From Azolla caroliniana (taxonomy: Eukaryota > Plantae > Polypodiophyta): a DNA stretch of 64,000 nt. Below, piece by piece: positions 1 to 64,000 of this stretch; the first letter of the stretch is position 1, and the number at the start of each line of letters is the position of its first letter. The notes under the pieces were generated by a model. It did not search any database. It saw only the letters and a program-made list of their open reading frames with translations, and was not told the DNA's origin. The position numbers and the translations under genes are program-made. The stretch spans positions 22,072,001 through 22,136,000 of the forward strand of contig JBHGNT010000009.1 in NCBI GenBank assembly GCA_043228905.1. Reading direction: 5' to 3'.

Positions 1-1120
1 TTGCCATGTGTTGGAAGACTGCGGGTGCATTGGTTAGGCCAAACGGCATAACAGTATACTCGAAATGCCCATACCGCGTGCGAAAAGCGGTCTTCCACTC
101 ATCTCCCGGTCGGATCCGCACGAGATTATACGCTCCTCGTAGGTCGATTTTAGTAAAAAACTTGGCACCATTAACTCGCTCTAAAAGACTTGATATAAGA
201 GGAAGTGCATACCTATTCCGGATGGTGACTTTATTCAATCCGCGGTAATCAACGACAAGACGAAGTGAGCCATCTTTCTTCTTGACAAAGAAGATGGGTG
301 CACCGGCCGGAGATTTCGAATGACGGATGAACCCGCTTGCCAAGTTCTCCTCTATGTAGGCTCGAAGGACTTCTAACTCGGTGGGTGACAAGTTGTAAAT
401 TGGTCCCCATGGTGGCTCGGTTCCTGGTTGTAAATCGATGGGACAGTCATAGGGACGGTGATGAGGAAGGGTACCGGCTTTTACCTTGTCAAATACATCG
501 GCATAAGGATGATATTTTGTCGGAAGTTGTATTGAGGAGTCCTTCTTAATAGTGCTAGAAGGATGTACTGATATGGCAAATAGGAACATTGCCTCCTTGG
601 GTCCTTCTTCGCGTAGTTGATGGAGTGAAATGGTCGAAACTCGGTGAGTTGCTTCTTGGGGTGGTCGATATCGGACTTCTCTTGTTCTCCAATCTATGGC
701 TGGATTATGTAATTCAAGCCATGGTAATCCTAGGACAATGGGATGCTCTGGACTACTTATTATATTAAATGATATTATACACACAAAACTACCTAGGACA
801 ACTTGAATGGGTTCTGATTCTTCTACAATATTCCCGGAAGCAATGGGATGACCATCAATGACCACTACAGATGCGGGACAAGGAAGTTTTCTTAAGGATA
901 TCTGAGAAGCTTGGGCAAAATTTCGATCCATGAAACAGGAATTAGCTCCAGAATCTAAAAGTGCTAGGACGGGTACTGGGGGAGTACTTTTAGTACTAAC
1001 AATGACTTGGGCTAGGAACACATTGCTAACTTGCTTGGAAGGAATGGAACCACTAATGGGCTGTACAGATCTAGGGCTGCTGTCCAACCAAATGGCTCCT
1101 ATTTTGGCTGGACTCAATCG
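1..1120 (-). CDS. pol: pol (aspartic protease + RT N-terminus), -1 frame relative to gag, partial
   Basis: Manual translation is open from the slippery site to base 1: ...[13 protein letters not shown] (protease)...PIVLGLPWL...[23 protein letters not shown]...[43 protein letters not shown] (RT). Absent from the ORF track because no stop lies in the window. Confidence 0.92.
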
Positions 1121-2271
1121 TTTAACTCTTCATCTAATTGACTAAGGATTTCAAATTTATTTGAGATACTTGGGCTATTAGTACTATGAATACTATCTGA
1201 CACTCTATTAGTACTATTAATACTATCAGACACTCCAAAGGGAAGAATTGACTCGGGTTTAGTACAGGCGACGATTTGATTTACCTGTCTTCTTGGCCTA
1301 TGGGGACAATTGATGGCGATATGTCCTGGTCCACCGCAATAAAGACATAATCGATTGACACGTCGTCGTTGCTTTTCTTCTTCCGATAACGGGCCGCGTC
1401 GACGCATGGTATTGATCTCCATCGGTGTCGAAGTATTTGCTTGAGGTATGTCTCGTGCAAACGGTTTAGCCGCGACTGCGGCGTAAGTGGGCTCTGGCCT
1501 AGAGCATGGTATCTGTAATTGACGTTCTGAACGCCGTTCAAAAAGGCGGTTGTCACATCGAACTGCTCGACTGATTGCCTCCGTAAGAGACTTTGGTTCT
1601 TCGGGGAAAGTTAGAAGTAGATCTTTGACATCGTTTCGCAAGCCATAGCGAAACTGCTCCATTAGTGCTTGATCATCCCAGGGTATATCTGAAGCAAGTA
1701 GGCGGAAATCCGCCGCGTAGGCAGAGGCTGGACGATCGCCTTGACGCAATCGCCGGATCTTGTTGATCGCCGTCCTGATGCTGTCGGTGTCTCCGAAGCA
1801 GGCTTTAAACTCACCAATAAAATCTTCAAAGTTATTAAGTAAGGGTGATTGTTTTTCTAGAAGCGGAGCAAACCATGCCAAGGCTGAGCCGCTAAGTAGC
1901 GTGCCTATTAGGCCGACTCGAGATGCATCAGTGGGATATCGGGAAGGATGCATCTGGATGACTAAGCGTACCTGATTAAGGAATCCCCGGAATTGCGAAC
2001 GCGTTCCATCAAATTTCATAGGAAGTCCAATCTTGGGCTCTTTATGAAATCCTTGGGGACTGGATCCTTGTTGTTGCAACGCTGCTTCGAGTTGTTGTAC
2101 CCGTAACGCTAACTCCCCATGTTGTTGTTGCGTTTGTTGTTTTTCCATAGCGATTTGTTGCAGATCCCCTATCAGCCGTTGGTTTTCTTGTTCCAGGGCA
2201 ACAAACTTTTCTTTTAGGCACTGTAGCTCGGAGAAAACGGATTGGTATTCTTGGGCGCTAACCGTAGCCAT
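1114..2271 (-). CDS. gag: Gypsy gag (coiled coil, capsid, CCHC zinc knuckle)
   Basis: 385-aa ORF with [27 protein letters not shown] and [14 protein letters not shown], typical of PEG10/Tf1-sushi-type gag. Confidence 0.93.
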
Positions 2272-2342
2272 AGTATAGGGAAAAGGGTAGGAGGATGAGG
2301 GAGAGTGACAAGTAGGCTAGAGGAGGAAAAATTGGTTCAAAC

Positions 2343-2781
2343 TGTCAGGAATAGTACTAAAACAGAGATGGAATTAGTACTAAGAACAGCAGTACTATTA
2401 GTACTAAGAGGACAGGACTGCGTAAGATTCCCGAGAGAGGAAGTGAGAAGAGGAGAGAGAGAGAGATAGCGAGAATGAGAGAGAGAGAGAGATGATGACA
2501 ACAACTATATATTATGTGAAAAGATAAGTACAAGCGGCTAAGAGGCTTAAGACTGGCGTTGAACCAATTTGGTTCAAAACAATGCCTTGTGCCTCCTTTT
2601 ATAATGTTTTTAGGAATAATCCTGAAGCTTCTAGAATGTTCCAGAGAGATCTGGAATATACATCAATTTTCTATGATAAAGTATAAATGAAAATAATATC
2701 CTACAAAATACAATTCATAATCTAATGGTAAGAGCTCGACCCATGTAGCATAAAGTCATGGGTTCGAGTCTTGCCATGACA
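2343..2781 (-). repeat. 5' LTR of Gypsy element 1 (439 bp)
   Basis: TG...CA ends on minus strand, TATAAAA at 2603-2597, and clear similarity to the LTRs at 23985-24375 and 29436-29864. Confidence 0.9.
2718..2777 (+). ncRNA. tRNA-like (A box/B box) module inside the LTR U3 tip, antisense to the element
   Basis: TAATCTAATGGTAAGAG (D-arm/A box), 18 nt, AAGTC (variable loop), ATGGGTTCGAGTC (T-arm/B box). The anticodon arm does not pair, so this is not a functional tRNA. Confidence 0.6.
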
Positions 2782-3269
2782 GGAGACAATGATAGAGGTT
2801 CATGAAAGTACCAATGATTGATTACTAAAAGCAACAATTTTTATGACTCTCAAATGCTGTGTATTAAAGATGTTGGCATGAATTAACCAATGATTGATAA
2901 GTCTGATATTTAAAATGGTGAGCATTAAAGAACCAATGAGTGAGACGTTCTATATCAAAATGGGTGCCATTAATTAGCCAATGATTTTAACATTAATCCA
3001 ACATATTCATGGCTTGTTAATGATTAGATTTATATTATACTTGATTTAACTTCATATAGATGTAGTTTATATAATATTTGATATTTTAAGTACAATTACT
3101 ATATTAAAAATAAATTTTTGATTATTGTATTAATAGAATATTACATGATATAGACATTCTATTGATTTGGCTTTTGTTTAGAGAGAAGTTTATGTTTAGA
3201 GAGGAGCTTATTAGTTTTTTTCCTTACCCTAAGCACATAACTTACAAAGCCCTATCTAGACCTTAAGCC

Positions 3270-6047
3270 ATGAGTGAAGATTCACCGTTCTCGATTGAAG
3301 AATATTGTTTGTCATCAGACTCATCGTTTTCTACTGAAGAGTATTGTTTGTCAACAGAGTCACCATATTCGATTGAAGAATATTGTCTGTCGACCGACTC
3401 ACCATATTCTATCGAAGAATATTGTCTGAGCTCATCTACAGGGAATGTAAATAATGACACATGTGAAGAGTTCTCTATTGAAGAATACGATATTAATAAA
3501 GATACAGAGAATGAAGGTAGTGCCTAGGAAACATTGAATAACATTGGCGATGGTCACAACAGAGAATTAGATTGTAACAAGGTTACACCAACCTCTATGC
3601 AGGAAGAGAAATCTAGGAGCCCTATGCATATTAGAAGAATCCCACGAAGAATTCGTTTGGCTAGATTTAGCTTGGTTACATCAAATAAACAGATTGGATT
3701 TGATGTCAAAAAAATATGTTGTGCCCGTGGTTGTATGTCTATGATTGGAAAATCAAAGTTGCGAGAATTAAGGCGATACTATTTTTCGATGACCGGTGAT
3801 GAGCAAGACACTTACCTCGGGTCACATATGCAACTAGTATCTAACAAATGTACGGGGATCAAAGTATCATTCAAGTATTATATCTTCCATGCACAACAGA
3901 TATGTAGAGTTGCATTCAAAATTGCGTTATGTGTTAGTAACATGCGGCTACATAGAGTACAACAACGTCTACTTAGCGGGGATCAGATGCTCAATTGTAA
4001 AGAGGTTCCAAGTATGAAAGGTGCAATTGGAAGACATGCTATTGGTTGGATGAAAACTTACTTTCAGTTAAATTGTGAAGTAATGCCCACTACAGGTAGG
4101 ATGCATCTTTTTGATAATTATACACGTCGGGAAGTTTATGATGTCTATCGATCTTATATGCTGGGCTCACGTAATAAGTCTATCACCTATAGCCAATTCA
4201 CAAGATTATGGAGAGCTCGGTTTTCAAATGTTATTATTCCTCGTAAAGTATGTATGGGGTATTGCTCCATTTGTGCAAATCTTAAAAGTTTGGCTAAAGG
4301 TGCAAAGACATCAATGGAAAAGGATACGAGTAAGAAGTTACTACAAGAGCATCGTGAGGCACAATCCTTAGAACGAAAGAAGGCGATGCATCATAGAGAG
4401 AAGTGTTTGAAGAGGCCCGAACAATACATGTGCTTAATGATAGATGGCATGGACCAGAAGAAGACATGCTTGCGGCATATGCGGAGGCTCCCCAAAGATG
4501 TCAATGATGAGTGCCTTGTTCAAATGCACTTGGTGGGATGCTTGGCTTATAATAGGTCTGTTCGACCTCACGTCTTCATTACTTACCCCAATGTTCACAA
4601 TGACCCTAACCTAACAGTTACAGTGACTCACCGAGTTTTGATGTCTTGGGGCCAACCTTTCCCCCTGTTCTATACATTCAATTGGACAATACTGCTAGAG
4701 AGAACAAAAATTCAACTGTATTTGGCTATCTAAGTATGTTGGTCAACCTAGAATTGTTTAGGAAAGTGAAAGTCAATTTCCTTTTGGTTGGCCACACACA
4801 TGACCATATAGATCAGATGTTTAGCACATTCTCTAGACAGTTGTCTCGGCATGATGCTTTGACTTTACCTAACTATTTGATGTCATTTGTGATGCTTATA
4901 CACCACGTCCAAAAGTGTTACACTTGAAGGAGGTATATGACTTTAAGAGATATATATTAGATGGGGGTTGTGGGAATGTTAAAGTGCTTGCTCAGTTAAA
5001 CAATATAAGTTTCAATCACATTTTTATGATAAAGAAAAATGGAATAAGTGGTTCTACACTTTTGTATGCTAAACAATATTCATCTTCTACAACATGGGAA
5101 CCTGAAGGTGGTTGCCAGTTATTACTTTGTATGCCGAGTACAATTGTCCATGGAGCTAAGCAAATGCCAATTGAGAAGAAAGGACAGTTGCAGAGCGACT
5201 TGGTATCAGAACAAAAACGGTCATGGCTCCAAGCCTTAGAAGAAAAAAGAAAGCATATTGAGGCCGCCAAGAAATATGCCGCACAACAAGACACTCATGG
5301 TGGGATGTATTTTATAGTGATCAGAAAGAAATTATAGACAATTGTGTATATGTTGATAATTGGAATTTGGAAACGCCATTCACATGGTCGCTACAACATG
5401 ATCGCGTAAATAGAACTCCGGAGCAACTAGTAAATGCGATTAATGACAACTTGGTCCATCCACAACAAAGAGACATTTATGTGGGACCAAGGATGACCAA
5501 AGCAGCCGAAGCTAGATGGCAAGGCAATTTGCAAGAGCTCACCGTGGGGATGTTGATTGCAACGCCGGCTGATGAGAACTCATATGGCCACCAATTTTGG
5601 GTTGGTAAAATTCTAGAAGTGCTAATGCATGAAATAGAAAACACGATCAAGTCTATAAATGTTCATTGGTACAACACTAGAAGTGCAAATGCTTTTACAG
5701 GTAAGTATACATTGGAGATAATTGAATGCCCAACAAGAAGGGGAGGTAGGAAGAGGAAGCGAAACATTCGTAACACCTCGACCCTTGATATCTCTGATGT
5801 GGATATCATCGTGTACAACTTCACACTTACAAAAGTCGGACGATTAAGGAAGTCAACAATAGATATAATAAAAGAAAAATTACCAGGTCTACAAGGTGGC
5901 TCGAGTCAAAGGGAAACGAGATCTGCTACATATAATCTAGAGTCAAACCATTTGGTTTATGACGAAGATAATGCACTGATTGGTACATCCGAGGATGATG
6001 AGGAGGAATCGTCATTGTATATTAGTTATAGTAGTGATTCTCCGTAA
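3270..6047 (+). pseudogene. Sola-like (DUF7869-type) DDD DNA transposase, disrupted by a stop and frameshifts
   Basis: Consecutive ORFs 3270-3527/3534-4733 (same frame), 4646-4927, 4915-5337 and 5367-6047 carry CxxC (CSIC), LMIDGMDQ, YIQLDNTARENKN and FLLVGHTHDHIDQMFS. These are the DN..ENKN / GHT..ID motifs I associate with Sola-type transposases. Confidence 0.65.
3278..3490 (+). repeat. 36-bp coding tandem repeat (SPYSIEEYCLST), ~4 copies plus a partial
   Basis: Repeated TCACCATATTCGATTGAAGAATATTGT units at the transposase N-terminus. Confidence 0.85.
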
Positions 6048-6410
6048 AGGAGTGATCATGAATGTATATTTGGCTATTAAGTGTAACTACATTCCGCTTG
6101 TAACAAATCGAGTAATATAAAAGCATGTGTTTTGAATTCTTATGATTTCTAAAAAATCGTTTCTTATAAAATAACATTGGTTGTAAAGTTTGTGATATAA
6201 ATTGAGAATGTATCTTTTTGAAATTCGTCTTTTTTTAGTTACTTCTAAATCACGAAAATAGTGGATTTTTAACCTTTTTCATAGTATGTTTGAACATGTA
6301 TGATACTAGTATCAATGTGTTTTGTAAAATCATTGAAAAACCCCTAAAATTTCCCTTATCCTTCCATTTATGCGTGATCCTTCCACTTGTGAACGCGAAC
6401 GTGTTAGAGC

Positions 6411-9156
6411 AGTTCAAACTCAATATGGTGCAGTAGTAAAAGTGTTGAGGTCTGATAATGGAACAGAGTATGCTAACATGACATTTAGGGCATACCTCTT
6501 AGATAAAGGAATACAACATCAAACTACATGCCCATATACACCAGAACAAAATGAGTAGCAAAGAGGAAGAATAGACATCTTCTAGAGGTAACGAGAAGCA
6601 TGATGATTTCTATGAATGTCCCAAAGCAGTTGTGGGGACATGCAGTTTTGATGGCTGCCACATTGATCAATAGAATGCCCTCTAGAGTATTGGAGTGGAA
6701 GTCTCCATGTGAGTTGTTGCAAGGCAATAACTATGGAACCCTTCCTTTGAAGGTGTTTGGATGTGTGTGTTTTGTAAAGGATAGTAGACCATATGTAGGA
6801 AAAATTGATCCTAAAGCTGTAAAATGTGTATTTGTGGGATACTCTTCCACACAAAAAGGCTATGTTTGCTAGAGTCTAGTAGAGAAGAGATTATTTGTGA
6901 GCATGGATGTGCATTTCCGAGAGTCAGAGCCATATTATAAACAAGGGGTAACTTCACCCTTTGATGACTTAATTGAGACTGAAAATATGAGGGAAGGAGA
7001 TAATGGTGAGAGGTTGCTAAAAATAGGATCAATTCCTTTATGGATCCCTACATCAGCTGAGAAACAAGTGAGCGTAGGCGGTACGAAAGAAGAAGGAAAC
7101 GAAGACAAGGAGCCTATATGTGTTGGGACTCAAGCTGAGGAGGAGCTAAAGGTGTATACAAGGAAGAGGAGGCAGAAAGAAGGAAATATGAACACATCTT
7201 CAATGCCACATGTGCCATCAAGTTCCATGTCCTGACCTGCCTCGACTTTTGAAATACCTATAGAACTCCCAAACCCAGAAATCACAGGTGATATGATTTC
7301 CTTTCCTTCTCCTATAGAGATTAGGAGGACCTCTCGCAGTAATGCAAGAGTCCCTCCTGATCGTTATGGTTTTCCTCATGATATTGCTCAGTTTATCTCT
7401 TATTCTAACATATCAGCTACACATAGAACATTCACTACATCATTAGACTCTGTCACTTTACCCAAGTGTTGGCAGGTTGCTAAAGAAGATCCAAAATGGA
7501 AAGCATCCATGCAAGAAGAACTCGGAGCTCTTGAGAAGAACAAAACTTGGGAGATTGTGTCATTACCACCAGGAAAGAAGGCGGTTGGGTGCAAATGGGT
7601 GTTTACAATAAAACAGATCCCAGAGGGAAAAATAGATTGATACAAGGCACGATTGGTGGCTAAAGGATATAGTCAGACATATGGCATTGACTACGATGAG
7701 ACTTTTGCACTTGTGGCGAAGACAAGCACTGTTAGAACACTTATATCCTTAGAAGTGAATAAGGATTGGAAATTACATCAATTAGATGTAAAAAATGCAT
7801 TCCTTCATGGAGAGTTGATGGAAGAAGTGTACATGGATGTCCCCCCAAGTTTTGGTACAATTCAAACAATAGGTAAGGTTTGCAGACTAAGGAAGTCGCT
7901 TTATGGACTGAAGCAATCTCCTCGAGCCTGGCTCGACAGGTTAAGAAGGGCTATGGTGGGTATGGGATACCAACAGACAAATGCAGACCATACAATGTTT
8001 TTTCGACAACACAAGGAGCATACTACATTACTTGCTGTGTATGTGGATGATATAATTATCACGGGTAACGATGAAGGGGAAATTGCCCAACTGAAGGTGC
8101 AATTGGGTAAAGAATTTGAGGTGAAGGATCTAGGATTGCTACGATACTTTCTTGGAATTGAGGTAGCTCGTGGAGCAGAAGGAGTTGTTCTCTGTCAGCG
8201 AAAATATGTATTAGATCTTCTCACAGAAATTTGAATGTTGGGTTGTAGGCCCGTAGCTTCTCCAATCGACCAAAATATCAAGCTAACTGAACTTGCAGGA
8301 GAGAAAGTTGATCGTGAAAGGTATCAAAGATTGGTATGTTGGTTGATTTATTTGACTCACACCCGTCCAGATATTTCATTTGCAGTAAGTGTGGTAAGTC
8401 GTTACATGCATGATCCGAGGAAAGATCATATGGATGCAGTGTGCCATATTCTGAGATGTCTCAAAGGTGCCTTGGGGAAGGGATTAATCTTTAGAAAACA
8501 TGGTCATTTTAACATTGAGGGCTATTGTGATTCTAATTGGGCTAGTTGTGCTGATGATAGGAAATCCACATCAGGATATTGCATGTTTGTTGGAGGCAAT
8601 CTAGTCTCTTGGAAGAGCAAGAAACAATCAGTAGTAGCAAGGTCAACAACCGAAGCAGAGTATAGAGCTATTGCTATAGGAGTTGCAGAGATGTTATGGC
8701 TGAGAACTCTCCTAGTAGAACGAAAGGTGAATCAAGAAAATCAAATGATGTTGTGGTGTGACAATAAGTCAGCAATCAGCATTGCCAACAATCTGGTACA
8801 TTACGATAGGACCAAGCACATCGAAATCGACAGATTCTTTATCAAGGAAAAGCTTGATAATGGAATATTAAAATTGAATCATGTTTCTACTGAACATCAA
8901 GTAGCAGATTGTCTTACAAAGGAACTTGGGCCAATAAGTCTTACTAGATTGTGTGATAAGATGGGCTCAGTGGATATTTTTCGCCCATCTTGAGGGGGAG
9001 TGTTGAGAATGTTTAAAAGTTATAACGGCTAGCCCAACGGCTAGTTATTTCCAACAACTAGTTAGCCCAACGGCCATATCTTGGCCTTTATAAAGAGGAA
9101 CTTTCTCCTCATGTAAAAATAAGCGATCTTTGTATTTTCTCCCTCCAGTTGTGACA
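6411..9156 (+). mobile_element. Ty1/Copia retrotransposon, 3' part (integrase-RT-RNaseH, PPT, short 3' LTR), degenerate
   Basis: LRSDNGTEY and TPEQN (IN); GCKWVF, QLDVKNAFLHG, SLYGLKQSPR and YVDD (RT); CDNKSA, RTKHIEID and ADCLTK (RH); several premature stops. PPT GAGGGGGAG 8992-9000; LTR starts TGTTG at 9001 and probably ends GTGACA at 9156. Confidence 0.92.
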
Positions 9157-12127
9157 TACCAATGTATATTACTGAACAAATGTGCCTTCTCATTTTTCTT
9201 TAGAGATGTCATAAGAAAAATCTAATCTGGGGGAAGTGTGTTCCCATTTAATTAGACTAAGGAAATATGTCTTGAACCAGATCTTCAATAATTTGATTGT
9301 CTTGTTTATTTTGACCATTAGACTAAGGTTCTTTGCAACATAGGCGCAAACCATATCCTCAATAATTTGATTATCTCCTTCAATTTGACCATTAGACTAA
9401 GGATGACTTGAGGTCTCATGCTCAAAGTAGTTTCTAACTCTTTAAAGACATGAGGACAAGAATCTCTAATGAAAAACCACATTCATTGGTAACCATAAAA
9501 TTGTAATAACTCGTCAAGAAATTGGTGACTCAATTCATGAGTTGTTGGTATAAATCTAGTTAATTTTATTAGTTGATCGACAATCACCCATATAGAGTCG
9601 CAACCTCTTTGTGTTTGAGGCGTGCTACAATAACATCAATAGATCTAATTTCCCATTTATTATTAGGAATATCTAGTAGATATAAAAGACTTGTAATCGT
9701 AAGCCATTCAACCTTATTCACATGACATTGTAGACATTTAATTGCATAATTTTGCATGTCATGGGTTTATTTAGGCCCGAATTAGTTTGTAGAGATTTGA
9801 ATCATTTTCGATGGATTCTAGAGTTCCCAATTGAGGATGTATTAATATGATACTAAAAAAATAAATCTCTTTTACTTGAAAGAGATCTAGAACACAAGCC
9901 TTCACATTATAATAGAGAAAATTGTTACAAATGTGAGAGTCAACTTAAAGGGTGTGGTGATTTTAACGACATTTTTATCGGATTCAACTATTACCCACCA
10001 TCTGTTGAAGAAACTGACATCAAGGTATATCTCAGTTTAATCACACAAAAATAAAGCTTTTTGACATAGGAATCTATGCAAATAAGCAATTGATGAAGTT
10101 GATCATCGACGAACTATAAATTTCCATGTGCTAAATGAAGTATATAAGTGTTTTGGCTTTTAACTTATTCCTATTCAAAGTCTCAACATCTCTACCAGGT
10201 GATCATCAATTAAATTGTGTGAGCTACTCTTATCAAACAAGTAATGCACTAAAGATCCATTGATTTGACCAAATACTTGGAGCAAATTATTGTGGGCCTA
10301 GTAAATGTTTGAGAAAAGAACATGGAAAATTACTTAAAAGTTTGGGTTTGAACCTCAATAATATAAGGAACTAGCCATTATGGTTAAAAACTTTGCCTTT
10401 TTGTTGTTGAGGTGTAGTAGAAGTTTTGGTTTTCTATTGGAGTTGGCAACAATTGTCTTTTGTGTGCCCCTTTTCTTACAATTTGCACATGAAGGAGAAT
10501 GCACTAAGTGTTTTGACCAAAATCACCATTGGGTTTCCCTTTGTTTCCCCTTGAATGATCCGGGTTTAGTTCCGTTGACTCGAGTTTATTATGACCCTTC
10601 TTTTAAGTGTGCTATATCGAAGTACAATCTCGCCGATATCTTCAAAGTTTTAGGGGTCTTAGAAGGCATTGATATATCTTTCTTTCTCCAATAATAGTCT
10701 AAATTTAGAATGCTAGTAAGGAACCATTTTTCCCCCTCATGTCTTGATTTTTGAATTTGCATACATGTATGATGAAAGTCGTTATTGAGAGAGTAATTAC
10801 ATGATTTACAAAATAGAGTCCTTTAGTTTTTTGTTCCTTCAGAGTCATCTGGTTTTTTGTTTCTTCAAATTTAGAAGGTGGTTGTAGAACTTGTCGTTTA
10901 AAGATGTCAAAGAAGTTATCTAATGTATCGTGCACTTTCTTTGTAGTTTGAAGATTGCACCACCGAACAATTTCCCCACCTAACTCATAAGCGGAGAGGC
11001 TATTTTCGTATTATGAAACTCACGATTAAGTGTAGCTTGTGCACGTAGAACGAGAACAAGATAAGAAAGAAATGAGTTGGGAGATATCCGTGGTTTGGTT
11101 GTCAAGTTTCCAATCAATAACATCATTGACTTGGTCAATGGAGACCTCATATGCCTCACGATGTTTTGTTTGTTGTCAATGCTTGGGCATTCAAATCCCA
11201 AAAAGGTCTAATGCCAACAATTAGCTCGCTTCCTCACTTTAAACTTTAGATAGCTCTATTATTGATAAAAATAGAAACCTCTCTTCTGAGCATGCACCAC
11301 ACAACAACTCTCTCTTTTTCCTAGAATGCAAGTATTTTTGTCTTTGGATGAGTGCATGGCTTCAACAAAAATGTGAGTCGATCATCCCCTTTAATGGTGT
11401 GTTCCCTCATCTTCACTTATGAATTATATCTCCAATTTCCCCTTCCAATTGTTATTAGTGAGTTTCTAACGAATGCTTGACCCCTCATTTCACAATGATT
11501 ACCTCTTACCATTGGAGCTATCTTTCATTGTTATCTTTATTTTCTTCTTTTTCCATTTTTTTCAATGACCATTTCGACCAAAACCCATGCCTTTAAACAA
11601 ATTGCATTTTCCATGCTTTTCTCCATTCACATACGCTGCAACATGTGCTAGTTTGCCCATAATCACATGGATGCAAAGGTTCCATCTTTATAGATTATTG
11701 TGATTTAAATTATAAAAAAAACTCTACTTTTTCAATGCAATACAACAATTTTACACATAGGGTAGGTCATCAAATGTATATAATGCATGTAATGAAGATA
11801 GTAAACTTTAATAACCTACTCATATCCATATGTATATATGAAAGGTGGAATCTTATAGTTTACATATGCAAAATATATATCATATTCTCGGGTAGAAAAT
11901 GGAAACTTTAAGATCCTTGTTGTGTGTAATAGATTGATTTTGGCGTCCAAGTGAAGAAAATGAAGTATAAGTTCAAGCATAGGAGCCACTGCCAAAGCAA
12001 TATTCTACAAAAACTCATTTTGCTTCATACCAAACAAACATGAATGTCAATATATTTGATTGACACCACCTTATTAATGCAAAAGATGTTGAAAAAAACA
12101 AGGTATCATAACGAACCAAGATATGTT

Positions 12128-13350
12128 GGTCAACGGGGTGTCATTGGTTGGAGAATTCCGTAAACTATGATAATTGAGGAATTATAATGGAAGGAAAACC
12201 TAAACTATCAAGTTGATAAAAAGAGTAATGTTGAAAAAGCAAGTCAAAGAAAAATAAGAAAGTTCAAAGGATGAGTCATAAGTACTTGAAGGAAGAGGGG
12301 ATCAATGCAGAACAACAAAGGATTATATACACAAAAACTCCATTCACAAGTCAAACTTACAATAATGTTGTCATCATAACCAACCAACATCCATTGGTCA
12401 CGGGGGTGTCATTGGTAGGAGAATTCCTTAAATGATGATAGTTGAGGACTTATAAATGCAAGGAAAACCGAAGCTATCAAGTAAAGAAAAGAGGAGATAA
12501 AAAGGCAAGCCCAAAGAGAAACAAGAAAGTTCAAAAGTAGACTCATAATAACTTGAATGAAGAGAAGAACAATGTGGAACAGCCTCGTGGAGCGCTGCGG
12601 CATGGATTGATCACTCGGTCGAAGGGTGGATGGACGCCGTCAATGCGGATAGTTGGTGCTATGTATGCACGAGAGGCAAAATCGTCAAGATCCGTTTTGA
12701 AAGAGGCTTGCAGCCCGCATCCCCTAGGTTTCCGGAAATCTGGTTGTTGATCGCAGGTTTCACCTTGTGGTATATATGGAAAGCGCGTTGCCTCAAGGTC
12801 TTCCAAGGTACGGTACGCCCCCCGGAGGAAGTGATCATGGACATATGGTTCGCGCTTATCAGCTGCCTACGAGGGCAACTAGAAGAGATCTGCAGCCACT
12901 CCAACGACGTGACCACTGCCCGTTTGCGCTTTTGGCAGAAATGGCGGAACACACCTATGGTGATGCAAGGCGGGAGTGGCCCGAGGTGGAACTACCAGCC
13001 CCCACGCTGGTTGTTTCCTATTCACCTGCCACCCTCTTTTCGGTGTAGGCCCCAAGAGCCGACTCGTACGAGGCCACATTGAAGGGCATTGCCTTGGATA
13101 TAGGTAGCTTCTTACATTAAGTTAGGCCGCAAGGCAATGTAAGTGGCTCATCTTCTTTGGCTTGATCGGAGGAAGTCTCCCCGATGTGTGTATAAATTTC
13201 CTTATAGACTCTATGTAATAATCCTTCCTAACTAATGGGAAAGTAGCTTTACTTTGGAAAAAAAAAAAAGAAGAACAATGTGGAACAACAAAGGATTGAT
13301 TACATGGAAACACCATTCACAAGTTCGAGTTACAATGTTGTCATTGACTA
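12128..13350. repeat. Diverged ~270-bp tandem duplication, second unit split by a LINE insertion
   Basis: GGGGTGTCATTGGT.GGAGAATTCC.TAAA...AAGAAAGTTCAAA...CCATTCACAAGT occurs at ~12130-12370 and again at ~12400-12581 + 13288-13350. Confidence 0.7.
12582..13268 (+). mobile_element. 5'-truncated non-LTR retrotransposon (LINE) with poly(A) and 19-bp TSD
   Basis: TSD AGAAGAACAATGTGGAACA at 12563-12581 and 13269-13287; A-tail; ORF2 C-terminus WLLIAGFTLWYIWKARC...WNYQPPRWLFP; GC-richer than flanks. Confidence 0.9.
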
Positions 13351-14091
13351 CTTCAATTTGTGTTTGGATTTCTACGACAATATAAGCGCTAATTAGAGCA
13401 TCAAGATGGGGGGATTCAATTATGCCATATATGTATTCCTTCATTTGTGTTGGTAGCCCCTTTTATTCCAAGAACATTAAAGCAGAGGGATTTTAGGTTC
13501 CAATAAGTATTTGAGACTCAACCAACCCATTGGACAGTTACACCATTTTGTCGATCAAAATATTGATTACATGCATATTTTTATAATGTATTTGAAACAA
13601 GAAAACAAAATACTTTCCCTCAACTGTGCCATTTTTTCGTACAATATTAATGTTCATTTTGCTATATATCTACCTCAAGGATTTTATTTTCCCATCTTAG
13701 AATGTATCCTAAAGACTAGATCATATGCATGTGTACAAGAATAATTTAAAGTTGGAGATGAGCACGTGCAAGAATTTGAGACCAACATGTTAAACTCGCA
13801 CAATGAAATATTCATGTTTGTGATTCCTTTCATATAGTGATTTTCTCCTACGTAGTCAATGAATATATTGTTAATTTGTTTGTAATAACAATTCATACAT
13901 TTTAATCAAAGTTTTTGTTTGAATATCTTGGTCAAATCGACTTGTAGATAGAGGTTTTAGGTATAGCTATAAAGGGAACTACAAAGTAGATGTAAATTTT
14001 GCATATATATGCTTCGATATTACATGTACGAAGACTTGTTGGTAGTATCATTGCATGGTAACATGCAAATGTTCAAAATATTTAAGTAAAT

Positions 14092-14318
14092 CACTTGTAG
14101 GCATTTTATTTTGATAATGTGCTTTAGAGGTGAAGATGTAATCAACATTATCAACAAGTAAAATTAGACCTACATAAATCTATATTGTAATATCTCACAA
14201 AGTTACACTTGTAGGCGTTTATTTTGATAATGAGCTTTAGAGGTGAAGATGTAATCAGCATTATCAGCAAGTAAAATTAGACCCACACAAATCCATATTT
14301 TAATACCTCACAAAGTTA
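14092..14318. repeat. ~115-bp direct tandem duplication
   Basis: CACTTGTAGGC.TT.ATTTTGATAATG.GCTTTAGAGGTGAAGATGTAATCA...CTCACAAAGTTA occurs twice. Confidence 0.85.
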
Positions 14319-14959
14319 AAGGCTTGCTTTTGTAGATAAGAGTTTGGAAATATAGTTTTCTTGTTCTATTCGACAAAGTCAAAAGTTGGATATAATCGAG
14401 GGATTTTACTATGTCGCAAAAGTTTACCAACACTAGAAAACAAGCATATACGGTGATCATATGATGATATATGAATGTAAATGTAGCTCAAGAAAAGTAT
14501 GGACTAAGATAAGTATGCACTACTTGAATAGTCAAAGAAAGTAGATGTAGATCTACATCCCCCCCCTTTCCCACACCTCCAATTCATGGTGTGGATCTTA
14601 TTAGTATCCACATGTAAATATTTAAGTACAATGTTTTTTCTTCTTCTTAACAAGTGAGAGAATATGACCCACTAACAACCTCAATACAAATTGTCATATA
14701 GAGAATTTGTATCACGCGGTTGCTTTGAGGGAACGAATCATTCTACATAAGTATCACAAATCATGGCACATTTCTATCTTTTCAAAAGGAAGTACATGGC
14801 AAATGTGCCCGCGCGCGCACACACACACACACACACATGATAGGGAATCGATGCATAAAACATAGTTTCTTCAACGGTTTTGACAAATCACGCTCGAAAA
14901 GCAAGGAGTGCACATGCACGATCCATAAGCAATGCAAGAAGAAATTGGCTCAATAGACA

Positions 14960-15820
14960 TTCGCGCGCGCACATACACACACACACACACATTTATGCAT
15001 AGATATTAGAGATGTGACACGAACATGTACATGCATTGCACACAAACAAATACACACGGACATGCAACCACATACGCATACACATACACATATTGACATA
15101 CACATACACATACAAACACACAAAATGACACATACACATACACATACACATACACAATGACACATACTGACATACACATGCACATATTGACATACACATA
15201 CAAATACAAACACACAAAATGACACATACACATACACATACACATGCACATATTGACATACACATACAAATGCAAACACACAAAATGACACATACACATA
15301 CACATACACATACAAACACACAAAATGACACATACACATACACAATGACACATACTGACATACACATACACATATTGACATACACATACAAATACAAATA
15401 CACATACACATACAAACACACAAAATGACACATACACATACACATACACATACTGACATACACATATTGACATACACATACAAACATACAAACATACACA
15501 TACACATACAAACATACACAATGACACATACACATACAAACATACACCATGACACATACACATACACATACACATACATACAAAACATACAAACATACAA
15601 ACATACACATACACATACATACAAAACATACAAAACATACAAACATACAAACATACACATACACATACATACAAAACATACAAACATACACATACACACA
15701 AACATACACATACCCATACTCACATATACATACAAACATACACATGCACATACACATACACATACCCATACTCACATATACATACAAACATACAGATACA
15801 CATACACATATATGTATACA
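14960..15820. repeat. Complex CA/CATACA microsatellite-minisatellite array (~860 bp)
   Basis: CATACA units interspersed with recurring CACAAAATGA / CATATTGA / CATACAAA variants. The ORFs here are artefacts. Confidence 0.95.
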
Positions 15821-16485
15821 TAGAAAGAAAGAAAGAGATAATTAAGGTCTTCTAAGACCCAAAACTTGGCGTATGAAATGGACTCTTTCTTGCGCGTCTA
15901 AATTTTGTTGGAAATTGGGGGGGGGGTTATTTTGTTGACCTGGCCATCATCATCATCATCATCATCTCCAAAATATACACTATAAAAACAGAGCAGACTC
16001 TCTCCTCTCCATCCCATCTTCTTCTGTCTTTGATCTGTTCTTACATAATAGAAACCCTAATTTCCGTTCCTTTCCTTTCCTTTCCTTTCCTTCTTATATT
16101 GTAATTGTAAACCGACCTAATAAAAAACAGACCCTAATCCGCCATAGCCAGGTTTGTCAAGCGCTCTGGAAGTTCGGAAAACCTAAAGTCTCTGCTCTGC
16201 ATCTCTCAGAAAGGTTGGTTGCTTTGCCTAAGATCTGTATTCATATATTATCTGAAATCTTGGAAACCAACCTTCCTATCTGCTGTCGAATAAGGGTATT
16301 TGGAAGCCCTAATACCTGTGCATCTGTCAGATTTTTGGAAAAATCCTAATAATAATCCGAGTCTGAGGAAGATTTTCCAATCCCTAATAAAGATCTCCAT
16401 CTCTCGGAAAGTCTTAATTAAACCTTATTAAGATCCGAGTCTGAGAAAGCCGCAGGGGCAGACAGACAAGACAGACAGAGACCTA

Positions 16486-18321
16486 ATGGGGTTGAGCAAT
16501 TACTTGGTAGGCATCTTAAATTTCCTGACCTTCCTGCTCTCCATACCCATCATAGCAATTGGGGGATGGCTTGCAAATCAGCACAACACAGAGTGCTACA
16601 AGTACCTGCAGGGTCCGGTCATCGGCATCGGAGTGTTCATCCTGGTCGTGTCGCTCCTGGGCTTCCTCGGATCATGCTTCCGGAAGAGGTTCCTCCTGTG
16701 GCTCTACCTTGTGGTCATGTTCCTGCTCATCCTCCTCCTCTTCTGCTTCACGATCTTTGCGTTCGTCGTGACCAACAAGGCTGCAGGCCAGGTTGTGAGT
16801 GATAAGGGCTACAAGGAGTATCGGCTCGGCGACTATACCACATGGCTCCAAAGAAAGATTAAGGACTCATCCAACTGGGCCAAGGTGGAGAGCTGCCTCT
16901 CCAAAGCCAAGGTCTGCAATAGCCTCAACTCGGATTATCTCACAGAAGCTGCATTCGATAAAGCCGACCTCACCCCTGTCCAGGTATGATCTCTTCTTGT
17001 TTTTTTAGGGTTTCTTGCATCTGATCAAGCTGATCTCAACTCTTTTTATCATAACATATGCGCCTCCTTTTCTTGCTTTTTGCTCCAAGATTCAACCTGC
17101 TTTTTGCTTTCTTCCTGATTTTGCATATTTATTTATTTTCTTGCCAAATTGTATTGTTCCAAAGCATCAAAGTTCCTTTTGTTTACTCCATTTGTTCCAA
17201 GATTCAAAGTTGCTTTTTTACTTCCTTTCTGATTTTGCATTTTTATTTTATTTGCCACATTGTATATGATGAAATCATTTAGGATTGAACGCTGTTGAAA
17301 AGTTTCCCTTGCCCTTGCCTTTGCTTTTTTGCTCCTTGCTTTTTTCCCCATCCAAAGATCATGTGATTGTGCCCTTTTTTCCCCCCTTTGTGTGAGGTTA
17401 GCCTTTTTGACTTTGTTGTTCGGGAGAGAGTTTATGCAGCAGGTATAAATTATAAGGATCTAACTTTTGTGCCCAGGTCCAAGATTGTATGACATGTGTT
17501 ATGCCATACGCTATACCATACAATTGATCTGGTTTTTTGCGTTTCTCTCTTTTCCTGACATATGTTTATCTGCACCTTTTTGTATCCATCGAAGGTCGTA
17601 TGTCTTGTGATGGAACACCCACAATTGATCTGCTTTTGCTTTTTTCTCCTTTCCTAATGTATGCTCCAACACTGGAAATCGATCTGCTTTTGCTTTTTCC
17701 CCCCTTCCGAACATATGAACACATAAACTTTCTTATCAATCTAAACATTGAGCTTGTGATTTATAAACCAATTCCAGGTAGTTAATGAAATGTATGGGGA
17801 TAATTGCTGTTGTTAGTGAATTCTAAACCACTTACATTGCAAAAAAATAAAAAGACAGAACAGATGAATGACTAATTGTTATGAACTCTATACCAACTCC
17901 ATAGACATGCATATTGGCCTTAGAAATTCTTTTGTGCAAGAATTAGTTTTGATTCTTCAGACTTGGACAGGAATCTGATAGTGACAATACGGTTTTTATT
18001 AATTCTCTCTCTTTCTTCTACTTTTTGCAGTCAGGATGTTGCAAACCTCCTACTGAATGTGGATGCACCTTTGTGAATGCAACCACTTGGACTCCATGCA
18101 CCTCTAGCAGTGCTGCTAGTGATTGTACCATTTACAGTATCAAACCTGAAGATCTTTGCTTTAACTGCGATTCATGCAAGGCTGGGGTTTTGCAAAACAT
18201 AAATCAAGACTGGCGGAAAGTTGCCATCGTCAACATCATCATCTTTGTGTTCCTCGTTGTTGTTTATTCTGTTGGATGTTGTGCTCTACGAAACGCAAAG
18301 GATGATAAGAGGTATCCTTGA
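16486..18321 (+). CDS. Tetraspanin (plant TET family), 2 exons, 262 aa
   Basis: Exons 16486-16983 and 18031-18321, GT-AG, phase 0. Four TM helices, GYKEYRLGDY..WL and QSGCCKPP...LCFNCDSCKAGVL plant tetraspanin motifs. Confidence 0.96.
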
Positions 18322-18402
18322 ATAGAGATTTCTCCTTCGCCATCTTTGATTTATGATGAGGAAAAACTGAGGATACAGTGTGGACACCTTTGATTTGCTC
18401 AA

Positions 18403-18680
18403 AGGTTTATGTTTGATGAGATAAATGGGTTTATGTTTGATGAGATAAATGGGTTTATGTTTGATGAGATAAATGGTGCAACACCCTGCTTTTGGTTGTT
18501 TTGCAGCTACTTTTCTTTTGTACATAAAATTATCAGTAATGGATGGATCTGTGTTTTTTTGTATCAAAGGATTATATTTGATGTGATAAATGGTGCATGC
18601 ACCCTCTGCTTTTTGTTGTTTGTAGCTACTTTTTTTGTTGGTACACATAATTATCAGTAATATGGATGGATCTCTCTTTT
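18403..18680. repeat. 24-bp x3 tandem repeat plus ~118-bp duplication in the tetraspanin 3' region
   Basis: GGTTTATGTTTGATGAGATAAATG x3; TTTGATG.GATAAATGGTGCA...TTATCAGTAAT..ATGGATCT twice. Confidence 0.85.
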
Positions 18681-21600
18681 TTGTCTTTTGACATTTTCTC
18701 AACCTTGGTCAAGATCTTTATATAAAGGTTGATAATTCTTATTTAATTCAAGTGTAAAATTTGGATGGATGAGTTTCTTCTTTCTGGGCACTTCTTGCAA
18801 GTTGCATGATCAGTATCAAGAAAGTTACATGCTATAGCTATCCAAAAGATGGGCCAAAGGTAGTAGTGATAAATGGTGCCAAGTTGCATTTTCAGTATGA
18901 AAAAGTTATGCTAGTTATCCGAAGTTTTGTATGAGAGTTTGGTGGTGGTATCAAAGACCTACATGCATGCATTTAGGTGTAGCGGTCTCAAAAGCATACA
19001 AAAGAAGGTTCAGGGGCTTGCACCACCATGTTTCAAAGAAAAAGAGGTTAGGCGATTGGTCGGCTACTCACCTAGAAAGACTGTAAACGCTAAACCCTAC
19101 AGTCTAGAGTATTTTGCTACTCGAGCATTTAGGAATCCTCAAAATATCGGAAGAGACCAGTCGAGAAGAATCAAGAAAAGCTTTGTTCATTCCTCGCAAT
19201 GAGAGGTGAAGATTGTGCATGATTTGTCTCCTTTTTCCTTTCTATCAATAAGAAGAATTAGTCCGCTTGGATCCTTATAGCATGAGACTAATGGTTTGTG
19301 TTCCTCTTTTATCAAACACGGAGAGGAGAAGAAATGAAAAAAATGCCATCACCTTATTTTATGGCCAAGCTTCTTCTTTCCCCTTGTTTTTATCCCCTTT
19401 TTTCACCGAGTTAATTAAGCACCATCTTTTTTCTTGTAAAGAAAGCACATTGTAGAAAAAAAGTACATGTGCTTCATGGAGCGTACTTGTGCGGTATCAA
19501 TCATGTCAAATTGAATAGATTGGGTTAGATTGTGTCTACTTTAAGCACGTTGGATTGACCATTTGGACCATGTGCTTGTTCCTCGAGCACATGTAACTTG
19601 TTCTCTTGTTGTAGCACATTTTCTTTTAGAAACACATTCCCCCTTTTTTGCAAAAAAAGAATGTCCTTTCTTTTACGACCCTTCAATTTAGCAAATGGCC
19701 ATGTCTTGTAAATTTCCCCATCTACCAAATGTATCATAGTGTTGTATGGCCTAAGACAGGAATAACGTACATCATATCGAGGGGGTTGCTTGAGTCTGTA
19801 CGAGCATCTTCGAAAGTTTGGAGACAGTAGTTTTTCTTTTTGTTTGTGTTCTTGAATGTCTCCCGTAGTTTTATATTTCCCAACAATGGTTTATATTAAA
19901 GCAATTTACATGAAACTTCAGCATAGATTTTTACCCTTTCAATTGCTCTTGTACTGCTACAGACATACATATGTCCCAAAGCATTAGTAATAACAATTAT
20001 ACATGGCCACATGCCTCATGTCAGTGGAGGAAATACCCAGAGCAGTGGTTGATACCTCCAACGCAACTAAAGTAGATGTTCTCTGCAAGTTGCATTCATA
20101 TACCTCACCATGCCCATTGCCAACTCAGCTAATTGGTGCGTCTTCAATTTCCTTCTTTCAAAAAGTTGACGACTCCATGCATTTTGCTAGAGGAGGCCAA
20201 TTCACATCCTCATTTTTATTTTGGCAACAATAGTTCCCTCGAACTCGATCAACATGGCTCAATGTGGGGTAGGGCCTTTATGTAGGAATATACATGGAGA
20301 CCTTATATACTATATATATGAACATTGTAGGGTGTAAGATTGTTTCCAACAAGAAATAACTCACAAGTCCATTTATGCCTATACCAAAGTGACGAAGAAA
20401 GATGTCCTAGACTTTGAGTCTAAATAGAATTGAATGTGGAAAGGTATTTACTCTTTTTAATAGCAACTTGATGTATTGGATACCAAAAATTTATTGCATT
20501 GGATGTGTAGCTAGCAAAATTTCTATGCCAATGTGTGCTTTCCCGCTTATGGGGGAACAATGTTGTGGAGCTCATAATTTCAAGAGTGTGTGGTTGTGTC
20601 AAAAATGGAAGCAAGAATATGTGTAACATCTAGCAAAACACGCAAGGATTTGTAGTGGCTTACTTGATTAGCTACAAACATGGGAGAAGAGCATGAAAAG
20701 TCCAATTGTCCAAAATGATATCCAGAGCACCATTTCATTGGCAAAGAATTTGGTCTTTTTCTCAAACTTGATGAATCTATTCAAAGTACAATATCATTAT
20801 TCAAGACTATATCGAGAAGAACTAGATCACTCATATGAATGTGCACATGGTGGACAACACCGTGGAGCAAAAGTGCCAGTGCATTAGCAAAGAATGTAGC
20901 TCTCTAACCCCACGAGATACTAATGCAAGCAATTCAACTTACCCAACCGATACACAATGCAATTTTATACAAGTTGCAAACCAACTAACACATTTATTCA
21001 ACACCTCGAAACTTGTGATTTGGACATGCCCATATACCATCTCTTGATGAACAAAAACTTGACCACTACTTCGCAACATATAAGAAAGCCTTGAAACCTC
21101 AAGAATCCACAACTATGGCATTCTTATGTAAAAAGCTTGCATCTTGTCCCTCACCAACCCCTTTACTACAAAAATCAAGGACTCAACCAACTTCCTCCAC
21201 CTTTGCTTCATACAATGTGGAGAAGGTCATCCAACACCTTTAACATGGGCCAATGTCTGACCACACACAACAACAAGGTGAATACCTTGTTAGGAATATA
21301 TCCCTCCTATTGGAGTAGTTGACTGGTTGGGCCGAGTGCCGACAATCGAAGACATGGACAATCGATAGTAGGAGAGTCCAAGTCAAAGACATGACCAACT
21401 AGTTTGGCCGACCGAATGGTCGAAGATAAGGCCGACTAGTTGGGCCGATTGGACAGTCGACACTAGAGTCGACTAGTCGATCAGTCAGTTAAATAACTAC
21501 TATTGTTATAATAGAAATGGCAGTAGCAGTGGCTACATTTGTAAATAGCCCATATAGTGTATAAGTATAAATACACTTACGGCAAACATTGTGACCAGGT

Positions 21601-22611
21601 GAGAGAGAGAGAGTAGAATAGAATAGTTGTTAGCCTTTGTTGCACTACATGACAGAGAAGAGGGTGTGTGAGCGTGAGAGAGCGGCAACAAAGTTCAGTG
21701 AACTTGCTAAGAACCCTAAGCGGGTTATCGTCTATGTGTATCAGAGAAGATTGTAACTGTTTTATGTACTCTCTTGTGTATAGTGGAATCTCTGCTCCCC
21801 TGGTTTTCCTCGTTTAGGGTTTCTATGTAAAATTGTGTATTCTGTGTATTTGGTGTCAATTACACAGTCGGTCTTTCTCAGAATCGGAAGGGAGCAAATC
21901 CGTACAAACTGGTATCAGAGCGTCAAGGTTGAAGATGGAAGGAGGTGTGAGCGGCTTCTTAGGCATCATAGTTCTAAACTCTCAGAACTATGCGGACTGG
22001 AAGATAAAGATGGAGGACCTTCTCACAGTAAAAGACTTGTACGTGCTAATCGACAGAGAAGAAATGAGTCGGAATGGAAACTTCTAAATAGAAAGGCAGT
22101 GGCCACCATCCGACAATGCGTCGATGTAAATGTCCTCCAACATGTGGCGAACGACACAAATGCATATGAGATGTGTCGAATGACACATCTTAATCTTTCT
22201 CTTCCTTCTTGGTTGAACTCCCAAGCTTCTCTCCCTCCTCTTACTCCCTAGTCCAAGACACCCGTGGTCCCGTCCTATCTGACACGCACACACGGATTTC
22301 CACGACACTGGCAAAGGAGTCCACCAAGGAGAGAAAAGTCACATGCTAGATCCAAGTCTAGAGGTAAGCTAACATGCTTTTATTGTGGAAAGCCTTGACA
22401 CATTCAGAAGGACTGCCAACACCTCAAGAAGGACAAGAGTGTTGGAAATAATGTCCAACCCATGAAGATTCTTGATGAAAAGGGCACATTGGCCGTAGCT
22501 ACGAGTGCAGAGGAGATTCTGTTCATTTGTGAGTAGGAAAGCACAAATCTTGCAAGCGAAGAGTGCACCTGGGTAATCAAGTTGAGTGCATCATTCCACA
22601 TAACTCCGTCG

Positions 22612-22997
22612 AGAGAGTGTTTTTCGACTTACATAGCCGAGGATCATGGCTATGTAAAGATGGGAGATCATGGAGAGTGCAAGATAGCAACTGTGCAAGT
22701 CGGAGGTGAATGTGGCAGCCGATTTGAGTGGAGAGTTATTGTCATGATATGGCATGGTATGGCTCCAAAAGGATTCGAACCCATGACCTTGTGTGACATG
22801 GGTTGAATTTATTATTTCACCATAGGAAATTCATGTATATTCCAGATTACTTTGGAACATTCTAGAAACTTTAGGAGTACTCCTAAAAGTATTATAAATA
22901 GAGGCACATGACATTATTAAGAACCAATTCGGTTCAACGCCCGTCTTAAGCCTCCTAGTTGTTCTTATATCTTTCTTCATATAATATAATATACTTC
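22612..22997. repeat. 386-bp direct repeat, copy A (Copia protease/PPT + 5' part of Gypsy LTR)
   Basis: No differences seen by eye from 23857-24242 (offset 1245). Confidence 0.9.
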
Positions 22998-23856
22998 TGT
23001 TGGGAGACAGGTCCCTTCGGATGGGAAGGGAGAAGAACAGTGCTGATGAACGAGCTCAGCCGAGGCCGAAACCGGAAGAGGAGTACCCGGCTACGGAGAG
23101 CCGGATGGTGCAGGCCCGGTATGAACCGGATGAGGAGTATCCGGCTACGGAGAGCCGGATGGTGCAGGCCCGGTATGAACCGGATGAGGAGTACCCAGCT
23201 ACGGAGAGCCGGATGGTGCAGACCCGGTGAGAACCGGATGAGGAGTACCCGACTACGGAGAGGCGGATGGTGCAGGCCCGGTGAGAACCGGATGAGGAGT
23301 ACCCGGCTACGGAGAGCCGGATGGTGCAGGCCCGGTGAGAACCGGATGAGGAGCACCCGGCTACAGAGAGCCGGATGACGTAGACCCGGTGAGAACCGGA
23401 GGAAGAGACATATTCGTAAATATGTTTATGAGAGCCCATCGAGGCTATATTTGTAAATAGCCGAAAAGTCATATTAGTATAAATATGACTTAGGGCAAAC
23501 TTTTAGATGTAGTTATCATTCTTGTTTGAAAAAGCATAGCGAGAGCGCGTAACTGTGTACAGAGAGAGAGAGAGAAAGAGGTCGTTGCCTCTGTTGTAAC
23601 CGCCGCCTGTGGCGAAGATCTGTGAGCACGAGGTCGTTGCCTCAGTGAACTCACTGTTGTACATTCTTACATAGTGACAGTTTGCAGCCTGTGGGCTGCT
23701 GTGGTTTTTCCCCTAGTTTGGGGTTTTCCACGTAAACCTCCTGTGTACCTTTTCTCTCCTTTGCGTCGCGTGTTCTTTCGTTTCCTGTTTTCTGTGTATG
23801 AAAAGAATCTCGGTTGTGGCCGAGCATTGTGCATAAGGAGCGTTCAGTTCCCGTCA
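22998..23856 (+). mobile_element. Solo LTR (Copia-family-like, 859 bp) containing a 54-bp minisatellite
   Basis: Inverted ends TGTTGGGA...TCCCGTCA; TATAAAT; GTGGTTTTTCCC...GGGTTTTCCACGTAAA motif shared with the LTRs at 21288 and 39723. Confidence 0.8.
23070..23400. repeat. 54-bp GC-rich tandem repeat, 6 copies plus a partial
   Basis: AACCGGATGAGGAGTACCCGGCTACGGAGAGCCGGATGGTGCAGGCCCGGT(ATG/GAG) units start at 23070, 23124, 23178, 23232, 23286 and 23340. Confidence 0.95.
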
Positions 23857-24242
23857 AGAGAGTGTTTTTCGACTTACATAGCCGAGGATCATGGCTATGT
23901 AAAGATGGGAGATCATGGAGAGTGCAAGATAGCAACTGTGCAAGTCGGAGGTGAATGTGGCAGCCGATTTGAGTGGAGAGTTATTGTCATGATATGGCAT
24001 GGTATGGCTCCAAAAGGATTCGAACCCATGACCTTGTGTGACATGGGTTGAATTTATTATTTCACCATAGGAAATTCATGTATATTCCAGATTACTTTGG
24101 AACATTCTAGAAACTTTAGGAGTACTCCTAAAAGTATTATAAATAGAGGCACATGACATTATTAAGAACCAATTCGGTTCAACGCCCGTCTTAAGCCTCC
24201 TAGTTGTTCTTATATCTTTCTTCATATAATATAATATACTTC
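23857..24242. repeat. 386-bp direct repeat, copy B
   Basis: Matches 22612-22997. Confidence 0.9.
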
Positions 24243-26194
24243 TTGTTGTCATCATTCTCACTCTTCCTTCCCCTCTCATGATTCTCAGACACCCTTTCCC
24301 TTCTTAGTACTATTCCTCATTCTTCTCCTCTATCTTTAGTACTAATTCTCCTTGCCTCTAGTACTATCCCTAACAGTTTGAACCGAATTTCCTATCTTCT
24401 TATCCCTCCTTCCCTTCATACTAATTCTCTTATCGTTCCTTCCTCCAATACTAAATGGCAATTGTTAGCGCTCAGGCATACCAATCCGTTTTCTCGGAGC
24501 TCCAATGCTTAAAAGAAAAGTTTATAGCACTAGAACAAGAAAATCATCGTTTGTTGGGGAATCTTCAACAAATAGCTCTTGAAAAACAACAACATGGGGA
24601 GTTGATGTTACATGTGCAACAACTTGAAGCAACTATTGTGTCATTGCAACAACATGGACCAAGCACTCAAAGGACGCCCAAGGAACCCAAGATTGGTCTT
24701 CCTGTGAAGTTTGATGGAACGCGATCATAGTTTAGAGGATTTCTTAATCAGGTACTTGTGGTGATTCAAATGCATCATTCTCGATATCCTACCGATGCAT
24801 CACGAGTGGGACTAGTAGGCACGCTACTTAGTGGCACAACTTTGGCATGGTTTGCCCCTTTGTTAGAAAAGGACTCTCCTTTGTTAAATAATTTTGGAGT
24901 TTATTAGCGAGTTTAAAACATGTTTTGGAGATACCGATAGCGTTAGGATGGCAATCAACAAAATCCAAAGACTGCGCCAAGGTGATCGGCCGGCCTCAGC
25001 TTATGTCATGGATTTCCGTCTTCTCGCCACCAATATTCCTTGGGATGACCAAGCATTGATGGAGCAATTTCGTTATGGCCTACGTAATGATGTCAAGGAT
25101 TTACTCTTGACCTTCCCCGAAGAACCAAAGTCGCTCACAGAAGCAATATGTCGAGCGATACGATGTGTTAACCACCTTTTCGAATGACGTTCGGAACGTC
25201 AGTTCCAGATGCCAAGGGCAAGATTAGAGGCCACCTACAAATCGACACCACACCTCGTCGCGACCATTATCGAAAGAGGAAAAGCAACGATGTCAAGCAA
25301 ATAGACTATGTCTTTATTGTGGTGGAACGGGGCATATTGCAGTTAATTGTCCTCATAGGCCAAGAAGACAGGTAAATCAAATAGCTGCTAGTAGTAAGTA
25401 CTAATAGTACTAAACTAGAGTCTATTTCATTAGGAGTGTCAGATAGTCCTAATAACCGAAGCCTATCAAATAAATTTGTAGTCCTTAGTCAATTAGAAGA
25501 AGAGTTAAACAACTAAGTCCAACCAAAATAGGAGCTGTTTGGTTGGACATGTATTAGCACTCCTAGATTCTAGAGCCAATTCTTGCTTTATGGATAAGAA
25601 TTTTGCCCAAGCTCATCAGATATCCCTAAGAAAACTCCCTTGCCCAGATTCTGTAGTAGTCATTGATGGTCACCCCATTGCTTCCGAAAATATCATAGAA
25701 GAGTCAGAGCCAATTAATGTTATCCTAAATATTTGGCATGTTTAGTATCATTTAATATAATTAGTAGTCCAAAGCATCCAATTGTTTTGGGGTTACCATG
25801 GTTCGAATTACACAATTCGGACGTAGATTGGAGAACAAAAGAAATTGGGTATCGACAACCTCGAGGATCTACTCATAAGATTTCAATGATTTCGCTACAA
25901 CAATTGTGTGACAAGGACGCAAGGAAGAAACGCTTGTATTCGCAGTATCAGTGAAGCCTTCCAACACCGCTAAGTAGGAGTCAACAATTCAACTTTCAAA
26001 GAAGTATCATCAGTACGCCGATGTTTTTGATAAGGTAAAAGCTAGTACTCTTCCCCATCATCGACTGTATGATTGTTCCATTGACATAAAACCCAGAAAA
26101 GAGCCACCGTGGGGACCAATCTACAACTTGTCACTAACCGAGCTTGAAGTTCTTTGAGCCTACATAGAGGAAAATTTGGCAAATGGGTTCATTC

Positions 26195-26647
26195 TCTCAC
26201 GAACACACCAACCGCGGACTCGGACGGAGCACGAATGATGGGGCTAAGAGCGTGGAACTTAAGAAGCTGGGAATGACATAAGAGCATGAAGACAAAGATA
26301 AAGACCAAGGAGACAAGATGGGGCGAAACGAGAATACTAGATTGATGTGCCAATGTTCGGCGTTGAATCCCTTGAAGGGGACCACGGAGGTTACAAGTAT
26401 TTATAATGTGAGTTGAAGTACATGCATTAGAATATTCTTAAGAATATTTTGGAAAATATTCTAGAACCCTCTAGAACCTTCTAATTCTAGAACTTTCTAA
26501 AAACTCTTAGAACGTGAATAGATAATCTATGAAGATATGCATAACATGATTATGTACTTGGATGTGTTGGCTACAATATAACACTTGACTATGATACAAG
26601 AGGTCAAGAGTTCAAATCTTGACATAACTGTCGCCATGTCTGTGACA
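26195..26647 (-). mobile_element. Solo LTR of a related Gypsy family inserted in pol
   Basis: TSD CATTC at 26190-26194 and 26648-26652 splits the pol motif GFIRH; ends TGTCAC...GTGAGA (mutated CA); TATAAATA followed by TTCAACGCC as in the other Gypsy LTRs. Confidence 0.88.
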
Positions 26648-29466
26648 CATTCGGCATTTGAGATCTCCAGCCGGCACACCTATTTTCTTTGTCAAGAAAA
26701 AAGATGGATCACTTCATCTAGTTGTGGATTACCATGGCTTGAATAAGGTCACCATTAGGAATAGATATGCACTTCCCTTGATCTCGAGTCTTTTAGAAAG
26801 AATTAATGGCGCAAAGTTTTTTACAAGAATCGACTTACGAGGAGCATATAACCTCGTACGGATTCAACCGGGAGACGAAATTTGGAAGACAGCGTTCCGC
26901 ACTCGATATGGGCACTTCGAGTATACGGTTATGCCATTCGGCCTCACCAATGCGCCAATAGTTTTCCGGCACATGGCAAATGATATATTCCAAGATCTTT
27001 TGAACATTTGTTTGATCATCTACTTGGATGATTTGCTAGTTTATTCAAAGACACAAGAGGAGCATGATTCTCATGTATTATTAGTACTAAGACAACTATG
27101 AGAACATGGTCTTTATGCAAAGCTGGAAAAGTGTAGTTTTGATTGTAACCAGCTGGAATTTCTAGGCTATGTCATCTCATCGGAAGGCATCTCTATGGAT
27201 CCAACTAAAGTCCAGAGAGTGGCAGACTCCACGTTCATTGCGAGATGTGCAATGCTTTTTAGGATTCACAAACTTCTATTGCAAGTTTATCCAAAACTAC
27301 TCAAAACTTAATTTGCCATTCACACAGCTTACAAAGAAGGGGAAATCCTTTGTTTGGACTAAGGAAGTAGACACGTCTTTTGAAGGTCTCAAGAAAGCAT
27401 TTACATCAGCTCCTGTTTTAGCTCATGTTGATCCACAAAAACCATTTATCATTGAAGTTGGCGCATTTGATTTCGTCCTCGGTAGTATTTTGTCACAACA
27501 AGGTAATGATGAGAAGCTACATCCCTTGGTTTTCCACTTGCGCAAATTTGACGCTGCCGAAATCAACTATGAGATACATATCAAGGATATCTTAGCAATA
27601 GTGGACTCTTTTGCACAATGGAGGCATTTTTTAGAAGGATATCCTCATCAAGTCACTGTATTCAGTGACCACAAGAATCTTGCCTACTTCCAGAATGCTC
27701 GTGTATTAAATAGATGACAAGCTCAGTGGGCCCAATTCCTCACTGGTTTTGACTTCAAGATTACATATCGCCCGGGCACGCAACAGGGGAAGGCGGATGC
27801 ATTATTAGGAGACTCGTATCTAGCTCCTCGTCCTGGTGATCCGGCCTTCGACAATCAAAAGCAAGTAATCATGGGTCCAACACGACTTCAAGCAACGTGG
27901 GTCTTTGACACTCCATTGGATTCCTACATTATCGATACCATGCATGAAGATTTGAAGACAAATGTTTTCGCTCAAGCTATCCTAGATCAAATCAATCCTT
28001 CTCGAGCATCTTGTTCACGATCACAACAACCAGGTATAGATTATCAACAATTCAAATGTCATAATGGATTACTTTTCTTTAAGAAACTTTTGTATGTTCC
28101 CAATGGTTCGTGCCGCCTTCAAATATTACAAAATTGTCATGACACATACACAACCAAACATTTTGGTAGTACTAAAATGTTGGATTTAGTACAACGATCA
28201 TTTTGGCGGCCTCATATGAGAAGATTTTTTGAAGACTATGTTCAGACATGTGATACATGTTGTAGAGCGAAGATGTTGCGACATCATCCATATGTTTTGT
28301 TGGAGCCATTACCGATCCCAACCAAACCATGCAATCTATTTCTCTCGATTTTATCAGAGATCTTCCGGACTCAAGGGGCTTCAATGCAATCTTAACATTG
28401 GTAGATCGATATACTAAGATGGCACATTTCCTGCCCTGTACTAAAGAAATCACTAGTGAAGAAACTGTTGGAATTGTTATGTGTGAAATATTTCGGCATC
28501 ATGGTCTTCCCGACAATATCATAAGTGATCGTGGACTGCAATTCGTCTCTAAATTTTGGAAGCATTCCTTTAAAATGCTCAAGGTCACCTGCAATCTCTC
28601 CTCCGGCTATCATCCCCAAACAAATGGACAAGCAGAACATACCAATCAAATGTTGGAACAGTATCTTTGGTGTTTCCTAACCTATCAACAAGATGATTGG
28701 GCAGATATTCTACACTTTGCTGAATTTTCTTATAATAATTATATCCACTCCTCTACTAGGGTTACACCATTCTATGCTTATATCGGCTATCATCCTTGTT
28801 GGTGTGTGATAGAAACTCCTGAGTTACCTACAAATCCTAGTGCAAAGGATCATTTGGAGCGGTTACGACAAATTCAAGCAGAAATATCTACCCACCTACA
28901 TCGCGCCCAACAAACACAGAAGGACTATGCAGATCATCATCGGCTTCCATCCCCTTTTAATATTGGAGATTGAGTATGGCTATTACGACGGCACATCAAG
29001 ACTACTCGACTGTGTGACAAACTGGATTATCGACATCTAGGCCCTTTCCATATTAACGGAAAAATTAATGATGTTACTTTTTGCCTTGATCTTCCTCCGC
29101 AACTACCCGGATACATCCGGTATTTCATAGTTCTCTCCTAGAACCCTATTAGGACATCACTATCTTGTATTACACCACCTCCACCCTCGATCGAACTTGA
29201 AGATGGACCTAAGTACGAGGTTGTTGCCATCCTCGACTCCAAGATTGTTCGCAACAAGCTCTATTATTTGGTCTATTGGCTAGGATATGGTCCAAGCGAA
29301 CGTACTTGGGAACCAATGACGAATTTGGCGAATGCTTGAGCTCTTCTTGAAGACTTCCATCGTCAATATCCGGACAAACCAGGTCCTCAATCAATGACGA
29401 CTCGTAACACTCATCGTTTAAAGGGGGGGGGTAAGTGTCATGATATAGCATGGTATGGCATTAAAA

Positions 29467-29520
29467 GGATTTGAACCCATGACCTAGTGTCACATGGGTT
29501 AAAGCCTTGCCATTAAGCTA
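29467..29520 (-). ncRNA. tRNA-like A/B-box module in the 3' LTR U3 tip
   Basis: Minus strand TAGCTTAATGGCAAGGC, 18 nt, AGGTC, ATGGGTTCAAATCC, TTTT. Canonical tRNA spacing. Confidence 0.65.
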
Positions 29521-30669
29521 TATATTGTAATACAAAAAATATTATTTTCATTTATTATTTCACCATAGGAAATTCATGTATATTCGAGATTACTCTAGAC
29601 CATTCTAGAAACTTTAGGAGTACTCCTAAGAGTACTATAAATAGAGGCACATGGCATTATTCAGAACCAATTTGGTTTAACGCTAGTCTTAAGCCTCCTA
29701 GTTGTTCTTATATCTTTCTTCATATAATATATCACCTGTCATCATCATTCTCTCTCTCTCTCTCTCTCGTGAGTCTCACACTCCCTTCCTCTTAGTACTA
29801 ATCCTCATTATACTTTCCTTCTCTAGTACCAATTCTCTCTTTGTTTTTAGTACTATTCCTGACAGCTGAGTGCCGACAGTCGAAGACATGGAGAGTCGAT
29901 TGGGGGAGTCGACAGTAGGAGGGTCCAAGTTGAAGACACGACCAACTAGTCAGGCCAACTGGACAGTCGACACTAGAGTCAACTAGTCGATCAATCAACT
30001 GAATAACTACTATTGTTATAATAGGAATGATAGTAGCAGTGGCGACATTTGTAAATAACCCATATAGTGTATAAGTATAAATACAGTTAGGGAAAACATT
30101 GTCAGCAGGTGAGAGAGAGAGAGTAGAACATAATAGTTGTTAGCCTCTGTTGCACTCCATGACAGAGAAGAGTGTGTGTGTGAGCGTGAGAGAGCGGTAG
30201 CAAAGTTCAGTGAACTTGCTAAGATTCCTAAGTGGGTTATCCTCTATGTGTATCAGAGAAGATTACATAATTGTTTTCTGTACTCACTTGTGTATAGTGG
30301 AATCTTTGCTCTCGTGGTTTTCCCCGTTTAGGGTTTCCACGTAAAACTGTGTATTCTGTGTATTTGGTATGTTTTCCATTTTTCCGCGATATTGTCAATC
30401 ACACAATCATTCTTTTTTAGAATCGGAAGGGAGCGAATCCCTACATACCTTATATATGTAGTATATGCACGATTGCTCTTATTCTTATCTTTGCACACAT
30501 GTTCAATAGGACCTCAATAGAGGTCCTTCCCAACTCATGAACCATCAATTGTGCCTATTCATAAGTCAAGGTGCCCCTCTAATCAAGGAACTATCAGACT
30601 ATTATTATTGATCATGCACTCACCAAACTTTGTGGAGTGGTGCTTCGTGTGGAATTAAAGACTTATGCC

Positions 30670-30867
30670 AAGGTCGAAGAGATATAAAACCCAAGTCAAG
30701 TTGGGACCTAGGAGGGCCTTCTCTACCATTGACCACATCCATCCATTATGTTTCTTAGTGAACCAAGCAAAGGTCGAAGAGATATAAAACCCAAGTCAAG
30801 TTGGGACCTAGGAGGGCCTTCTCTACCATTGACCACATCCATCCATTATGTTGCTTAGTGAACCAAG
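30670..30867. repeat. 100-bp near-perfect tandem duplication
   Basis: AAGGTCGAAGAGATATAAAACCCAAGTC...TTAGTGAACCAAG occurs twice. Confidence 0.9.
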
Positions 30868-32199
30868 AAAAGGAGCAAAAGTAGTGATTCTAAGTGTGCC
30901 TTGTAGATTTTTGCAAACTTTACATTATACCTAAGGAACATCCAAATTTTGTATTCTACATATTAAATGCGTTCTAGGATACTCCCACGCATCCAAAATA
31001 TATTCTGCATTCTGGAAATCCCATTTTTAAAATGAAAGCATTTTGGACCCACTTTTGTAATTCTTCTTAACCATGTTTAAGGTTTATTTTGAATGAAGAA
31101 AAAAAGATATTGGTTTTTTTTGGCAAAGTGAATTTCTTATGTTTCTTTCCTTCGATTTGTTTCAACTTGCATTCCGGTCTATCTTCACCATCAATTGTCA
31201 CTAAGATTTGGTAAAAGCATTTCAATAATTTCACTAATGAGCCCCTAAATTGAACATGCATATTATGTTGTCTCAAAGTGCACATCATTGAGAGCACGAT
31301 ATCGACAAAGCTCTTCCTCCACATCAATGGCATGAGCCAAGGGTTTCAGGCCATTGCATCCCTATTGGTAGCAAACTAAGCAAGAGTGTTTGTCAATTAG
31401 TCTTATGCATCTCATTGACAACCATAACAAAAAGAGGAGTGATTAAGGTGTACCTAACTAGTGCTTAACCTAATCACTTTACTCTCTCAAGTGAAAGATT
31501 AAGGAAATGGGAGTAGGATCTCAAGCTTAGGTTATAATAAGAGAGAAAACTCAACCTGGAAGAAGAGCTACAATAGTCGCAAAAAGTGACTTTTATAACG
31601 TTTTACAATGAGGTTTGACCCTTTTCAAATTGGGGTAGCCCTTTGGCCTAGACCTTTGAAATAAGTTTTGTTCTATTCCCTTTTTCTCTAATGTTCTGTT
31701 GAGCTCGGTCCCTAAGTTAGGACCAATGTCTTCATGAATCATGTTATGTACGACGAGTACTTTAACACATATTGTCACTAATATTTGATAAAGTGTGCAA
31801 ACACATAAATATCCAATATGTTCTATTGATATTAAAGTATTGAATATATTCTAACTATTTAATGCATTAAGTCTTTAGAATACGTATCCTAAGTACTTTA
31901 GAATACGTACCCTAAGTCCTAATAGCATATGTCTTGTACACATATAGTATGTTACAAATGTTACAACCATGCACAAGACAATAAATCACATAGCTTCTTC
32001 ATAGTTGGCATGCATCGTACCTCGAGTACTCTTGTCCAACAAAATATTGGTGGACGTAAAGTTATTGTGGATGAGCTTCTTACTCAGAAAATAGATGTGA
32101 ACTTGTGAGTTCATTGTCGATGACAATTTCTACTTCTTCTCTATTTGACAACTTCCTTCTTCCATAAACTTGATCAACTACGAAATTCTTCCATGTGTG

Positions 32200-32900
32200 A
32201 GCTAGGTAATAGCACCACAATGGTAATGGTTGATCATGTTGACGCATATGAATAAGTTATTCTTGAATGAGAATGGCAAAGAACAACGCCATGCAAACAA
32301 CAAAAGGTATGGATTGAGAAGCAACCCTCGCTCCCCAATACAATGATAAGAAACTTGATGAGGGAGTTCTTATGCAATGAAAATAGATAAAGTGGAAGCA
32401 TACATGTGTGTACTGAATGTTATAAACTTATATCCTACCAACAATTAATAGAGCTTTTTAATGAAATTTGCTAAGCAATTGGGGTAAACCGAATTCACAA
32501 AGTAATTAATTTTACCCAATACGAGTTTGAGGCATCTTAACATGTGTCAGACTCATATGATCCATTTCGATCAAAGCAAATTTGGTTACGGGAATATGTC
32601 ATCATTTTAAGAATGACTTTGATATATTTCATGTTGCAAAGTTCTTTTCTACAAGGTTCTATGACAATGATTTGGACAAAGTAGATGATACACAAGTATG
32701 TGGGAATGTGTTATGCAATCATTTTTTGGAAGGAATGATTCTTGTTTCGTCATTATCTTACGTTACATTGGAAAGAGGTTCTTTTAAAATAGAATAAGAT
32801 CAAAAACAAAATTGGAAATGGGCTCTCTTTGAATTTTAAGTTTATTCATATTTGTGGCAATCAATGCACCAAATGAGGAAATTATAATTTGAAAGAAGCT
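32200..32900 (+). pseudogene. Highly degenerate hAT-like transposase C-terminal remnant
   Basis: VSSLSYVTLERGSFK...IKNKIGNGLS (across a frameshift) resembles the hAT dimerisation motif (S.V.CERGFS..N.IK.K.RN.L). Confidence 0.35.
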
Positions 32901-33719
32901 ATGTTTGAAGAATGCTTTGAAGCTTAGAAGGGTATGAAGAATAGACAAATTGGATCATTGACAAGAGCATAATGTCAATCAATGAATATGTGATGACGTG
33001 TATATAAATATCATTTTTCTATGATGTTATGCAAGTTTATATAGTTAATATTTTTTTGTAGTGGATTACATCATCTTCTTGTATCATTATGTAGGTTTCA
33101 AAATGAAGTTATATTTGGTTTTATTATACCTTGTTCTAAAAATATTACATGGCATTTTCTATAATATCATCTAGATTTATGGAAGTGTCTTACATTTATG
33201 CTTTCAGACAATTAACAAAAGTTTTGGAATGTCAGTGGAATTCCAAGCTGGAAAATCTCCATTCCAATAAGATTGCATTTTTCTTCAATTGTAGATTGTA
33301 CGGCAAATCCTAATGTTGCTCATGGATGGGATGTGAGATTGATGGTATTTAATGCTATGGCGTTGATAAGAATACGAACATCTAGATACTACTATTCTTC
33401 AAGAATTGTTCTAGAATCTAGACCTATGTAGTGTCAATTTGATATGTTGCAAGGATTTATTCATATGTTCAATGAAACTCACAAGTTACAACTATAGTCA
33501 TGGCCAAGGCGAAGACAAATGCAAAGAAGCATCAAAATATATGAAAGGATTGGATCAAAAACTAATAAGAACCATGACACACCCAAATATTTCGTTCATA
33601 AAAATCTATGTTTTTCTTACTCGCCATGCTACATAGTGATGACATGTATACATTTTCTTTCTTTCTCTAACCATATTGAATATGGAATAAATATCTTAAT
33701 ACTTCCCCTTCATGCCATT

Positions 33720-34950
33720 GTCACCATATACCTAATAACTCTTTGAATATTTTGAACTTTCTTTTTGCCATTGCTTTATTAAATTGAAATATCTCTTGGT
33801 ACAAGGTCTCATCATATTTCATAAGTATCACATTCTCAACAATAATGTCTCTTTTGAAGCGAAAATGTAATTCTATATGTTTGGTTCTCTCACCATGCAC
33901 ATGTTTTTCAGTAGAGCAATACAACCCAAGATGTTTGATCAACATTAATAGATCACCTTGAGGAATGCCTATCCTGATTAGACGTCTTCTCATCCTCGGT
34001 ATTTCTTTAGCAAACGCCAAGGAAGACGTAACATGGCAAGAAATTATCGGTCTTTTCCTCTCAATGATGGTATTCCTCGTGCAAGGATTAAACCATAACC
34101 AAACATTGACTTTCTTACACCGAGATCACCTACCTAATCAACATTGAGTATGCGCATAATATCAAATTATCAAAATATAATGTAACCACATGATCTTCAA
34201 TATTGTTTAAAAATCTTATTATTGTTTTAGTTGCAATACACTCCCCTTTAACAAAGATCAATATTGCACCTCCTCAATAGATTTACTATTTATGAGATAT
34301 TTAGAGGGATACTTTTGTTGAAAATGAGGTGGGGATTATGAACACTTTGGTGAGAAGGCCAAAGTGAGGGTTGCTGAAATTTTGATGGTCTATGATGTAA
34401 TTTGTTTGCTAACTAATGCGAAGAGTGTTTTTTTGGGGGATAAAAAACACATAAAGCACACATCATTTGCATTTCTCTTTATATTATGCTTTCCATTTGT
34501 TTCTTTCCGTATATAGGTTGATGTATGCAAATCCATGAAACATACTACAAGTGGGGAACTTACACCATTTGCATTTTCATGCTCAAATCCTTTTAGCATA
34601 TTTTCAATTGTTTCTAGTTGTCTCGGAGCATAGACTACACATTTCAATCTTTGAACCATGTCCTATCCTTTCTCAAAGCCTAGACATTGCTTCATGTATA
34701 GTTGTTCTTGTAAAGTTACGTTAGGGAAGTAATGTTTACATCCATATGATGTATGTTAAGTTTCATAGCATTTACTAGAGTTAAAACAAGTTCCACACTT
34801 CTTAATTTGACACTTCTTCATAATCATTTTGTTTCTTTTGAGAAAAAAAGAGTAGCAAGTCTTCCTTTAAATCATTTCAACCCAATTTTATTTTTTTAAA
34901 AATTCTATTGATTCATGTATTTCCAACCAAGTTTTGGCATGTTGGACATT
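33720..34950 (-). mobile_element. Degenerate Ty1/Copia RT-RNaseH remnant
   Basis: HGERTKHIELHFRF (Copia RNaseH); YMKQ.LGF-like RT remnant near 34690; heavily mutated. Confidence 0.6.
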
Positions 34951-35264
34951 TTACTAGCTCATACGTTCATATATCTTTAAATGATTGGTTGCATTGTTTC
35001 CAACCCATAATTATGATGTTATTGTGTATCGTTACTAGTGTCGCGGTTTACATGGTTGGATCAAAGTCATACGTTTAAGCGAAACCCAAGCTTAATCCTC
35101 ATCAAGGCCCAACTTCGTCTCATAGATTGTACTTGATCTTCCATTGATGCTATAAATCTATTTGTTTATATGTATCTCTCTCAAAGGTCATAATATGTTA
35201 AACTATCTCTCTTCTCTGCATGTCACATGTTATATATATTTTTTCAAAACAAAATATACTTCCA

Positions 35265-36856
35265 TTATTTATTTTTTTCCAAAAAGATTTCCTTCATTAG
35301 TATTAAGAATAAACGCCGGAAGGCTACAAAATGTATAACTAGAGAGTGTTATATACAAAAAGGATGATCAGGGCAAGGGCCAGGGGTGATGATATTTCCA
35401 GATTTGTCCTTGAGAGGAGACCGTGAATAGAGGCAACTTCCTCCATAACTACAATATTTTTTTCCTTTTCTTAAGAACAATCTCCGAAGAGCCCGACATA
35501 TTATCATATTGCCCACACACTACCGCCAATAAGGTCTCCCATAATTACAACAATATATCTGAGAAAAGGGGAATTATGGAATCATATCGTCTTTTACAAC
35601 GATACTTCCATAAAGTCCATAATGTAACCGTAGATATTGTTTTCCATACATGGGTTGCACGAATTTGCTTTCGAGGTTGCTGAAAAGGGGAGACAGATAT
35701 TAGATGCCTATTGATGAGTGTCTTAGCCTCTAGAGCATCATCTGCCTCATACAATAAGAAACTGGAATGGAGAACCCCCCATACCACTGATCCCCAAGAG
35801 AAGAGGCAACCTGCATTAATTGTCAAGAATAAAGAAAGAATTTTATTCCATCCCTGTTGGGCGAGTGAACAGGACTAGAGAGCATGCTTGGTAGTTTCCT
35901 GCAAGTCACCACAATAACTACATTATCTAAGAACAGTTGTCACATTTCCTTTCAATGACTGACCTACTGCTAGTGTTGCATGTAGTAAACGCCATATGAA
36001 GAGAATGTGTTTTGTTGGTCCTATAAAAGACCAAATCCATTTCCAGTAAGCCTTCAAATGATTGCTTGAAACACCCCACTTACTCTAGTACTTTTGAACT
36101 ACATGAATTGGAATATTCTTAGACATGAGTAAGCTTCTACCAAATTTTACAGTATACTGAAAGAACATAAGTTTTTGCATTGGATCCATCATGGGACTAG
36201 TCTCACATCAGCCTATTAACTGGTTGTCGTGCATATAACCAAAGCATATCCCACAAATGGGCTATTGACGGTTGTGGATCCAAGAGCCATTTCTTACCAA
36301 TTTTGGTAATCACCCAAATTGGAACTACGAGTAGGTTTTGTAGTAAATTTTGAGGGTGTATAAGGCTGCAATTTATTATCCTGCTGAATATGGAAATAAA
36401 AAATACACTCGTATGTAGAAATTCCTTTAACAAAGAGCATCATGCCATTCGTAAGGCAACCTACTTCCATTAGTTTTTAAAAAGGTATATTAGCTACAAC
36501 ATACAAAACAATTCCAACCCTCTGTTTGCATCTGGTTCAGCATGTACTGAAGATCTTCATCATAACCATACCAACATACCATACTCAGGATATCCACAGG
36601 GTATCCACAAAGTAGATCCATGTTCCACATACCCTATTATGAGTATATTGCATGTCACTACATCTCACTTTTGAAGGATACATACATAAATATCCCATCT
36701 TGACTTTGCAACAAGTCGTGATAGCATAATCTAGGCACATTTTGCATGCATGTCTATCAAAGCATTACCAAGAGATCGATCTCTTTCGTACCCATCTTTA
36801 GCAATCTCCTTGACCTTTGTCCCAATTACCCATCTTTGAATAGGCAACACTCACCC
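35265..36856 (-). mobile_element. LINE ORF2 3' fragment (zf-RVT region)
   Basis: Minus-strand KHILFIWRLLH..LAVG...CSYCG..ETTKHAL..C and VWKTISTVTLWTLWKYRC; T-rich tail near 35265-35280. Boundaries approximate. Confidence 0.75.
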
Positions 36857-39722
36857 TTATAAAAAACTCAAGAAGTATGCTTCATCTTTCCACATCAACC
36901 ATCTCACTGTTACCTCCAAATTCATGTAATGAACATTGTAGTTTATCCTTCGTTCGAAATGTGAGCATGTCCTCTGGTTCCCTAATGAGAACAATTTTCC
37001 TTTGTTTTCCTTTAACCTATTCTCCACCTTTGTAATAAAACGCGGTGGGCTGCCTTGATTGACCATCTTCATGTCGAAATTGACCATCTTCATCTCCATG
37101 ACCATCGAGAAAATACTCTCTCCGATTATCACCAAATTTTTATACCTCACATGACATAGGTTATATTGAATTTGTGAAGCGATAATAAATTCTCTCTCTC
37201 TCTCTCTCTAACTCTAATCGACGCAATTATGGTTAAGGTTACAATTTCCTTATGACACTTTGTCGTCCAGTAATTATCACGTCAAAAACATTGAAATGTT
37301 CCATGGGTATGGTAGTGATATCATTACAAAAAAACAAGCCGTATTTGGATGATCTAACCTATTTAATTTATATTAAGGATGATGCTAGGGTCAACCCATC
37401 GTTGAGAATATGATAAGCCTCATTGCATTGTGGAACAATTTTCTCTCTATATAATTAAGTGTCATTATATCTAAAAGATTAGTTGGTCATTCTTTTTCCT
37501 CCTGTTTGACCATGGTGAATTGCCCACGGCAAGTCATGTAAGGAACCCACATCTATTTGCAATAAACATGTGTTACAATCAAGAGAAACCAACATTGGGC
37601 CATTCATTCATGACATGTATAAAGAGGAAAATGGGTATTAGTTTTTTATATCATTTTGTCCATTAAATAGGAAGGACGTTTATTATTGAGCACATAAGAC
37701 CAAGGAATAGGAATGAAATGAAAATTACTCTTGTTTTGAAAATTTCCTCTCCCCAACCAAAATCATAAAATCCAATTGGCTCTAATTTTTAAAAAAGCCA
37801 ATAAGACAATTGTTAATGTTTTCTTGTTGGCTAAAGAGGACGTAGTGAGTTCACTCACTTATCTTCAACTAGGTCACAAATAATAGTGATTGATATGCCC
37901 AAATTACTTGGGAAGGGCATACTAAATACTATCGTGGATTATTGCGCAATCACAATATTGTTTTGAATAGTCATTGGATATAGACGCCATTAAAAACGCT
38001 TAGTCGCACCATGATATGAGGTTAGTGTTCTAATGTGAAAGAGATCCACACCTACCTAATCATATGAGTGTCATTTATTCACTTGTTATGGATAGATATA
38101 TGTTGTAAACGCTAGTATAGGCGTCCCCTTAATACATTATGGATTGAGAAGATTAAGTGGTTGAGCCTTCAATTGGGGTGTTTGAATACTAATTTGCATC
38201 ATTGATTGGGAGAGGATTATTTAGAAACTCTAACAAAAATCAACTTGACTTTGCCATTTTAATACAATAATTCTGAATTTGAACTAATGAACTTGTGGTT
38301 TTTACTAGCATTTAACTCAACTAGAACTTGTCGCTCCGTGGTTTTTATTACATTAGATAATTTTGTAATGAACCTCGACTCTTGGTTTTCAAACATTCAC
38401 CAAATCATGGTTTTTTATTTTTTAAATATTCTTGTTATGAAAGTACGAGGTCAATCACAACAATAGCATGAGGCTATGACCCAACAACACTGTCAAGCAC
38501 TAGTAGTATAAATCGAGAATAACGTGAAATCAAATTGCAGGAAGATGTTGATGACAATACACAATTAAAAAGTAATGCATTCTTGATTGCGATGAAGAAA
38601 ACACATTGGTCGAGTAAAAAAACATGGAGCGATCAAAAGTGTAAAAGAGCCCTTGATATATAAGGTTGCTCATCGTTGCACATCCTTTCCACCTAGGGTA
38701 CCTTGCAATACAATTTTCCTAAATACATTCAAATAATTTATTTGACGGGTAAGGGTCTTGGCAAACATAATGACATTTGGCAATAGCCCAATAGAGCCAA
38801 TAATGACATACAAACATTTATTATCATCATACCTTGACGAGAGGGCACATAAGCATTGTCGTGTCAACCAGATTCAATGTAAAGGTGAGAGATTAATGGT
38901 TGGGGTTCATAAGAGTTATAGAACATTGGGGTTGTGCAATTGGTTTAAAGGTGTCAAATGGGAATCTCACTCAATGGACAATCCAAAAGATCAAGGGAAA
39001 ATCCTTGTATTGGAAGTCACAAGCTTGGTCGTTTCATTGAAGGCTTAAAAGCGATGCGATAAGTTAGGAGCTTATGGTTTTATATGCACATGCCAACATT
39101 GTTACCATGGGCAAGAAGGGGAAATGAAAGGTTAACAACCTCGACGCAACTTATGTTATGAAAACGAGAGGATAAAATGGGATTGCCTTGGGTAGCACGG
39201 AACCATTGTTGCACTCCAAAAAGCCTTTGGGTGGATTCAATATTAAGTTCTCCATTCCTAGAATGATGGTGGCATTTCCCCAAAAACATGTTGGGATTAA
39301 ATTTTGAAAAAATGAAGTTAGTGACCTCTTTGGTTGATAAAAGTGAACAATGGTAGACAAATGAAATGTTCAAGATCAAGAATAGTTAAACACTTGGTAA
39401 CTTCTTGGTTAGGTTGAGGAGTGGCAGGCACCTTTGTATTTGAGGCACAATTTGGAGGGAGAAGCAATTGAAAGGTATGTTACTGTGGCACATCTCATAG
39501 TTGGAAACCTTAAGAATGTTTTATCACCCACTTGGTTCCAAATGTGTGAATTGTTAAGGCAAAATATTTGTATTTTATCTTGGCCTTCCCCGCCCTAAAA
39601 AAAAATCCTCTCATTAGTGTAAACAATTTACAAGGTTTCGATTCCTATGTGATTGGTGGAGGAAACAACCATTTTGGTGGCTGAAAGTGCCAGAAAGGAG
39701 TGCCATTCTTGGAGGTCATAAG

Positions 39723-40357
39723 TGTTGAGAAATCGTTTCGGAATTTAAATCACAATGAACAGACAATGCTGAAATGCGAATCACACAAATAGATAGACAA
39801 CTATGCATAGAGATTTACGTGGAAACCCTAAAACGAGAGAAAACCATGGGAATAGATCTTCACTATGGATAGTGGATATACAACACTGAGGGGGTTACAA
39901 CACTCTGTCGAGTGTATCAGCCACGCAGGGCTCTTCGCGTCTGCTGTTACTCACACAGCTATGGCGCGACGCCCACTTCTCTCACACACTCACAATTATT
40001 ATGTTCTCTTCTATTCCACATCTTAAAGTTTGCCCTAGTTGCATATATACTTACACAACTTTCTGGCCATTTACATACCTAGCCCTCATGGGGCGCACAT
40101 TGAGACCATTTACAAGTATAGTCTCCCGAGTTGGCTATATACACGATTCTGGTTTCGGCCTCGGCCGAGTCCCTCATCAACTCAGCTCCTCTCTCTCCCC
40201 ATTCAGAGTGTCCTGTTTCCTAACATCATCATTGTTATTACCATAATAATAATAACAGTCGAATCCTCAAACAATCGAATCACTATTTTCGACCCTTCGA
40301 CAGTCGGCTTTCCAAACAGTCGGCTCTTCCTCCCACTAGAGGGACATATTCCCAACA
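39723..40357 (-). mobile_element. Solo LTR (635 bp), same family group as the 21288 and 22998 LTRs
   Basis: TSD ATAAG at 39718-39722 and 40358-40362; minus strand starts TGTTGGGAATATGTCCCTC; shares GCCGAGGCCGAAACC and TAGGGTTTCCACGTAAA motifs. Confidence 0.9.
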
Positions 40358-40980
40358 ATAAGTGGAGTAGTTGTTCACAAAGTAAGAAACTGATGGCGTT
40401 GAGCAGCTTTATTGTCAGAATCTCCAACAATACAATGTCATTGACCCTTCAAAGTATGAACTATGTCCAACCAAACACTTTTTACCATTTCAGTTGGTGA
40501 GGCTTTAACTTGATGGAAAGCGAGAGAGCAATGTAATATGCAGTTGTACTACTTAATATATCCTATAATGGTTGGATCTCCTTCAGTATCCCTAAAAGCT
40601 ACATTGGCACTAGTGGAAGTGCACGAACAATTTTAGATTTGGTGTAAAAACCATGGTCCACAGATTCGGCGTCATAATGAAAAGTAGAGCGGACAAGTGA
40701 CAGTCCAAACCACCATGCCCCATGTGACTACCGATGGGGGAAAGTAAGCAAATATTCTAAGGAGGTGTTGCCATGCCAGTTGAGATTCGATACAATCCCA
40801 TAGACAGTGAGTTTAAGCTTGTAAATGACAACAACCACATCTAGAGGATACTCCCATCTTATGCAACCATGTGACAACAAGTAATGCTCGATGTACAAGT
40901 AACAATTGTACATGCAATATTTGTTGTGCATGTTTTCTTGCCGATAGGTTAACCTAGAACTTAGCCATAACTTGGCCTTT

Positions 40981-41368
40981 TTTATTATTATTAAAGAAGA
41001 TATCCTTTCATTAGTGTAACCATTTTTACAAGATTTTAAATTCTATGTGATCGGTGGGGGAAACAACCATTTCGGAGGTTGAAAATGCCAATAAGGATTA
41101 CCATAATTGGATGTCATGAATGGAGTAGCTTTCCATATAATGATAAACTCATGCCATTGAGCAATTTTAGCATCAAAATCTCCAACAATACCATCCCATT
41201 GTCCCTTCAAAGTATGAACTATGTCTAACCAAAGATTTGAAACCAATTCAACCGGTAGTGTTTTAAATTGATGGAAAATGAGAGAGTACCGAACCTTCCA
41301 AATGTGATATATAGTGGTACTACTCAGTATCTCCCATACTGGTTGGACTTCCTTTCGTGTTCCTGCAA
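40981..41368 (-). mobile_element. 5'-truncated LINE (B) inserted in LINE A
   Basis: ORF end WEILSSTTIYHIWK...YWHFQPPKWLFPPPIT*; (TAA)n/A tail; probable TSD AACTTGGCCTTTT at ~40969 and ~41368. Confidence 0.7.
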
Positions 41369-41635
41369 ACTTGGCCTTTTCATCATGTCTCCTCAAAAGT
41401 CTATCAAATCTCGATTAAGATACAAAGGTCGTTTGTCTTCGAGTTATTTCTGGTTGTTTTTCCTCTTTTTGCAATAAATACGTCTCAAGTCTATTTATGA
41501 AGTACACACACACACAGATGATCACAAAATAGGTGTAAACAATGGCCTCATACAATTGGGACGGGAGGAGGCAAGGATTAGCTTTAGCACAAGGCGAGAG
41601 CTTCGAGACTGTGATGAAACACTTACAAACATGCG

Positions 41636-41667
<32 letters not shown>

Positions 41668-41747
41668 ATATGTACATAATAAGATGGAGGACGAACATAC
41701 ATACATACAATAATTATAATACCATACCATAACATACATACATACAT

Positions 41748-41820
41748 GCCAATCACATAGAGTTAAAGATATTGTAAAATGGTTACACTAATGACATGAT
41801 ATCTTCATTAGAAAAAAAAA
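41748..41820 (+). mobile_element. ~70-bp extreme 3' LINE fragment (C) in an ACAT microsatellite
   Basis: CCAATCACATAG (PIT*)...GTAAAATGGTTACACTAATGA...poly(A), matching the 3' ends of LINEs A and B; flanked by AACATACATACATACAT. Confidence 0.7.
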
Positions 41821-42365
41821 ACATACATACATACATACGTACGTACGTACATTCATATACACATACATATACATACATACATACATACATACATACATAC
41901 ATTCATTCATTCATATACACATACACATACATACATACATACATAGTACGTAAAATTCGTGTTTGTCTAGCATAACATTCGTTTTCCTACGTTGGAAAAC
42001 GAATGCGGATGTTATTCAAACATTCTTGTGTTTTTTTCCCCCCATTTTTTAAAATGTTTTTCTTTTGTTTTTTTATTCCCCATTTTTTAGGCTTATTTAC
42101 CTCATAATAAATAGGTAATCCAAAACTATGGTATTTATCATTCGTTGAGGATGTTTTCCTTGAGCGAATGATTGAAACATTCGCGAATGCGAATGAACGT
42201 ATGGTTCATACTATGCATACATACATATATATACATACATACATACATATACATACATACATACATACACACACAGATACATAGATATGTACATACACAC
42301 ATACATAGATACATAGATACACATACATACATACATACATACATACATACATACATACATTACAT
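41821..42365. repeat. (ACAT)n microsatellite tracts upstream of RAD21
   Basis: Long ATAC runs at 41821-41945 and 42216-42365. Confidence 0.9.
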
Positions 42366-42551
42366 AGAAAACAGACATATATGTAGATGGATGAGGCAAG
42401 TCAAAGAAAAAGAAACATACACATCGATTTTAAGCTTCCATCACGTTGTCGCCGTTTCTCACCCACTCTTCTCTTCTCTCTCTCTTCTCTGTTCTCTCTC
42501 TCTCTCTGTCTCTGTCTCTGTCTCTGTCTCTCTTCTCTGTTCTCTTCCTCC

Positions 42552-42591
<40 letters not shown>

Positions 42592-43172
42592 CTCTGTGTC
42601 TGTGTCTGTGCCCCCCGCTCCTCCCTCGACCCCAGACCTTCGCTGTGCCGTTTCCCCCCCCCCCCCCCTTTTTTGTTCTCTCCTCACAAATTCTCGCCCC
42701 TCCTCCTCTGCTCTTTTCTTCTTCCTCCCCCCCCCCCCCCCCCCTTTTCTCTGTCAATTTCGCATCTTTAGGTCGTGATTTAGGGTTCCCTCCACGGAAT
42801 ACACAGTGGGTCCTCCCTATGTTTGCGAAATTCCCTGTTTTGCCCCACCCCCTCGTGCTCAGCATAGCTTGTTCCGAGCGTCTACAGTGATGACAGGGAA
42901 AATTGGAAGAAGGCACACACAGATGCAGACATTAGGGTTTCTGTACTGGCGCATAGAAGCACAGAAATTCGGCCATTTTTGGATAAAGTTTCTCTAAATT
43001 CTGCTTGTCTAAGCTATACATGTATATGGAATAGAGCGAATTGGTATAGTATATGATCTGATCTCGATGAAATAGCATAGGAGAAGAATTCTCACAGAAT
43101 ACAGATTGCCCTGAGCTTCTCTGTTAAGAAATTACGAATTAATATATACCGAGTCAAGTATATATATATATA

Positions 43173-43454
43173 ATGTTCTACTCACAGTTTATATTAGCTA
43201 AGAAAGGTCCTTTGGGCACTATATGGATTGCTGCCCATCTCGAAAGGAAACTCAGGAAGAATCAAGTTGCAGAGACTGATATTGGAGTAACAGTTGGTAA
43301 GTGAAATGACTCTCCTTTTTTGGTCATTCCTCTATGGTTTTCTTAATGTTAGTTAAAATGTATACATAGGTTTTATGAGCTTAATCATAATGTGTGCGTA
43401 ATAAATGTCATTTTCATGACTTTTGATGCAATGATGTGCACTACCAAACGAACA

Positions 43455-43491
<37 letters not shown>

Positions 43492-46400
43492 AGCCTCTGA
43501 TACTAATTTTCTCATATTAGAACAACTTGTTGGCTGAAGTGACTGATTATTCAAATAATTACTCACATTGGAAATATTTTGTTGACTGAAATGGCTGAGT
43601 ATAAGGCTAGTTTTTTCACAGGGAGAATAAATATGCCAGTTAAGAGGAATTTAAAACTGTCTAGAAAGAAGAAAGAAACATGACCTACGAGATTAAAGTG
43701 TTTTTGAACAAATGTCTACAAAAATAACCACGAGAGAAAGAGGGAGGAATATATGCCCAGCATATGTCTAAATTCTAGAAGAAATTGGGCTTCTACGGTA
43801 CAGAAATGTGGAGCATAACACGATAAATTCAGTTCGAATCTGAGTTTCTATGGCTGGATGTTCAATAAACCAAATTGGGGTTGTTATTGAAGTCATATGG
43901 TAAAATCAGAGATCATTCATCTTTAGTTGTTTTAGGTTCTCTGGCATTAGTACCCAGAAACTTGCAGTAAATCTTAATCTCAGAATTTAAGGCACGAGCA
44001 TTATGAAGAAGGATTTTTTTGAAGATTTCTTATATGATGTTGATTTTTCCATGGGGATTCCCAAGCTAGCATATACAAAATGCAAGGTTTCTATAAACTC
44101 ACATATGCTTGGACATCGATTATCTGAATATGAATGTTTATAATGCCAGTAAGCTTTATTTGCTTTCTTCCTGAATACAAAATTCCATGTTGGTCTCGTA
44201 GAAGCATATAATGAGTGCATTAGTTTATAAACGAATTTAAGGATACAAAACTTTTGTGATGATGAATATTCGTTTATTCTTGAATGTTGGGATTCTAGTT
44301 GGAACAAAATGGTAATATGTTTACAGCACTAATATGCTTTCTTTGTTCTTGACGAGGAAGATTCCATTTTGTTTCCGGATGTCCCCATTGCCCTTCGACT
44401 TTCAGGACATCTTTTGCTGGGAGTTGTGCGAGTGTATTCTCGGCAAGTAAACTATCTTTTCAATGACTGCAGTGAGACACTTGTTAAGATCAAACAAGCT
44501 TTCCATTCTACGGCTGTTGATCTGCCACCAGAAGCAACGACTGCACCATTTCATTCAATAACATTGCCAGAGACATTTGATTTTGATGAATTGGAGCTTC
44601 TTCAAGATTCTGAAAGTACATTTCTTCGTGGTCCTAATGGGTGAGACTTGACATCTTTCTAACTCAATTGCAATGTATTATTGAAGTTAAACATTTGGAC
44701 ATGATATTAGATGAAACATCTTTGAGGGTGGACACTATTTGAGGGTAGTGATTAACATCGTTATCCATAATTCGTTTTTATACAAATCATAATCATTAAA
44801 AGCATGCTTGGAAAGAGAGTGGGAATTTTGGTGTTTATGCACAAAACATATGTTGCCCAAAGCTTGGCTTCACCTACACATTTCTTTGTTAATCCAAATA
44901 GAATAAAATATTACCAGACGTTCAAGGCCCTCATCAAGCATAACACAAGTCCTAGGAAACATGCATCTGCATGAATGCCCCAGCTGACCTGCCCTGGCAT
45001 TGGAAACACAAATCTCAAAATAATGAAGATCCTTTGAATATTTCAGAAACTCTAATCTCTGAGTTCTAAACAATATTAGAAAATCCTAGTTTTTATGTCT
45101 GAAAACAGCTATTTGAAACCCTAAAGTTTGGCCAGCCAACAGAAATCTTGATTTCTGAAAACATTTGTCAGAACTCCTCATTCCATAGATCTGAAATAAA
45201 AAAGAACTAAAACCCCAAATTCTGGTTAAAAAATAGCAGATCAGAAACCTTTAATTTCTGATTACCAAGCAATCAACAGAAACTCTCTTTTTATTAGGCA
45301 TTTTTCTTTTTAGAAACCTCCCATTGAGCCCAAATCTCTTCCACCTGCTACAACTCCCAAAAAGAAAAGTTCTTTTTTTTTTTCACTTGAGCTTGCCTCT
45401 ACAATGTAAGGTGTCAAGCTTTTTATAGGCATCATAATTATTTATGTGAACTTTGCTAATGGTAATGTGCACATTAAAAATTAACACTCAAGCTCACGCC
45501 AGTTTACATTAAATTTTTAAGTGTATTTATCTTCCCAAGGTGATTAGCATAATTTATCCTAGTAAACGTTAATGATGGACCCCGGTCATAGGTCATATTA
45601 CCATGCTTACAGGACATAATTGTCAGAGTGGACGAACCCTGTCCATGCTACAAATTGCCAGAATGGATGGAATCATGTTCACACCCAGAATAGTAGTTTC
45701 ACACTAATGTAAAATGCATCCAATTATTGTAATGCTAGATTGAATCACATAACTAATTTCTAACAAGAAATAACAGTTGGGTGACTTTATAAGTGGAGCA
45801 TTATCAAACAATATATGAGAGCAAGTGTTAGCTTAGCTCCCATAGAATGTAATTGCCAAAACATTTCATTATCCCTTTGGAGTGAACTTTTAAAGTCAAG
45901 CTGGTATCTGTTTAACAAGGGGAGCTCATTTGTTCTGCTCTATTCACCCTTATACTGAGATGGAAAACTTATTTGGCACATATGTTTTTACATACAATGT
46001 ATGAGATAACCTTCTCAATAATCTGATTTTCTCCACCAGGAACTATGTAGACCATCATGTGACGTCAAGGGAGCAAATTACCCTTCAGGATAGCATAGAA
46101 AATAATCCTTATCTGGGGTCATCTCAATTTGGTCTCGATGGTTTGCTACTCTCTTTATCTTTTCATCAGTTCATATCAAGTTTTTAAGCTATGAGATTTA
46201 TTTATAATTAGGTCATGAATATGTCTCAATGCAGAGAGATTTGGAGATGGAAATTTCTCAGCTATGGCTATGGATTTTGATGAGGTAAAGCCATTTGAGA
46301 TGGGCGTTGTATTGGAACATCTGAACAGTTAACATAATGAATTATATTTATCTGTTAGCTTATATATGTAGTGCTTTAATTCATTCATTTCAGGAGTTCT

Positions 46401-49400
46401 TGGCTGAGAAATCTCAGACTGCTACTGCGAGCACATCAACACCTCTCCTGAAGGAAGAGTATGTATTTTAAGACAGTTCCTATGAAATGTTTTAGAATCC
46501 ATTACTCAAACTTACTAATATAGCTCTTGTATCTTTCAGAACTTTCCCTCCGCTAAATGATGGAATTGATGAAGCTACACAGATGGATATTGATGATCCT
46601 TATGCTACAACAGGACCCCAATATCAGAATAAGAAGATTGCAACAGATTATGAAGATGCTGCAATGTTGAGAATTGATCAAAATGAAGAGGACAATCATC
46701 AAGGTCTATCGATGCTTACTCCTTTTCCAGAACCATTAGAAGATCAAATTACATCCATCGCTTCTCCTTTAATGATTGAACCAATGAAGGACGGAACTAC
46801 ATCTATTCTATCTCCATCAATAGGAGCAGCTCATACATCTGCTATGATAGAGACAGTCTCAAACATGGTTGCTTACAAGAATGACAGACCAAACATCCAT
46901 GCTTATACGCCATATGTAGAGGCGTACACACCTGACCTCAATCTAGAATTTTGTCCACCCGATGAGCCTTCTACTCCAGCATTATTGGATGAGGCATCAT
47001 TTTCCATGTGCAAGGAATCCAGTATTGAAACTCAAAGAAAAAGTCCCTTAGGCCTACAGGAAAGTGCTGCAAGCAATAGCGGTGAACGTCAAGCAGGGTT
47101 TTTATCAACCAATCAGGGTTTTTTTAACCTCCCATCCGAACAGCAAAAACAGCAAACAACTTCTGTTCAGTCACAATGTTTGCCGCCATTCATGGAGCCT
47201 GTCTCTACTCCAGCGTTAGACCTACAAAGTGAAAATTGTGTTGCTTCATCTATTATGAATGGAGAAAAATTGTCTATTCCATCACACCATATGCAAATGC
47301 CCAGTCTTGCGGTTTCATCCACTGAAGCAACAGAGGATACTACCTCTGTTTATGAGGGATTTACCTTCAGCCACAGTAGTGCTCCTGGAGTGCAAAGTGA
47401 TGCCTTAGTAGGTACACTTCTCAATACAAAGGATGGAATTAATCAGGACTGTTCCATCATTGGATCGGTTGAATCTATATCTTCATTCCAGTTGACTGGC
47501 TGCTCAGCATTGAATGCTGCTCCTTTGAACACTGAGTTGGATTTCTCAAACACAACGCAGGAAATCGCTCCATGTTTGGAGGTATGTGGAACAACAGTAA
47601 GCTCAGGTAATACTGAATTAGCTCTCCAGAATAAGTTTCAAAATTCAGTGGGCTCAGAACAGCATAGCAAGGAACAAGATGATACGACAAGTCCAGCATC
47701 AACACTTCGGTTACCATCTATCCAAGATGATACAGGTGCAGTATCTATAATGCCAGAAGTGACTCCATTTGAACAGACAACGACAGAAAACTTAGAGACA
47801 CAAGCCACTCCTGAGGCACAAGATGGTGATGCTGCAGGTCAGCAACCTGATGTGTTGCCAGAAAACTTAGAGACACAAGCCACTCCTGAGGCACAAGATG
47901 GTGATGCTGCAGGCCAGCAACCTGATGTGTTGCCAGAGACTTCAATGTCACTGCCCATGCACATTGGAGAAATTCCACAATATGAGACTCTAAGGTCAGT
48001 CATTGATTCTCCAAGAGAAACTTCCGGATTAATGTTGCTTGAGAAGAACATACTGGATGAAAGGATTCCAACATTGGAGTCAGCGAGGACAAAGGCTGGC
48101 ATTGAAAGCTATACTGCATCAGTAGAACCTGTATTTGATAAAACACCCATTCTTAAAGAATGGAATCCTCATACAGTCCAAAAACCTTCTCCTTTGTCAA
48201 CAGGGGACTTCAACTTTCTTCCTGGAGACAATGATGTGCTTGCCTCAATATTAGGTATGTGCACATTTCTGGGAGATTTTTGGTACTAGCATGCATAAAT
48301 GTATATACGTGTGTGAATCTGTTTTTGTTCTTTCCAAGGGCGACGGAAAAGTAGTGCTTTTAAAATTGCACCAACCCCGAAGGAAAATGTGATTGTCAAG
48401 AAACGAAAAGTTGCGCCAAGAAGCATTCCTAAGAAAAGGAAGTGTGACTTTGACTCTTCAGCAGTTCTGCATGGAGAGTGAGTGCTTTTCAGAAATTCTT
48501 ATCCTGCTAAAATTTATGGTTTTAAATTGACCATTGAAACTTTTTGGTACAGTATTATTCGACAACAACTAGCATACACGGAAGACATTCGTCGAGAACG
48601 GTGTAAAGCTCCATGCACACGGCGGGAGGTTTGGTCGTTTAATAAAGAAGTTGAGGGTCAACAACATTTTGATGTGCCACTATTGCTAGGTATATTATGG
48701 AATTCATGGATGTGGCCAATCTTTTATAAAATCAATATTCGTACATGCAATTTTTGATAAAACTTTTCAACTACTAGCCTCTCCCGAGACGGAAAGTTTG
48801 AAGGGTATTTAGGCATGTAATATATCTCTACCAATTATCCTAGTGATTTAAAGTTCCCAGTGGAGACATCTTAATAGGAATCTTGCAGTGTGCTTATTAG
48901 TGTGTGGCTGGCATTATTCTTGTTTGATTTCCCTGCTTTTGAAGAGCTTGTCTATGATTTTTACTTTTACATTTGAGGGTTCTGCATGATGTTAATATTA
49001 CTCGTAGAAGAGCACTCATTGTGTGATAGGAGAGGGGTATAATGGATCATTGTGGAGTGAAAGTAAGTGGAATAAAAAGATAACTTCTATTGAACATCCA
49101 ACAAAAGAGCCAATCCTACCTTCATAATGATTTGGACACAATATCAGCAGTGAGCACCCAGACAATCTCTGATATACTGGTGGAAGATACTGATAGGGGC
49201 TGGTATGCTGAACATCCACTTAATGTGTGAATAATGTTAATAATTGTTTGCTTTAAACGTAAAGAAACAAATGATCATTATAAGATATCTTCAAATTTGT
49301 GAAACCTGTATTTCGATAACTGGCATTTTGGGATTCCTACTCCACTTCCCAAATAATTTGCTTTTGTGGCGATCATTCTTACAATTTGAGCACATGTGAC

Positions 49401-52400
49401 CAAAATTATGTGCTGCTTTGTAGTTTTCATTGATCAAATTGCGGTCTCCATACAGAGTCAACATTCATTGCTTAAACATCAGGACTTAGTGTAACATATA
49501 CTACTGTTATTTTCTTTCTACGCTCAGTTTGCTTATATTCTTCTATTGAATTACAGGCTTTCCTAGTGACTTGCATGATCTGTTCCATGATGTTCTGGAT
49601 GCCCCTGAATTAAGAAATATATCCTCCGATAAGGACTTGAAAGAAGGTACTCCAGCAATGAATTTGATAGATACAAACAGTAAAGCGGAATCCTCATTTG
49701 GTAATAAAAATGACCCAAGCAAAGATGGTCCTGTAATTTTACAAAATATAGTATCAGATAGACCTGAAGATTCTGCATTAGGAGACTTCTCTGAGCAGGT
49801 GGGAGGAGACATTGAAATTACAGGTAACTTGAATGAGGACTTAGTTGAAGGAGAAATAATGAAGCATATGGATTCTAACATACAAGATAATGGACAAGAA
49901 GCATCAGAAAAATGCACAGTAGAGCTTTCTTCCGGAATGCATGATGATTCTCATGCGCAAAATTTAGAAAATATAAATATGTCAGAAGCAAAACATCTGG
50001 AGGTATTACGACGACCAGAAACAAGTGAAGACGCAGCAGAAGTAACACATCTGGAGGTATTAGAACCAGAAGCATGTAAACAAGCTGTAGGGGTAACATA
50101 TACAGAGGGCTTAGAAGGACCAGAAACAAGTGAACAAGTTGTAGAAATGACACATATGGATGTCTTAGAAGGACCAGATGCAAGTGAACGAGCTGTAGAA
50201 ATAACACAGATAGAGGTCCTAGAAGGATCAGAAGCAAATGAGCAATCTTTAGGAATAAAATACCCAGAGGTCTTAGAAGTATCAAAATCAAGCGAACAAG
50301 CTGTTGAAAATGACGTTATCAATGAAGAAAATAATCCAGAGAAGGAACAATCTACTGTGATAGAAATGGAGAATAATGCAGGTATTATGGATGATAGTGG
50401 AGGTAAGGATAATATGTTGCAAGGGGATACTACAATAAGTGCAGATGAAAACTTGGAACATATTAGTACACAGCAATGTGCACAAGATGCTGATCAAGGA
50501 GAGTTCAATATCCATAAAAATGAACTGAACTCTCAGGTCATGCGTTCAGATTTAGAGAAAGATGTTACTGATCTGTCAATTGTGACAGATCGAGAACATA
50601 TTGATGTTTCTGAGACACAGCTGCAACCAAGGAATGAAAACGATGCAATCCAGGCTGCTTTAGAGGCCTCTGATGAGAATAACGGTGAAGTAAGTGTTTT
50701 CTCATTTTTATTATTTTTGCTGGCGATTGTGGCATCGATTGTGGGATATCCTTTTATTGTTTGTATTAAAACTGTCACATCTTAGTTTCTTTATGTGCCT
50801 GTTGTAGGTTTCTGCTATGATGGCGAAGGATGGACATACAGGTATCCACTGTGACATTGCTTAACTGTGCTCTACTTTAATGCCATTGATCTATAAATCC
50901 ACTGTATGTTGAAATTTGAACCAGTTTTCCCTATCCATTAAGAATCTCATAGGGGCTCAGATATGAAGAATTCCAGAGTAGTCTTGCCTATTTTACCGTG
51001 TTGTAGTTGTCATTCTGTCCTTCAACAGTATAAGCTAAGGTTTCAATCTTTGAAAGCAAAATTTCTGGTGAACATGTTAAATTTGATTTTCTCGGAGGTT
51101 TCTAACCTTTTAGGAGCAAAACTTCTGGTGCAGATGTTAATATCTGTTTCTTGGTCTGTCCCTTAACATTTTCTTTATCGTCGTCACATTTAACAGTACT
51201 TACTAGTACATACATAATCCATGCATGTGCTTTTGTACTGTTTGTTGATAACTTCTAAAATATTGGTTTTTTATGTACTGAAACTCAAATTTACTTTGCT
51301 GGTACACAATTGAAATGCTTCTGTTCCAAATTCAGGAAATTGCTGTTAAAACAGAATGATGTGTTCGACACATCTTTAATGTTTTCAGAATGCAAGTCAT
51401 AGAATCTAACCAGATATAAACTATTAGGGATTAAATACTTTCCCATGGTAGTGTTGATTTCAATCCATTTTTTGTATCTGGACTGCAGACTTCCTTGCAG
51501 ATGATGATGAAATGGCATATGCTGAGGTGTATGAGGACTCAGGTGATGAACGTGACCCATCCATTCTCGAGAACAGTGGATGGTCTGTGCGCTCCAGGTC
51601 TAGTTTCTAACACTCTTTTAGAAATTTGGGTTTTTTTCTTCTGTAGGTGTAGTTTCGTTCTGAGCAGCATGGAGAACTTCATTTTTTTGTATTCAGATCA
51701 TATTCTGTTTTTTGAACCGCAATTCTGTTTAGTGATGATATGTAAATACTTTGTGGTGCTGAAACGAATGATGTTTTGGTACAGGAAAGTGGGACGATAC
51801 TTGAAAACAATGTTTGAAGGAATGGAAGACATCTCCAACAAAACTGGTCAAGATCATCGTAATTTGGGATTAGAACGATTGCTTGCATGCAAAACTAGGA
51901 GGGAAGCTGCAAGAATGTTTTTCGAAACATTGGTCATCTCTCTCTCTCTCTCTCTCTCTCTTTGCTATTTGGAGTAATTAAAACATTCTCTTCATTCTCA
52001 TGTTTTGTATGGTGTATATGTAATACATGATGCAAGTAAATTACCTACAAGAAACAGGGGAAACATAAATACCAACTTTTTTCCATGATTGATATACATA
52101 CAAAACTGGTTCATGAGAAAGCTAGGATACGTATTACACAATTAAGCTAGGATACTTAAAGCACACATTAAGATTTAAGCAGGCTTCATACCATTTTTAC
52201 ATCACAGCAAGGCGTTCCATTGAATAATTTTTTATCACAATTTTGTGTATGCATAATTCTTGATATTCTGCAGTTTATAGTTTGTTCCATAAAAAATTGC
52301 AATCTTTGCTTCTTGATATACAGGTTTTGAAGACAAAAGGCTATATTCAGGTAGAACAGGAATTGGCATACGAAGATATTCATTTGTACCCTAGTCCGAA

Positions 52401-52422
52401 GCTTATGAAGACGACATTCTAG
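43173..52422 (+). CDS. RAD21: RAD21/SCC1 alpha-kleisin cohesin subunit (SYN4-type), 13 coding exons, ~1377 aa
   Basis: Exons 43173-43296, 44361-44640, 46040-46140, 46235-46284, 46394-46458, 46540-48254, 48339-48477, 48553-48689, 49557-50689, 50808-50841, 51489-51597, 51785-51932, 52324-52422. All GT-AG with consistent phases (4134 nt). N-terminus MFYSQFILAKKGPLGTIWIAAH..IALRLSGHLLLGVVR; C-terminal winged helix ENSGWS..TRREAARMFFETLVLKTKGYIQVEQ. Confidence 0.95.
47784..47933 (+). repeat. 75-bp in-frame tandem duplication (25 aa) in RAD21 exon 6
   Basis: ENLETQATPEAQDGDAAGQQPDVLP x2; one synonymous difference seen. Confidence 0.93.
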
Positions 52423-55400
52423 AAACCAATGTTCAGTCGACTAAAAGCATGGAATCTAACCTTGTAATTTTAACTTTTACATACATGATCCGATCAGGAA
52501 AGAAATTTGGTAAAGAGTCTGGAGATGATTCTCTCGTATCAACTTTGCGAAGGGTAGCCAGCTAGTTACTACACCTTCCATGGGAGAGAACTCCGCCTAC
52601 CTGTGTACAATATTCAAATTTGTAAATGTGTGCAATTTATTTATACCTCAATACATTATTAATATTCACTAATTAAACTTTTTTCTCCATATTATTGGCC
52701 CATCCCCACATTCCTCTCCCGTTTAGCTCCAGGGTATTTATGCACATTTGTTTCATGAGCACATTCAGTTCAATTGCTTATTTGGTTGTGTTGCAATGCC
52801 CTCTTTTTGAAGACAGATCTCCAAAACTATTGTTCCTTTCATGCATATTGAGCACTGTCTTATTTAAAAAATCATCAAATGTTGCGCAATAACAGACAAA
52901 GATGCCATTTTCCTAGGGAAGAATGGGTAGAGAAATAAAAAATGTGTTGTAGTGAATCCATTTTTTAGCCTTAGATTTGTTAAGCAAAAAATGACAGAGA
53001 TTTCTTGATTTGTTCAATCAGAATGTGTCACTATAAGAGCATACTATTTGTAGATTTACCATCCTACCATGTGAAAACTTGATTGAAGATAATATTGGGC
53101 TAAAAGGTCTCGATCCTAGTTGCTCCATGAATATGCAGCCCACTATGATGATATCATGACGATGTATATATTTTGCTTGCAACTGATTGCAACAGCACAC
53201 TATCCACCTCCACATTTATCTAATGGTCAAGACTCTTGTGGAGTGCATGGAGAAACAAATCTAATTCAAAGTTCAACATTTATAGAAAATAAAGATACAA
53301 ATTCAATGGTATTGTCATGTTTATAGTTTGGGATTGTGAATGAAAAGAAAGCAATTGTATAGAACATCTCCCAAAAATGAACCATCTTTGCCAAAGTCTA
53401 GGTAATCCAAAAAAGCTCACGTGCACAAGGTCATGATAAAGACTATAATGCAAGCATAACATTCAACTAGACCATATCATACATAAGCACACAATATACT
53501 GGAGACATGTAAACAAATAATCCATTCATATAAATAATTGAACACATACAATACATTTTAGTACCCACAATCACACCTTGTGATATGTGAATATTATTTT
53601 ATTTTATTATTATTTACAATGCTTGAGTTGAAAAGGCATGCTTCATTATTTGCTTGGCGTGCATAGGAAGTTAGCATATAACATTACAACTAGGGCAAGT
53701 GGTAATGCTATTTCCTAACAAGATATTACATGGTGTTGCTAGATTTTAATATGTCCAATATTGACATGATTCTAAAATGAGGACAACTTTACTGGTGGTC
53801 AAGAGAAATTGCATGATCTATTTTCTGCCAATTGACTTCATTAAAGATAAGGTTATGTGAATTCTTGTAACATTCTCAGATCTATCGTGGTGGGTATCCA
53901 TTCCACATGAAGATATTTTGGGAAAAATTTACTATTCAACCCTTAACATATGTTCAATGTAAGGGCATAATTTAAAGCACAAATATATTCTCTTATTTAA
54001 ATTAATGCATAATTTAAAGAATAGATGTTTTTCTTGTATTACAAGAGATAAATACAAGCACAATGATATATATATGCAAGCACACATACAAACAAAAAAA
54101 TTTGAAGGAATGTGCCACACATAATATTTATTTACAAACTTATTTAATATCCCAACGAGGAGGTTTGAGGTAAACCTCGAAGTAATCAGTGTATTGTACA
54201 CATTGTCACCCACTGCTACAATAGGTGATAAAATGACTGCATAGTTGGTTCACACATACATACATCTGTAAGGTTCTTACACATTGCGGTGTATGTATAT
54301 TGTGGTTTTGGCACACAAAGTGTGAAAAGGATATTATTAATTCCTAACACTTATGCCTATGAAGTTCAAACTTAGAACTTCGAACGTAACACATTAACAC
54401 ATTACCTTGCAACTTGACATGTTTTTATAATGCGTGCAATCAAAGAATGGGAAACATAAAAAATAAGCTTGGAAGTGTGTCATGATGATTTGTCTCGGGA
54501 AGAACATAATGTAAGTCAAGTATTTTGACCAAGGGGGCAGGGCATGCGGCATGGGCCATGAATAATGATGAAGCTATGAAGGGTCACTTTTGGGAGTTCA
54601 ATCATATGTGGGCATCTAGGGTTTAGCCTTGTGTTCAAAACCCCAAAAAACAAAAAAAACAAATCATTCCAAAAAGATTAAATGAACCTTCACCTAGATC
54701 TTGTAGAAATGATTGATTAACAATATCTTAAAAAGCATTTCAATGCCATAACTCGTAATGTGGAGGCTATTTGTACCTTCAATCTTCGGTGAAAATTACA
54801 CTCTAAGCACCGATTCTTCTTTTTAGGGGGGAGGGATAGTGCTTTAAACCACATGGCGAGCTTAGAGTTGGGACTTGTCAAGAAATAAAATAATTTGTGC
54901 TTGTCCCTACAAAAGGAGCATGTCTCCGGTTCCACCCTCTCTTTCTCTATGTGTGTGAGATGTAGATTGATTGTTACCTATTGAACAATCCAATGACAAT
55001 CACAATTTAAAATAGCACGAGCTAAGTGAGGGGGTTGTGTTGCTTGCTTTATAAGAAGACATGCTCCCCTTTGAAGAGTAGTGGTAGGACAACTCTAAAG
55101 AGTTTTCATCTCAACTCGTCATCTCCATATCTAATCATAGAGGAGTTCACTCACTCTCTCTCACATTCACACACACACACACACACACAACAATTGTTCA
55201 TCATTGTTTTCCTCCATATGTCATCCCCCCCATGTATGTATACATAAGCTTGCCTAGAAATCTCTAGCATCCATGTAACTCATGGAAAGCCCTTTGAAGT
55301 GTCGAACTTGGTTGGGCACAACATTGTTTCTTGTAAAGAGTGGAATGCATAGAGAAAATACCAGTACACATGATTCTTTCCCAAGCTTTCAATAACATTT

Positions 55401-56679
55401 TGGGTAATATTTTTTCTTCCATTTCCTATTGTTTTGAGTATGTAAAGGGAACTTAATGATCATTGTAACTATTTAGTCATTATAACTAGATTTACTTCTT
55501 CATAATGTCACAGATTTCGATTATGTAGAAAATGATGTTGAAGCTTGAAGGATTGCACATGGTGAACTAAGACAAATGAGTTCAATCCCTCTCCATGGTA
55601 CCCCAAGCTTGATAAAAAGCCTAAAATTGTCAAAGCAAACACAAATGCTCACAAAGATGGTTCATGTGGATTTGAAGCTAAGGTACATGCAATATTCCAA
55701 TATCAAGAATATGACATGTTATAATGTCTCTACTATTAATGGGGTTTGTAGCAAGAGGCTTCTAACATATACAAGTGTTTTAGAAAAGAATTTGATTCCA
55801 CGGTATCTCACATTAGGGCGCTATCTCTTTTGAGCTTTCCCATGTATGTTTGGCCACGATCAATGTATCTCCTTCTCTTGACCTTGCAAGACCCTGGTTG
55901 TCACCACTTGCAAGATCAATAAAACATCTTACTTTGGCCAATTTCATAATGTCTATTCCTCCTGAGCTTGGTTGTACATGCAATATTTTTATTGAAATAG
56001 GAGAAATTTTCTTGTGAAAATGATGGTTCTAGCAATGAAATGTAATTTGTGGTTTACAATATCTAACTTTCATTTCACTTTTAAAGAAGGGATTTGATTA
56101 AGATGAATCAAACTTATCATTCTATGTCAATAGAACAATCGATATTTAATGTCAAAATGACTTCTTTGTCCAAATGTAAGGTAGCCTAGCATACCACATG
56201 AGGTTCATAACAAGGTCATTACTAATTTACTAGTTTAGTAAATGGTTAGCATGGGGTGTAAAAAGGTAGCACAATAGGGCATTCATAAGGCTAAGAGTTT
56301 TGACAATAACAATGAGGTGTTACATGAACCAAGGGCTCTTGTTTTCATTTTTATGTAGAGGTTGGCAAGGACTAGGTCCAAAGGAGTCATTGTTCTTAAC
56401 TTGACCTCGCGTGAATTCTTATGTTGCTTATCAATCATGCAAGCAAAACATTTTTTCAGAACATGTCGCTAAAATGGTTGCTTGATTGATATTAAAACTG
56501 GTTTGCTCAACTGTAGGAAAACGTAGCCTTATAATCTATGAGGTTCTTCTTTTGTCCATCCTCTGTTTAGACGAAAATATGCCGTTATATTCGTTTGTGC
56601 ACTATTTCCATCATAATTCGCAAAGCTTTGTCTATAACACAAGACACTCCTAATATATTTTGGACAAAGAATTGCATAC

Positions 56680-57082
56680 ACGGGAATACTACAATATAGA
56701 ATGGCATAATACAATCCAATATTATACAATTCGAAAGATTAGTCAATGGAAACAATGGCGATGTATGTTGGCAACCTCTCATGTGTCCAACATACACTAG
56801 TTTTACAACGTCTTCTTCATGTATCTATACATGATTCCCATCTCCCCTCACAACCTCAAAATTCATACATTAATACATTGTCGGGAATACAATATAGAAC
56901 GATGTCATACAATCCAATATTATACAATCTGAAAGATTGGTCAATAGAAACAATGGCGATGATGGCAGCAACATCATTGATTGATATGTTGACAACCTCT
57001 CATGTGTCCAACATACACTAGTTTTACAACATCTTGTTCATGTATTCATACATGATTCCCATATCTCCTCAACAACCTCAAA
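56680..57082. repeat. ~200-bp tandem duplication downstream of the ERF stop
   Basis: CGGGAATAC..ATATAGAA...TACAATCCAATATTATACAAT...CATGTGTCCAACATACACTAGTTTTACAAC...CAACCTCAAAAT occurs twice. Confidence 0.85.
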
Positions 57083-57155
57083 ATGTGAGGGGTTTGTGCA
57101 TTACATTATGTGCATAAACAAAAAAGAAAAAGAAAACTCAAAATTGGTATTAACT

Positions 57156-58772
57156 TCACATGATCCATTCTTGCATGGTGGCATCACAACCCCAGAAGGC
57201 CTTGTCAAGCAAATCATCGATCGAGAGGAACTCATCATTCCATTTCCCGAGCATTGCCGATGGTTGATCGCATGTCGGTGAGCGGGTATTAATGGTAGAA
57301 CAACTACAAGGTGCCGAGGAGCTCAAGGGCTCCGCTTCATGTGAAGAAAACACCACTTCTTCTTCTTCGATGGGGGATGATGCAGCATTTTCGTCCTCGT
57401 ATTCATCGGTAGGGAAGTTGAAGGCATACATTGGTCCGGAATTTGAATATAGCGTGGTCCCGCTCACTACATTTTCATCGAGCTTAACGTGCGCATTAGA
57501 TATACCGTAACAATGTCCTCCTTGTGTTTCATCATGTTGTCGGTTGCTCCGAAGATCATGGTGCTCTTGCATATAACATCTCAATTCTTGAGGAGGTTTC
57601 GATCGATCTATTAGCCGTTCTTCTTCTTCTTCTTCGCGGGTACGTCTTCGTTCAATTCGAATGACATGACCTAATTTTGGAGAGGTGGTTCTATTTCCTT
57701 CTTGAGCAAACGCTGAACCGTTCAGCCAGGTGAGATTCCGAGTTGGTTCGTTCTTCTTCTTCTTCTTCGATATGTTTCCCATCTTAGGCTTCTTTTTGAC
57801 GAGCGGATCCTCGGGTTTTCGGGCTTCGAGGGGGAAATTAAGTTTGGCCTTTTGGCCTCGGATCCGTAGGGCGGCTTGGTCGTACGCGCGGGCCGCTTCT
57901 TCGGCCGTTTCAAAAGTGCCGAGCCACACCCTCATGCCTCGTCCGGGGTCCCGGATCTCAGCCGCATATTTGCCCCACGGGCGTCTCCTGATGCCTCGAT
58001 ACACATGTTTCCGCTTCCTTTCTTGGGGAGGAAGGGGTGCCCGAATTGGCTCGCCGACGGAATCATAGTTTTCCTTGGTTACTATATATATCAAGCAAGG
58101 AGGTAAAATTAGTTGTGCAAAATTTTATGCAGGGATTCAAGGCATATATTAGAATAGTTTGTAGATAGCATGGTGGATTCGGATTTGTCCGAGAGGAGCT
58201 CGACATAACAGCTATGTTGATCCATATGGCATACATAAGGATGGTACCCTAACAGATTTTTTGGGGCCCCCCTGATGCTCTCAATTCTTCAAGATAACAC
58301 TAGGGTTTTGTTTCAAAATCTTGTTAGGGACAAACCTTCCATGGATTCAATTTTGAAGGTGAGAAAGAGAGTTCAAGGGATGGGAAGGTGTCAATTTACC
58401 TTGGAAACACAGAGGCTCCTCCTCTTCCTTGATTCGTTGAGGATCGGCAGCATCATAGAGATGGATTTCGGTACCATTTTCGGGGGTTTTCTCGGTAACT
58501 TCGGATTGGAGCGGTCCAATTTTAGGGCAAACAAGGTCGAAGAGATCGGCGGGATCAATATTGCTCTCGGAGAAGGCGGGCCCATCCCATCTGGGATCTG
58601 GGCCGAGCTCGATCCCGCCAGTATCTGTAGAATTGATGGTACTGCTGGGATCAAGGCATGATGATGATGATGATGATGAGGAGGAGGATTGATTCAAGAG
58701 CTTGAACAAGTCATAGTCTTGATTAGGGTTAGGAAAAGAGAAGGCAACGGGGAGGAGCGGACCATAACACAT
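57156..58772 (-). CDS. AP2/ERF transcription factor, group-VII-like, 2 exons, ~432 aa, starting Met-Cys
   Basis: Exon 1 58772-58400 (MCYGPLL...LCFQ), phase-1 GT-AG intron, exon 2 58081-57156. [25 protein letters not shown]...[17 protein letters not shown]...KAKLNFP; intron upstream of the AP2 domain as in ERF-VII genes. Confidence 0.9.
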
Positions 58773-59300
58773 CTCATAAACAAGATTAGAGACCTTTTGA
58801 GTAGAGCAGGGAGATGAAGGGAAGAGGATTAGAGGATGGAACAGAGGGAATTGATTTTGGAGTTTAATAAATGAGGAAGAACAGAGTATATATATGTGTG
58901 TGTGTGTGTGTGTGAAGAGTGATTAAGGAGTGGATTGGTGGATGGAAACAGAGGATTAGAGAAGATTAGAAGATGGAAACAGAGTATATATTAAGATTAG
59001 GGAGGATTGGATGATGGAAATAGAGGATTAGGGAGGATTAATGGAGGGGGGTAGAAACAAAGTATCTATGTGAGAGAAGGGTGATTAAGGTTAAGATTAA
59101 GATTAAGAGGATTGGAAGATAGAACAGAGAAGATTAATGGGGGTTACAAATGGGGGAGAACAGAGTATATATGAGAGAGAAAAGTGGTTTTGTGTACCCC
59201 TAGTTTCTTCTAACCCCCCCACAGTTTCTCTCTTTTCTTCTTGTTTTGCTTGTATGTGTGTGTGTGTGTGATAGGATTATGCATGGGTAAAACCTGAGAA

Positions 59301-59549
59301 TTGACCCTCGTGATCGGGCGGGCCCGCACCCCCGACCCTTTATGCATTCGGGAAGCCACACCCGACATGGCTCGTATAACGAAAAACCCGAGAAATATCG
59401 ACCCTCTTGATCAGGCGGCGGGCCCACACTCGTATAATAACCACCGATAAATCGCATCCCATCCGTGTATGCAGATGCCACAAACTGCACGGCTCGCCCC
59501 CGATTGCTATCGCATCAATCCTAATCACGAGGCTTTAGGGTTTAGGGTA
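59301..59549. promoter_or_regulatory. GC-rich upstream region of ERF with a duplicated GGGCCC-containing motif and a telo-box
   Basis: GACCCTC.TGATC(A)GGCG(GC)GGCCC.CAC at 59301-59329 and 59399-59429; TAGGGTTTAGGGT near 59537. Confidence 0.4.
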
Positions 59550-61963
59550 TTTTTGGACTTTGCCCGATTCCCATAGCCCTCGGACAACACCACTAAAACA
59601 TCCCTCTCGGTCTTCGGACGTCCCAATCCCAATACACAACTCGGACATGGACAACAAAACACCAGACGTCTTTTTGGACGTCATTGAACACAGAGGTCAT
59701 CTATAATAGTAGGAAAGATGAGGTAGAAGAGAGTTATACATGTGCCCTCTCGTACATATGTTCTTTTTTACGACTTCGAGGAAAATGGAAATGAGGTATG
59801 TCATATATTTTTAGCTAGCAAGATTTGTGAAAGTGCGCTCATTTGCCAACCTGACCGCCTAAATTTTTTCAAGAAGACGAAACCGGGATTCAATAAGTAA
59901 ATCATCGACCCAAGTCATGTGCCAAAGAAAGTCGTCATCCACTAGTTGTTTGGACATGTTCACCTATTGGATTTGTGAAAGAGCCCTTGTTCGAAACCCA
60001 ACCACATGCTCTGTACTATGAGGATGTGCCATCTCTTAGAATGTAAATACATATACATAATTGAGCATGTAAAGATCCAATGCGCACAAGCTCAATTGAT
60101 ATGGCCACAAGCATTCTATATTGAGGCCATGCGATGATGTATACGGGTTGTACAATTAAACTTGTTGGCTACTATATCTCGAGAGGATGATAACTATAAC
60201 TAGCATATCCGGAACCAGTGGATCGCACGTCCACTCGTCTCAATTCGAACTTCTATATTTTATTCGAATGCAAACCTCAATGCGCACAATTGAGCTATGC
60301 AACACTATATCAAACATGTGATGATAGATGTTGTCTAATGATTGTTTACCACTAGCAATATACCTTTAGAGCTCCCATTTACATTCCATTTTGGTGTAAT
60401 TCTCTTCACTTTTGTCCCTCGACACCATAATCTTCTTGGCTTATATTAAATAATATTGTTCAATTTTTCCTTGAAGCATACTCGGCTTCTCCCTTCGATA
60501 TGAGTATGATTGATTACAAAAGCAAGTGTGACATAGAATTGCTAAGGTTTACGACAAAAAGAAAAGAAAATGCAAGTGGAAGATATTTATATGCTACTTA
60601 CTACCTCACCAATCCAAACATCAAAATATTTAAAATAGAACATTTAAGGGCAATATCTCCATCAAGTTTGAGTTCTTTTGTAAATACATTTTTTGTTACT
60701 ACGATTCAATGGAGTTTCTACTTTCATGTAGTTGATTCATGGATATGGGCATGCATTTCTTTCACTGCTTTATGACAATTTGGCCCCTCTTGCAATAAGT
60801 TAAAATGGCAAAATGTTTTATGATCGTTTGTCGACGATAGTTTCCAATCTTCACGACATCATATGACATGGCTCACCTCAGGCATAGGTCATGTTTTCTA
60901 ATACATCTTTGGTAATATGTGACGAAGGTTATGTTGTGTGGATTGGACCTAGCAATAGGTTTAAGATATGTATCAAGGTATCTTTTTGGTTGCGGGGAAT
61001 ATACTTTAGCATGTACATTATATATTCTAATTATCTAGTACTTTCACTCTTGAGCACCTATGTACTTGCCCCCACAACTTTCCTTAGATCAATTGAAAAC
61101 CCTTAGAGGAGTAGTTTGTCCAATGTGAGTACCATATAATGTTATTTTAGGCCCCGCTCATTTTTGTAATTGTCTTGCTTTGACTTTCTTTTATGGCCCC
61201 ACATCATGCTATAATGCTCTATCATAGCATGCCTTTTCTACGTCTTGTCTTGAAATCACTCTTCTTGGCTTGGTTTACTTGCGACATCATTATCTTGGTT
61301 GACTCTCTTAGTTATGCCTCATATCAACCATAAGCAAGTGATGCAACATGGTCTCTCCTATGCATGCTCATCTTTTGCGGAAATCATATGTTACCGTTTG
61401 AGGTTTAGCATTACTTTTTTATAAACCAATGGTATTGTTTTTTATCCCAAAGTTATGTAAAGCAAACTTATACGCTTTCATGGTCCCGAGAATCAAAAAA
61501 TTGGAAAAAGAAAACCTTTGTAATCGTGTGAAATTACTACGAACATGATGGTTGACCCGATCTCAATGGAATAACATCAAGTCCATGATCTTGAGACTTG
61601 AGCCCACAGGCCACAACAACAAAGTTACAAGGGCCAAAGTGCTTTATTACAACACGCTGAAGGTATGTGGAGATGTAAGGCCCCACGGGGTATGATATGA
61701 TCTCATATTATTTAATAGGAAGCGCGTAGGAGTGGTTTCTCATAAAACTATAAAAAGATTTAAAAGGCGAAAATCATATCGAAATCTTCATATGTGTGAT
61801 GCACATACAAGAAATGGCAGTATTCATTCGCATTATGCACGATCCGGTAATGAAAGATAAAAAGTATCTGCGGCTCGTTTTCACGATGTGGATGGGTATA
61901 CGCGTACGAAGAACATAAGATGTGGTCCGGTCATTCATGGGGGTGCCAAAGCATAGAACTAAC

Positions 61964-62001
<38 letters not shown>

Positions 62002-62063
62002 ACTGTATATAACATGGTAGAGGCTCTTCTTCCTTTTTGCTTTGCTCTTTTTCTTTTCACACT

Positions 62064-63116
62064 ATGGCACCTTCCTTCTTCTCCTGGACCCCTACTTCAT
62101 TTGTCTCAAAGATCAAGAACCCATTACTCTATTTCAACAACAACAATCCAATCCCATTGACAGTACCCTCTAATGACACCACAAATGTTGCCATTGATTC
62201 ACAAGATCAACATGGTTCCTCCTCACCTCCCAATCCATCGTCGTCGCATCGATCCGTCTCGAGTGGTGGTGCCAGTGGCGGACAATCGTCGGCTTCCGGG
62301 GGCCCCGAGAGGCCATCCTCGGGGCCTTCTTCTTCTTCCCCGTCTCGCTCCGGCTCCGGCTCCGGCTCAGGCTCGGCTTCGGTTCCTAGGGTTTCATCCA
62401 ACGCGGGCAACTTGTCAGAGGTGGATGGCCTCCGGGTCATTTTCGGGCATTTCGATGAGAACAATGACGGGTACTTGAGCGGGAGCGAGCTACGTACATC
62501 GCTACGCATGTTTGGGATCGAGACCGAGGATGATGAGGTAGCGGCCTTGGTCGAGGAGGCGGACACCAACAACAATGGAACCCTAGATTTCGACGAATTC
62601 GTGTCTTTCTACTACAATCTCAACCAAGGTATGAGCCTTAGCAAGGTCTCGGGCCCGAGCCCCGATCCCTCGGGTGCCGCCCACGGTGTGGATGTGATCG
62701 AGGCGGCCGTCCGATCCACCCGGATCGGAGATGCACTAGGACTTGGGGGAAGCCAGATCTCCACTACGCCCAATCCTATCGGCGAAGAATCCCAAAGGAA
62801 ATGCGAGAATGGCACCACGATCGGTGCTAATTCTATCAGATCTCCGAAAGATGAAGAAGAAGAAGAAGAAGAAGAAGGAGGAGGAGGAGAAGGAGGAGGA
62901 GAAGAGGACCTCCGCGATGCGTTCAATCTATTCGATAAGAATGGCGATGGCTTCATCTGCGCGGAGGAGCTCCAATCCGTGTTGAATAGCATGGGCCTCA
63001 AGCAAGGGAAATTGCTGATCGATTGCCAGAACATGATTCGAACCTTCGATCTCAATGGCGATGGACAAATTAGCTTCGACGAATTCAAGCAGATGATGCT
63101 CATTGGATTCAATTAA
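62064..63116 (+). CDS. Calmodulin-like (CML) calcium-binding protein, intronless, 350 aa
   Basis: First in-frame ATG at 62064. Four EF-hand loops: DENNDGYLSGSE, DTNNNGTLDFDE, DKNGDGFICAEE, DLNGDGQISFDE. Confidence 0.92.
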   Translation: MAPSFFSWTPTSFVSKIKNPLLYFNNNNPIPLTVPSNDTTNVAIDSQDQHGSSSPPNPSSSHRSVSSGGASGGQSSASGGPERPSSGPSSSSPSRSGSGSGSGSASVPRVSSNAGNLSEVDGLRVIFGHFDENNDGYLSGSELRTSLRMFGIETEDDEVAALVEEADTNNNGTLDFDEFVSFYYNLNQGMSLSKVSGPSPDPSGAAHGVDVIEAAVRSTRIGDALGLGGSQISTTPNPIGEESQRKCENGTTIGANSIRSPKDEEEEEEEEGGGGEGGGEEDLRDAFNLFDKNGDGFICAEELQSVLNSMGLKQGKLLIDCQNMIRTFDLNGDGQISFDEFKQMMLIGFN

Positions 63117-63306
63117 CACAAATCGGCTACTCAATCATTTGAACTTGGAAATTTGGTCTTGTACATAAAGACTATGAATAATATCCCTTAATCATTCTTT
63201 TGCTACTTAATCTTCATTAGGAATCCCTTAATCACTCATTAATCTTGTTCTTTTTCCCACTGTAAAACACCCATCGCTAGATATAACGTTCCCTCTAATT
63301 GGCACC

Positions 63307-63545
63307 CACCTAATCATAACCTAATCATAACTTAGAATCGATGTATCTTGATTAATCATTTCGGCATTGCCGCACTAATCTTCCTAATTAAGCTTTAATA
63401 TCCAGTTACATTCTCTTCCTCTAATTTCCACCACCTAATCATAACTTAGAATTGATGTATCTAGATTAATCATTTCGGCGTAGCCTCACTAATCTTCCTA
63501 ATTAAGCTTTAACATGTAATCTTCCTAATTAAGCTTTAATAACAT
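63307..63545. repeat. ~110-bp diverged tandem repeat
   Basis: CCTAATCATAACTTAGAAT.GATGTATCT.GATTAATCATTTCGGC...TAATCTTCCTAATTAAGCTTTAA twice plus a partial. Confidence 0.8.
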
Positions 63546-63703
63546 CCAATTAATTATTTTGTCTCCTAATTAAGATAATTTTATAAACCTCCAAGTTAAT
63601 GTGTCCCTTGTATTGATGAAGGAATTATGCTTAATCCAGCTAGCTAATAAATCTCCTTTGATACACCCAACACAGACTTGTACTCAACATTCATGTGGAA
63701 AGT

Positions 63704-63903
63704 TTGGATGTTCCGAGGTACTTGGGGCCAAAATCTCCCAACCTTTCTCGTATGGTAATGGCAAAGTGTTTAGGTTAATGCTGGCACTATGTTATGGTCT
63801 CAAAAGATTGGATGTTCCGAGGTACTTGGGACCAAAATCTCCCGACCTTTCATGTATGGTAATGTCAAAGTGTTTTTGTTAATGTTGGCGCTAGGTTATG
63901 GTC
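63704..63903. repeat. ~104-bp tandem duplication
   Basis: TTGGATGTTCCGAGGTACTTGGG.CCAAAATCTCCC.ACCTTTC...GTTATGGTC occurs twice. Confidence 0.85.
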
Positions 63904-64000
63904 CAGAAATGGCCCTTGTACCCCTGACACATCTTCGCTACACTTGACATACATACCACTTCTTCTAAAACTACTTGCCACATTGGTGCATGGAACTAGC

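Follow-up and report, generated by a model that had tools for sequence, protein, structure and literature searches.

Among the closest described systems is Helenus (TRIMp3), known from one plant family (Selaginella), whose LTRs hold tRNA-derived A and B boxes; as far as the available text goes, the boxes are conserved, the tRNA is non-functional and it is not the primer (Kojima 2024, PMC10886601). The same text describes Helenus elements as non-coding TRIMs of 311-1263 bp with a tRNA-type PBS, the tRNA part lying in sense orientation in the 3' half of the LTR. It also notes tRNA-like parts in 'not a few' Repbase LTRs and analyses TRIMs alone, so unanalysed cases exist, and it expects autonomous partners to use Pol II (PMC10886601). 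Cassandra TRIMs likewise have a Pol III internal promoter in plant LTRs, with boxes and spacing kept and the intervening sequence variable, but in the accessible portions of two accounts this type 1 promoter derives from 5S, stands in place of the Pol II promoter and drives transcription of a non-autonomous element (10.1101/2023.07.14.548913; PMC10886601). The U3 of foamy viruses, autonomous LTR elements with their own Pol II promoter, carries A/B-box units with hairpins; the available text reports terminators, defined pre-miRNA folds and shown products, and a Pol III region that is deletable in culture (PMC3993851). Tcn1 elements, marked by self-priming and an aromatic cage according to the accessible text of Neumann 2019 (PMC6317226), combine these features with a non-seed plant host, an LTR of ~440 bp and fungal and vertebrate relatives, and the available parts of PMC6317226 and Novikova 2010 (PMC2864245) say nothing of a Pol III promoter or tRNA-like part in their LTRs.

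The window, meaning the whole stretch of 64,000 nt that was analysed, comes from Azolla caroliniana (GCA_043228905.1, JBHGNT010000009.1, positions 22,072,001-22,136,000 of the forward strand). Its chromoviruses match Tcn1 in self-priming, aromatic cage and LTR length, probably also in host and relatives, and differ in carrying tRNA-type A and B boxes at the U3 tip. The conserved boxes, the non-functional tRNA and the lack of a primer role recall Helenus; the elements themselves have gag and pol (with full-length pol in the family), self-prime and possess a TATA box, and the module is antisense at the U3 tip and points out of the LTR, so that neither a short, non-coding, non-autonomous element nor a promoter transcribing the element describes them. 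Compared with the foamy-virus units, tRNA geometry is explicit here, and fold and terminator are not conserved. No description of tRNA-type boxes in LTRs of Tcn1 or other autonomous chromoviruses was found in a search outside which most subscription papers lay, and the accessible text of PMC3601003, PMC2864245 and PMC13570524 does not mention such an LTR module. The features of the window are as follows.

2..1120, minus strand: PR-RT frame of element 1, open to the window edge; 93% to the full-length chromodomain pol P0002
1114..2316, minus strand: gag ORF of element 1 (Retrotrans_gag, Ty3_capsid, zinc knuckle)
2330..2342, minus strand: PBS, complementary to the self-primer and not to a tRNA end
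2343..2781, minus strand: 5' LTR of element 1 (LTR1), Tcn1-like chromovirus, 439 bp, TGTCA...TGACA ends
2558..2569, minus strand: self-primer, 34 nt below TATA; pairs with the PBS
2597..2603, minus strand: predicted TATA box of the element 1 Pol II promoter
2624..2641, no strand assigned: nGAAn array of four perfect units, between module and TATA
2718..2728, plus strand: A box (T8-G19), antisense to element 1; position 2720 is G, nearer consensus, in most family copies
2725..2777, plus strand: hairpin of 21 bp spanning the LTR1 module (z -5.0)
2753..2757, plus strand: variable-loop-like pentamer; G at 2754 (AGGTC) in 97% of aligned depth in run X1
2762..2770, plus strand: B box of LTR1, 11 nt from the LTR tip
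22740..23002, plus strand: partial duplicate of the element-2 5' LTR within a 398-nt, 99.5% duplication; a non-independent copy
23985..24375, plus strand: element-2 5' LTR; B box retained (HMM match 24005-24036, minus strand), A box taken by a 47-nt deletion
26195..26647, minus strand: solo LTR of a second lineage, closest to L068, within element-2 pol; TSD CATTC
26568..26618, plus strand: degenerate module of the solo LTR, with AGGTC and B box; A box not significant
29436..29864, plus strand: element-2 3' LTR, preceded by a PPT and a chromodomain with aromatic cage
29463..29520, minus strand: complete module of the element-2 3' LTR, with A box, paired D stem, AGGTC, B box and T4

The pol order PR-RT-RH-IN with a C-terminal, aromatic-cage chromodomain is that of Tcn1 chromoviruses (Ty3/gypsy); the relatives include named proteins of fungi and amphibians, and the comparison set contained no named Tcn1 reference, hence 'Tcn1-like'. 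The LTR family is abundant (2569-4278 contigs aligned per run in four runs labelled with three organisms). Element 2, on the plus strand, is decayed, and its LTR flanks form no TSD, which suggests that it is a recombinant.

The preliminary description had placed a tRNA-shaped module in three diverged LTRs, and all three strings it cited lie where it put them. An A/B-box score was set a priori from the textbook consensus (maximum 27). By this score LTR1 reached 23 and the element-2 3' LTR 27, against 16 at most in 60 dinucleotide shuffles of each. The available text of Kojima 2024 gives the tRNA box consensus as TRGCY, YGG and GGTTC (PMC10886601). The distance from T8 to G53 is 44 nt in both LTRs; 84 of 107 measurable real tRNAs have 44-46. 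The third LTR, the solo copy, retained only the B-box half, since its A box is at background (p = 0.94) and its total score of 10 compares with a shuffle mean of 10.4. Conservation over three diverged LTRs thus shrinks to two LTRs with the module, LTR1 and element 2 form one family group so that the three represent two lineages, and the A box is missing from the element-2 5' LTR and its duplicate.

At sequence level the module has the A and B boxes at tRNA spacing that define a type 2 Pol III promoter. That it is tRNA-derived, antisense and at the U3 tip was borne out by the scores, by the spacing and by Rfam RF00005, which aligned the element-2 copy over model positions 6-65, D arm through T arm. 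The proposed loss of the anticodon arm also stands, as the alignment skips the arm and all modules lack it. The covariance check gave 18.1 bits (E 0.13 over all families), below the gathering threshold of 29, and ARAGORN found no cloverleaf; a functional tRNA gene was therefore rejected. Neither ARAGORN nor whole-window Rfam found a tRNA gene in the window, ARAGORN found none in 113 retrotransposon loci, and Rfam gave no tRNA match at E ≤ 10 in 10 whole loci. The strict A+B rule alone is non-specific, because six other window sites outside LTR tips also satisfy it; a site at 9277 that passes proved on inspection to hold no module.

Inward from the LTR tip the order is B box, A box, AT-rich stretch, nGAAn array, TATA and self-primer. 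The PBS pairs with a stretch that lies 31-34 nt below TATA, which indicates self-priming, and a tRNA PBS is absent. The primer/PBS pair co-varies in six of the 13 sequences tested (LTR1, element 2, L010, L018, L081 and L020), and no such pair was found at the LTR end in the other seven. Because primer and PBS change together, the module is, as the preliminary description held, not a primer relic; a PPT is present, and the module lies at the wrong end and on the wrong strand. The genomic RNA starts at the self-primer below TATA. A role as genomic-RNA promoter was rejected, the module being antisense and facing outward with TATA and self-primer separate.

Relatives were fetched with an alignment of the integrase end and chromodomain, a selection by protein that is blind to the LTR. 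It yielded 113 loci: six viral, 80 metagenome (the best 80 of 576) and 27 genome-bin. Of these, 100 were scanned, leaving out L005 (partial match) and 12 with <150 nt behind the chromodomain. The strict antisense test (A ≥ 9 and B ≥ 10) was passed by 6/11 loci of ENA series ERZ10343xx-44xx and by 0/89 other chromovirus 3' regions, some of which lack a visible PPT; the Fisher p of 4e-7 overstates independence, as there are near-copies among the 89. The motif is thus not restricted to the copies first noticed. L055 and L081 are 98% alike, so the six strict carriers represent five families. The remaining five of the series comprise the degenerate carriers L011, L018 and L068, L071 with no LTR, and L020 without the module. 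A pol-wide scan gave two further elements, with the module in neither.

Scanning viral contigs with a DNA pattern yielded 120 loci, with no retrotransposon among them, that served as a source of real tRNAs. When 643 kb were searched with a profile built from 135 unrelated phage tRNAs, modules took the top eight places (11.2-19.3 bits), one being L005, and the highest scores in three shuffles were 8.0, 10.7 and 6.4 bits. L008, L010, L011 and the solo LTR fell within the shuffled range, and L007, L018 and L068 were not among the matches listed. With regard to a possible tRNA-derived SINE insertion, which would have a tail, a TSD and free copies, a module profile gave no copy outside LTRs within these 643 kb.

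Across nine non-redundant LTRs the boxes exceeded spacer and flanks in conservation, as had been suggested of them relative to flanking U3. Identity was 0.76 in the B box (shuffled 0.38) and 0.81 in the variable loop (0.34), both inflated as they are the alignment anchor, 0.57 in the D arm (0.46), 0.46 in the spacer (0.44), 0.59 upstream (0.55) and 0.46 downstream (0.41). Scoring the A box where tRNA spacing from the B box would put it, a test that is not circular, gave combined p values of 3e-6 and 2e-7 in two 9-row sets. T8 to G53 measured 44-45 nt in 10 of 12 modules; the A box is weak in four of the 12 (solo LTR, L068, L011 and L018). Within the family (729 + 698 contigs of two organisms, aligned at 80% likeness; rows 2700-2748 only, the B box lying outside), variants occur at A-box positions 9, 10, 11 and 12, with minor ones at 8 and 14. 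No listed variant falls on 2725-2744, G18G19 included, and 10 of 18 upstream positions vary. Most family copies are nearer consensus than the window copy (G at 2720 and 2754). As judged from these comparisons, the module is real, selected-looking and wider than the copies first described, and the structural claim made for it was over-read.

Since coding elements with a Pol II promoter carry the boxes backwards, selection must act on something other than transcription of the element. A protein-binding DNA site is indicated, because letters and spacing of TFIIIC type appear selected without a shared product. We tentatively favour, at somewhat short of even confidence, the reading that the boxes are kept by selection as a putative TFIIIC site that would protect the Pol II promoter of the element from closure by heterochromatin next to it. 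TFIIIC would bind the antisense boxes at the outer U3 tip, and TFIIIB would load on the upstream side of the A box, facing the TATA box ~115 nt away, which would result in a divergent Pol III/Pol II arrangement. Lying between flank and promoter, the module could then act as a barrier or open-chromatin site, and a Pol III transcript, if made, would be incidental and variable in length. tRNA genes and B boxes form barriers in yeasts, and SINE B2 elements form boundaries. These precedents likewise place A/B boxes, as DNA, at the edge of a chromatin region, and differ in being host elements with shown activity where the present site is putative and transposon-borne. We know of no TFIIIC barrier established in plants.

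Several results weigh on this TFIIIC-site reading, among them the weak A box of four of the 12 modules. L020, an amplified family (contig coverage 53) whose sisters are carriers and whose self-primer is that of L081, has no module; as the L021-L042 group and the 89 other regions also do without it, the module is dispensable, which counts against shielding. In addition, the hairpin arms in the window's family are as invariant as the boxes, which a pure protein-binding model leaves unexplained.

That hairpin points to a rather unlikely alternative, in which a short hairpin RNA, transcribed by Pol III in antisense, serves as silencing decoy, small-RNA source or brake on the element, like the foamy-virus U3 units. 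Of the hairpins claimed for each of the three LTRs, those of LTR1 (21 bp, z -5.0) and element 2 (z -3.2, a whole-unit hairpin closed by T4) held up and that of the solo LTR did not (z -0.5); L081 also scored strongly (z -3.9). Within the family the arms are invariant and the loop variable, and self-pairing shows weak trends (permutation p 0.008-0.14 over several tests), the full set of 15 tests being borderline (p 0.008-0.40). Conserved pairing as an acceptor stem (p 0.12-0.40) or between D-loop and post-B region (p 0.07-0.18) was rejected. Across families the fold dissolves. The core hairpin has a z weaker than -2 in 9/12 modules, covariation is absent, and 59% of positions pair against 56% in shuffles (80/500 shuffles as high). 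RNAalifold predicts no pair shared across the modules, so the idea that structure persists while sequence changes did not survive family-wide. Where paired positions differ between LTR1 and element 2, the changes are C>T and G>A, as methyl-cytosine decay produces, and hence weak evidence of compensation. No T4 terminator is conserved across modules, the first T4 lying anywhere from +1 to +972, which in these sequences weighs against one defined small RNA; a conserved hairpin followed by a T-run, as in a foamy-type pri-miRNA, occurs in element 2 only. A DNA site fits better than an RNA product because fold and terminator both lack conservation. Two contigs of low depth, from a presumed RNA run, touch the module and carry no weight either way.

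It is quite unlikely that the modules are passive relics, tRNA or SINE heads captured once or repeatedly at the U3 start, functionless, with spacers that differ by donor. The phylogeny is compatible with capture, as the carriers form two supported groups with non-carriers between (pol ends 52-97% identical to the query) and a single carrier clade was rejected (two changes; 31-row quick tree; AU p = 0.008). Three rows entered as negative in that tree (L012, L016, L091) are so only provisionally, and the split is forced by L020 and the L021-L042 group. A single gain followed by losses, two separate gains, or exchange of LTRs could each give this distribution. Relatives thrive without the module, the A box has gone from some copies, and remnants of a T stem and an acceptor-like stem persist in L008, L010 and L058. 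Against decay without function, families only ~50% alike over their first 300 nt share its strand, place (B box about 12-50 nt from the tip) and spacing; the anticodon arm has gone from all modules while the boxes remain; and within-family variation respects A-box degeneracy.

A mobile landing pad, where recruited TFIIIB would guide own or foreign integrases to sites just upstream, in the manner of yeast Ty3 at tRNA genes, is very unlikely: the window is a nest of insertions, but none lies upstream of a module and the solo LTR sits in pol (few loci), and an insertion upstream of the A box would hit U3 and harm the carrier. A sense-strand role in replication, with a palindrome aiding plus-strand priming or integrase end processing and an inherited tRNA look, is highly improbable, for although the position beside PPT and att end is fixed and the LTR1 sense strand folds too (z -2.4), the distance from the tip ranges from 12 to 50 nt and the TFIIIC-type letters are conserved where the fold is not.

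In published accounts, Pol III promoters in LTRs drive the transcription of tiny elements that code for nothing; here they stand backwards in coding ones. If TFIIIC binds, a high-copy family would bring its own chromatin boundary, with bearing on the expressibility of chromoviruses after landing in heterochromatin and on TFIIIC barriers in plants. A broader and doubtful extension is that autonomous chromoviruses may repeatedly capture tRNA promoters into U3 as portable TFIIIC-dependent insulators: in two Tcn1-like lineages (antisense), twice in L005 (sense), and perhaps in vertebrate elements, as judged from read-through peptide tails. If true, it would give heterochromatin-targeting retrotransposons a general means of protecting themselves, one that scatters many Pol III factor sites through plant genomes.

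L005, a chromovirus we take to be Tekay/Del-like and from a seed plant (clade by resemblance), has two sense-direction tRNA-like A/B modules in the U3 of its LTR (4835-4890 and 5002-5058, plus strand), the second scoring 17.5 bits on the phage-tRNA profile. The C-termini of P0066, P0069, P0094 and P0111 are PPT read-through peptides that, at protein level, would fit the start of an LTR and, behind it, an antisense B box; P0111 clusters with elements of amphibians and fish, and the match of P0085 to the read-through B-box peptide is probably chance. Run X21 has, at window 2730-2779, a single 116-nt contig with two head-to-tail modules (depth 2.8). L087-L113 are 27 eukaryotic retrotransposon contigs inside prokaryote genome records, most likely through binning contamination.

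Within the window, two LTRs of another element (21419-21909 and 29929-30448, 84% alike) surround the element-2 nest. Within 22606-24248, the 398-nt duplication consists of Copia-like flank and partial LTR, with ~850 nt of other LTR-like sequence containing 54-nt tandem repeats between its copies; it is a rearrangement or an assembly artefact. A host tetraspanin has its best named matches in fern, lycophyte, moss and liverwort (64-67%), with seed plants at 58-64%, which makes a non-seed plant the likely host.

Perfect three-unit nGAAn arrays, which match the heat-shock-element consensus, occur in U3 at window positions 2624-2641, 22855, 24100 and 26485, and also in L011 and L058. All five three-unit arrays in the 64-kb window lie within these LTRs, and such arrays were found in 5/13 carrier LTRs versus 2/90 other regions; the carrier elements may be heat-inducible.
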